Below, in pieces: positions 1 to 64,000 of a stretch of DNA of 64,000 bases. This DNA is from Bugula neritina (lineage: Eukaryota > Animalia > Bryozoa), in contig OZ037771.1 of NCBI GenBank assembly GCA_964035545.1, forward strand, positions 15,161,289-15,225,288, given 5' to 3'. The notes beneath the pieces were generated by a model. It saw only the letters and a program-made list of their open reading frames with translations. It searched no databases and had not been told where the DNA came from. The translations under genes and the position numbers were made by a program. The stretch's first letter is position 1, and every line of letters begins with the position of its first letter.

Positions 1-1159
1 ACTGTTACTGCTACTGCTACTGCTACTGAGTAATAAAATGCTTCAATATATTACCTTTGAACAACAAGAGCTTTTAAACTGTTCCTCCAGAGCAATGCTC
101 TCTCACTCGCTGGATTCATTGCTGTGTTTACAAGATATGAAGACTACTTTAAACTTCTAATAGAGATCCAAGTAGAAACTACTGCACTCTACTCTTGAGT
201 CACTGTTAGATTTGGAGTACAACAATCAAATGGTCCCAGTTTATAGAGAATGTGCAGAGTGAGTTATTAGTTGCAACTTGCTAACATGTGTAATTATCTT
301 GTTTGTATAATTATTGGAAATTGCTCTAAAATGAAATGTCAAAAAACTTATTAAGTTACAAAGTTGATTATCATAGCATCAGTGACAGCTGTTCACCAAT
401 CATAGCTTTAGATTAGTTTCCATACTTGTATCAACTTGGCTTAAGTGTATAGAATATAATAAATATAAATTAATTGGTGTATTTAATGCACTTAGTCTTG
501 ATGATATGCCATCTGTTGTTTTGAAAAGTATCTTCTTTACTGGTTTGAATTGAAAGATTTATTTTTCTATTTCGTGGAAAATCTCTATTTCCAGCATTAT
601 ATTTTGTATATATCATATATAAAGAATAAGTTATTAGAAAAATATATAATTTTATAATTGAAAATATTAAGTACTATATTCTCTTTATCATCAATTGATT
701 TATAACATATCTACACTGTGATTTGCTGACAAAAACAAAATTATAACAAACTATTTAAAATCTGTTTGCACTTTCTATATTTTATAATAAATTGTAGGTT
801 TCTAAAATTACTTTAAAAATTGAAATGATGTCACAAAACAGTGTTTTCAGCTTAACAAAGCCAGTACCTAAGAGGTCAAATGTATTACCCAATCACTGTT
901 CAGCTATTGTTTCATGGAAACCTACTACCCACTAGAAGTGCTATGTAATAAGAAGATTTTGTCAAAATTTTAACTTCTGAAGTTAAATTGGAAATAATTA
1001 TGTTATCTACAGACGTATATCAATATTATCTACAGACATATAGTGTATAGTATCCACAGATATCTAGTGGTATTGTCAACGGATATATACAGTAGTATTG
1101 TCAACAGATATATCGTGATTTAAACTCTGGTGACATCACTCCAACACTTCATGTATCAA

Positions 1160-1705
1160 GGGTCATAGTCAGCATGCACTAGGGGTCACAGTCAGCATGC
1201 ACTAGGGGTCATAGTCAGCATGCACTAGGGGTCATAGTCAGCATGCACTAGGGGTCATAGTCAGCATGCACTAGGGGTCATAGTCAGCATGCACTAGGGG
1301 TCAAGGTCAGCATACACTAGGGGTCAAGGTCAGCATACACTAGGGGTCAAGGTCAGCATACACTAGGGGTCACAGTCAGCATGCACTAGGGGTCATAGTC
1401 AGCATGCACTAGGGGTCATAGTCAGCATGCACTAGGGGTCATAGTCAGCATGCACTAGGGGTCAAGGTCAGCATACACTAGGGGTCAAGGTCAGCATACA
1501 CTAGGGGTCAAGGTCAGCATACACTAGGGGTCATAGTCAGCATGCACTAGGGGTCATAGTCAGCATGCACTAGGGGTCACAGTCAGCATGCACTAGGGGT
1601 CATAGTCAGCATGCACTAGGGGTCATAGTCAGCATGCACTAGGGGTCATAGTCAGCATGCACTAGGGGTCATAGTCAGCATGCACTAGGGGTCAAGGTCA
1701 GCATG
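1160..1705. repeat. 23-bp minisatellite (GGGTCATAGTCAGCATGCACTAG), about 23 copies, in the astacin 3' UTR
   Basis: Direct tandem periodicity. The unit includes the gene's final TGC TGA (Cys-stop) on the minus strand. Confidence 0.95.
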
Positions 1706-4700
1706 AGCCTGAAGTGATTGATATGTCATCTAAAGCTATATCTCCTGCATAACGTAAGTTTGAGTTGTCCAGTTTTGCTTCAAATTCAATCTGAAATATC
1801 AGAAAAGCTACTAGAGGCAAGAGTTAACTATAAACAATTCATGTATATAATAAAGTAAAAATAGTAAATTGAAATTTATAAGTTAGTGTCTGTTGCCTAG
1901 GTAACTAAGTGTTGCGTCAAAATGTATATTTTATTTGTTTGGTCAACAGCTTTCTGCTGACAAAAAGCAACTTATCAAGATGAATACATTCACAGGTTCT
2001 TGACATACTATTATGATAAACTTGTTTCAAAACAATAAATTTTGAATTTCTAAAGCTAAGACAGGCTCATTTGGTGCAGCAAGAAGATATGAATTTACAC
2101 AAATCAATATTATTTTAGCTAATATGTCGTAAATTTTCTGGTAATTCTAAACTCATATCAAATACTCAAGAAGTAGACCGGCAAACCCTGATGCCGAATA
2201 ATATTAATTTTAGAAAATTAATAAAATATTTTAGTCAAATAAACATTACAGCAGAGCAGTAAATAGACGACATGGCTCACCTTGTAAGGAGTCGAGTCGT
2301 TAGCTAGTCGGGATTGGAAGGACCTCCATTGGCTTGATTGTTCTCCAGATTTGGTAAGAAGTCTGCGTCTTTCATTATTGGAGTATCTCTGGTAGATGTT
2401 CAGCGTACCAACTCCTAATCCTTTCATATGGTACATGAGCTTCAAGCACACCTCTCCAGCTGTTAAAATGTCAATGTGGAGACAAGTGCATAAACTTATC
2501 TTTTGGTTAGGATTGACTGAAATAACTCAGACCTGATACAAAACTCAATTCTAAATCAAATTAAATCAAGTAAAGCACTTCTTTGATAGCTGCAAAAGCT
2601 GATTGCACTGTTCATGATTATTATTAAATATACATAAGATGATATTTCACTTACAGCTAGCTGGAATAATTTGAGTCTCTAGTTTAGCATTTTGTAGAGG
2701 TTGTCTAGACGATGCTTCAATGTAGAGGTACTTGTTGCCTGAGGCAGCTTCATCTGGACCGGTGCCAGCTGTGGGTGTCTCTCCCCAACCAATACTCCAG
2801 TCAAAGTCATCGCTAGCAGATTGTCTAAACTGCGGACAAAGATATCCTTCCTCAAAGTCACAGGAGATATCTAAAAGGGAAACTACTTTACCTAGCGGAC
2901 ACGGGAATACCTGACTAATAGTAGTAGTGCTAAGGCTATGAAGGTAGAAATTATACAAATTGTGCTAACACATCAAGTAGCTAAAAACCTTTCACATATG
3001 ACATAAATTTGAAGTGAATCAACTTTAAGTAGAGCGGGTGACTTTCAATAATGCAGACAACAACTTTGACTAACGTTACCTCAGCAAAAAATGAAATGCA
3101 TTAAGGTTTGTGTCACTTGAAATTATTTAGACCTGGTAGGACTTATACACAGCTATTTGGTAACAGTTGCAGTATATTATATTGTGGTGTTGATAAAAAG
3201 CTCTGTAGTGTTGAGTTTCCCCAATAGTCCCGTGGTGTAGTGGTTAGCGCGCCTGCTTGCAAGCCGGATGTTTGGGGCTTGAATCCCAGTGAGAGCAAAA
3301 GTTTTATAAACTCACCTATATCAGTGGAGATTTGCGTTGTAGATGGAAGCTGATATTGGCACTCGTTACGTAATATCTTTATGTCATCAATAGCAATATC
3401 CCCTTTATAGTTGGGGCCTGTAACTGTCCTCAACACAATCTAAACGCTCATAAGAATACATGCAAACTTTATAAAAGAGTTTAACAATTTACGTAAAAAA
3501 TTTACAGTAAATGCAGCATCAACAAAAGGTTTTTTAAAACTATGAATTTTCTGTTTTGTTACAATATATTTTGGTTTTGGCATTAATTTTGATTTTCTTC
3601 TCTGAAATCATGCAGTTTTATTCTGTAAAAGGCTGTTAGTAAAAATGCTGGTTTATACCTGATAGAAATGATCTTCCATCTCCACATCTATTTCAGCAAG
3701 CTTCCACTCTGGACCTTGGTTACCATTCTTCTCCCAGACTTCCCTAAGAGGTCCTTGCTCCTGCTTCAGCCCAACTGCGAGGGTCCCCACTCCGTCTCCG
3801 TACATCGAGTAGTGAAATCTTATGCAAGCTTTGTTGTCTATAGAAATGTGAATTGCGTTAGTTTGCAAGTTGCATAGTTGCAGTTTCTACAGAGTAAATC
3901 GAGAGCTACTGATATACGTACCGCTGTTATAGAGCAAATGTGTTGTGAGGAAATTAGCTTCGTTTTCCCTCCTATCGCTGGCCTCAGTGTATATGTAATA
4001 CCTGCCCTGATAGGCTGAGTTTGGACCAGTGTTAGAAGACGGTGTTCCAGTCTACAAGTAAACACAACTCCTAATTTGCTTTATTCAATACGATACATTG
4101 TATGTTATTTAAGTATGATAAAATCACGCAACACATGGCATTACGCAATGCTATAAACTTGCTTTTTACTTTAAATAGGTTTCTAGTAGGCATTTCTAAA
4201 AGATTTTTGCCTTGCAACTTCTTTAGGTCAAGCTTTTCTTGTCAGCATTACACTCTCTCCAGAGCCACAGTCAGTATACTCAAAGCAAAGATCTAAGCAC
4301 TTTACATGCTCAAATCTTATCATTCCTAATACAAATACTAAAGTCCATTGCTAAAGGTGTAAATTATAAATGGTAGATTGTTGGAAATATACATGTACGC
4401 AGCAAGAGACGTAAACTTGGAAAACAATAGCAGCAAATAGTATCATGATATCATATCAATAGCAACATGTGTCACAGATATACCAACAAATAGTGTCAGG
4501 CAGATGTACCCACATTTGTTCTGAGCCACTGGTTGTTGTGTTCACTGGGCAAGTTGATGAAGTCATTGGGACACTCGCTCTCTTCAAAGTCGCACTCGGC
4601 AAGTACAGTTCCTGATTGGCCGATCTTCCTCAAAATTGTTACTGTGAAAGAACATTAAATGAGTAAATTACTAGAAGAGTCTTCAGCGAATTTGTGTAGA

Positions 4701-7700
4701 CTCAATGAGCAAAGTACTTTTGGTGGATCTTCTGGAGAATTATTCAATCAGTCACCAGTGTAATCATCAATATGAATATTGTGAGACTAATGGACTAGAG
4801 ATAGCCGAGTTTTAACTTACTGGGACCTCGAGGTGATGAAGTAGTGGAGCTAGCTGAGGGTCTAGCAGATAGTCTGGCTGAGAGAGATGCTGGAACGCGT
4901 CTCGCAACATTTCTAAATGAGGTTTGAGTTGAGGAAGGTCTGGTAGAGGGAGTACTTGCTACTAATGGCGAAGTGGATGTTTGGTTTGTGATACTTCTAC
5001 AACGCCCTCTACTTATCTGTAAAATGTTGCGAAGAAAAATATTTTAATTAAACCATTTTGAAATTTATTCACAAAACATGAAACACGCTATTCTTAGAAT
5101 TTACTAAAACGCTGCAGACGACAGAGTGCACAGATGTTCTGACGCAATGCAAAATATCCCAATCTTGTATCCTCATGACTTCAATCAATCTGAGATCTAT
5201 AGCACAAACTATGTGATTGTGATTAATTTAAAGCAATCAGAATTGCAAAAGTCACACAAAGCATCTCTCTTCAGTAGAACAAAGCTATCTATAATTCCCA
5301 CAATGCATCAACATCCTAAAGGCATCTAGTGCAATATTTCAGTAGCCTCAGCACCTTGATTTTGTCAACCGCGATGTCGGACTGGTGTCTCTCTCCCGAG
5401 ACAGCCTCAATCACCACTCTTGTGCTGCCTGAGGCTTGGATTGTGACTCGAGCCACTCGCCACTCGTCTATGCTGGCCGACTGACTGCCCGTCAGGGTGA
5501 GTAGCGGCGAACTTTCACCTCCTCGAGATTCAGTCTTCACTCTCAGCTCCCCCACCTCAGGTCCATACATGTGATAGAAGAACTCCACACAGAGCTTGCC
5601 TACATATAAGTTTGTCAGGTTGATATTGAAATATGCAAAGATAATCTACAGCTTTTAAATATCAAGTACTACAACTTCCTAAAATGGTTTAAAAAAATGT
5701 TTTTCATAGTAAGGATACTAGTTTTTATTTTTTTTTATCGTTTATTGGAGCTTCATAGTTGTTGAACTGCTTTTGTAAAAATTAGCTGTTTTCCCATGCT
5801 ATATTACTACTAGCTTATAGCACCATGCTATATTACTACCAGGTTATAACACCATGCTATATTACTACCAGGTTATAACCCCGTGATATATTATTACCAG
5901 GTTATAACACCATGATAATAGAGTAGGTATATTCACCACTGGTGTTGAGAGTTGGAGATACTAGCTTAGCTGTGCGGCCTACACCAGCCTGACTGTTTGA
6001 AGAATCAGCTAACATGTAAGAGCCGGCACCACCGGCTCCCGTGATTGGTCCAGTTCTTCTTAGTCCATCTGCAACTCCGTACTGATCGGACCAATCATAG
6101 TCTCCTGCAGCATCATTGGTCCAACCGCAATTATCTCCCTCAAAGTCGCACGTAAAGCCGTTCACATCTACAAATAGCAACCATCAAGAGAATAGATACT
6201 AAGCAATATCATGCGTCAGTCAAAAACATTAGCTAGCCTGTGTTTCTTACTCTTACTCCTTACTGATAGGGTTGAAGCACACTTTCCGTAATTGAATGAT
6301 GGAAATATATTGCTGGTTAATAACGATGATCAAATATCCCTTTTCATTGAATTCTGTAATAGCTTATTCACACGATCAACGAATTGGACGAATAGCGGAC
6401 CAAAATGGCACGACGAATACAAATTTTGCTAGTTTTGGATCACGTGATCGGACAGTTGCGTCAATTGCGCCAAACTAGCGTTCTTTGATTGGTCTGACAG
6501 CAGAAAAGTGTGTTCGTTTTGGATCACGTGATCGACTTTTCACAGTTTCGTTGGAACCTGACCCAGCTAGGTTTCAGCTGACGAATTTTTTCTGATTGCA
6601 CTCCATTGGCTTATTTCAAAAAGCAAAAAGCGCGGGCATAATTCACATGGCAAACATTGCGGCATTGTAACTAAATTAAATAATCAATATTTTGTAATAT
6701 TAATAATAACAAATATTAATTAATTAAAATGAGCAAATTTGTAGGAAGCATATTATTTTGCTAGTCAGCAGCATCTTAAAATTATTTCAAGCAGTTTTCA
6801 TGACGGAAGTACGTTTTTTGTAGAAATTATCATAGCTTGACCAGCTGCATGCTCTTTGTGATCCTGAATACAAAGATGCACGTAAGCAACTGAGTCGATG
6901 TGCACAATGAGTAGCAGTGACTTGAAAAAAGTTAAAATGTAGTTAAATTGAAACTGATGCAACTGAATCATTTCACCTAAAGTAGACACTACCAACTTCT
7001 ATTTTATTTTATAATTGTTCCAACTGAAACATCTTAGTTATAGTTCTTTCATAGAAAAACTACTATAAAACAGGTCATTTTAATTTTTTATTTTGCAACA
7101 ATAAAAAATATAAGTAGAATGAGTAATGAAAGGCTACGAAAAAAATAAGTAATCAGTTTGAGTTTGATATAAAAGCACGACCAGGGCATTGCAGTTTTAC
7201 GTGTCATTTTCATTTCCTTTTCACAGTCCAACTGTTGTTAAACATAAATCTACTAAATCTTTAGCTTTTGTTTAGCTAATAAATTTGTCATAATTTAACT
7301 GTTTCATATTTAATTATAATTATTTTATTAACGCAAAATTTTTACTTAGTTATCGCTAAATTTAACTAGTCACAACTTTACTAGTAAAAGCACTGTTGCT
7401 AAGCAACTATACACTACTATTGCAGCTGGCGCGACAAAGAGGTGCGATGATTGTTAGTTGGGCATTCGTCGGACCCAACGAACCAAAAAACGTCGTGTGT
7501 GAATAAGCTATAAGAGAAGGCAAGTTTAATAAACAGTTTGTCGTGTTACTGGGCTTTGTTTGGATGACTCACCGTAGTCTGAGCAGGTCTGGCCCGTCCA
7601 GCCTTTGGGGCACAGACAGTAAAAGGTTCCTCTATGGGGCACGACACACACGCCCCCGTAAGCGCTGCATGGATCGTTAGCGCATGGATCTCCGGTACAA

Positions 7701-10700
7701 CTATGAGGCTCAATACTGATATCATCTATAGCTATCAATGAGTTGTATGGGTAGAGGTCACTGGTTCGTATGATAAACACAACCTGAAATATCAGCAATC
7801 AAATGACATTCCAGCAACAAACTTTAAAATATACGAAAGAATATAAAATATAAGCAGCTTGTTTATTACATTTGATTTTTATTGAAATTTGACTTTTAGT
7901 ATGACTGGTTGTCAGAGAAAATTTATTTCAACAGGAAGCTCAATAATTTCAAGTCACCATTTAAGATTATTTTATGTTTACTTTAGTTAGAATCATTCGA
8001 GCTGATACCTGGAAGGTGACTGAATTTTCAATTTCAACCTGAGCATTCTTCCATCCCGGAGTTTGATCTCCTTTCCTCTCAAAGACCGTATCTAAGATGC
8101 TACCTCGAGAGTTGAGGGTGGACACTGCTAGCACCCCTCTGGTTTGGTACGCCCCACTCATGTGGTATGCAAACCTTAGACACCTCTTTCTGACCTCTAC
8201 AATAGCAAGTATCAAGTGTGTGTAAGGAGTATAAATATAATTAAAGGTATATAAGTAATGATCATATAAAATATGGGTAGATTTGTAATTTGACATTTCA
8301 TATCTATAACACAAAATTAAAGATCCTTTTGTCAAACTATAGTGATTAATGCTTCACTTAGCAGTTTTAATTTTTGCCTTTTCTTCTATTTATGATCCGC
8401 TATAAAACTTAACCAGCGGCCAATAGTATAAATTGCTTTGTAAAATAAACTAAGTGGACTCACTAGAAGAGCTGAACATAGGTGAGACAAGTCTTGCCTC
8501 GTCCCTTAAACTAGTCTGGAACTCTGCAGGTGCAGCTATAAAGAATCTGTTGGAGTTGTGGTCTCTCTGCACACTCTGCAGAATGAAAAGAATGACGCTG
8601 AGTTTCCATTACCTCGCATTATGCAAATGAGTTCTTGTTCAGATAATGTTGTGGTTGCAGTTTGCATGAACTGATGGTTGTGGTTTCATCTAATGCAACT
8701 GTTTCCAAACATCAAATTAGAAATTCATTTGAAGCTTGGAAACTTAGTGTGAAAAACTCTTTGACACAGCTTGACACAGTGTGACACACTTTGACACATT
8801 GTGACACTGTGTGACAGAGTCTGACACAGTGTGACATGACACGAAAAGTCTAAATATACCATACTTCTAGGTAACCAAATAACTATAAATAAATGTCAGT
8901 TGTTTTCTCATTTCGAACCAAAGTTTTTGCCTGAGAGAATCCTAGCCTCACCTCCATATACTTGGTGGAAACGAACATTCTTCTCATGTCCAGCTGGTCA
9001 TCTTCGCTGTTCCTGAATGTGCACATGTCATCGGCAAAGTCACAGTTGACTGCTGCGTCGTCTGCAAGTTCACATCTACTTCCTGTATAGCCAATCTGAC
9101 ATGTGCAGGTGTATGCTGTGGGAGAGGAAGACAAGCAGGTGCCCCCATTGCTGCATGGGTTCGACAGGCAGCCATCTGTAAATGTATTGGCAGCATTAGC
9201 ATAAACTTTCACAGTTTTTACAGTGAAAGCTAAAATCTATAGTTGTTAACTTAAAATCTGTGCAATTTAGTTTGATTTTGAAATAAACTTGATTGACACT
9301 TGAAGCTATAATAGCCTGGAGCTGGCAAAGTGAACTTTTACATGCGAACAGTGTTTAGATTAAAAAGTGGCCATATCACCTTTGAATGCCTTTAGAGTAG
9401 CTGTAAAGCCTTTCCTGGTAGCCACAGACCCGTTCCTCGCATCAAACACTATCATCATTTGGTGATTCTGGTGGTCCAGTCGAGTGTTGAATGGTCCAAG
9501 CACTCCGTTACCACATAATCTAAACAAGGCATAGGTTAGAGTATAAGTAGTAGCTGTAGTTCTGAGATCAAAAGCCTTCTGTCCTCATGACTGGCAGTGG
9601 GGTATTCTAGATGCTTAAAAAAATGTGGCTGAAAAAAATATTTTTACCAAAAAACAACTTTTAAATAAGTAAATCTGGTAATTGACAATCACCGAATAAA
9701 ATATAACAGAAAAGTCTAATCCTCAGACCCAGATTACACTCACATGTCGCCTCTTTGGGCCAAAAGGTTGTTTCTGATTTCTACCCAATGCGGACACAAA
9801 TTTCTCAAGCTTGCTACTTGCAAGTCATCAAACGTGACCTGCACCAAGTAGCCCGGAGGTGCGGTTATCAGCCATATGCACTTCTCATTGTCGTAGTTCT
9901 CGGGGTAGTTGGGAGTCGTGATTGTTCTTGGCTCACCCGGTGACAAGGTTATTTCCTCTCCACAACCTGAAAATATTCATTCCACAATAACACAACTTGC
10001 TTCTTTGTATTACATTTAATGGACGTCACGTCGTGTGGTGTCACATGACTATACTCACGGCTGTCGACTCTCTCACACCTGCTGCCTGCCAGACCCTCGG
10101 GACAAACACACCGACATCTCCCTCCCTTGAAGATTGGGTACCCTTCATTCAAACAGTTGTTCACACAGTTGCCTTGGCAGTATTCCTTGTTGACGGCCAT
10201 TATGTCATAGAAGCTCAGGGCAGCTCGCTGTCCCAGCAGCACGTCCTTCTTTGGGTTCTTTGCTGTGATTGTTGGCTTGTTTAGGTACAGTGCGAACGAC
10301 TACAATATCATGAGATATAAAAATGGTGATTAAAAGAAGTACTCCTGTATTGTGATTTATGATTTAATGATTGAATAGAATTTTATGGTTAGTGCACTAG
10401 TTTGGAAAAGTAACTCTATGATTAGCATACTAAATCAGGACAGATAACTCCATACATGGTTAGAATACATATTAGGAAAAGATGACTCAAAGAGTAGTAC
10501 ACTAGTTGGGGAAGGATAACTCTACAGTTAGTATATATGACTTAGAGAAGATAACTGTATGATTAGTACACTAGTTGGGGAAGGAGATTCAATGAATAGC
10601 ATATTTGCTGAGCGTAGAAAAATCTATGAATAACCTACTAGTTAGAGAAAGATAACTCTATGGTTAGCACACAGGGGGAAATAACTCTACAGTTAGTACA

Positions 10701-13700
10701 TGACTTAGAGAAGATAACTGTATGGTTAGCATACTAGTTGAGGAAAGATAACTCTATGAATAGTACACTAATTGAGGAAAAATAACTCTGTAGTTACCAC
10801 TCTAGTGAGAGAAAGACAACTGTGCATGCAATTAGTAAACCTATCAACGTAACTGAAACTCTCTAAGCTTGGACGAAGAGAAACCTCACCCTGGGACTGT
10901 AGTGCATGATACTGTTGAGGTCATAACGCACACCCTCAGGTATTTTGGCGTCGTAGTAGGTCTGGAAGTTGTGGATGCTGGCTCTGTTTATCTTATCAAC
11001 GTGAATCCGGATGTGGTCATCTCGATCTGGACGGGATTGTTCATGTATTAGTCCGAGCGCATGGCCCAGCTCGTGGGCGACTGTGCCAGTCTGTAAATAG
11101 ACAATAGCCCTAGTTTACTATAGTTGAGTCTCTTTTGATTGGACGTTTCAGTTTTTATATAGATTTTTAGTGTATCTAAAAAGTTGTGCAGGGTTTGTAA
11201 ATTCCTTTTGCTTACAAAGCGTGTTACAAAATAAAAAATAGGTGAAACAAGTTTTATTCTGCAATTTACTAGATATTCCCTGTTTGAATTATACTAAATT
11301 TTTCACCTAAACTTTCTCAGATATTTTAATATTTCCCTAGAAAGTGGAGCTGTTTTCTAAAAGACCAAATATTTAGTGGTATCGTTTCAAATATCAGCTG
11401 CGAAATGAACATAAACTGCTAGTAGTACAATAAGAATTTGTAGAGAAAATAAAGAAATAGAGAGGGGATGACCTACATATTTTTAAGTACATGTGAGTAA
11501 AGTTTACCTACCAAAAGCAGTATGACCTATTTGTAAGTACAAGTTTATACCTACCCTACTTCCCATTAGTTTAACCTACTCCACTCTAGTCTATACCTTT
11601 TATCTCGTGACATGTTTAAAAAAACGACAAAGTAAAGATATACTGCAGAAAAAACTTACTGCTGTGAAGCAGGTACCTTGACCTAACTTTAGAAGTTGCT
11701 TCCCTCCTGAATTCTTTATGTTGGGCTGGTAGCCAACGTACGAGCTACATCTAAAAAAGACAATCAATTCATATGACAATGTTTCTCGCAACTGCATTTA
11801 ATACAGTTTACTGACAACCTATACATGAAAGTCAAAGCTTTCAATAAAGGTATTTTTAGTATTGCTATATCTCTTTGTACTCTTAGTTTAAGCCTCCTAG
11901 CTTCAGTAGGTTTTTACTTTAAACAAGTTGTTTTATAACAGTAGCTGTTTTAGATTCGACCCTCTATGCTCCAAGGCTATGCACTAAGGCAATGCACTAA
12001 GACTATGCTCTAAGACTATGCTCTTCACCGATATTCTTAGGCTATGCTTTGTCTGCCATGTTGTCTTTACATGTAATAATTATGCATTACCTTTTTGTTC
12101 ATTTGTAAGATTTTATAAGCGAAAGTATTGTAAGGTTTTTTCATCACAACACACAAAGCCCAAGACTGGGTAAGCTAATAAGACATTATATATGACTGCA
12201 TTGTTTTTATGTCATGTTTCCAGAGTTGAAATACCCCTGTGCCATTATGTAGTCCCTGTTACAATGCCCCCTGCCATATACACCTGCTTCTTAATAAACG
12301 TCTGCAAGGAGCGATTGAATGTCATATCCTGATACGGAGTAATAGATGTAACTGATATTTTGTTTATAGACTAAGTGCACACAACTTCTTCTCACTCTAG
12401 AACATAGCTTTTCTACGACTACTGCAAACATTGTATAACACAGTGATACTCCTGTATAAGGTATATTACTCTAATACTTAGGATAGCGAGCTATATGGAT
12501 TGTGTTAGCTGGTGTAACTAAAGTTAGATATCTGTCAGATATTTACTCTGTTGTAGTGTCATACTACACTGTGTATTAGCTAATCACCCATGTATAATCG
12601 TGTCACCTATCATCCGTGATCTACACTTCCATCACTTGTTACAGTTCATAACACATTGTCATCTGGGAAGACTATACAATACACTGGGTTTCGATCATCA
12701 CAAATATGTTGCTTGTTATTTCCTACCAGCTTAGAGTGATATTGAAGCGGGTGTGAGGTAACGCCCCATCTCTACTGTGATTTTAGGAGCTCAGCTATTT
12801 AGTTTTATAGCAGCACTTAGTGTGTGTATGAGAAATGACTTTTTTCAAATGAATTGCAAAGAAAATTATTTGCCATTATTCTGCAACCCTTATTGTAAAG
12901 ATGTTTTTTACCATAAAGGAAAAAAATAACCAACTAGAATGTCTCCAGACAAAGCTTTCACATCTAAATTTAAGTTTACATTGCTTACACAGCATATATC
13001 ACGTAAAGATAGCACAAGTATAATAGCCTATATAAGAAATGGTACTGCAAAGTAATATTAAGGAATTATATGTTACAATGCTAATATATACACAATGTTA
13101 TAATAACATATCATTATGGTATAATAAATTATTGGAGTTATATAATTTCAAACTATAACAGGTTTTCAAATTACATAATATATACTTATACAAAGTAATA
13201 TATAAGTGTGTTTAGGATATCACATACCCTGGTATGTTGCTTATAGACAATACAATAGGGTCAGACGATTTCTCAACAAATCTGATGCAAGTAGCTGCCG
13301 TCCACCACTGCATAGCCTCTCGAACTGTCCTTTTGTATGTATCTGCATGCGTAGATAATTTTATGCAGGCAAAAGTTGTAAGAACATTAAATGCAATACT
13401 GGGTATACTAGATGATTTAGTGACAGTACTAGTTACTAATAGCAGTAAATACTATAGTAAGTACTTATGAGTATCAGTGAGTACTAGTGAATACTACTGA
13501 TTATCAGTGAGTAGTGAGTAGTGAGTAGTGAGTAGTGAGTAGTGAGTAGAGAGTAGAGAGTAGTATAGCAAGTATTAATGAATCAACTGTTATAATAAAG
13601 TGGATTTTTTTGGTGCAATAAAACTGTTCTACTTTGCTGCAACTCAACACAACACATCAAAAAAGCCTCTTTTCTGCTCTATATGTAGTCAAGTTGTACT

Positions 13701-16700
13701 TTCGCCTAAACAATACTTTGCGTACTTTACAAGCATGGAAAAGAAAGATAACCTCATATCTATTCATGAACTAATCACGATCATGTGACGCAGCAGCTCT
13801 AATTTACATCGTACCTGAGAAAGGTCTAGTTCTACTGAACTCAAACGGCACGACTCCATTTGGCCATTTGTCGCCTTCAACCTTGCGTTTCCTCCTAGAT
13901 CCTAAATCACCACGGGCAGCTTCTTCTGGGGTGAGTTCAAACTGTGTATAATATTCAGCTTAGCTGTCATACAATATGGTAATAATATGCAGGTGGCGGA
14001 GTGGGGGGGAGAGGGGGAGACGGACAGCTAGAAACTTTTTTTAACTTTATGGTATTCAAATAAAAGTGCATTTACTCTTTAGATAATATTATAAAATAAT
14101 TTTGCCCTCACTGGGATTCGAACTGGAGACCTCAGGTTTGCAAGCAGGCGTGCTAGCCAATTACGCCACAGGGATGCCTGGGTAAACTCAACACTACATC
14201 CCACCCAGTTCTCTGAACTCTACTGGTCTCTCTCTACTACTCCTTCAGTCATCAGGCTCCCCTGGTCTCTCAACTCCCTCAAAATACTACTACACTCCAC
14301 TAAAGGCCGAAATAACTTATAAGATAATTTTGCCCCTCCCCCCCTCTCCTCCAGAGACATGTTAACCATTACACTTCAGGAACCTCTATAGGTAAACTCA
14401 ACACTACAGATATATTTGACAATAAATTTATTTTGTTCAGTAAAAAATTTTGGCAACAACATTATTTTTGCGATACAATATTTCCTTGCTTTTTAATTTA
14501 GGAAAAAAGACTTGAACTTTGCTCAAAATAGCTTCCTATGTAATGTAAATATCTTTTTATCATACTTATGCAACACAAAACTATGGCGCAAAAAGATTCT
14601 TTAAGCCATGAAGTTTATGTAATGCTAGAAACTTAAGACTTCTCTTTCAACCATCGCAGTAGAAATTGCAAGCTAAATTTAAGTTTCTGTGGAAGTTATT
14701 GAAAGCTGCTTACACCAAACATCAGTTGTTGAAGAGCTAAAGGAAGTAGTAAGTATTTACATTAGAAGGCTAATCACGGTGGTTTAGCTACCATAAATCA
14801 TACTTAGGTACTAAATCCACTTATAGAACTGTTCCAAGAAGCTTGTACAGTTGGTTGTTTCAATTTCAAATGAATGGCTAGTAGTAAATACACAGCAGTC
14901 TTTCAATTCGCAAAAACAGGTGATTCTTCATAAATCTGAAGGAGTTAGTCACGTGACCGACAGTTAATGATTATTAGCTACTTGCTGGTGCACTTCCAGC
15001 TGTTAAACTTTGTCCAAAGTATTACCAAGAAATTTATTAAATGAGAAAGAAATTCATTTAAACTAATTCTGTAGGAAAGAAACGTTCCGCTGAATATGAT
15101 GCTGTAGTGTTGAGATTCCCCACAGTAGACCCTGTAGTTTCAGCATGCTGACGTGCAAGTTAGAAGTCGCAGGTTCGAGTCCCGGTGTAGGCAGAATTTT
15201 TTGCACTAAATTTTGAATTAATATGTATTTATAGCCTGTAACCTTGAACTTTGATGTGACTCAATCAAGAACTCAGTCTACTTACTGGTCTACTGAGAAT
15301 ATCGTCTTCTTCGTCTGGAGTTATCCCACCTATGCTGTCTTCTTGCCTGGGTGCCAGTGCAGGAGGGACGTCACTAGAAGCTAACTGTATAAACATGTGT
15401 CAGTAAAAGAAAAATAAATGTTTAAAAACTTTTGATCGAGTTTAAGTTGTTAATTTACTTATCAATATCTCTAAAAACAATTTTCGACAAAGTATGAAAG
15501 AGATCTTATACACTATTCATGGAGACTTACTGTTGGAAGTTTTCCGTTGACGTACACATTGTGTACAGAAGGAGGCAACTCCACTGAAATTGAATCATCA
15601 TCTAAGATGGTAGAGATGGAGGCAGCCTACGGAGCAGATAAACATAGTGTATGAGAGACACTTTAGAGATAAGACAATAATTTGTCTTTCATCAACTAAA
15701 ACACTGTTCTGTTACCAGCTAAATAATCTTGCATTCGAAAATCAAACAATTAAAAGCATCTAGTTATCAAACTTGAAAGTAGTTTGTTATATTTTCAGAT
15801 TGAAGAGGAATTTTCTAACTGTTGATTAGTTCTATCAATGATACTACACTTTATAAATGAAAAATGTGTTAATAAATAAAGCCGCAGTTCCCAGTATGTT
15901 ATTAGCATTAAAAATGCCAAAGACTATTTGATACAAAGCATTCTAAACGTTAAGTTCAAACGAAAATCAGTGCTAACATTTCCCGCAAACTCAGGGTCAA
16001 ATACAAGTTACATCGGCAAAGCTTAGCTGCTGACGCCAGCAGCTAAGCTCCTATTATCCCACTAGTGTTTTCCTACATCTTAGAATTTAATCTACTAGTT
16101 CTTTTAGGCTTAGCAAAGCTTACGGTGATAAATAAAATCTTGGAGGGCAACATTTCTTATTAATCGTGTCACGCCATTAGTCGCCTGTTGCAAGTATTCC
16201 CACACACACACACACACACACACTCACGCACACACACACGCACGCACGCACGCACATGCACGCACGCACGCACGCACACGCACGCACACACACACACACA
16301 CACACACTCACACACACACACACACACACACACACATTACACACACACACACATTACACACACACACACGCACACACACACACACTCACACTCACACTCA
16401 CACACACCACATATTTTATGAATGAATTCCTGCTTCAATATACCTCATCAAATATGTCAAATCAGTCAACATAACATTAATTTATTGATTTATTGGTAAT
16501 AACAGGTATAGTGTATGAGTAGATATAGTATGAGAATATAGTCTAGGTTGTGTGTGAGTTTGTATATAAATTACATTACATCCCGTTGCACTATACTATA
16601 CTACACTACACTATACTACACTACACTATACTGCACTATACTACACTACACTACACTACACTATACTGCACTACATACTACACTATGTACTACACTATAC

Positions 16701-18461
16701 TATACTACATTATACTATACTACACTATACTGCACTATACTACACTACACTACACTATACTACACTACATACTACACTACACTACACTACACTATACTAC
16801 ACTATACTACACTACACTATACTGCACTATACTACACTACACTACACTATACTACACTACATACTACACTACACTATACTATACTACACTATACTATACA
16901 CTGCACTATGCTACACTGCACTATACTATACTATATACTGCACTTCAAGGCCTTATACTGCACTACACTGCACTACATTGCTGTATATTGCACTACATGT
17001 TTATTTATTTGCAGGTCGGCTACTAAATCATAGCATATTATAGTGATCAAAATTATTATGCAAAACTCTGGTAACAATACCTATAAGGACTATGTGCTTG
17101 GTCCACAATTTCTACTTAAACTTCTTTTAATGTATCATTTTGTTACGATATTATTTTGTTGATATTGTAATGTGCAAGAAGATGCATGCATGGAATCCAA
17201 TGTAGCTGATTGACATCATATCCTGTACACACCACTATCGTGCCAACTTCTTAATATCAGCAAATCGGCCTAAAAACATAATTTAATATTAACTGGTGAT
17301 TTTCCGATTGATGTAGCCAAGCCTCTCGTCCCATGGTTAGTTGATTCCTAAGGGGAATGAGTCATTGTAGCCCAATGTGCGTAATTCAGTGTTAAATAAA
17401 TCTATTGTAATTATACAGATATTACATATTATAGGTGATATATTACATATTACGTGTAATTTATTGCATGCAGTATGTTACATTGTTGTGCATCCTTGGC
17501 CATATATCAAACATGTCAAGCAAAATAATTTGTGAGCACTTTAGATAAATTTCAGACTTGGTTAGATTATGTTATATTATCCTGTATTATTTTATATCAT
17601 ATTATTCTTTTGTGATATATTCTGGCATATATCGTATTATCTTATTGCATACTATATTATTATTATATTGCATTGTATTATGTTGTATTATTTAATAATT
17701 ATATTTTACAAAATGTTATGTTAGAAATTGAATTATGTTGTTTTATATAACTTATACATTCAAATCATATTATATTACAATATACTATATCAAATAATTT
17801 CATAATATGTCAAACCTTATATTATGTTATATTATTTTATAATATATTATAGATTGCTGTATTACATCATGCAACATTATAATATGTTATAATTAAATAT
17901 TTGTTATCATATAATATTTTCATAGAGTAATATATTGCATTAAATTTTATTATATCATATTATTTTATTCTATATTGTAATATGTGATACTATAATAATA
18001 CATTATATTGCATCATATTGCATTATTATATATTATGTTATACTATACTATAGTATATTACAATATGCTATATATTATACCATAATAATATTATTATGGT
18101 GTATTATGATGTATTATGTTGTACTACACATTGTTGTATTCCAATATATTATATTATTATATTATATGCAAAAGAAAAAGTTTTTCTGACTGAAAAACCT
18201 TTTAAAGAATATAAAATATCCATTCCTGACAAATCACTTGAACGTAGTCAACTGATTTGATCAAAAAGACAAGAAAAAAATTACTTTTCTTAACGCTCTC
18301 TGCATTCTCAGAAACACTTGAAAATCAAGAATATCATTTTCAAGTTTATGTTAAGATATGCATATAGGAAGTTGGTAACTTACCAAGGCAATGTGTTGGA
18401 CTATACAAGATATAAGTAGACAGGTAAAGCTGGTACTCAGAAATTTTCTAGCACAATCCAT
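1698..18461 (-). CDS. Secreted astacin-family (M12A) zinc metalloprotease: signal-prodomain-astacin-EGF-CUB-EGF-MAM-EGF-MAM-(S/T linker)-MAM-MAM, about 24 exons
   Basis: Signal exon 18461-18384 ([26 protein letters not shown]). Pro exons 15626-15531 and 15384-15286. Exon 13941-13815 has a furin-type RRKR then WPNGVVPF. Exon 11090-10890 has [19 protein letters not shown] and the Met-turn SIMHY. EGF and CUB ([20 protein letters not shown]) lie at about 10299-9380. Four MAM domains each start CDF and end D-I-A-x-D-x-I. Last exon 1790-1698 ends [15 protein letters not shown]. Boundaries of the middle exons are approximate. Confidence 0.92.
3204..3308 (+). mobile_element. Solo LTR of the tRNA-like TRIM family
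   Basis: TGTAGTGTTGAGTTT start, A-box TGGTGTAGTGG, CTTGCAA loop, degenerate B-box. Flanks AGCTC/AACTC match 4/5 as a 5-bp TSD. Confidence 0.75.
6360..7510. mobile_element. Non-autonomous PIF/Harbinger-type DNA transposon in an astacin intron
   Basis: TIR TAGCTTATTCACAC...GTGTGAATAAGCTA flanked by TAA/TAA 3-bp duplication; no transposase ORF seen. Confidence 0.75.
13505..13562. repeat. (GTGAGTA)n heptamer microsatellite
   Basis: Direct periodicity. Confidence 0.85.
14090..14408 (-). mobile_element. Full-length, degenerate tRNA-LTR TRIM copy
   Basis: Same LTR-internal-LTR layout as 32262-32583, on the minus strand. Flanks AATAT/GATAT match 4/5. Confidence 0.75.
15103..15205 (+). mobile_element. 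Solo LTR of the tRNA-like TRIM family (diverged)
   Basis: TGTAGTGTTGAGATTCCC...GCAAG...GGTTCGAGTCCC...TTTTTTGCA; TSD not recognisable. Confidence 0.6.
16200..16408. repeat. (CA)n/(CACG)n microsatellite
   Basis: Direct periodicity. Confidence 0.95.
16585..16995. repeat. (TACAC/TATAC)n pentanucleotide microsatellite
   Basis: Direct periodicity; generates spurious Y/T/L/H ORFs. Confidence 0.95.
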
Positions 18462-20148
18462 AGTCAAACAGAATCTCCCAGTAACTGGCTAGAAATTCAC
18501 TCCTTACCATTCCTCTGAGACCGCCTAACTGTTGTGTAAACATGCTAGGTACTTTTCTCTCCCATCTGGTAGATCAGCTTAACCAGACCTGCCAATATAC
18601 CCAAGTCAAAACTCTCATCCTCCACTGCTCAGCATAACGCAGTAGTAGAACCAATTCAACAAGTTTATTGATTTATTGCACTATTTATACATTTATTTAT
18701 TTTTGTTTTCTGTGTTCAATTGGATATTTAGTTGCAAAAACTTTTTTTAAATACAATAGTATCTGGAATAAATTTATAGGAAAAATTCAATTTTAAACAA
18801 AACTTAAAATTGTAAAAGTTTCAGACAGGCCAAAGACCACCATCAATCATTATGATTTTTGACTTTCAAAGGAACTGCTGGGGTTATTATAATCGGAAGT
18901 CTTTTTATCATAGGCTTTACTGGGATTTTAACCACCAAACAAACAAAACAGGTGTCACGCCTGGTTAGTTCAGACTACAGCTACTACTAGTTATATATTG
19001 CAAGCAAATACAAGGTCGTTTGGCAGGTCTGTAGCTCTGTGTGATGACGTGGGGGCTTAGAGATGAGCCGTAGATTATCTAGATTGATGACTGAATTAGA
19101 AATGAGGACGTGCTGCTATGGAAAAGATAATACAGTATAATATGCCTTAGTGTATACTAAGTATGTTACATCTACAATAGAGACATGTAATATATGCCAT
19201 AGTGTACCAAGTATATTATATCTGCAAAAGACAACATTATAGCATATAATGCTTATATATTGTACTGTATACGTATAACATAACTACAATATAAAGCATA
19301 GTATAATATCTGCTATAATATATAGAATGTATGCTATATATAGGGTACAAAAGACATTATTATAGAACGTACCGGAAAATAGAACTTAGAATTTACCACA
19401 AATACAATGCCTACAGATTATCAAGTAAAATCTTGTCTAATAATTGCATTCATAGCTACAAGTATGTTATAATACTAAGTAGTTAGACTTGTAGTATAGC
19501 CAGTGGCTTCTCAACATGAGACTGTGGGGTAACTAAGGATAGCTCACTAGGCAATTAGAACGTTTTATAGCCTTTAGCATTTGCAGGAAATTAAAATAGT
19601 TTTCATAAAAAGATGTTAGCAACAACTGCTGCCCATAATAAGCTTTGAAATGAAGCTGGCAGCAGTGCAGTATTTAATATGGCAGCATCTAATTATGTCA
19701 GGTCACAGCTAAAGTAAATTAAATTGTAGTGAAAATTCCATTTTATCTATTTATCAAAATTGTACAATAATAAGCAAAAAATTGAAAAGCCTGTTAAATT
19801 GACACAACGACAGTAAAATTGATTTATTCCAAGTATAAACCCTGTAATTGCTGTAATATTGAACAGCAACGCCAAACAAACTAAGTTTCGATCTTTCATG
19901 TAATACAGACTTCAAGGGGAGCTAATTACAGACTTGCAAAGAGCTTCAGAGGGTGGAGCTAGAAACTCAGATAGGGGGTCTCCTGCTATACCTGTGATTT
20001 GTACCTGTAACTATATAATTACATGTCTTCTCGTAGCTGTACCAGGCAAACATTGTAGTATTTTGCTGGGTAACTAAAGCACTGTACCAGCGGGTGTAGT
20101 ATATGAAAACATGTGCTTTTTGGACGCCTTTACAAACTCACAGAGTTA

Positions 20149-20532
20149 GCCTAGGGCCACACGGTGCGTATTTTCGCATGCGAAAATTGAAGTTGCAAGT
20201 AGCAAAGGTGTCCACTGTACGCGTTGAGAAAACATTCGCACTTGTCGCTCAGCATTCTCAACGCAAGTGCGAATCGTCTCTGTCATCGTCACCTAATTGG
20301 CTGGTAGTTATTTAGCGAGCCCAATTTCTTTATCTTAGTGCTATATTCCAGTAAATTGCGTTTTATTGAAAGCGAGTGCGATTTAAAAATGAAAGCTTTA
20401 TTTATCACGCATCACTGACGCTACAGTAGACACCTTTGATCATACTTGTGGTTTCAACGCGTACAGTGGACACCTTTGCTACTTGCAACTTCAATTTTCG
20501 CATGCGAAAATACGCACAGTGTGGCTCTAGGC
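20149..20532. mobile_element. MITE, PIF/Harbinger (Tourist-like), 384 bp
   Basis: About 80-bp near-perfect TIRs (GCCTAGGGCCACAC..TTCGCATGCGAAAATTGAAGTTGCAAGTAGCAAAGGTGTCCACTGTACGCGTTGA) with TTA/TTA TSD. Confidence 0.9.
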
Positions 20533-21710
20533 TTACAGTGAAGGGTCAATTCATGGCAATTCATAAATGAGGTTTTGTTTCTGCAGACATCTAAAATCTA
20601 TATTCGTTGAATATCACTAAACCTAGTCAGCCTATATTGATTCAACTAGGTTTATAAATAGACATCAATTTTTCAAAAAGTATCAGGTCTGTGGAAGAAA
20701 TTAACAACATGGCTGCCCTCTGATGCTTTATCTATGTATGACTCAACATTGTGTCTGCCCTCAGATGTGTCATCTAGGTATCAGCAGGTAACTAAGTAGA
20801 TATTGAAAAAAATTCAACGTTAATCATTTAGTTTTTTGCTTAATTACCCTTGTAAGATGTTATCTGTGTATAATCAAACACTCTCTCCTTTTCATTGTTG
20901 GAAGAGAACATGTTTGGGAGTGACCTTATGTCATGAATATCTGCCAGTAGTGATGTAAAAGAGGTTCTTTTTCTCAAGTGTTTATGGCTATTGAAATCAT
21001 GCTTCACTGCACTACACTAACATGATGTGCAGTGCCAAAGAAATAATGTTCATAATAATGCTTTCGTATATTTGAAAAACTTGAAAGTAAAATTTTAATG
21101 ATTAGAGTCAAAATTATTGTAGAGTTGCCAAGAAAGCTTTGCAGTTTGTTTTTTCTAATAACATGTGTATCTCAATAGAAGAGAGTAGAAGTGAGATGCA
21201 GTTCTAGAATTTTCTATGTGATTATTAAAATAGGTGAGGCATTTTCTTGTAATGTTTTCTACATGAGTAATAAGAGGGTCTGCATTGTAAACAGTTCTCT
21301 GAAGATGGCACCAGAGAAATGATTTACGCTGCCATCATCTGATTGGCTAATTGGCTGGGGAGTGGAAGCTGACAGGAAATTATCTCATTATAGCTATAGT
21401 CTTGCTTGTAAGTGAGAAAGCTCTAGTTTTAGGAACTTTTAATTGCCAACTTTTGAAAAAATGTTGAATTAATAGACAAATATCATGAGTTATGACTAAA
21501 CAAAGACTTCAAAAAAATGTTTTCAGATGCCAAGTAAAAATTTTATTCAAACTTCACACTTTAAAGTTTCACAATCGTTTTAATTACTAAAAAATATATA
21601 AGTAAAAGTAGCTAATGCTATACTTATACAGAAATAGTTTTCAGTCACAGCAACAACAACTCCAAATTCGAAAACCTATATCAGCACAAAAACCACAAAC
21701 ACTTTCCTCT

Positions 21711-24097
21711 TTAACTATGATCGACTTTAATATTCCGGCCAAAGAAGAAATAGAAGTTGAAACTTGGTGATCCCCTTTTACGTTGGGGCAGTAGTACATT
21801 GGAGGTTCCCTGTAGTCTCCCGTACAATGCATTCTGGAGCCATGCCAACATGTCGTCAGACGTTAGAGATTGAAGAGGATTGTCAGAAAAAGTTGTTTCC
21901 TCTTGTTTGGGAGTTGTAGTGGCAGTTTCAGTCTCGTAGAATGTCCCAGTGCTCACGGAGTCAGTTGGCAGCTCTGTTGAAGTGCTGCCTGGGGAAGATG
22001 AATCCCAAAACCATCTTGTAGAATAGGTAGAAAGAGTAGTAGGGAGTTTAGTAGTAGCGAGTTTAGTAGTAGGGAGTTTAGTAGTAGGGAGTGTAGTAGT
22101 AGGGAGGTTAGTAGTAGGGAGTTTAGTAGTAGGGAAGTTAGTAGTAGGGAGGTTAGTAGTAGCGAGTTTAGTAGTAGGGAGGTTAGTAGTAGGGAGTTTA
22201 GTAGTAGGGAGTTTAGTAGTAGCGAGTTTAGTAGCAGCGAGTTTAGTAGTAGCGAGTGTAGTAGTAGGGAGTTTAGTAGTAGAGAGTTTAGTAGTAGGGA
22301 GGTTAGTAGTAGCGAGTTTAGTAGTAGGGAGTTTGGTAGTACTAGAGTGAGAATTATCACTAATAGCAGGACTAGCAGTAGTGCTAGTAGGACTAGTAGT
22401 AGTGCTAGTAGGGTCATCAGCAAAATTAGTTGTTTGAGCAGCAGCCCCAGTGGCACTGGCAGTTTTAGTAGAACTAGTGGCAGTATGCTTAGTGGAAGTG
22501 ACAGTGTGAGTACTGCCAGAAGAGCTGAGAGGAGAGCTTGAAGGACCTGAACTCTGACTTGTATCGACGCTAGAACCCGCGCTAGAGCTGGTGTTAGAAT
22601 CAGATTCTTCTCTCTTCAACCTTCTCAGAGATCTCTTGACTGGGAATTTTGGAATTCGTCTTCCATTTAGATCTGGTGCAACTGATGAGGAAATGCTGGA
22701 AGATTCCATCAGCTCTCTCCACATTGGTGTTGTGTAAGTGGACTCTGTGTTTGTAGACTCGACTTCTTCTAAGTTCTTCCTTAACAGCCCTGTAGATACA
22801 ACATATAGTTGTTTACAATATCAACCTTGAATGACAATGTCCATGTAAGCAATAATTATATTTTATTAGAGAAATCTAGTAATGCTTCTTTTAAAAAAGA
22901 GATTTATTTTTTAGCATGTCTCATGTTTTTCAATGGCAATAGTAATCGATGTTTGATTAATTTATAAAAGTACAACACATCTTTTAAACTCAAGTATTGC
23001 TGCAAGGATTCTGTTAAATTTGATAATAAATAATTATAAAATAAAAAATTAGAAAAATAAAGCTCATTTTTAATATGTTTCAACGTTTATATGTTTTTAC
23101 TTACCCAAAAGTTCTGTGAAACCTGGCCAAATTGTAGTGCTAGTCTCGGTTGGAGGTATAGTTATATGCTCTTTGATCAACTCACTAAGAACCTCTTCTA
23201 AAGTCACATCCGGATTAGATGTGTCGCCATTTTCCTTCTGGATCAGCTGCAATATCAAACTGACCAGCCACCTGGGAGGCACTAGATCCTTGGTTTCAGA
23301 AGAATCTGGCGCAGGAGTTGGTAAACCTTGGGCTGAAATTATCTTCAGAAGTTGATTCCATAGCGGGGTGGTCAGAGTTGACTGGGTGCCCCAAGATGGT
23401 GTACTGGAAGACATAGTAGCTGTTGGGTTTGCCTGCCCTCTGTGCCACTCTAACAACAGAAATTGATTGGCAAATAATTTTTATCTATATGATATGACAT
23501 GAATTGCAATAGATTCAGTTTCAAAAGAAAAAGAATAATAAGTATTACTGTATATTATCATGCAAAACACTTGACAAAGGTTTAGTATAGTTTGGCAATT
23601 TTATTTTCTTATTAAATTGTCAGTTTCGAAATGTGAATTTTTCAGAAACATTGTTTTTAAAATTAAATTTATTTTATATAACACTTAAAAAATGAAAGCA
23701 GGAAATACTTTGGTTGTGATTACCTCATGTTTATATCAGACAATTTGCTATTTAAAGTTATTTAAATAAACTTTGTTTACAAGCTAAAAATTCAAAACAC
23801 ATTTTTACATTCACTCAACTTCAACTTTCCTTTTTATAAAAACCAATTTCAGTGTTCCATTTATATTTTTTTGTTTATGTTTTTCATGCTTTCTAAACAT
23901 CTGTGATTAAGATAATAGTCATGCTGCTGAAAATCTCGTGGTTTTTGAAGCTTCATTTTGTACTTAGCAAGTTATTATTTTTGACCAAACACTGATATGG
24001 AATATAATATTCTAAATGTGTAAAGTCGTGTATAACACAATGTTAACTCACCGAGCACACAGAGTAGTAGCAAGGTAATGAAGAGTTGCCCTCTCAT
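21711..24097 (-). CDS. Secreted Ser/Thr-rich protein, 'EWH family' member 1 (489 aa, 3 exons)
   Basis: Exons 24097-24052, 23449-23105 and 22789-21711, phase 1/1, lengths in frame. Signal MRGQLFITLLLLCVL|EWHRGQA, (TTKLP)n repeat, dibasic sites. TATA-like TATATAAATA on the minus strand near 24165. Confidence 0.85.
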
Positions 24098-25300
24098 TCT
24101 GATCTGCACTTCAGAACCGTGGAAACTGCACAACTGAAAGCATACGATATGAATGTCTATTTATATACTTATCAGTAGACCTAGTCCTAGTAAATAAACT
24201 AAGCGCAGGTAAAAGTGCTACTATACGCTAACCATTGACTCTTTAAGCTTCTCAGACTAGAAAACTCAACTCTACTCAACAGTAAAGCAGTTCGATGTAC
24301 GATTCAAATCTTTGTTTGAAATATAGTCACTAACCTGTCTGAAATATCAGCTTATTGTGCCTATTGACAAGTGTTTGCAGGTGCTTTATTAGTATGGCAT
24401 TGACCTTCACATAGCTAGAAACACGTCTGTTGCTGACTCTGTTTGCTTAAATGCTATTGGCCAGTGGAATGCAAGACATTGAACACCCGGCATTCTTCTT
24501 TAGACTCATTAAATCCTGTCTTTTATTTAACTCAAAGGAAATTTCTATAATTGACAAGCTGCAACCTCCGTGTGAATCAACCCTCTCCCTCTCCTCTTGC
24601 CTAGATAGACACATACATTGAAATACCCTACCCTCTTGTCCAGATATACATATACAGTAAAAATAGGTTGTATGCTAAGATAATCTTACAGTTTCTGCTA
24701 GAAAATTCTCACTAAAATACTGATTTCAAATATAGTAGATGATCACAATGTCAAATAAGTATTGTTGCATGCATGTCTACGATTATGGAATAGATCCATA
24801 ATATTTCATGAAGTTGTTTCTAGAAGAACTTGAGATAATGTGTTTGACAGATGCAGGGATATAATAGGAGAATACAACTCTAACAGATCACATGACGCTA
24901 GTATTTACGCATGCATCATGTTGAGTATGGAGAGATGTTCATAATTTCATGACTAATACAGGTGAAAGAGTACTCGTGAGAAGTCCCTACACGTTAGTTA
25001 GTAACATCAGCACACAACACTCGCTGACGAACTTTGAATGGTCTAAGAAACAAGCGAAATGCTTCGGATTACACGATTTCCAAACAAATTCCTTTACAAA
25101 GTAATAAATTGCTGTAAAAGGTAGTAAACCCTATAAGTAGGCTTAGAGTATTAGAAAGTTTGGTGTTAGGCATAGTTTGTCTGTATCCTTGAGCTACAGT
25201 TACTTAGTACTATATAAATGCAATTTCAAGCTGCGTGTTTTCAGTAGTGTTAATATTTCTCGCTGGTTTTACCTACAGATAAGTAGCAACTAATCTAACA

Positions 25301-26000
25301 ATGAGAAGGCAACTCTTTATCTTGCTACTGCTGTTTGCGTTAGGTAAGCATACATTGTAAATCAAAATTAAATAGTTTTCTATAAAAACATTCTCTTTGT
25401 ATCTAAAGATATTTTCAACTTTAAGTAGAGGACTTTACAATGTCTTGAAATAGCAAGTAGTAACCAGTGTTGAAGTTTGAACCAAGATGTGTATATATAT
25501 ATATATATATATATACAGTATAGCCTTCTTTCCTAAATGCCTATGTAAAAAATGGTTATACAATATTGATACCGATAAATAATATGGGATACTAAACAAA
25601 GTGTTGGTAATTGTTTTTATTCAAGACGTACAAAGTAAACTGTAGCATATGACGTTTAAAGCTATGAGTATTATAACTATATAGTATATAATTTTACACA
25701 GAATGGCACGGCGGTGAGACAATCCCTGTCTCTACAAGTACACCATCATCTACCTGGACACCCTCTACCACAACTGGCTCAACCACCTGGACACCCTCTA
25801 CCATGGCTAGCCCAACCACCTGGGCCCCCTCTACCATGACCAGCTCAACCACCTGGGCCCCCTCTACCATGACCAGCTCAACCACCTGGGCCCCCTCTAC
25901 CATGACCAGCTCAACCACCTGGACACCCTCTACCATGACCAGCTCAACCGCTAGAACTGACTGGGACAAGTTGGCAGAGAAGAAAAGCTTATTCATATAG
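25301..26000 (+). CDS. Secreted Thr/Ser/Trp-rich protein, 'EWH family' member 2 (113 aa, 2 exons)
   Basis: Exons 25301-25343 and 25702-26000. MRRQLFILLLLFAL|EWHGGET followed by 11-aa repeats STTWAPSTMTS. TATATAAA near 25211. Confidence 0.85.
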
Positions 26001-26582
26001 CTGCAAGGAAAGATACTAATACTCTAATTTCAGAATAATAACATTTGTTACCATGGAAACACAAAACAAATAATTGTAGCTTAGAGTTTTAAATGAATTT
26101 TTCTACCAACATAACTTGAGTGGATAAATGTGTTAAAGTTTTAAAAAGATGGGTTTGAGAAAAATAGAATTGTACTCGCTGTGGGACATTCAGAATATAA
26201 TTGTACTAATTCTCTCCACTATATGTACTATGCACTCACTTTGCTCTACTATTTTAATGCACTAAGTATTAAAAATAAATTTACTGAAACTGAAACATCT
26301 GCACTCAATAATTTATATTCTAAACATTGCTTCTCAGTTTTTATGGTCTACTGTTTAAAGATATATAACATGTAAGCTGCAATTCCTGCAACTTGCTGTA
26401 CATGGTCTTTATAGGTCTTTACTGCAGCTTATGCTGTCTATTCCCATCTTATTGCATATATTCTGATTCCTGAAATCTGAAAATATAGCTGTTGAAGATT
26501 TTAATTGTTTAACCAGTTTAAAGCTCCCTCATTGCGCTATTATTGAGCCCGTGCTTTTTTTATTGCTAATTAAAAAGGGCCC

Positions 26583-26687
26583 TGTATTGGTGAGTTTACC
26601 CAGTGGTTCAGAGGTGTAATAGTTAGCACATTTGCTTGCAAGCCCGAGGTCTCAGGTTGGATTACCAGTGGGGGCAATTATTTTTCA
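26583..26687 (+). mobile_element. Solo LTR of the tRNA-like TRIM family
   Basis: TGTATTGGTGAGTTTACCCAG...CTTGCAAG...GGTCTCAGGTTGGATTACCAGTGGGGGCAATTATTTTTCA. Confidence 0.7.
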
Positions 26688-27982
26688 GTCCAGCTGGGTA
26701 TAAATTTAGTTTGTGAATATAAAGCTTACTTTTATATTAAGCTATGCATCATGAAAGCTATTTACTTTAAAGTACCTAACAACCTAACAATTCATAATAA
26801 TTAAATTACTTAAAGGAGCCGCAGCTGTTACACTTTGCAGTTAAGTGAGCTAAATCTAGTGCTGCGATGGTACTCAGTTTGGTTTTCAGTTTATCAGCTC
26901 AGCACTAAGGTGTGAGATAGATTTTTCAAGTTCAAAAATAGGACACTGGTCTATTAAACAGGCAGAAAAATTTCATCATTTAGTTTTGATGAAATGATTT
27001 TCTGGGAATTTCCCTTGCAAGCTTTGGATAGTTTTAGCAGTGTTCCTGGCATATTTCTTCTAAAAATATTCTAGCTATTACTCTCATAGCAAAGAATCGC
27101 ATATATACACATCGTTCTCGGTAGCAAATTAAATTCAAGCTTGACACTATATATGAAGGCAGCAAAGCTACTCTAAGTGAACACAAACAATAAAATTTAT
27201 GGAACTTATAAGTAATGAATTCAGATGCGCGTACTGTAGCTGTTTATTTTAACATAATTTTGTTTTAAAAGCTATAACGTTATTGTACATTAGGTTTAAC
27301 GACTACTCATGTATGTATGTAGGCAATACATTTATAGACTTAGCTTATTATACTAAAAACTGCTTTATAATTGTTATAAGAAATTTTAGTTTCAAAGTGA
27401 CATAGCAATGAAACTATATTTCTATATTAGTGTATATATATGTGTGTTCTTTTAGTGCGTGTTCAGGGCAATGCTTTAGAGATCAATGAACTGTAACTTA
27501 GAAGATGTAATTAGATTAACTAAATATTTAATTTCAGTTGAGAATCAAAAAGCTCAACAAGAGGAGTCAATTGACCGAAGACTCTAGAAAACCTGAAAAG
27601 GCTTGAAGGACACTGAAAGAGGCAAACAAACAAACTCTCACCTATTCTCACTTATCTCTGCTTTGTCCTGTGCGGGTACCGGAGGTAAATTAACAAATAA
27701 GTGGAAAATTTTGAGTTCAAGAAATCAAAATGCAAATATATAAATTTGATTGAGTAAAATATGAATGTTATCAAAGCAGTAAGAAAATATTATACAGTCC
27801 GAACACTACAGTTAGATATAATTGTTATTGTACTAACAATAACTCAAGGTTCATCACTGGTAAGAGTCTTCAAAGTGAACTCATCCAACATGCTATAAAA
27901 GGGAGATGAGACGCCTACTTATAAACTCTGAGGAAATCTGAGTGTTCAGCAGTGAGTATAGCGGTATACCAGAGCTTTAGAA

Positions 27983-29199
27983 ATGCGTGGGTGGCTGTTG
28001 AATACGTTACTGTTCTGTTTCCTCTTTGGTGAGTCAATGATTGAGACTATTTTTGCCATTTTATTATTTCTAGTACCAGTTTTTAACATCTTTAAGCTAA
28101 ACTAAAATCCTAATAATCTGCTTCAACTAAACGTGCAGGTATATTTCTGGAAATTTTGCTGCTAAATATATAGATAGCTAAAACAAATTTGATTTGATTA
28201 TTTCCTACGCTGCAATGAGTTTTACAGTACTTTATCTTACCGACAAATATAGCATTTGAAAATAGTTTGTTTCAGCATTTAATATGTTTAAAAATATAGG
28301 TAGGTTAACGTATCTTCCTGCTGTAAAATGCATCACAAAAAGTACATTAAAATCTGAATAAAGATAACAAGCTTCCGGGTATACCATATCAACACCTCAG
28401 CCAGCTGAACACTGAAATTTTGTGAGCTGAACATTTTATTTTCAAAGAAAGGAAGTAACAATGTGCATGAAAACAGGTTTAAATAATTTTTGTTAGGACA
28501 TTATTTGCCAACACTCAGTAAGCCTTTGAATATGAAAATATGTGTAAGTTTCATACAATGGGAGTCAATTTGCAAACATAAACTTTAAGTTGTATGTTTT
28601 TATACTAAATTCTAGAATGGCATGCAGCTAATACTGCACACATCGGGAACCAAAGTACACCCAAGACTAATCAAGGCCACCCGGTAGAAACCCCAGCTAA
28701 GGTTACTCAGCTCACAGATCCTAGCAAGTCAACAAACTTGGTTCATGAGTCAACTGAGAAGAATCCAACTAAAGCGCCACCTCGACTTTCTGTCCATGAT
28801 GTCTCCGAGCCAGTGATGTCTACACAGCTGAGTACAATTGACCTCCCACTTACCACTACTGGAGCAGATCCAAGATGGCTGCACATGGTGATGGATCTCT
28901 GGCTGAATGGGAGGTCTTCTGAAGATAAAGGAACGAGCCCACCATGGTGGTGGGCTGTTCTTCTGGAACAGACTAAAAATTCTGTTGACATCAACTGGCT
29001 GAGGAAACGAGTCACACGAATGCTGAGAGATGAAGCTAGGAGTAAATCTGGTACTGAAGCTTCAAAGACCACCGAGCCAGCCTTCACATGGAAGCCATTT
29101 GCGACAAGAAACAAGCAGACGTCACGTGATGTACTAAGAAAGTTCTACAAATCTCTTCTGTTTTGGATCAAGGAGAGCACTTCTGTTGAGAAACTGTAA
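27983..29199 (+). CDS. Secreted Trp-containing protein, 'EWH family' member 3 (209 aa, 2 exons)
   Basis: Exons 27983-28028 and 28616-29199. MRGWLLNTLLFCFLF|EWHAANTA, in frame with the 28738-29199 ORF. TATAAA near 27919. Confidence 0.85.
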
Positions 29200-29882
29200 C
29201 CAGCTCCTAATGGGGAAGATTTCAACTGCATTTCGAAAATAAACTTTTTAACTTGACCCAATACTTTTCAGAAACTATAAATTAGTTGCAGCCTTGAGAT
29301 AACTGAGTTTATTATATTATTCTGCTATATTATATTTTATTCTAGTTATTGTAAACCTATATAATATATTATGTAATCTATTATATAAAGGCTCTTAGGT
29401 ATTTCTTTGCTTCACTCTGTTTATAGTACATGTTTCAAGTACTGTTAGAATTTGTTACTTGCCAAACCAAATTTTTTATTGTTGATTATAAATTACCATA
29501 AAATAATATTACACTGGCTATTATTATTACTTCATAAAAATAACATATCCATGTTTTCTTTTCCACAATTCTGCTGCTTTAGAAACAATGTTATATTTTT
29601 GTTTAGCTAATCTCTCTAACATATAAACCATTATCTTTCTATTTTAATGGCTTTGCACTTGCTAATTCTTTGTTGCTGATCAATAAACCACATTTTACAT
29701 TCTCAGCTGACTGTTTCTAAAGACTTTAACCTGTTGGTGACAATGTAAACAGCTCAATATACCAATACTCCTTTCATCAATCTGCACATCCAGCTGTAGA
29801 CATATTTGTTGCGTAGCAAGTTATGTTGATGCTGAGATTGACTAAGAATACGTCTCCTCTCGTTGTTTTTACTTCATCTTAA

Positions 29883-30648
29883 AGGATTGCTCTATCTTGT
29901 CTAATAAATGGCCATTTAGGTCAAACACACATAATATTGTGTTTTTCTAAGCATGCATTGACAAAAAGCATTTGACCAAAGGTAGAAAAAGTTAGTTGAA
30001 GTTGAGGGTGTAGATTGGTAACAGCCAAAACGCTGATTTTGAAATGAGCTGGGAAGTGTGACGTAACAGCGCCAGCATTCCTGCTGGTCACGTGACTATA
30101 CAAATGAATAACTATAGAAATATGACTGTGAGATGTGATCTTTCAGCTCGTAATTTGTACATTTATAGAAGTGCAAATGTGAATTATCTCAATCTATAGT
30201 TTTTGACATGTTAAATAACATATATGTGATAACATTAGGCCATATTTTGCTTGTAAACACAGAAAAAAGCATTGCAAAAACATGCATTCTTTAGGATGAA
30301 TGCCTGCGATCGATCTAAACTAGGTCAGATTGTGCAATATTACGGGCGCACCAAAGCTGACCTATATAGCACACTGTAACTGCTTGAGCGTTATTGGTTG
30401 ATGTTGCGCTCAGCAACCTTGAATACTAGCATTATAGTTAGCACGTGCAGCATAGTTACTGGCATTCACACGTCACGTATTAGGCTATTCTTTTTCATGG
30501 CTGAAAATTTTACCTCCCTCAAAATTGGAATTTTGAAAAGCTGTTTTCTAGACATATATCCCTTTGCAAAGTCACAATTGTTTGCATACACATTAGATTA
30601 TGTTCATAATTATAATGTGATTGTAATAAACTAAGATAGAGCAATCCT
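29883..30648. mobile_element. Non-autonomous Kolobok-type DNA transposon (766 bp)
   Basis: TIR AGGATTGCTCTATCTT...AAGATAGAGCAATCCT with TTAA/TTAA TSD. Purine-purine termini favour Kolobok over piggyBac. Confidence 0.75.
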
Positions 30649-31528
30649 TTAAGAAAAAATAATAACCACTGACACAATGATGTAGCCCTGAAAATCAACC
30701 CTCTTTATTACCTGTATCAACTGGATATCTTGATTGACATATAAATAAAGGGGTAGACAACTTATATACGTTGGCCTGTAACAAAGCGGAAATAGAATAA
30801 TCCAAGTGTTGAAAACATAAGCCTGTATCTGTTATAAGTTATAACTCAATAGCAAAAGCAAAACATGTCTAAGCTTTTTAATGTAATCAATTTCAATGAT
30901 AGTTTCAAGCACTGTCAGAATTTGTTACTTGTCAAAAGAAAAGTTTTACTGCCGTTCATAAATTTCATAAAACTTTATATAAACATAAAAGCTCCCATAA
31001 GAAGACAGCTACCACATCTCACGGTTGCAACAGTCTTAGTTGCTATCTTTTGACTCTATATTCTGTAAAGAATGCGATTTATAAAGAGCTGGAATTATAA
31101 TTCTGTTCTGTAAATATATCAAGCAATATAATACATGACGCACGAATTCGAACATCATTATGAATTTAATTAGCTTCATAAGCTGCCATTGGATATGAAG
31201 TTATCAACATACTACCTTAACAAACAGCTAAAAGGGAAGATATTACTTTCAATTAGCCTTCTAAGGCTGATAGCCAAATGAGTAGCACCTAATTATGTTT
31301 AACATGTACTGTTTTACTTTCATGCTCTATTGAATGAGATATTATATGGCTTGCTCTCCTCCTAGCGCTCAGTCCAGCTTTTTACAATTAGGCAGATTTG
31401 ATATAAATTAGCAGCAGCTTAACTTATTGGCATCCTTATATTAGCACTTTACCTGATGACAAGACCGTATAAAACACAATAGCTTTGCAAACCAAAGCAG
31501 TTTAGAGACGTGAAGAAGAGCTGCCAAG

Positions 31529-34500
31529 ATGGGTGCATGGAACCAGTTGGCTCTCTGGTATATAGTAGCAGCAGGTGGGTGGTTATGAGATATACACAGA
31601 GTCTCTACCAGCTGTAGTATTCACCAATCATTGGTCTGTTTAGTAAACATTCACCAATCATTTGTCTGTTTAGTAAACATTTACCAATCATTTGTCTGTT
31701 TAGTAGATCTTCACCAATCACTTGTTTGCTTAGTAGACATTGGTCACTTTATATGCAATGATGTGATACATTCAATACTTTCTTGTATGTTTTGGTTTAT
31801 AAAGCATGCGAAGTGAACATACAAATATAGACTGGTAGATTTCAATGCAATTATTAATGCTTCATTAACATTTGCAGTTTATCCTGTCCCAAAAACCTTT
31901 AGGGCATGTGAAACAATGGTCACTATTTTATAGCCAATCAAAAATTATTATTTGGGTAAATATTAATCATTAATTTGTTGATTACAAACTTCTAAATGTT
32001 TATGTTTGACTTTAACAAACATAAAATTTTATTAGAGGTAAATAATTTGCATTAGCATCATTTTAGCTGTACTGCCTGGTAACAGAGCAGTCCAATACAC
32101 TTATGGAGAAAAGGGAAAAGACCCGTGTTTGACTGTTGATATGTCAATGAACTTCCAAATAGTATATACGGTAAGCAGTTACTCTCAGTGTAACAATATT
32201 GCTAGTAGTACTAAGTATTGAGATATTATAAAACTTTGCCCCCACTGAGATTTGAACCTGATGTAGTGATGAGTTTACCCAGCGGTCCCCGTGTCGTAAT
32301 CGTTAGCACACTTGCTTGCAAGTCGGAGGTCTCAGGTTCGATTCCCAGTGGGGGCAAAATTATTTTTCAAGCTATTTCAGCCTTTAGTGAAGTGGAGTAG
32401 TACTCCGAGGGAGTTGAAGAGCTAGGGGAGCCTGAAAACTGAAGGAGTAGTGGATAGGCCAGTGGAGTTCAGAGAACTGAGTGGGATGTAGTGATGAGTT
32501 TACCCCGTGGTGTAATGGTAGCACACTTGCTTGCAAGCGAGAGGTCTCAGGTTCGAATCCCAGTGGGGGGCAATTATTTTTCACCTGAGACATCTGGCTT
32601 GCAAGCAGGTGAGCTAACCATTACACCACAGGGGCCATACTGGGTAAACTCAACACTGCATACAAGCAGAATGAAAGTCTACTGAGAATTCAACACAGAA
32701 GCATATTTCTGTTAGCTCTACACATGAGTATGTACTCATTCTAGGAGCAAGATTCTATCCTATTGATGAAATGTTTCAGGCAAGGCATGGACTTCGGGAA
32801 GTGTTCGAATTTGATCCGGAATACACAAAGATTGAGAACATAACAGGAAGCTGTCGCAGCAAAGAGCTCAGAATAACATATGAGTCAGTTATCAAGTACC
32901 TCAACTTTGCCATTACAGAAAATTCTACCAACCCGAACTCTGGACTAGATATTTCTTTGGCCTACAATCCGCATGAAGCATTCTTATCAATTGAAAGTGA
33001 GTTACTATAACTATATTATATTCTTCACAATTTCAAAAAATTTCAATTTTAACTAGGTTTGAACAGTGATTAGATAGTATTTTGGCTTAAATTTCATATA
33101 GGAAAATCCAGTTTTACAAAATCAGGAATAAATTTACTTTCAAATTTATAATTTGTTTTTTTTTTCTTTTTAGAAAATGAGCAAAAAACAGTTTTTCTAA
33201 ACAATCCATTGCCACTTGCTCCTTATGGTGCATCAACAACTTGCAACGAAACTCAAAATCTGGCGTTAGGCCCATATGTAAGGCTATCCATCAACTCTAT
33301 GAGAGTTCATGCCAATGGTATACAAAACAAAGGCTTCAATGTATCACAAGGTTGGTCTACACTCTACAGGATATAAGAAATAAGACGCTGTGTTTGGCAA
33401 ACATTAAATACTAGTCCTATACAAGTCATTTTTATGGTAATGTGAAATTGATGTTTGTTAAGTACAAGCTGTGGGCTATGCCAACTCTATTTTTATTTTA
33501 AATAGAGTTGTGTGGAAATACCAGTTATCCAGAGAAAATTCTCCCCACAAGACCCAGTTGGTGGTACACAACCAAAACTGCAAGACCCAGTTGGTGGTAC
33601 AAAACCACAGCTGCAATACCAAGCTGGCGGTACACAACCACAGCTGCAAGACTTACTCAGGAGCACACAACTAAAACTACAACACCCAGTTGGTGGTACA
33701 AAACCACAGCTGCAAGACCCAGTTGGTGGTACAAAACCGCAGTTGCAAGACCCAGTTGGTGGTACAAAACCACAGCTGAAAATTCTACTCAGGAGCACAC
33801 AACCAAAGCAACAAGACCCAGTCGGTGGTACGCAACCACAGCTGCAAGACCCAGTTGGTGGTACACAACCACAGCTGAAAATTCTACTCAGGAGCACACA
33901 ACCAAAGCTACAAGACCCAGTCGGTGGTACGCAACCACAGCTGAAAATTCTACTCAGGAGCACACAACCACAGTTGCAAGACCCAGTTGGTGGTACAAAA
34001 CCACAGCTGCAAGACCCAGTTGGTGGTACACAACTAAAACTACAACACCCAGTTGGTGGTACGCAACCACAGCTGCAAGACCCAGTTGGTGGTACACAAC
34101 CAAAACTGCAAGACCCATTTGGTGGTACACAACCACAGCTGCAATACCAAGCTGGCGGTACATAACCACAGCTGCAAGACTTACTCAGGAGCACACAACT
34201 AAAACTACAACACCCAGTTGGTGGTACAAAACCACAGCTGCAAGACCCAGTTGGTGGTACAAAACCACAGCTGAAAATTCTACTCAGGAGCACACAACCA
34301 AAGCTACAAGACCCAGTCGGTGGTACACAACCACAGCTGCAAGACCCAGTTGGTGGTACACAACCACAGCTGAAAATTCTACTCAGGAGCACACAACTAA
34401 AACTACAACACCCAGTTGGTGGTACAAAACCACAGTTGCAAGACCCAGTTGGTGGTACAAAACCACAGCTGCAATACCAAGTTGGTGGTACGCAACCACA

Positions 34501-35778
34501 GCTGCAAGACCCAGTTGGTGGTACACAACCACAGCTGAAAATTCTACTCAGGAGCACACAACTAAAACTACAACACCCAGTTGGTGGTACAAAACCACAG
34601 TTGCAAGACCCAGTTGGTGGTACAAAACCACAGCTGCAAGACCCAGTTGGTGGTACACAACTAAAACTACAACACCCAGTTGGTGGTACGCAACCACAGC
34701 TGCAAGACCCAGTTGGTGGTACACAACTAAAACTACAACACCCAGTTGGTGGTACGCAACCACAGCTGCAAGACCCAGTTGGTGGTACACAACCAAAACT
34801 GCAAGACCCATTTGGTGGTACACAACCACAGCTGCAATACCAAGCTGGCGGTACATAACCACAGCTGCAAGACTTACTCAGGAGCACACAACTAAAACTA
34901 CAACACCCAGTTGGTGGAACAAAACCACAGCTGCAAGACCCAGTTGGTGGTACAAAACCACAGCTGAAAATTCTACTCAGGAGCACACAACAAAAGCTAC
35001 AAGACCCAGTCGGTGGTACACAACCACAGCTGCAAGACCCAGTTGGTGGTACACAACCACAGCTGAAAATTCTACTCAGGAGCACACAACTAAAACTACA
35101 ACACCCAGTTGGTGGTACAAAACCACAGTTGCAAGACCCAGTTGGTGGTACAAAACCACAGCTGCAATACCAAGTTGGTGGTACGCAACCACAGCTGCAA
35201 GACCCAGTTGGTGGTACACAACCACAGCTGAAAATTCTACTCAGGAGCACACAACCAAAGCTACAAGACCCAGTTGGTGGTACACAACCACAGCTGAAAA
35301 TTCTACTCAGGAGCACACAACCAAAACTACAACACCCAGTTGGTGGTACAAAACCACAGCTGCAATACCAAGTTGGCGGTACATAACCACAGCTGCAAGA
35401 CTTACTCAGGAGCACACAACTAAAACTACAACACCTAGTTGGTGGTACAAAACTACAGCTGCAAGACCCAGTTGGTGGTACACAACCAAAACTACAAGAC
35501 CCAGATGGTGGTACACAACCACAGTTGCAAGACCCAGTCGGTGGTACGCAACCACAGCTGCAAGACTTACTCAGGAGCACACAACTAAAACTACAACACC
35601 TAGTTGGTGGTACAAAACCACAGCTGCAAGACCCAGTTGGTGGTACACAACCAAAACTACAAGACCCAGATGGTGGTACACAACCAAAGCTACAAGACCC
35701 AGTTGGTGGTACAAATTAAAGCAATTTGCTCAGTACTATTTCAATATCAACAATCTAACCATAAATCAATACTCTTAA
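31529..35778 (+). CDS. Secreted single-LAMP-domain protein with about 66 11-aa repeats (TTTAARPSWWY type), 938 aa, 5 exons
   Basis: Exons 31529-31574, 32067-32170, 32780-32996, 33174-33350, 33506-35778. Intron phases 1,0,1,1 and four Cys match the N-terminal domain of the LAMP at 41569. No transmembrane segment before the stop. Confidence 0.85.
32262..32583 (+). mobile_element. Full-length TRIM (322 bp) with tRNA-like LTRs, nested in an antisense solo LTR of the same family (about 32227-32659)
   Basis: LTRs 32262-32369 and 32487-32583 (TG...CA). Perfect CCTGA TSD (32257-32261 / 32584-32588). Purine-rich tract AGAGAACTGAGTGGGA before the 3' LTR. Pol III A/B boxes in the LTRs. Confidence 0.85.
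33550..35714 (+). repeat. Coding 33-bp tandem repeat with a 693-bp higher-order duplication
   Basis: 11-codon period; shadow-frame ORF boundaries recur at exactly 693-bp offsets (34165/34858, 34436/35129). Confidence 0.9.
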
Positions 35779-36314
35779 AATTCTTTCTCTACTGCTTGAT
35801 GCTATGGTTGCTATTTTGACTTTTGCATTTCTATTTCCTCAAAGAAAAATTGTTTTATGCTAATTATTTAATCTACACATAAAGTTTGTGTTTTCAGTAT
35901 TTATCATTTCAAATTAAGTTCAATTCAATAAGAATTATGATGCACCATTTCAAATTATGATACTTGAAATCATAAAGCATTGAAATTTTCATCATTGTAA
36001 CAAATAAACTGGTTTAAATACGGCACAAATAAAGGATATAACAATGTATTACTTTTAAAAGTGAAATTATTAAAGCAACAGCACACTTCAAACTCTAGCT
36101 ATGATGTGATTACAATCTATTCAATACATGAAACTTTAAGGAGCTCAGTTTAAAGATGAGACAACTCTGTCATATATAAAACATGGCTAGCCGAAATACA
36201 GTTGGTTCAGCATTGAGAAGATGACACAGTGACTAAAGAGAGTAGATTTGACAGGGGAGGATAAGTACTATTTCAAGAACACCATGTAGGGAAGATAACT
36301 ACATCTTGCCATCA

Positions 36315-38341
36315 TTATGCTAAATCATCATCATCAAACAAGTCTCCAAAATCTGCAAACAAAGCAGAAAGCAAATTTAATAAGTGTTGACATTTGTAAA
36401 CACATCAGAGCTGAGCTATGTAAGGTAAAAATCACTATGAATACAATCTGCAAACCACTAAAATCAAAATCATTTAGAAAATGCAAAACTTGCTGCTTTT
36501 ACACCAACATATCATGGATTAGTAAATAAGTTTTCATTAACATAAACTCAACAAGGAAAAATTTCCTATGAATTTCACAGATAAAAGATCTGCATAAAAA
36601 TTAAGCTTAAGCAAACATGTAGGTAAATAATCTGCTATGCATTTTAACCATTAATAACCTAGCGTCAACATCAACTGCTCATTTTACTCAGCAACGATAT
36701 TCTTTGAGTTGGGAGACATAAAATAACAACTCACTGTCATCAAAGTCAGCGTGAGCTGCGGGTGTTGGTTTACCTAGCGTCTCTCTCAGAGCTCCACTGT
36801 ATCCTAGCAACTAAAGTAAACAAATGTCCTTTTATGTAACAAAACAACTGGCAAAAATTTAAATGTTAGATGCAAGTTTTAGCATTGCATAGCATAGAAC
36901 AGCAAAGTGTAAGCAAAACAGGTTGAATTTCAATGATATTTAAAAACAAAAGTCTGAAATGGTGGCATATATTCTTTGCATGTTACATTGTAAACCGATG
37001 TGGTGATTACTAAGTATACGCCAACATAATGGAGTATTAATACTAGCCATGGAGCTTGCATGGAGTACTAACAAATGGTAATTACAATCAGTATGACTAT
37101 GTTTAATATTACTAGCACTCAGCCTATTTCTTCATTTTATTTATTTACTTAAATAACCATATGCCACTGCAGATGTAGCTATTCATTCACTTATACTATT
37201 TTAATAATTTTACTTTAGGTTATAGGAATTCAATAATAAATCAAAAATTAAAATAATTATAGTAATATATATTTATGATATGTATAGTCCTATAAAATAC
37301 CTCAAATTTAGTAGCTGTTTTAACTTTACAGTAAAACAAAAAGGATATAAATAGTGTGGCATGAATATTGGCCCGAGTTTAATTCTGAGTATTTTTCAAA
37401 AACTTTTTAATGAGCATAATTGGTAATAGAAATATAAAGTTTATCATCACAATAACAATTTAAAACTAAAATTTGTCATGTTTGCTTTGTCTACACCAAT
37501 AGGAGTTGCCACCTCCATACTGATACTCATAGTCATAATGATAGCCCTGCCCTTGGACATCAATACTATAGTACACAACAATGATAATACTGGTACTCAT
37601 AGTAATAGTTAGTAATGTACGTTATCATTATAATCATCTTTATAAGTTACAGAGTTCTATAGTAGTTGTCATAAAGATTGCTGGAGTGATATGTTAGTCT
37701 CAATCAACAACCAAAATAAAATTAACACGAACTCAAAGTGAAACTTTAACTGTAACTGGTAATTTAAAGTTAAAAGACTTTAGATTCCCAACCCAATCTC
37801 TAAATTCAAGATAAAGATCAACTAAACATTCATAATCGAATTGATGTTGCAATTTCATTCCCATGCCATGATAGATGTTAGTAGCAATAGTATTGTATCG
37901 ATTTGAAGACACTGTGAAGCAAAATATGAAAAAGATAGACCTGAACGAAAATGGCTGGCAAAGAATGACTAAATGGAGAGACAGATAGAGATGTCTGAAT
38001 AAACCAAATTGTCGCACCAACAGAGTCAGGCTGCTTTGATAATGATGATCACTTCATGATGCAATGACAATTTTGGTAGCCTGTGGTGACACTGACATTA
38101 ATGTTCAGTTACAATAACCGTAAGTAACTGTAACGGCAACGAGTAAACGTAATTATAATGAGTAAATGTAGTGACTAATGTCATACTTATAGTTAGGCCT
38201 ATACTTATAGTCATACTCATAGTAATACTCATCAAAACTAACATCTTTTCTTGCCAAAAGTTGAGCTTCTTCTATGTCCATAAATGAGGCTTCCGCGCCG
38301 TCTGGGAACATTTCATCAGCTACAACTACGTTGTTTGCCAT
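36315..38341 (-). CDS. COPS9: COP9 signalosome subunit 9 (CSNAP/MYEOV2) homolog, 70 aa, 3 exons
   Basis: Exons 38341-38243, 36810-36735 and 36352-36315 give MANNVVVADEMFPDGAEASFMDIEEAQLLARKDLLGYSGALRETLGKPTPAAHADFDDNFGDLFDDDDLA. This matches the COPS9 signature DEMFPEGA...HADF..DF.DLFDDDD from recalled family knowledge. Confidence 0.85.
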
Positions 38342-40282
38342 TATAAATATATGATAATATTTCAAATTGAAGCTCAAGCTGTAACAAAGTCGAAATTATT
38401 TTCGATTGCTGTGGGTTAGAACTAGAGGTTTGCTTGACCTTGGAGTGAAACTCAAACTGAAAATACTGGCAAACGCTATAAATATGAAGCCAGTATTAAA
38501 AACTATTGTTTACCGTTGATTTTAATTACTAATTATAAACTACTCTCCTTATTTAACAAGGCAAACTTGGGGTAGGCCGAAATCTTTATTAGTTGCTCGG
38601 TCAACAATTATTGCACGGATGTCGAAAACTTTAAAATAAAACGGAATCTCTAAAGGTTTTTAACCTTAGTTTTTCACGTTATTATATGCAATCAAACGAG
38701 TGTTCATTTTGAGTTCTCGAACAATAACGTAGCCTTGCTTATCGTGTATGTTCCCTTTTCGCTATTCCACCTTGCTATTGTTCCATTTATTAATCGCTCA
38801 TGTGACAGACACGTGATCACAGCTGATCTAAATGCAGTAGATAATAATATTATTGTTATTATTTAAGTTTAGTTTCGATGCTATTATGATTATCACCAAT
38901 CATCATCATGGGTCAAAAGAGAAGGGCAGAAGTTGTAAACTTCAGTTTGTATTTTAGTAACAAGCATTTAATGAGCTTTGCACTAGCGTAATCAAACTTA
39001 AATTAGATAAAATCCCAATAGTTCTTTTCAATAATTTCCATGATGATGATCTATCAATTTGATAACCCAAATATAAAAAAGTTTGGTGTTTCATGATTCT
39101 AATTTTCAACAAAACTGTTAAAGTTTAAACTTTAACATTGAAAATAAAATATTACTATACTTATTGTGATGATCATTGTGATTGTCATAATCAGTATTGA
39201 ACTTGGTATAACTTTTAAGACTAAATGTTCTCCTCATCAGTGTTGTATTTGTAAAAAACAATCAACCTGCTATTCAGTCCTGTAATTTCAACTTCAATGA
39301 CAAATACCTCTTTTTTCCCTATAATATTATTAATAGCTGCTATATTGGGATTTTAGTGCAGACTTTGACATATTGGCCATGACTTTTAGATACTTAGTAT
39401 TTTTCAAATAGACTGGTGTCAATTGAAAGTTGTAGAATGAAGAGTTGTAGATATTATTCAACTTTATTTGCTAGTCCTAGTCATACTAATATTCATAATG
39501 CGACTTCTCTCACTCAAATTGGCTTTACTACATCCATGACTACTGCAATAATCCGCAACTCATTTATTAATTATAATTAATTCACATTTATAGTTCTCTT
39601 CACTGGAGTATATAATATCATTTTCCAACTTGAGTTAGGTTTGATTTACACTTAGGTCTGTATTCCTATATTACTAGTAGAGTATAAATTATCACCATGT
39701 GCTTTTTTCTTAAATCGGGATTTTATATTTAATTGATTTAAAATGCCAAAAATCTTTGTTTATGAAATAGCAGAACAATACCTAGAATATCTAATCAGTA
39801 TATCTTTAGGACTGCTATACATCTTATATGATAAAGCTATTTGTTAGTTACTAAGTTTATTATATCAGTTAGGCATGATATACTATTGCTAGCATTGCAT
39901 CTGACTCAAGTATCAACACCGACTAAACAGCAAATACTTTTTATCAGTTTGGCTAAATAGCTTCAAATTTGCTTTGTGAAATTATTGATGCATATACAAT
40001 CGCGCAGTACCTATGGAATAGTGTATGCAGCATGTGTACAATGTATTTCATGTGATAGCTTTTCATATCAATGTTATTGTTTTTATACAGGTTACAATAG
40101 CTTTTATCTATCTAGTAGTTTATATTACACTAATCACTAACCATATCATTTGATAATATATTCAATACCAATCTTGCATCACATGCTTGTAGTACTTTTG
40201 ATAGGTACTGGACAAGATAGAAACAGATAATAAGGTTATTATTACTATATATATAGTTGTAGTGTATTCAGTCTAAAAATTT

Positions 40283-41275
40283 ACACTGTACTAGTAGTAT
40301 ATTAGTATTACACTGTACTAGTAATATATTAGTATTACACTGTACTAGTAATATATTAGTATTACACTGTACTAGTAATATATTAGTATTACACTGTACT
40401 AGTAGTATATTAGTATTACACTGTACTAGTAATATATTAGTATTACACTGTACTAGTAGTATATTAGTATTACACTGTACTAGTAGTATATTAGTATTAC
40501 ACTGTACTAGTAGTATATTAGTATTACACTGTACCAGTAGTATATTAGTATTACACTGTACTAGTAGTATATTAGTATTACACTGTACTAGTAGTATATT
40601 AGTATTACACTGTACTAGTAGTATATTAGTATTACACTGTACTAGTAGTATATTAGCATTACACTGTACTAGTAATATATTAGTATTACACTGTACTAAT
40701 AGTATATTAGTATTACACTGTACTAATAGTATATTAGTATTACACTGTACTAGTAATATATTAGTATTACACTGTACTAGTAATATATTAGTATTACACT
40801 GTACTAGTAGTATATTAGTATTACACTGTACTAGTAGTATATTAGTATTACACTGTACTGGTAATATATTAGTATTACACTGTACTAGTAATATATTAGT
40901 ATTACACTGTACTAGTAATATATTAGTATTACACTGTACTAGTAGTATATTAGTATTACACTGTACTAGTAGTATATTAGTATTACACTGTACTAGTAAT
41001 ATATTAGTATTACACTGTACTAGTAGTATATTAGTATTACACTGTACTAGTAGTATATTAGTATTACACTGTACTAGTAGTATATTAGTATTACACTGTA
41101 CTAGTAATATATTAGTATTACACTGTACTAGTAATATATTAGTATTACAATGTACTAGTAATATATTAGTATTACACTGTACTAGTAATATATTAGTATT
41201 ACACTGTACTAGTAGTATATTAGTATTACAATATACTAGTAGTATATTAGTATTACAATATACTAGTAGTATATT
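40283..41275. repeat. 27-bp minisatellite (ATTACACTGTACTAGTARTATATTAGT), about 37 copies
   Basis: Direct periodicity, about 300 bp upstream of the LAMP ATG. Confidence 0.95.
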
Positions 41276-41468
41276 GAGATATCAAAAGGGTTGAGTCACT
41301 ACCTCATTGTTAACATAGCTATCTATGCAAAGAACAATGTTATTAGAGTGGTATTCTATATTCAGTAAACTCAGTTTCAGTGATAAACCAATGACATTGT
41401 GCATTGTATCAGCAGTCATATCAGAGCGGGATTTGTGATAACACCATGTTATCTGGTCAATAGTTGAA

Positions 41469-41490
41469 GTCACATGACCTCTTCACATGA
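41469..41490 (+). promoter_or_regulatory. Paired CLEAR/M-box-like motifs (GTCACATGAC, TCACATGA) upstream of LAMP
   Basis: Two TCATGTGA-type E-boxes 80-100 bp before the LAMP ATG; lysosomal genes are known MiT/TFE targets. Confidence 0.5.
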
Positions 41491-41568
41491 TAAAGTATCA
41501 CACTTCAGCTGTTTCATTATAATATTCCTTTAGTTCAACGGAGGGTTTTGAAAGCAACAAACTAGAAA

Positions 41569-42282
41569 ATGGAAAGTTTACAGATTTTACTGATGATCTG
41601 TTGTAAGTTGCAATTTCCTCTTATACATTATACTTATATTATATATAATATTATATTACCTACATTATATTCTGTTATACTATGCCCTGTTCTGTTCATT
41701 TCTGTTATATTCAATTTTACTTTGCATGTCATATTAAACTATAATTTAATATTTTACCATGTTATTCTATATTCCAAACTACTATATTTTATTTCAATTG
41801 CTATATACTTTTTATCATATTCTATTATATTATATTGTGTGGGTCACATATTATATTCTCATTTCATCACTTAGTTGCAATTACTAGTATGTAACTGGTA
41901 AGGATATGTTCTTTTGCTAACGTATTTTATCTAAATTAATAATGCGAGTATTACAGTCGCTGCCTTACATATGTTACAGTCATCACCTTAAGTTCAGGAT
42001 ACACATTTGAGTATACAGATGATGCTGACACATTTGCTTGTCTCAGAGTGAAGTCTAACTTCACCATTGTTATAAACTATGAGGTAATATGGTATCCATG
42101 TTTATATTCATTTGGTGTATTTCTTTAATCTTATGGTACATCAGCTTGAATAATTGGGTCCTATAAGTTGAATTTATTGCTTATAATAATTTAACAAAAG
42201 CACTTATAAATTTCTGATTAGTCACGGATGGTTTTATAAAATTTGGTTTTTATTTGGTTTTGATATAGTAGTAAAAATATCG

Positions 42283-42371
<89 letters not shown>

Positions 42372-42631
42372 AATCTGTGGACAGCAGCTGTTTCGGGATT
42401 TGTCCCCTCATCAGCACAGAACAGAGTACCATGGCCCACACCTTCGCAATAGTAAAACTTATAGTTTTACTAAAGCATATTTAAAAGGTGTGTAAACTCA
42501 AGCCAGAGTGCTCAAGTAACTCTAGGGGTCACCTAGGAGTCACGAGCATTGCAAAATGCTAGCAGCTTGAGTTTGTGACCATGGTGAGAGTGCTCAATCA
42601 TTTAATGTCATTGCTGAGCATTAAATGAGAG

Positions 42632-42707
<76 letters not shown>

Positions 42708-45700
42708 TTAATATGATTTCATCACAATTTCTAAATTAGGAATTCAAATAATCTCAGTACGTTATCATATAGCAACTGTATAATCACCATTCATGGTAAT
42801 TATATAAAGCTGGTTTTCACCTGTTTGCGTGTACCCACCCTTGCTCAAAGGTTAGTGGTAAAGGAAAGACAATTTCTAATAATAATGTGTTTTTACTTCA
42901 GACAAAAGATGGAATGAGATCACAGCCGGTATTGCTAGCCGGCTCAGACGGGAGTGAGGGGTCTTGTGAGACAGAGGGCGGGGGTCCTTATGTGACATAC
43001 ACTCAATACCCTCCTGAATCCGTGGTTACCTCCATTTCCTTCACGTTTGAGAAGTCTAAACAGAATGTTTCCTCGCTAAGTATTAGCCTGACGTATGATC
43101 CACACCTTCTGGACTATTCCATAGAACGTAGGTCCTTCTATCAGTGTTCAGTTTCTTTTTTAATATAGAAAAGAAAACTCCAACTATGACTTAACAATGT
43201 TCAAATAAGGAATCATAGGGTTGGTTGGTTGGTTGCAAGTTGAAAATTGATAAGATTAACCTGTAAAGCTGAAAGTTGTAAGCAGTGGCAGCGTTCACCT
43301 ATGACCTCAAGTGTGAGAAATCGGTACCTCAGATGCTGCTCTTCATTTTAGTTGCTTTTAGAGAAATACTTGGCGTTTGAAAGCTGCCATTCTCAATGGG
43401 CCATTCTAGTTAAGTTAGTAACAGCTTGGGTCGGGAGTAGATTGAGTAGTTTTAGAAGTGTCTTGTCTCTTTTTTCTTCAGTTAACTAGAAGGAAATTCT
43501 TCATCCTAGCAGTTGTAACTGATCAAATTCTAAAGAACGTGACAATTTTATTGCCGATGGAAAAGTTGGTTATAACATTGAGTGATGCACTGGTTTGATT
43601 TCAGCTGAGAAAGCTGTCACGGTTGATTTAGCAAGTCCAATACCTCTGTCAGACACCGGTCACTCTTACTACTGCAACAAAACTCAGATGTATCAGATGG
43701 GAAACGTCACCCTCTCCATCTACTACATGCAGGCTCAAGGATATGGCATGGTTAATGGCACCTTCAGCCCTCCAGCTGGTACGTTATTCAGCCCTCCAGC
43801 TGGTATGCTATGAGTAGTGCTTAAGATGGCAAACGTTTCGGCACTTTCACCAAACACACCATTTTTCATGCCCAGTTTTTTTTCATTCCTACTCTAAATT
43901 TTTATAGTCGAGCTGAATTTAATTGAGTCTTCAAAGACAAATTAATTTTATATTAGTAAATATTTTTCACTACTTTGGCAACAATGACAAAGGAATTTGG
44001 TTTTCTATTCGTGTAAGAGCTGTTACAAATCTTAGATCATTTTTCTTCAAGATCATTGATGATAACATATCGCTCAACTCACTTTGCTGTATTCAATCAA
44101 TGTTTCTGTTTTAGTTGATCATTGTTCACCACATATTTTACCAACTACAACTAGAAGGACCACACCTACTACAAAGACCACACCTACTACAAAGACCACA
44201 CCTACCACAAAAACTACTCCTACCACAAAAACCACACCTACTACAATAACTACTCCTACCACAAAAACCACTCCTACTACAAAAACCACTCCTACCACAA
44301 AGACCACACCTACCACAAAAACCACACCCACTACAAAGACCACACCCACTACAAAGACCACACCCACTACAAAGACCACACCTACTACAAAAACTACACC
44401 TACCACAAAGACCACGCCTACTACAAAGGCCACACCTACTACAAAAACCACACCCACTACAAAGACCACTCCTACCACAAAAACCACACCTACCACAAAG
44501 ACCACACCTATCACAAAGACCACACCTACAACAACTGCAAAGCCCTCAGACGTTGACACTTTTGCCGTGAAAGATGATGGAAAGATCTGTCTATTACTAA
44601 AAGCATCTTTAGAGTTGCACATCAAGTATAAAGTATCTAACAAGGTACTGACTATATCATGTCAATTTTATTATTAAACTTTTATGACTTGTTATATAAG
44701 CTGGATAATTAAATTGCATTCTGTTATTTGAACTTCACTTACTGTCTATTTATCTTACCATTATACCCTTTTACGTGAGCAGACAAAGAGTGTAGACGTG
44801 ACAGCACCCGCCCGACCTCGATTCAATGGTAGCTGTAGCTCCACTATGGACATGCTGGTGATAGAGTGGGAGGATAAAGTAGTATCAGTCAACATGACTT
44901 TGGAGTTTACTAATAGTAGCAGTAACTTCAGTCTCTCTACTGTTGTCATGACTTACACTATACTAGATGATAGTAAGTTTACTAGAGCATAGTAAGTATA
45001 TTAGATGATAGTAAGTGTACTAAGAGATAGTAAGTATACTTACACTAACTTACACTTGTGCTTCATTTCAGAATTCACAGGAAATGCGATGGTGAGCAAC
45101 CTGAGTGATTTCTCCACGCAGCTGGGTAACTACTACTCCTGTGATTCCAGTACAAACATTTCTCTCAACAAAGATGTCTCTCTGTCTATGAAGTCCGTCA
45201 AACTGCAGGTCTTCAGAAATAAAAATGAAACGGGTTTCTACGGTGCAGGTGAGTTTCAGTTGACAGAAATAGGTGACCTAACACTTAACAGTCTGTGTTT
45301 TATAAACTTTCAGCAAAACTTGTGTTTTAGCAAGGAAATATAACACTTACATCTTGTAGATAAGTAGACACTCTATAATATTTAATTCGAGTACATATAC
45401 TGTATTGTGTAAATGTCACAGAACAGCTCCTGAGTTGACACAAACTTACATTTCTGACTCTTTCTGTTCGGTAAATTTCCCTTCTTATATTTTTTTATGA
45501 TTAATTTTCTTTCATATCCATAGAAAGCCAATTGATTGTATAGAAACGTTTGTAGAGTAGTGATTCACTTGCTTCTATTCTAATATCTCCATCATTCATT
45601 TTCCTGCCTTCAATTACAAAGAGACTTATAAAAATTGCATTCAAACAGCCAATAAGATTTATTAGTATAAGCTGTAGTGTTTGCCATGAATTCAGAGTTA

Positions 45701-45981
45701 TCTTTCCTTGAAAACAAGCAATATATGTTGAGAAGACAACTCTATAGCTTGTGGAAGTTACAAGCTATCTGTAGCTTTCACAAGCTATTGAGTTAACATA
45801 TTCATATGATTTACCTACAGAAAACAAGTGCAGTTCAGGGAGCTCAGATAATCCAGTGGACACTGTGATACCTATCGTGGTTGGCTGTGTACTCGGTGGT
45901 CTTGTTATCATCGTTGTCATTGGCTATATTATTGGCAGAAGGCGGGCTAGAGCTCAGAACAACTACGAGACTCTCCCTTGA
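41569..45981 (+). CDS. LAMP: Lysosome-associated membrane glycoprotein (LAMP1/2-like), 531 aa, 8 exons
   Basis: Exons 41569-41602, 41980-42083, 42902-43127, 43605-43778, 44115-44644, 44783-44972, 45072-45248, 45821-45981. Two Cys-paired luminal domains with a (TTKTTP)n hinge. [25 protein letters not shown], tail [15 protein letters not shown]. Confidence 0.92.
42286..42705 (-). mobile_element. About 265-bp ribozyme-bearing element (Penelope-like/retrozyme fragment) between two (TA)n tracts
   Basis: Unique sequence 42369-42634 flanked by (TA)n on both sides and carrying the hammerhead. Confidence 0.55.
42374..42420 (-). ncRNA. Minimal type I hammerhead ribozyme
   Basis: Minus strand TCTGTG-CTGATGA-GGGGACAAATCCC-GAAA-CAGCTGCTG-TC|CACAGA: complete catalytic core, stems I and II, short stem III. 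Confidence 0.85.
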
Positions 45982-47770
45982 GTACCTTCAACGAGCCGGT
46001 CACATAACACGTACATTGAATGTTGCTAAACCACCTATTTATCATCTTATATATTTCGAGTATGACATACCAATTTATGCAGTGTTTTTTCTTGTTTTAC
46101 AAGTTTTATATTATACTAAAGTTAAATTTGTTTACCATAATTTTTCCAAATCTTGTGCAAAGCCATGGTGCAGTGTGTGAATATTTTATTAATTTATTAG
46201 TCATATCATTGAAGTTTCAAAATTTATAAACTAAGTTATACAATCTCTATAGTACTTACTATCCAGTTTGTTTTTAGATCTTTTCATGTGTTTTTGTAAA
46301 ATGACAATAAAAAGGCTCATAAAAAAGCATTGCGTTATTTATTCTCCTATATACTAAAAACCTGAGCTTATACTAAACAAATAAAGTAATATGTTTACTA
46401 TGATACAGTCTGTTGAACTGACTCTACAGTCTATAAACAGAGAGCTGAGCAGATCTATTTATAGCTCTACAAAAGCTGCCATGGTACCTGTAAGTTGTCT
46501 ACACCTGCTTTCCTTCTTGCAGCTCTCTTAACAGATCAATCTTTCTATAACCCTTTTTCCTAATGCTTTCCAAAATAGAAACAAAAATATTTCGAAAGTA
46601 AATAAACATTTTTATTTTAAAATGTTGGAAGTTTTACATATAAATCATATTCTTAGGCAGCTACTAAAAAATTCGAAACTGAAATGCTGTTGTATAAAAT
46701 AGCAAAATGTACGCAGTTGTTGAAAACTTAACTGGCAACATAATTGTTAATTTATAAACTAAATAAAACACCGGTTACTTTTTCATATAAATAATCTTTG
46801 ATTTGAAATCCATTGTAAAATATTAATAGTTGCCAAGTGTTTATAGATAGTTATATCAGCTTTGTTTGTAAAGATTGTTTCTTTTACTGATCATTATATG
46901 AAAATACATGTAGTATTATATTCATATAATATATAGTAGAATACTTATACTCAAATTCTCATAAGACTCCTATCAAAAATAAAAATTTAAGCAATCTACA
47001 AACTTACATCAGATTGTCAAAATAAAATATTTCTGCAGCTTTAATAAAAAACACGAAGTTTGCCAAACAACATCAATATCAAGCAAAAATAGTATATATG
47101 GCGTTGTTAAAAACTAAACAATAGCTGACCATCAAGTCTAATATGTACAAATTATACAATCAGGTATCTACATTTGGATATTCAAGTAGCAAATTGTAAA
47201 AGTTATTCAAACTTCTATGCCATTCGAAGTCAAATTGATGCAAATAGTGCTAAAATACTTTTCATGTAGGGCTAAAAATATATCATGATTATTCTACTGT
47301 GGATATTATTGTACAGTGTGCTGTAATTAATGTGATATATTACAAGCTAAGTTATTATATAACATAGTATCTGCATTATTAGTTGCGTTATAATGAATTA
47401 TGGTATCATGTTAGACTACATTACTTATTACAATATTATGTAAAATAATACTATGGTATAAGATAATGTAATATATTACTATATTATCTATATACCACAT
47501 TATTATAGCTATAGTGTAGTATAATAATGTAATATAGTAACATATATATAGTTAAGTAACATATTATCACCATGCAATATAATATAATTGCATATAATAA
47601 CATAATATTATAATAATGTAATATAATATAATGACATATAATAAAAATGTATGCCATCACACGAAAGCCCTTGAGTTTATAGCTGGTAGCTAAAATACTA
47701 TTGAAAGTAGATTTCTTACAGAAAGCAACTTGGCTATTTCCTTAACTGGTAGAAATAAAAAACCTTCCAA

Positions 47771-50700
47771 TTAAAGATGAGCAAAAGTTGTGCGAACTGT
47801 TCCCCTTACTTCCTGTCTACACAGGGGGCACTGCACCATGGCAGGGGCACACGTAGCACAGCACACTAAAATATAACATACAGTACAGTACTGACGACAG
47901 CGTAATATACATTCCTTGGGCAGCAAGCTACAGTAGAGTACTGATGACAGCGCAATATACATTCCTTGGGCAGCAAGCTACAGTAGAGTACTGATGACAG
48001 CGCAATATACATTCCTTGGGCAGCAAGCTACAGTAGAGTACTGATGACAGCGCAATATACATTCCTTGGGCAGCAAACTACAGGTTGATGGACTTAATAA
48101 AATTACTCATTAAAATATTGAATTCGGAATAGAATAAAGGTTCTGCCACAGGAAGCAGAATTTATGCAGTGAACAAACGATTTGTGAGCTGCCCACTACA
48201 CACAATACGTAGTCAGTGAGACTGAAACTAGAGTAACCAATTGTCCAGCGAGGTGCACTAACTAAAAATATTTTAACTTCGGCTAGCCTTTGTTTTAGGA
48301 CTGTGAATTGTTAAATGTAGTGCTAGCCGGAAAGCAGGCTAAATGCTAAACGAGCTACTCACCAAAGTGGCCACAGGGAAGGAACACAATGCCCAGTGGA
48401 TTCTCTAAGCACACTTTGCATGTAAAGAACATCTGCAGTTCTCTCCCTGAAGCTGCAAATAAATTAGTGGTAACTTTACTCTTCCCTATCCAGTCTGCTG
48501 CTATGCTAGGCTGTAGCAAACACATACAGGAAGCAGACATGCATACTCGGCATTGTGGGAGCCTCCATCAGGTTCATCGTCTGCTCATCTTCTCTCTGTG
48601 CGCCTTCTCCTTCTTCGTTCACAGCAGGATCTGAACTAGTGGCTTCTGCGGTTTCCATTTCTCGCTCCTCACCATTCTCAGCTCCTTCTGGTTGCTGTAC
48701 AACTTCTGGTACCGGAATTTCCAGCTCTATTTCTTGTCTCACCTGGGTGAGCTGCTCATTGTCTCCCGACCTTTTCAATATGGCCGCCACTAAATCTCTG
48801 GCGTATAGAAAGTCACTTTGACCATACTATAACAAAAAAGTTATTACTTTTAAAACCACACAATTAAAACTGGTACTGTGGCACGTTTTTCATTAAGAAA
48901 ATATAGAAAAACTGTTGTTGAAAACTTAACAACTAAAATTTATACTATATATTGATTACTCTAAAAACAGACACTTTTGTTAAGTTTTACAAATTAATGT
49001 AGAATAATTTATTCAACACCTGCAAACATTTAAAGTGATATGAACGGGTGCACCATATCTAACATATACACATGTTTGTTTCATCAGTGAATTTATCTCA
49101 GAGTCAAGAGAAACAAGAGAGATTACTCCACAAAAGGCAAGACAACGGCCATAGAGCACTAATTATCACATTAACTTGTACCAAGTTGCATACAGATTTC
49201 ATAAACAAATTACTGATGGTGCTTCTCCTTCCAATAATGTAACTGATATGATAAACTACAAAGGATGACCCTCTCCCCAGTCTCTCTACTTCTCTAACTA
49301 AGCCTAGATACCAGCACTAGACCACGAGAAGAAAGGGACGACCCCCTCCCCCCCTAACCTTGATGTTGAGAATGAGAGCTGCTCTAACATCTTCTCTCCT
49401 GTAGGCAGGGTCTGTCATATCCAGTACTGCCTGCGCAGCTGGACTGTCCATTCTGGGTCTCAGCATTCTGGTCGTGACAATCTGGAGGAGAGAATGAGTA
49501 ACTTACACGTACATACAGTACTTACTGTGAGGTAACTTACATGTAGATACAGTACTTACTGTGAGGTAACTTACATATACATACAGTACTTACTGTGAGA
49601 TAACTTACACGTACATACAGTACTTACTGTGAGGTAACTTACATATACATACAGTGCTTACTGTGAGGTAACTTACACGTACATACAGTACTTACTGTGA
49701 GGTAACTTACACGTACATACAGTACTTACTGTGAGGTAACTCACATGTACATACAGTACTTACTGTGAGATAACTTACATATACATACAGTACTTACTGT
49801 GATGTAACTTACATATACATACAGTACTTACTGTGAGGTAACTTACACGTACATACAGTACTTACTGTGAGGTAACTTACATGTATATACAGTACTTAAA
49901 GTTATTTAGTTTCTGATAATAAAGACATAGTGCAAACCTATATTATAATTTATGTATATTATATATAATACCTATATGTACATTATATATACTATTCACC
50001 TGTATGTTATATATATACTATTCACTTGTATAATATATATATATATATACTGTACTATTCACCTGTATGTTATACATACTTTTCATCTGTACATATTTAC
50101 TGTATAATTAGATATTGTAGTGAATTTTGCCAGTTCACTATTATTATTGTGTGGGTCTACTTAGTCAAAGCCACTGCACCAGGTTGTTTACGATAAGATA
50201 CTTTATTATTTACACAAATACAAGAAGGTTATTTACTGCTAGCATGAATAGAAAACGATTACATAATTAGTGAGCTTTAATACACAACTACTCTAAATGA
50301 AGTCCCAAGCTGCTCTGCCGGCTAGCTACTCAGCGCACTGCAACTACGAGTAGCTAGCTCCACCTGCTGTTAATTAGTGTCACTGTCCTGATTGGTGGCT
50401 ACTAATGGTGCCACTACTGTCCATAGTTACACTCCGACAGTGTCGAACTCACAAGATACATAAACAATATAGAGTAAACCTTTTCGATTAATATAATAAG
50501 AATTGCACTACTAAAATCTATCACACTCTCCTCGCCTATCGAAAAGTACTCTCTAGACTTAATATTTACATGACAGTAACACACGAATAATGATGAAGGT
50601 AACATAGGGTTTTACAAAACTAGGGGTACACTTGAACAAGAGAAATATATATACAGAGTAGATAACATAAGTATAATAAACGAGTCTTCATGCCGTAGTC

Positions 50701-53700
50701 CATAACACCTATTTACATTGCTTGACTAGCCAGGAGGGGGGGGGGTACATGTGTAGGTGGCCGTACTTCTATCACTTCTTCGCCAGCCGTTTCTCTAGTC
50801 GGGTCTGCAACTTAGCCAGCTCGGTGGTCGCTCGCTTCTGTTCCTTACTGAGGCGAGCCATACGCCATTGCACTTTCCTAATGTCAGTTAGTAGGGATTG
50901 GTCAGGGTCGCTGTCATCTCGGGGTGTGCTGCTAGCACCCCTCTTCTTCTTATGGGTGTGTCGGGGCACGTAAGAGATTGTCGTCGTTGGGGGTTGTGAG
51001 TCCTTCGTTACAGCGCGTCCAGCACGGGTCACTACGACGCGTAGGGGTTGGGTGGTTACGTCTGGAGGGTAGGTAGTCGTTATTTCGGAGGGTTGGGGGT
51101 CTGCATCAGAGTCACTCTCTACTGTAGGTCGGGTAGCGGGGAAGTGGTCCAGGAGAGTCTGTCGTCGGTCTGGGTCGGTCACGTGAGGTAGTATTAGGTC
51201 CCTGAACTCCGTGTAGGAGTCCGCGTCGACTTCATACAAGTGTCCAACATAACAGTCTCTAGTCCGTTGGTGTCGCAGTATCGTGTCCCTGCAGAAGTGG
51301 TGGACTCCGCAGGGACAGAAAGTCACAGTAAAGTGTTGGGGAACATGTATTCTCAGTCTCCTAGTAGTCGATAGTATTCTTCTACATTCAGTGCATTGTC
51401 TATTGTCGTCTGTCCCTACTAGTGCTTCTATCAGTGTTCGAGTCCGTCGAGTCGTCCAGTTAGTCCGTCCCAGTAAGGCCCGTGGTAGTGCTAGAGTATT
51501 GTCCTTGGCTACAGTCAAGTCATCAGTCAAGTCGTTGGTATCAATTTGCATCGCAGTGTGTGTCGGGGAGTCCGTAAATGTTGCTAAGTGTATGTCGGAC
51601 AGCATGTCTACCCCTGCTTCTGACATGCTGTCCCAGTTAGTCGTAGGCGTGTCAAGTAATGCCTGTATCTCGTCGGATACAGGCTCAGTCTCACCTGCAA
51701 TAGAGTATTTAAATTTAATTACACTCTATGCGTGGGACTCCCGTTCCAAACGATATTAATAATCGAGTCTCACAGTCTGTCACTCACTGATCGTGTAATC
51801 AGCTGAGTCGACTGTCCCACTCTAACTATCAATATCATTCGCTGTCAGGAGTTTCAACTTTATCATTATGACAAAGTGAGACTGCTGTCGCTACCAGAAT
51901 AAATTCTAATTAATTATTATAGAATTTCTAGTAGACTTACCCCCCAAAACAGTTGCTGCATTAGACATAATGATGCTGCTGCTTTCTTAGGGCTCGTAGA
52001 TAGCCAAATTGTTTATTGCAAAAGACGTGCTGCCTGTTTGCTAGCTGTAATTGAAAAGAGCGCTCACAGCTAGAGTGCTTATGTAACACCCTATACGCTG
52101 TGATTTGGCTACGCTCTGCTGACCCCCGGCTGACCTATTCAATCCGCCACTGGGTCGCCTGCTATCAATTACTTCGCTCCCCCAGACTTCTTTGTGAATG
52201 TCGCCATGCTACAGAATACTGTGCATGTCGACCAAGTCACACAAGAAGTCTTTTAAATAAGATGGTGGCGCCCTGGTACGTTGGCTACGGTCCAACGGTA
52301 CCGGGGAGTTTGCTGCGACTGGTGACTCTTCCACCACGGGTGGTGTCGCCAGTACGGGGGGGTCCACCAGTACGGGTAGTCCTCCCCCAGCTGCCTCTCC
52401 CTCACTATTTTGGGGGATTTCCATCTCATCCGGAACGATGGGCCTGTCGACCGGCTCCACAGGTGGTGGGGCCGGCTCTGACAAGTCTTCAGGTGTGTCG
52501 ACCTCCTCTTCCTGGGGTGGAGGAGGCTGGGGCTGGTCGGCCGACGCATCAGCCGCCCCGTCCTGGTCTGGCAGTATCTCCTCAATCTCTCAATATGCCA
52601 TGGGTCGCCCCCTCATAGGAGGGCGCCTAGCTGGCTCTAAGAGAGGAGGTGCTTGACCTGCCGCATCAGGACTTGCCCAGTGAGGTTTTAGCCGTGCCTC
52701 GTTCTGGACCGACACTTGTCCAGACCGTTCCACTTTGTATGTATGGTTTGGCATTACCTCAATTACGCAGTAGGGACCTACAAACTTTGGCTGCAACTTG
52801 GCTGCCTGTCCGCGCCTGCGGCGATGACTGGTCATCCAGACCCAGTCCCCCACCTTGTATAAAGGTGGGTCGTCAGAGTCACCACTCCTGACCTGCCACT
52901 GCTGCTCACGTAGCACCTCGTGAGCCGTTCCCATGCGTTTTACGAGCTCGTCCACGTAGTCGTGGACATTGCTCTCGGGATTCGGAACATGATAGATTAC
53001 GTGCTCAGGAACCCTTGTTTCTCTCCCCAGCATGAGAAAATTAGAGGTCTCCAGTGTACTGGAGTGAGGGGTACCACGGTACGCTCGCATGATCTGCGGC
53101 AACACCAAGTCCCACTCTTCCTGGCTCCTACCGATAAGCAGGCTTCTCAGAGAGTCCCCTAGCATTCGGTTGTTCCGCTCCACGACCCCGTTCTCTTGCG
53201 GGTGATACGGGGTCGTCCGACTCTGGTTTACCCCCACACTCTACAGAGATCGCTCATAAGTTGCGACTGAAACTGGGCGCCTTGGTCAGAGTGTATCTGC
53301 TCCGGCAAGCCGAAATAGCAGAACACCTGCTGATCCAAAGCTCTGGCCACCGAGGGGGCCGACGCATCTGGAATAGCCATTGCATCAGCCCACCGCGTGA
53401 AATGGTCAGTTAATACCAGTATCCAGTTATTACCTCTCGCTGTAGTGGGCATGGGGCCTACCAGATCGACAGCAACCACCTGCCACGGACGACCGGCATG
53501 AAGGCGACGCCTCCCTGCGGTCTCAGTGGGGCGGCCATGCTTGCTAGCTTGGCACACCTCGCACTTCCGCACCCGGAGTCGGACATCTCGGGTCATACCG
53601 GGCCAAAACCACTGAAGTTGAAGACACCTGATCACCCGGCTAGCTCCTGCGTGAGCTTGCTTATGGGTGTCCCAGATCAACTCCCGCCTCAAAGCTGACG

Positions 53701-56700
53701 GGCAGACTACCCTCTCTCGTTCACTGCGATTGGTGCCGGCTGCCAATGTGATTGTTAGCAGCCCATCGCCGTTGAACCTGAGGGAGTCCCAGCGGTCACA
53801 GAAGTACTTAAACTCAGTACTCTTCACTCGCTGTTCGGCCTCACTCGGCCGCCGTCCCTCCTTCTTGGCCCGGACTAGGTCAGCTACCACTCCTGGTAGC
53901 GTGGACTGGAGCCGACATAGCTCCCTGACGTTCCGAAGCAACGTGGGGTTTGCGTGGAGGTTGTTAACAGCTTTGTTGGGTGATTCGGACAGGAGTTGCC
54001 CTTCTTCCCAGCTGTACACACCCGCTTTTCCCAACTGCGCTTCGACGTCCGAGCGAGGGGGTCCACCGTCCCTGCGCTCGATATTCTGGCATTGCTTACA
54101 CCCATCTGCCTGGCGGCGGCTGAGTCCATCTACATTACCGTGTTTCTTACCGGGTCGATGCTCGATCCGATAAGAAAACTCTGCCAGGATCTCTAGCCAG
54201 CGCGCCACTTGGCTGGATGGTTCTGCCCGTCGACACAGCCATATCAGGGACGCATGATCCGTCCGAAGCCGGAATGTGCGCACATATAGATATGGTCTAA
54301 AGTGTTTGACCGCCTTGACTACTGCCAAGAGTTCCCTCCTGGTTGTACAGTAGTTCTTCTCAGGCGCCGACAGGGCCTTGCTATAGTAAGCCACCACCAC
54401 CTCGCGACCATCTTGGACCTGCGATAGCACAGCCCCCACATTATGGTTACTAGCATCAGTATCCAAAATGTACTCCTTCGCAGGGTCAGGATACGCCAAG
54501 ATGGGTGCTTCCACCAGGCGATCCTTCAGGTGGTCAAATGCCTTCTGCTCAGCCTGCGTCCACTGCCATCGCACCCCTTTTGCGGTCAGCCGATTTAACG
54601 GCTGTGCAATTCCGGCGAAGTCTGGTATGTACTGACGATAGTACCCTACCAGCCCCAGGAACGCCCGCAATTCAGAGAGGTCGACAGGAACGGCCCAGTC
54701 CCTCACGGCCCGTACCTTCTCGGGGTCGGTGGTGACCCCGTCTCGACCAACTACATGGCCCAGGTACTTGTCCTCGCGTTGCAGTAATGCACACTTCGAG
54801 GGTTTTAGCTTCAGGCTAGCAGCTCGGAGTCTGTCGAACACCTCCCTGAGTCGACTGACATGTGTGTCGAAGTCGGGGGAGATGACGATGACATCATCGA
54901 GATATATGAGCAAGGTCTTCCAGTGCAGTCCACTCAGGACCTGCTCCATGAGTCGCTGGAAGGTGGCTGGTGCGGACGTGAGTCCGAATGGCAACACCTT
55001 CCATTTCCAGAGCCCATCCCGCGTTATGAACGCGGCCTTGTCCTGTGCTTCAGGACTCAGGGGCACCTGCCAATACCCGCTTAGCAAGTCCAACGTGCTG
55101 AAGAACTTGCTACCAGCTAAGGCATCGAGCGACTCATCGATCCTCGGTAGAGGGTAAGCATCCTGGATGGTCACGCTGTTCAGCCTGCGATAGTCAACGC
55201 AAAACCTCCAGCTACCATCCTTTTTCCAAACCAGGACGACTGGAGAACTCCAGGCCCCATGGCCTGGCTCAATCAGGTCCCGGTTCAGAAGGTCTTGCAC
55301 CTGACGGCTCACTTCTCTCTCCTTCTCACGACCTAACCGGCGGGTCGGCTGCCGAATCGGCACCTTCCCCGCCGCCAGGGGTATCTCATGACGAACCATC
55401 TCAGTCAGACCCATGTCATGGTCGCCGCAACTGAACACGTCCTTGTACTCAGAGAGTAGCCGCGCCATCTCCAGGCGTTCTCGCTTGCTCTCACAGCCAT
55501 CACAGGCATCCTCGTACAACTCTGCTACGTGTTCAGGCACCGGCCCCCTGCCGTCTCTAGTGGGTACTCCCCGGGCACCGTCCGCTGTTTCCAGCGCGGG
55601 CCCTACATCCTCCTCTTGCACGGAGTGAAACTTCCCTACTAGAGACCCAGCCGGTAATTCTACCGGCTCCGTGAAAGGGTTTACGCACTGGACCAGGAAC
55701 TCCCCCCGCTCATCCAGTCTATTCAGACTGTTAGCGAGCTGGACGCCCCCCAGTGCACCTTCCACCACTCCGAGCTCGGAGATCTCCCTACAGTTCACTC
55801 TGCAGCGAACTGTAGCCCGGGAGCGCCCAGGTACAGTACAGCGCTGTACCACCTGCACTCCCCCCACCAAGGGTCGGCCAAATCGGTCGACACAGGCCAG
55901 CTCACGCCCCGCCATCACTACTGCCGACTTGCTAAAGTCTATGTAGCACCTGTGTCGTTTCAGAAATGGCATGCCCAAGATGGCATCCTTCTTGAGTTGA
56001 CTGACGATGAAGGTCTCACTGATCATCTGATCACAGACTTTACCAGTCAACTGGATTACCCCATAGAAAAGAATACACGACCCGTCCGCCAACGTGCCGT
56101 GCTCCCCTTCATATGGTTCTAGGCTAGCCCTGTCCCTGGCACTGAGAGTGTCGAAGAGACGTCGACTTGGTAGATTTGTGGTGCACCCAGTATCCAACAG
56201 GAATGTGGCAGCTTTACCAGCAATTTTGCCGGGGAGGAAATAGCTGCTTCCATATGGCTGAGCGCTCACTGAGCGGTTTGTCTCTTGAGGCGACACCTCA
56301 TGTGCATGGAGTTGGGGATGCACCTGTGCTTTTCGGTTTGCGAGGGGGTCGTCGACGTTGTATGGGCGGGCAGGGTACGTCTCGGTCTCGCTCACACACG
56401 GGCGGCCGAGTGAATTCTCGGACTGATGCTCGTGTGGGCAACCGAGGAAAATCCCTGTTGTGCTCCCATTCGTCGTTCACTCCCTCATTAAGCAAACCTT
56501 CAAAGCGGTTTTTGAGTGCCCAAGCCGGAGGTATTGGTGGGCCTTGCGGCCGACTCACTCTCCTTGGGGCTTGCCACTCTGGCGAAGGCGGCCTCCTCAC
56601 CCGGTGGGGTGGGGGCCGTAGCCTCTGCCTTGGGGGGTTAAACTGGGGCCCACGGTAGGCGGAAGTTACCGTGGGCCGTCGCTGTTTAACCGCCTCCCAC

Positions 56701-59700
56701 TGCCGCGGGGGCAACTTCGTAGGAAGTGTCCACCACTACCACAGCCCCAGCATACGGGGCCGCGCCTGTCGTCGACAGCTACCGACGACCTCTTGGGTCT
56801 CTCGGCTGTCGCCTGCTGGCGCAGTTGCCTGATCTCGGCGAGCAGTTCTCGAATCAAGCTCGTGGTTAAGCTAGATTCGTCTGCTGCTGCCGCTGCGACC
56901 TGTACAGCTGTTTTCGTTGGCGACGTCGACACGTCGTCTGCCCCGACTTGCTGTACTGTCGCGCCAGGTCGACTTGCACTGTCGGCTTGGAAATAGGCAT
57001 TCCCAAGCCTTAGAGCTCTCTCCATGGTCTCAACTTCGGCCACCAGCAGATGCTGTTTAAGACCGAGGTTGTTAATAGACTGGAGGAATGCATCCAGTGC
57101 TAGGCTCTGTCGACCATCGGCAGGCAAGTCGCTGTAAGCAACTTGTGCCAGTCGTTCGACTACGGTAGCGTGCTCTCGCAGATTGGTCTTAGGATTTCTC
57201 CTAAGACTCTGCAGTTGCACGCGAGCATCTCGAGCGGTTAATCCAAACCTAGCTCGTATTGCTTCAAATATGTCACCGACATTCTGGCTTATCCCATAGG
57301 GTTTAGCCGGCCCTGTCAGACACAACCGCAGCTGGATCAGAGTAACCCTGTTCGGCCATCCGCAGATGTCCGCCACATCACTGAACTCAGTGATGAATTG
57401 CTCCACATCTTCTTCTCCTGAGAAGATGGGAGCCCGCAAGTGGTACCTGTCCATAGGCAGCGCTGGGCCGCCTATGTGATCCTCCTCTATTGCTGCTGGC
57501 TCCTGTCGGGGCGCGTCGACGACTTCGTCGGTCATCTTACTCCCTGGCTAGGGGCATTTGTACTAAGTGAAATCCCACCGCTGCCACCAGTGTAGTGAAT
57601 TTTGCCAGTTCACTATTATTATTGTGTGGGTCTACTTAGTCAAAGCCACTGCACCAGGTTGTTTACGATAAGATACTTTATTATTTACACAAATACAAGA
57701 AGGTTATTTACTGCTAGCATGAATAGAAAACGATTACATAATTAGTGAGCTTTAATACACAACTACTCTAAATGAAGTCCCAAGCTGCTCTGCCGGCTAG
57801 CTACTCAGCGCACTGCAACTACGAGTAGCTAGCTCCACCTGCTGTTAATTAGTGTCACTGTCCTGATTGGTGGCTACTAATGGTGCCACTACTGTCCATA
57901 GTTACACTCCGACAGTGTCGAACTCACAAGATAAATAAACCATATAAAGTATAAACCTTTTCGATTAATATAATAAGAATTGCACTACTAAAATCTATCA
58001 CAATATAACATGTTTTATTGGTATATATCATCATCAAACAATTTTTAGAGAAAGTTATAAGAAATATAAATCTCAAATAAAACACATATAGCACATATAA
58101 ACTAGAATATATTATGATTATTTCTACTGGAATTAATCATAATTTGACTGCAATCTTGTATGAGTACATATGTAGTGTATTAGACACAGTTAGAAGGTTA
58201 CCATTCCAAACCAGTGCACAAATGAAGAAAATTGAATGGTGGGAAAAAATATTTATAATATATTTATTTTTAGCAGAATAATAATTTCATACAAATATGT
58301 GAACACTAACTAGTTATTACATGGAATATATGAATTATATTGAAGAAGTAGTAAGTTTATACGTTACAGACATAAAATAATTACATTTAGTAAAAATATT
58401 CAGAAATTTCCTGTATAAAATAATTCATGCTTGAAAGGGTTGAGCGAAGTAACAGCTTACGTTGATGACAGGTTCTTTGGCCGGCACCACGTATCTGCCG
58501 TGCTCCTCTATGACATCATTTATGAAGTCGTGACCTTTCTCCCGAATCAGCAGCTGACAGTTCGGGGATTGTCTGGCGTGTCTCACCCAAATATTCTCCA
58601 CCGTCGTCCAGTTTGACATTTCTACGCCACACGAGAAGCAGCACACCGTATCCCCTTCACCTGCAGTATACACCTGAGTATACACCTGAGTATACACCTG
58701 AGTATACACCTGAGTATACACCTGAGTATACACCTGAGTATACACCTGAATATACACTTGAGTATACACCTGAGTATACACCTGAGTGTACACCTGAGTA
58801 TACACCTGAGTATAAGAACTATGTAGCTCCTTCACTTTAGTAGCATAGAACCTTGCCCACACTCACAGTTTTATACACAGAGTTGAAGAATGTTGGACTT
58901 TTGGGAAGTGACTTTGACAATAATAATTGTCGCTCAAATCATACCATATATCGTATCGTACCATATCGTATTGCATCATATCATATATCGTATCATACCA
59001 TACCGTATTGCATCATATCATATATCGTATCGTACCATACCGTATTGCATCATACCATATATATTATATTCTAATATAGCTACATAGTTAACCTGTTTGT
59101 AGGTTGGATGGGGAATGTATATATATAAATTAGAACAATGTTAACATGATAATATCAAGTATGTATTATAGAATTAGAACAATATATAAATTTATAACAC
59201 TGTGTGCCAGGAAATTAGAACAGTGGTGTGTTGCTATTTTTCAACCAATGCATTTCGAAACACTATAAACTTCAAGATTGATAATTGAGAGTTATGTTCT
59301 CAACATTTTCATGAACGAAGTAAAACATTGAAGTTAAAAATACAGTGTAGGTCTCTATAAATAGAAATATATGTCTCATTATGTGTCACATTACTTATCC
59401 ACCCCTGTATTGGGGGAGACTAACTTATCCGCCCCTGTATTGGGGGAAACTATAACTTATCCGTCCCTGTATTTGGGGAGACTAACTTATCCACCCCTGT
59501 ATTTGGGGAGACTAATTTATCCACCCCTGTATTGGGGGAAACTATAACTTATCCACCCCTGGATTGGGGAGACTAGCTTATCCACCCCTGTATTGGGAGA
59601 GGCTAACTTATCCACCCCTGGATTGGGGAGGCTGAACAGGGGTTGTTATGCCGTACCTTTGTAAAAGAGAGGAGAGTTGATAAACTCTACGGCCATCTTT

Positions 59701-62700
59701 CTGTTCGGCCTCGGCCATGTTAGAAATGTCGCCTCCCTCCGAGACTGGACGGCCATTTCCGGGTGTTTCACGACCTCGGTGATGATGCCAACACCACCAA
59801 GAAGGTTAGACTGAGAGTCTGGGTCATTAGCCACTTCGAATAAATCCGACAATACGTCTGGGACATTGGTAACTGCAGTGGAGCCTGCGATAGATAGTAT
59901 ATAGAACTCTGGTTATTATATAGACTGTAGGCAGTGTAGAGAACTCTGGTTATTATATAGACTGCAGGCAGTGTAGAGAACCCTGGTTATTATATAGACT
60001 GTGGGCAGTGTAGAGAACCCTGGTTACTATATAGACTGTAGGCAGTGTAGAGAACTCTGGTTATTTTACATACACTGTGGGCAGTGTAGAGAACTGTGGT
60101 TATTACATACACTGTGGGCAGTGTAGAGATATAACAAAACTCTGAGGTACAAATGCATAGAAATAATGACTCATAAGAAATTCCCGACGTCACACCATCT
60201 GCTAATGTTATAGATACCGGAAGCTTCAGAGTTTAACCCGGAAATCCCGCGATAATCCGGAACTAGTAATAGTAACACTTTCTAAGATGGTGTTTAGTAG
60301 AGCTGTTATTATTTGTCACTCACATATAGCTAGAGGAGGGGAGAGGAGTATATATTATGGTAAGTTGTTTACATTATTATGTAATAAATATATGTATTTT
60401 ATGTGTATATATATGCAATGGAATGCCAACATTAAAGCACTATAGTTTAGCTGAAAGTAGAAATAGCCTGTGTACCTTGAACAAATTGACAGCCAGGTGA
60501 GGATTTTATGTGACGGTCATGTGGTGTTGTCTCATTGTCCCAGTCCCTCAGTCTAACTTTGCAGTAAATACATTCAACCACATCACCATGGCCTACAGAA
60601 TAGCATTGTACTGTGTTACTACATGTGTTACTACAGTGTTACTACATGTGTTACTACATGTGTTACTACATGTGTTACTACATGTGTTACTACATGTGTT
60701 ACTACATGTGTTACTACATGCGCAGTGTTACTATAGCTATAACACGCCACTGAAGTTTAGTATTACTGCTTCGCACACCCCAGTAAGAACTACTATTCTT
60801 GCTGTATTTACATATCACAGTTAAAGTAGGCGGTGCTAACAGCAAATAGAGGCGTGTTTAACTATGCTATGCAGTCGATAGATAACTGGAAGTGAATACA
60901 ACTCCGCACTTGGCATTGCTTTACATCTGCAGCCGCAAAATATCAAACATTATTCTAAAAACAGGCTAGGAAAAAGCATTTTAGACCAAGCTCTACAAGA
61001 GTAAATTTACTGAGAGGCATAGTGAAGGGCTCAACATACATAGGCCTACCAACTCCCAGGCTAATCACATGAAAATGAGTAAATGGAAAATGGAAGATTT
61101 AGTAAATTTTAACTATTGCGCAGTAATTGCATAACTCACATTTACATGCACGGTTATATAATTACTAGCTACAGTTGGCTGCAGATATGGGTGTAGTGTG
61201 AGTTCCTACGCAACCAATAAGCTATTTACGTAGAGCTTTATTACTAAGTTATAATGTGTGAGGCTAGCCTTTGTTATCTTAGCTGCGGTAGGAATATAAG
61301 CCACAGCACACTACTCTAGTGCGTTGTATTATCATCATCGATCTCACCGTACCTAAATGACGAAACAATTATACGGAATATTACTTGGGTATTGCGTAGC
61401 AACTTTCCAATAGAAATGCGTCATGAGTCGGTAGAATGATAAAATTAGTAACTAGTAAGAATGCAATAGCAAAATGCAAAGCTATGAATCATAGTTTTAT
61501 CATAATCCAATTGTTTCATTGAGCAATGTCAACAATATGAATCATCACAAACTTTATAAAACTGCATGGCCTCTACTAATTTTTGTTAGTTATATTTTTG
61601 CTGTTCTAGGATTAGGATGTGAAAAAAGAGGCTGTGCTACACAAGCCTACCTACCTTGATAGACGAAGCCACTGGCCGCCAGCTCTCTAGTGGAGATGTC
61701 AGGTCGAGGCCAGGAGACAAAGGAACGTCTGCGGTTTCTCTCATAGCAGAATTCTGGAAAGCTCTGAGGCTGATCAGGAGGTAAGCTCAGGAGAATGTCG
61801 ATATGATTTTGAGAAATTAGAGACCTAAATGTTCACACATGTATCGTATTAGTCATACTCCACTTGAGAACTCAATGGTTTTTGTCAACTGCACGCTATG
61901 TAGGTCAAATGCAGTAAAAGTTTTTTGGTGTTTGTGTGACCAGCAAATGCAAATGCTGCAAATTTGCTGCTGGCTGGGTGTGACAGACCAACACAGTGGG
62001 AGGCCTATATTTAGCTGTGTTGCAAAATTAGGCATTTTGCATATTTACCACTTCATGATTTGCTATTGACTAGAAGTTCAAATAGAAAACCAAATATTAC
62101 TACAGCTTAGTTACCTAAGATGAGCTTTTTAATTAGCCCAGCCATAAAAGGTGAGTTTTCTAGTGAGTCTAGCTACCAGGTGGGTTTTTTATTGAGCCCG
62201 GCTACACTTAGCGAGGCTTGCAATGACAATGCAAGGAGACAACCTTTAGCTAATCATAAAGGTCAAGGGCAGGTGAAGTTCATTGTCACTCCATCTCATC
62301 ACACTTGAGATCGACTGTGTTGTGTCTAACACCATACCTGGGTGGTCTAACACCACACCTGGGTGGTCTAACACCACACCTGGGTGGTCTAACACCACAC
62401 CTGAAGTGGTCTAACACCATACCTGAGGTTGCAGTGCTTTGCATACAGCCCCTTGATATCAGTATCGTCCGACACACCATCTGTGGAGTTGTCTCGTATC
62501 CTCGACAACGTGACGTTCTGCTGCAGACCAGAGGCCGTCTGCAGCTCTCTGTGAGTCACGGCCACTTCCTCTTCTGTCACAAACGGTACGTTCAGGTCGG
62601 TCAGGTTGTGACTGGCATTGTTATTCAAGAACTGACAGTTTGGAGCAAATGTCTTGTGCCATGCTAGCGGCTGGTGGGTCGGCTGGAGACCTCTGACCTT

Positions 62701-62853
62701 GAGACCACACACCTTGCAATGGAACAAGTTGTGCTCAGAGTCGTACACAAAGCCGGCTAATGCACAAGGTAGGGACGGTGCTGAGGGCTCCCTTACAGTA
62801 CAGGTTCTCAGACGGAAATACTGACTATTGTGGGATTTATTCGAAGTGGCCAT
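47771..62853 (-). CDS. Inhibitor of apoptosis protein, BIR-BIR-BIR-UBA-RING (XIAP/DIAP2-like), 577 aa, 9 coding exons
   Basis: Exons 62853-62423, 61824-61655, 60592-60476, 59884-59657, 58660-58461, 49481-49359, 48826-48547, 48452-48363, 47865-47771. Three Cx2Cx16Hx6C BIRs, UBA-like MDSPAAQAVLDM, and C-terminal RING CKVC..FLPCGHFVCCATC..CPLCR. Confidence 0.92.
47881..48083. repeat. 50-bp minisatellite x4 in the last IAP intron
   Basis: Direct periodicity. Confidence 0.9.
49497..49897. repeat. 34-bp minisatellite, about 12 copies, beside an IAP acceptor
   Basis: Unit AACTTACAYRTACATACAGTACTTACTGTGAGGT. Confidence 0.9.
50772..51968 (-). CDS. Retrotransposon accessory gene between pol and the 3' LTR: tandem zinc fingers plus basic coiled coil, probably spliced
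   Basis: ORF 51626-50772 has CTEC-x12-HVPQH, a second C/H cluster, HKKKR and a C-terminal coiled coil. In-frame phase-1 exon 51968-51941 (GTAAGT donor) and TTGCAG acceptor at 51694. Confidence 0.65.
52209..56714 (-). pseudogene. pol: Gypsy pol (protease, RT, RNase H, integrase), disrupted
   Basis: LLDTGC protease, YLDD RT, DAS RNase H, HHCC and DDE integrase motifs. Frame break near 56300-56395, 1-nt loss in a G-run near 53231, and in-frame TGA at 52590 before the RSQRTRAPPSYLKDF tail. Confidence 0.88.
56666..57535 (-). CDS. gag: Gypsy gag
   Basis: 289-aa ORF just after the PBS, with CCHC knuckle CWGCGSGGHFLRSC. Confidence 0.9.
   Translation of the reverse strand: MTDEVVDAPRQEPAAIEEDHIGGPALPMDRYHLRAPIFSGEEDVEQFITEFSDVADICGWPNRVTLIQLRLCLTGPAKPYGISQNVGDIFEAIRARFGLTARDARVQLQSLRRNPKTNLREHATVVERLAQVAYSDLPADGRQSLALDAFLQSINNLGLKQHLLVAEVETMERALRLGNAYFQADSASRPGATVQQVGADDVSTSPTKTAVQVAAAAADESSLTTSLIRELLAEIRQLRQQATAERPKRSSVAVDDRRGPVCWGCGSGGHFLRSCPRGSGRRLNSDGPR
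58661..58812. repeat. 12-bp repeat (TATACACCTGAG), about 12 copies, abutting an IAP splice acceptor
   Basis: Direct periodicity; each unit has CAG|GT on the minus strand. Confidence 0.92.
59394..59630. repeat. About 31-bp minisatellite, about 7 copies
   Basis: Unit TTATCCACCCCTGTATTGGGGGAGACTAAC with variants. Confidence 0.88.
59903..60128. repeat. 37-bp minisatellite, about 6 copies
   Basis: Unit GGTTATTATATAGACTGTRGGCAGTGTAGAGAACYCT. Confidence 0.88.
60612..60720. repeat. 12-bp repeat (TGTTACTACATG), about 9 copies
   Basis: Direct periodicity. Confidence 0.9.
62318..62426. repeat. 21-bp repeat, about 5 copies, copying an IAP splice donor
   Basis: Minus-strand unit CAG|GTRTGGTGTTAGACCACC starts at the exon end. 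Confidence 0.88.
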
Positions 62854-63239
62854 GACCTCTGGCTCATCTCAGATCAATCCTAACTTCTGTCGCGCGTCCA
62901 TATCGAGGAAAATTCATCTTGACTTTTCTCTGCAAAGTGATTTTAAACAGCCAGCTGTTGTAAAACAGCAAGAAATAACAATTGCTGCTCCACTTAGCAA
63001 TAGTTAGTTGAGAAATAAACATCATAGTTGAAGAAGGGTTAGCCATAAATGAATATTTGATTATCTCATTTACATATAACAATAAAAAGAAACTAAAATA
63101 ATAAGAGTAAAAATAATTTTACAATTTTAGACAACTCACCATTTTGCAAGCTCTACTAGTAGTATAATAGCTGCAAGTTGCTTTTGCAGCTACATAGGTA
63201 TATAGTGTACATGCACAGTAATTATAATTATGACTAACT

Positions 63240-63250
63240 GGATTTTCCCC
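63240..63250 (-). promoter_or_regulatory. kappaB-like site GGGGAAAATCC upstream of the candidate first IAP exon
   Basis: Rel/Dorsal-type motif about 100 bp upstream of the ATG|GTGAGT donor at 63140; IAPs are common NF-kB targets. Confidence 0.35.
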
Positions 63251-64000
63251 AACTGTAGCTGTAGATTCTAAAGCTAGATCTACTTTTATTGTGGGATGAA
63301 CGTGACCAAATCAGAGCAGTGCATAATAGTTGCTAGTAGCTACTCCTAAGGGGTAACAACTTCCTCATTGGAACAACTTGTACTGCAGTAGAAAACATTG
63401 CCCCAAGTTCGCTTATGCACAGTACAGCTTTCAATTTCACCAGTTTTCTAAAGCCGCCTAAAGTTCGTCTCATTGATGAAGTCTACTCACACACCACAGA
63501 GCATTGCTCTCTGCCTTATGTTTAGCATAGAAAAGATGCCTTAGCAGAGAGAATAAAAATACTGTGTTTTTGTACCACTTTCTTGGCTCTACAACAACCT
63601 GTAAAGAAGGAAGCAATACATACGACTGTTTACAAATAGAGCACATAAAGGACTTATAGAAAGACTCAATGTTATTAGTCATTTTAGTATTAGTAAACTG
63701 CACTCAGCTTGCTGCAAGCACTAAAAGTAGTATAAAGCTGTAACTGTCCTCATTTGCTCAGCTCTAAAGCACTCTATGCAGTTTTGAGTTACACAAATAT
63801 CGTGTCACAAACTCCATTGACGAGTTATGGTTATCATAATGATTAAACAATTACTTTTACCACTGCAGTATTACAGTGTATAATTATATTATATGTGGGC
63901 ATGCAGCAAGTGACAGCTTGTGCAATTTATTCATCTGTTGCAAATGCTTTCTTAGAAATGAAATTGAATAAGTACTCACCTTTATTTATGAAACCATTTA

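Follow-up and report, generated by a model that had tools for sequence, protein, structure and literature searches.

A tandem LAMP paralogue of Bugula neritina with a tryptophan-rich repeat array in place of the hinge and no recognisable membrane anchor

A membrane-proximal domain, a TM helix and a YxxPhi tail are the characteristic features of LAMP proteins (PMC3409847). The hinge is about 30 residues long in vertebrate LAMPs and about 130 in the LAMP gene of the bryozoan Bugula neritina; in the gene described here, which sits next to that LAMP, about 720 residues of Trp-rich 11-mers are found instead. A mussel adhesive also serves for comparison, the Perna viridis foot protein Pvfp-1, in which Thr is O-glycosylated and Trp is C-mannosylated and 7-hydroxylated (PMC4275877, PMC9418609). 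We analysed a stretch of 64,000 nucleotides of B. neritina DNA (contig OZ037771.1, positions 15,161,289 to 15,225,288; hereafter the window), in which the canonical LAMP gene lies 6 kb downstream of a truncated LAMP-like gene. Judged from its sequence, the latter is a real gene and a fast-evolving, TM-less LAMP derivative. We put a probability of roughly 0.65 on the reading that it is a protein-coding gene of B. neritina which arose by tandem duplication of a LAMP gene, and that its product is glycosylated, follows a soluble route and carries an aromatic repeat polymer.

Gene model and relationship to the neighbouring LAMP

Splice-site and frame checks on the window gave a five-exon model at 31529-35778 on the plus strand (15,192,817-15,197,066 of the contig in assembly GCA_964035545.1; 938 codons, TAA stop at 35776-35778), in which all introns are GT-AG and have phases 1,0,1,1 (Table 1). 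Orthologues are present in two further lineages, L011 (a PacBio CLR assembly from Canu with one round of Pilon polishing) and L010 (a JGI metagenome contig), both of which probably belong to the B. neritina species complex. Exon 1 is identical to that of L011 at 14 of 15 residues and its GT donor is kept. The LAMP-type domain contains five N-glycosylation sequons and four cysteines, from which two disulfides are expected. A search of the SINE stretch in intron 2 (32240..32660) for an intact tRNA found none.

Table 1. Features of the truncated LAMP-like gene and its surroundings (window coordinates).
Feature	Position	Strand	Basis or remark
TATAAA box	31468..31473	+	about 55 nt 5' of the ATG; surrounding 100 bp well conserved, also at the L011 locus
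Exon 1: ATG and start of signal-peptide-like hydrophobic N-terminus	31529-31574	+	gene model; L011 comparison
Exon 2, 104 nt: first Cys of LAMP-type domain	32067-32170	+	length equals LAMP exon 2
tRNA-like SINE units in intron 2, non-coding	32240..32660		word depth very high; insertion common to L010
Exon 3: second Cys and ISLAYNPH motif	32780-32996	+	E = 4e-4 to LAMP exon 3
Exon 4: third Cys (CNETQ)	33174-33350	+	PF01299 E = 0.051; matches LAMP exon 4
Exon 5, array and tail	33506-35778	+	gene model
Exon 5 head: fourth Cys, NTS sequon, ILPT	33506..33549	+	gene model
Repeat array: 65 full 33-nt (11-aa) units and a partial one	33550..35727	+	unit count; locus-unique
Non-repeat C-terminal tail, 21 aa, and TAA stop	35714..35778	+	polar, not hydrophobic; differs in L011
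Two AATAAA motifs, candidate polyadenylation signals	36003..36033	+	225-250 nt past the stop
COPS9/MYEOV2 gene, convergent, bounding the locus at its 3' end	36310..38380	-	PF15004 E = 1.6e-4
Canonical LAMP gene, 8 exons, two luminal domains, TM helix, YETL tail	41569..45981	+	Pfam matches

The initial annotation had described exons 2-5 as a mirror of the neighbouring LAMP, and our comparison bears this out. Both genes have matching intron positions, the first four intron phases 1,0,1,1 and a 104-nt exon 2, the motif SLAYNPH of the truncated gene corresponds to SLTYDPH and CNETQ to CNKTQ, and ILPT follows shortly after the fourth Cys in both. In an exon-by-exon search within the window, exon 3 matched LAMP exon 3 (E = 4e-4, 42% identity over 38 aa) and exon 4 matched LAMP exon 4 (E = 3.7e-6, 41% over 51 aa). 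Aligned locally to the LAMP, the N-terminal 200 residues scored 148, far above the 31 +/- 4.9 obtained with 500 shuffles. Each of the four cysteines lines up with its counterpart in the LAMP N-domain and is kept in L011. Genome-wide, LAMP exon 4 was the sole match of exon 4, and the domain exons were found in their own genome at this locus and in the neighbouring LAMP only.

Profile searches were run exon by exon, with a cut-off of 27.2 bits for PF01299, the profile of the family's luminal domain of 150-200 aa. The neighbouring LAMP passed the cut-offs of both PF01299 (29.6 bits) and PF21222 (45.5 bits), the latter for the TM segment. Exons 2-3 of the orthologous protein P0002 (16.5 bits, E = 0.0078, positions 6-76) and exon 4 of the window gene (13.9 bits, E = 0.051, positions 113-145) gave collinear matches that each stayed below the PF01299 cut-off. 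Concerning the beta-prism fold of the family, residues 20-125 of P0002 have, in their ESM Atlas model, a TM-score of 0.67 to a LAMP1 cluster. AlphaFold2 applied to the orthologue's exons 2-3 with a shallow alignment gave a mean pLDDT of 44.7, which is unusable, and PDB sequence searches with P0002 residues 17-125 and with exon 4 returned chance matches only. Judged by sequence, the single luminal domain specified by exons 2-5 is of LAMP type and paralogous to the LAMP N-domain. The intron phases, the four aligned cysteines and the collinear sub-threshold PF01299 matches thus uphold the proposal of a tandem LAMP paralogue. As had also been proposed, only the first luminal domain is retained, and the array occupies the place of the LAMP hinge, a (TTKTTP)n stretch at 44150-44534 in the neighbouring gene.

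The repeat array and the 3' end

About 66 units of 11 residues had been claimed for the array; we counted 65 full units and a partial 66th, made up of 50 of the xPSWWYxTTxx type and 15 of the xxTQEH type, ten of which start with NST. The array runs over 2.2 kb with no in-frame stop and no indel. For a young 33-nt repeat, an open array without stops is not significant by itself. Its roughly 720 residues are 28% Thr, 13% Trp and 7% Tyr, with a pI of 10.4 and about 11 sequons. The core of the unit is PSWWYTT, and TTKTT(T)P-like motifs are still present in the array. The PSWWY core varies mostly at the third positions of its Pro and Ser codons. A search of the animal's own genome found the repeat nowhere else; a dispersed satellite was rejected, as the array stands at one locus only. 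The flanks of the locus are borne out in contigs built from reads, with no joints.

Exon 5 matched PF16058, a profile of mucin-like Thr-rich repeats, with 69.2 bits (E = 3.9e-19) and the orthologue with 52 bits (cut-off 28.7 bits), a match that is due to Thr-rich composition and is no proof of common descent. An ESM Atlas feature search with the repeat returned low-complexity look-alikes only, all below 0.9.

The array could in principle be coded on the other strand, where Cys-rich CSCGCVPPTGS units form an ORF at 33493-35580 (-) that is open for 695 codons in the window. This frame has neither an ATG nor an upstream exon, and the same frame of the L011 array is interrupted by 27 stops. Furthermore, the third-position changes in Pro and Ser codons are silent when read on the plus strand and would alter residues of the minus frame, and it is the plus frame that joins the LAMP-like exons in phase. 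We rejected the antisense ORF and consider minus-strand coding scarcely credible.

Downstream of the array the plus frame closes in a polar tail of 21 residues, with no preceding TM helix and no YxxPhi sorting tail. Exon 5 is free of hydrophobic stretches, its 19-residue Kyte-Doolittle mean peaking at 0.17, and the truncated gene has no match to PF21222. The L011 frame likewise stops directly after the array, with a different tail. The statement that the gene ends without a second domain, TM helix or YxxL-type tail holds for the window and for this second B. neritina lineage.

In favour of an anchored product, all other members of the LAMP family are type I membrane proteins (PMC3409847). Such a product would need an unrecognised TM exon downstream, spliced from a donor in or after the array, or a C-terminal lipid anchor. 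We regard membrane anchoring as very unlikely. The interval 35779-41568 was searched for a LAMP C-domain or TM-like exon and contained nothing like LAMP exons 6-8, the convergent COPS9 gene begins about 530 nt beyond the stop, and the orthologous frame also ends right past its array with another tail. The tail is not hydrophobic and a GPI signal is therefore unlikely. A weak LAMP exon-4-like stretch at 38635-38694 has stops on both sides and is probably a chance resemblance.

Conservation across lineages and searches for relatives

At L011 the five exons and all splice sites are intact. Across the lineages, the domain has a dN/dS of 0.32 (28 synonymous vs 35 non-synonymous changes; binomial p = 8e-5), compared with 0.11 for the LAMP. 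The window lineage alone accounts for 11 synonymous and 5 non-synonymous changes, and among the changes specific to L011 and L010 the non-synonymous exceed the synonymous. The PSWWYTTK core of the array is kept across lineages.

Several observations would fit a decaying, non-functional partial duplicate whose hinge is a neutral 33-nt minisatellite, open only because it is recent. In L010 a frameshifting deletion of 56 nt in exon 3 takes out the second Cys, and a further 21 nt are deleted from exon 4. Two 1-nt deletions interrupt the L011 array, although these may be assembly errors given the PacBio CLR/Canu assembly with its single Pilon polish. Array length turns over fast (about 32 units in L011 vs 65 in the window), as do the unit types, two of the six frames are open across the window array, and the exons are conserved only slightly above the introns.

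Searches for transcripts and relatives yielded little. Neither word-index nor exhaustive protein searches returned a transcript-derived protein for the locus, and a search of sequencing runs matched one DNA run and no RNA run, an outcome that would fit decay as well. The only public protein for the gene, KAF6039563.1, is mis-modelled. No match was found for the exon 5 ORF in an index of 5.8 billion proteins, nor for P0002 residues 17-125 in the protein index, and the exon 3 protein search returned a single sequence, the 54-aa JGI metagenome fragment P0001. A scan of metagenome contigs with the exon 5 ORF gave 18 pattern matches, none of which was confirmed.

Against decay stands a dN/dS significantly below 1. 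The paralogues are only some 40% identical in their best exons, yet the four cysteines, the splice sites and the 938-codon frame survive. Every exon is intact in L011, the promoter is conserved, and synonymous variation is present at the motif's Pro and Ser codons. Decay is on balance an improbable account of the locus. Since the domain is under purifying selection, the description of the gene as repurposed fits the window's lineage better than that of a dead copy.

Proposed function and comparison with known systems

We propose that a tandem duplication of a LAMP gene would have left a copy with a signal-peptide-like N-terminus and one luminal domain of the membrane-distal type. This copy has neither a second luminal domain nor a TM helix, its YxxPhi sorting tail is gone as well, and the 2.2-kb array of 11-residue units stands where the LAMP has its short Pro/Thr-rich hinge. 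The product would enter the ER, be heavily N- and O-glycosylated and, as it has neither anchor nor sorting tail, take a soluble route that may end in secretion or in luminal storage in a granule or lysosome-related organelle. To the extent that the coding sequence is a guide, the product is probably soluble and sugar-coated. What the sequence shows directly is how the gene is built, its paralogy to the LAMP, the missing anchor, and its conservation with constraint on the domain. We infer secretion from the signal-peptide-like N-terminus and the lack of an anchor; we likewise infer glycosylation, as well as any role in adhesion or as a material. The repeat would most likely form an extended, basic, mucin-like polymer whose aromatic side chains may bind a partner, candidates being cuticle polysaccharide or chitin, a surface, or other copies of the protein itself.

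A more specific assignment would make the product a secreted, glycosylated, Trp/Tyr-rich basic polymer that serves as structural or adhesive material, either a larval cement or a chitin-binding cuticle matrix, with its roughly 100 Trp residues functional and perhaps modified as in Pvfp-1. We hold this assignment to be doubtful, and an adhesive role in particular is speculation. Neither an extracellular adhesive or structural role nor the cation-pi cohesion or coacervation of the repeats, as suggested in the initial annotation, is supported. The joint secretory system suggested there with the EWH genes and the astacin is speculation as well, and the synteny conserved between close relatives provides no evidence of a function shared with them.

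B. neritina ranks among the major fouling organisms. To our knowledge its adhesive and cuticle proteins are essentially undescribed, and a literature search on B. neritina adhesive proteomics found nothing relevant. For biofouling work, a basic, mucin-like protein with 13% Trp is a concrete candidate for expression and proteomic studies. An anchor-less LAMP paralogue under selection would indicate that the membrane-distal LAMP domain is usable alone in a soluble secretory route, and the locus would illustrate clearly how a short O-glycosylated hinge can expand into a large repeat domain. If the material role were true, no earlier material protein descended from a lysosomal membrane glycoprotein would be known, and the product would also be unusual as a Trp-based adhesive from an animal other than a mollusc.

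Of the systems described, LAMP-1 and LAMP-2 (PF01299 + PF21222) are homologous in the membrane-distal luminal domain, with its four cysteines and N-glycan sequons, and likewise have a Thr/Pro-rich region of O-glycosylation type after that domain. The bryozoan protein differs from them in lacking the membrane-proximal domain, the TM helix and the YxxPhi tail. CD68 (macrosialin) and LAMP-3 (DC-LAMP) likewise have one LAMP domain joined to a long, mucin-like and O-glycosylated region. In these proteins, however, the order is reversed, with the mucin region N-terminal and the LAMP domain membrane-proximal; furthermore, they are anchored by a conserved TM helix and their mucin regions are not Trp-rich. 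Mucin-like Thr-rich repeats match by profile, yet 13% Trp and 7% Tyr are foreign to mucins. Pvfp-1, the mussel adhesive, resembles the bryozoan protein in composition and repeat style only, both being basic and Thr-rich with short tandem repeats and with Trp, not DOPA, as the prominent aromatic residue. The two share no detectable sequence homology; a LAMP domain is missing from Pvfp-1, one end of which is collagen-like and trimerising. In a further difference, the WxxW-type motif for C-mannosylation (PMC8433626) does not occur in PSWWYTT.

Gene model and relation to the neighbouring LAMP

The window is animal DNA with a G+C content of ~36%. The repeat gene was modelled as five exons on the forward strand (31529-35778), and the joined frame comprises 938 codons and terminates with TAA at 35776-35778. 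The introns all have GT-AG ends and good polypyrimidine tracts. Their phases (1,0,1,1) recur as the first four phases of the neighbouring LAMP, and so does the 104-nt length of exon 2, as the initial annotation had stated. In intron 2 (32240-32660), a pair of tRNA-like SINE units is accompanied by an inverted partner; ARAGORN called no tRNA there. SINE words reach a depth of ~38,000 in read-derived contigs versus ~100 in the flanks, and the family is therefore very abundant. The insertion occupies the same place in L010, an orthologous contig of JGI metagenome 3300003318 that is in fact bryozoan host DNA, and is therefore older than the split between the window and L010 lineages.

Features of the repeat gene and its neighbours (window positions)
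Feature	Position	Strand	Remark
Exon 1	31529-31574	+	
Exon 2	32067-32170	+	104 nt
Exon 3	32780-32996	+	
Exon 4	33174-33350	+	
Exon 5	33506-35778	+	
Repeat array	33550-35727	+	exon 5, after fourth Cys and ILPT; 65 full 33-nt units plus partial 66th
COPS9/MYEOV2 orthologue	~36310-38380	-	small COP9 signalosome subunit; tail to tail with repeat gene
Neighbouring LAMP	41569-45981	+	8 exons; ~6 kb downstream of repeat gene
LAMP (TTKTTP)n hinge	44150-44534		period 18, 21 copies

The product of the neighbouring gene has a signal peptide, two luminal domains that both contain Cys, the hinge, a transmembrane (TM) helix and a tail whose last residues are YETLP. It is a canonical LAMP, since exon 7 passed the cut-off of Pfam Lamp2-like_luminal (29.6 bits, cut-off 27.2) and exon 8 that of the Pfam LAMP transmembrane segment (45.5 bits, cut-off 27). 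In exon-by-exon searches within the window, exons 3 and 4 of the repeat gene matched LAMP exons 3 (E = 4e-4, 42% over 38 aa) and 4 (E = 3.7e-6, 41% over 51 aa), respectively. Across the whole 216-Mb genome (216,009,554 bases), LAMP exon 4 was the only match to exon 4 besides itself, and exon 3 had no match except itself. Local alignment of the N-terminal regions scored 148, against 31 +/- 4.9 for shuffles, with the four cysteines and the previously noted SLAYNPH/SLTYDPH and CNETQ/CNKTQ pairs all in register. These results uphold the proposed duplication, and the paralogy is real.

Matches to the Pfam LAMP profile were weak for window exon 4 searched singly (positions 113-145, E = 0.051) and for exons 2-3 of KAF6039563.1, the public protein of the orthologous locus L011 (positions 6-76, E = 0.0078), and the two are collinear. 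For residues 20-125 of this protein, an ESM Atlas model matched a LAMP1 cluster (TM 0.67 over 103 residues), and AlphaFold2 gave a mean pLDDT of 44.7, too poor for use.

At 38635-38694 (+), 20 residues resemble LAMP exon 4 CNKTQ...YYMQ (9/20 identical, in-window E = 0.019). Stops lie on both sides, and the likeness is probably due to chance; a relic exon is conceivable. Immediately upstream of the promoter region of the LAMP comes a 27-nt tandem repeat (40281-41275, 36.9 copies, 97% matches). Within intron 2 of the LAMP, an insertion has a perfect (AT)n microsatellite on either side (42285-42368, 42 repeats; 42636-42705, 35 repeats).

The repeat array and the 3' end

The array occurs at a single locus in the genome and contains neither indels nor in-frame stops in the window. 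The initial annotation had reported about 66 11-aa units, including about 15 xxTQEH units, many with NST; our count agrees, with 50 xPSWWYxTTxx and 15 xxTQEHTTKxx units, 10 of the latter starting with NST and five with RLT. A higher-order period of 21 units is weak. Thr makes up 28.5% of the residues, Trp 12.9%, Ala 11.9%, Ser 7.9%, Pro 7.1%, Tyr 6.9% and Arg+Lys 12.6%; the pI is 10.4, and 11 sequons for N-glycosylation are present. The Pfam Mucin-like model scored 69 bits against the array, driven by composition alone. Because many units read TTKTT-TP-SWWY, in which SWWY is added to the TTKTTP unit of the LAMP hinge, and the array starts right after ILPT at the position homologous to the hinge, it probably grew from the ancestral LAMP hinge.

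The gene had been described as stopping without a second domain, TM helix or sorting tail, and this description held. Exon 5 nowhere encodes a hydrophobic segment (Kyte-Doolittle means over 19 residues peak at 0.17), the C-terminal tail is 21 aa and polar, and no sequence like LAMP exons 6-8 was found between 35779 and 41568. The convergent COPS9 gene, whose first coding exon matched PF15004 (E = 1.6e-4), leaves ~530 nt beyond the repeat gene stop, holding two AATAAA motifs. An unrecognised anchor exon is very unlikely.

Conservation among three lineages

An exhaustive protein search with exon 3 returned one cluster, consisting of P0001, a 54-aa JGI metagenome fragment, and KAF6039563.1 (P0002; 'hypothetical protein', Bugula neritina). 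The latter (329 aa; L011:10001-13791) is mis-modelled, with a different first exon and with exon 4 (third Cys) skipped, and ends inside the repeat, its frame shifted by a 1-nt deletion. It is the only public model, and we found no description of the gene in literature or annotation. L011, from the older draft GCA_010799875.2, is syntenic with the window, which comes from the Darwin Tree of Life HiFi assembly GCA_964035545.1; its order is an astacin/CUB/EGF/MAM gene, two small genes, the repeat gene, COPS9 and LAMP. Introns diverge from the window by 14% in L011 and 11% in L010, and thus the three represent separate lineages, probably members of the known B. neritina cryptic-species complex.

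In L011 the five exons, splice sites and four cysteines are all intact. Over 193 codons compared with the window, dS was 0.256 and dN 0.082 (ratio 0.32; 0.11 for the neighbouring LAMP), and 28/63 changes were synonymous versus 22% expected under neutrality (p = 8e-5). Lineage-specific synonymous/non-synonymous changes numbered 11/5 (window), 7/12 (L011) and 3/5 (L010). A TATA box at 31468 is conserved together with ~100 bp around it. The L011 array has ~32 units, with minor types NPSGWSTTVAT and KPSGLSTTVAT where the window has xxTQEH; the L010 array contains TTKTT-type units, and the PSWWYTTK core is common to all three. Core variation falls mostly at third positions of Pro and Ser codons, which agrees with the plus frame. 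A minus-strand Cys-rich frame is open across the array in the window but carries 27 stops in L011; it was rejected, and antisense coding is hardly credible.

Several findings count against function and would fit a decaying duplicate. Exon conservation is barely above that of introns, and in L010 (864-1028) exon 3 has lost 56 nt, and with them the reading frame and the second Cys. Exon 4 of L010 has a 21-nt in-frame deletion, and the gene may be a pseudogene in that lineage. In the L011 array, a single nucleotide is missing from homopolymer runs at two points; these deletions may be errors, because that assembly was built from PacBio CLR reads with Canu and one round of Pilon polishing. A search of sequencing runs for the locus matched one DNA run, whose contigs agree with the window across unique parts, and no RNA run; protein collections held no transcript-derived protein of the gene, which does not prove silence. 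Weighed against the intact L011 exons and the excess of synonymous changes, decay is unlikely. We favour, with a probability of roughly 0.65, a functional, fast-evolving, lineage-restricted LAMP derivative.

Likely fate of the product and comparison with known systems

Such a derivative would combine a signal peptide and a single LAMP domain with a long mucin-like tail, basic and rich in Thr, Trp and Tyr; lacking an anchor, it would follow the soluble secretory route. The cytosolic tail governs LAMP sorting (PMC3409847), and since it is missing, default secretion or storage in a granule lumen would be expected. Candidate roles of the tail are polyvalent binding of polysaccharide or chitin, of surfaces or of its own copies, for all of which repeats that are basic, aromatic-rich and glycosylated would be suited. 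Apart from gene order kept between close relatives, nothing supports the idea that the gene works together with the EWH genes and the astacin.

The gene is a previously undescribed LAMP-family offshoot carrying an unusual repeat, and it misses two defining features of that family, the membrane-proximal domain with its TM helix and the sorting tail. PSWWYTT does not contain the WxxW motif of C-mannosylation (PMC8433626). The nearest analogue of the tail in style, without homology, is the mussel adhesive Pvfp-1, which is Trp-based and Thr O-glycosylated (PMC4275877, PMC9418609).
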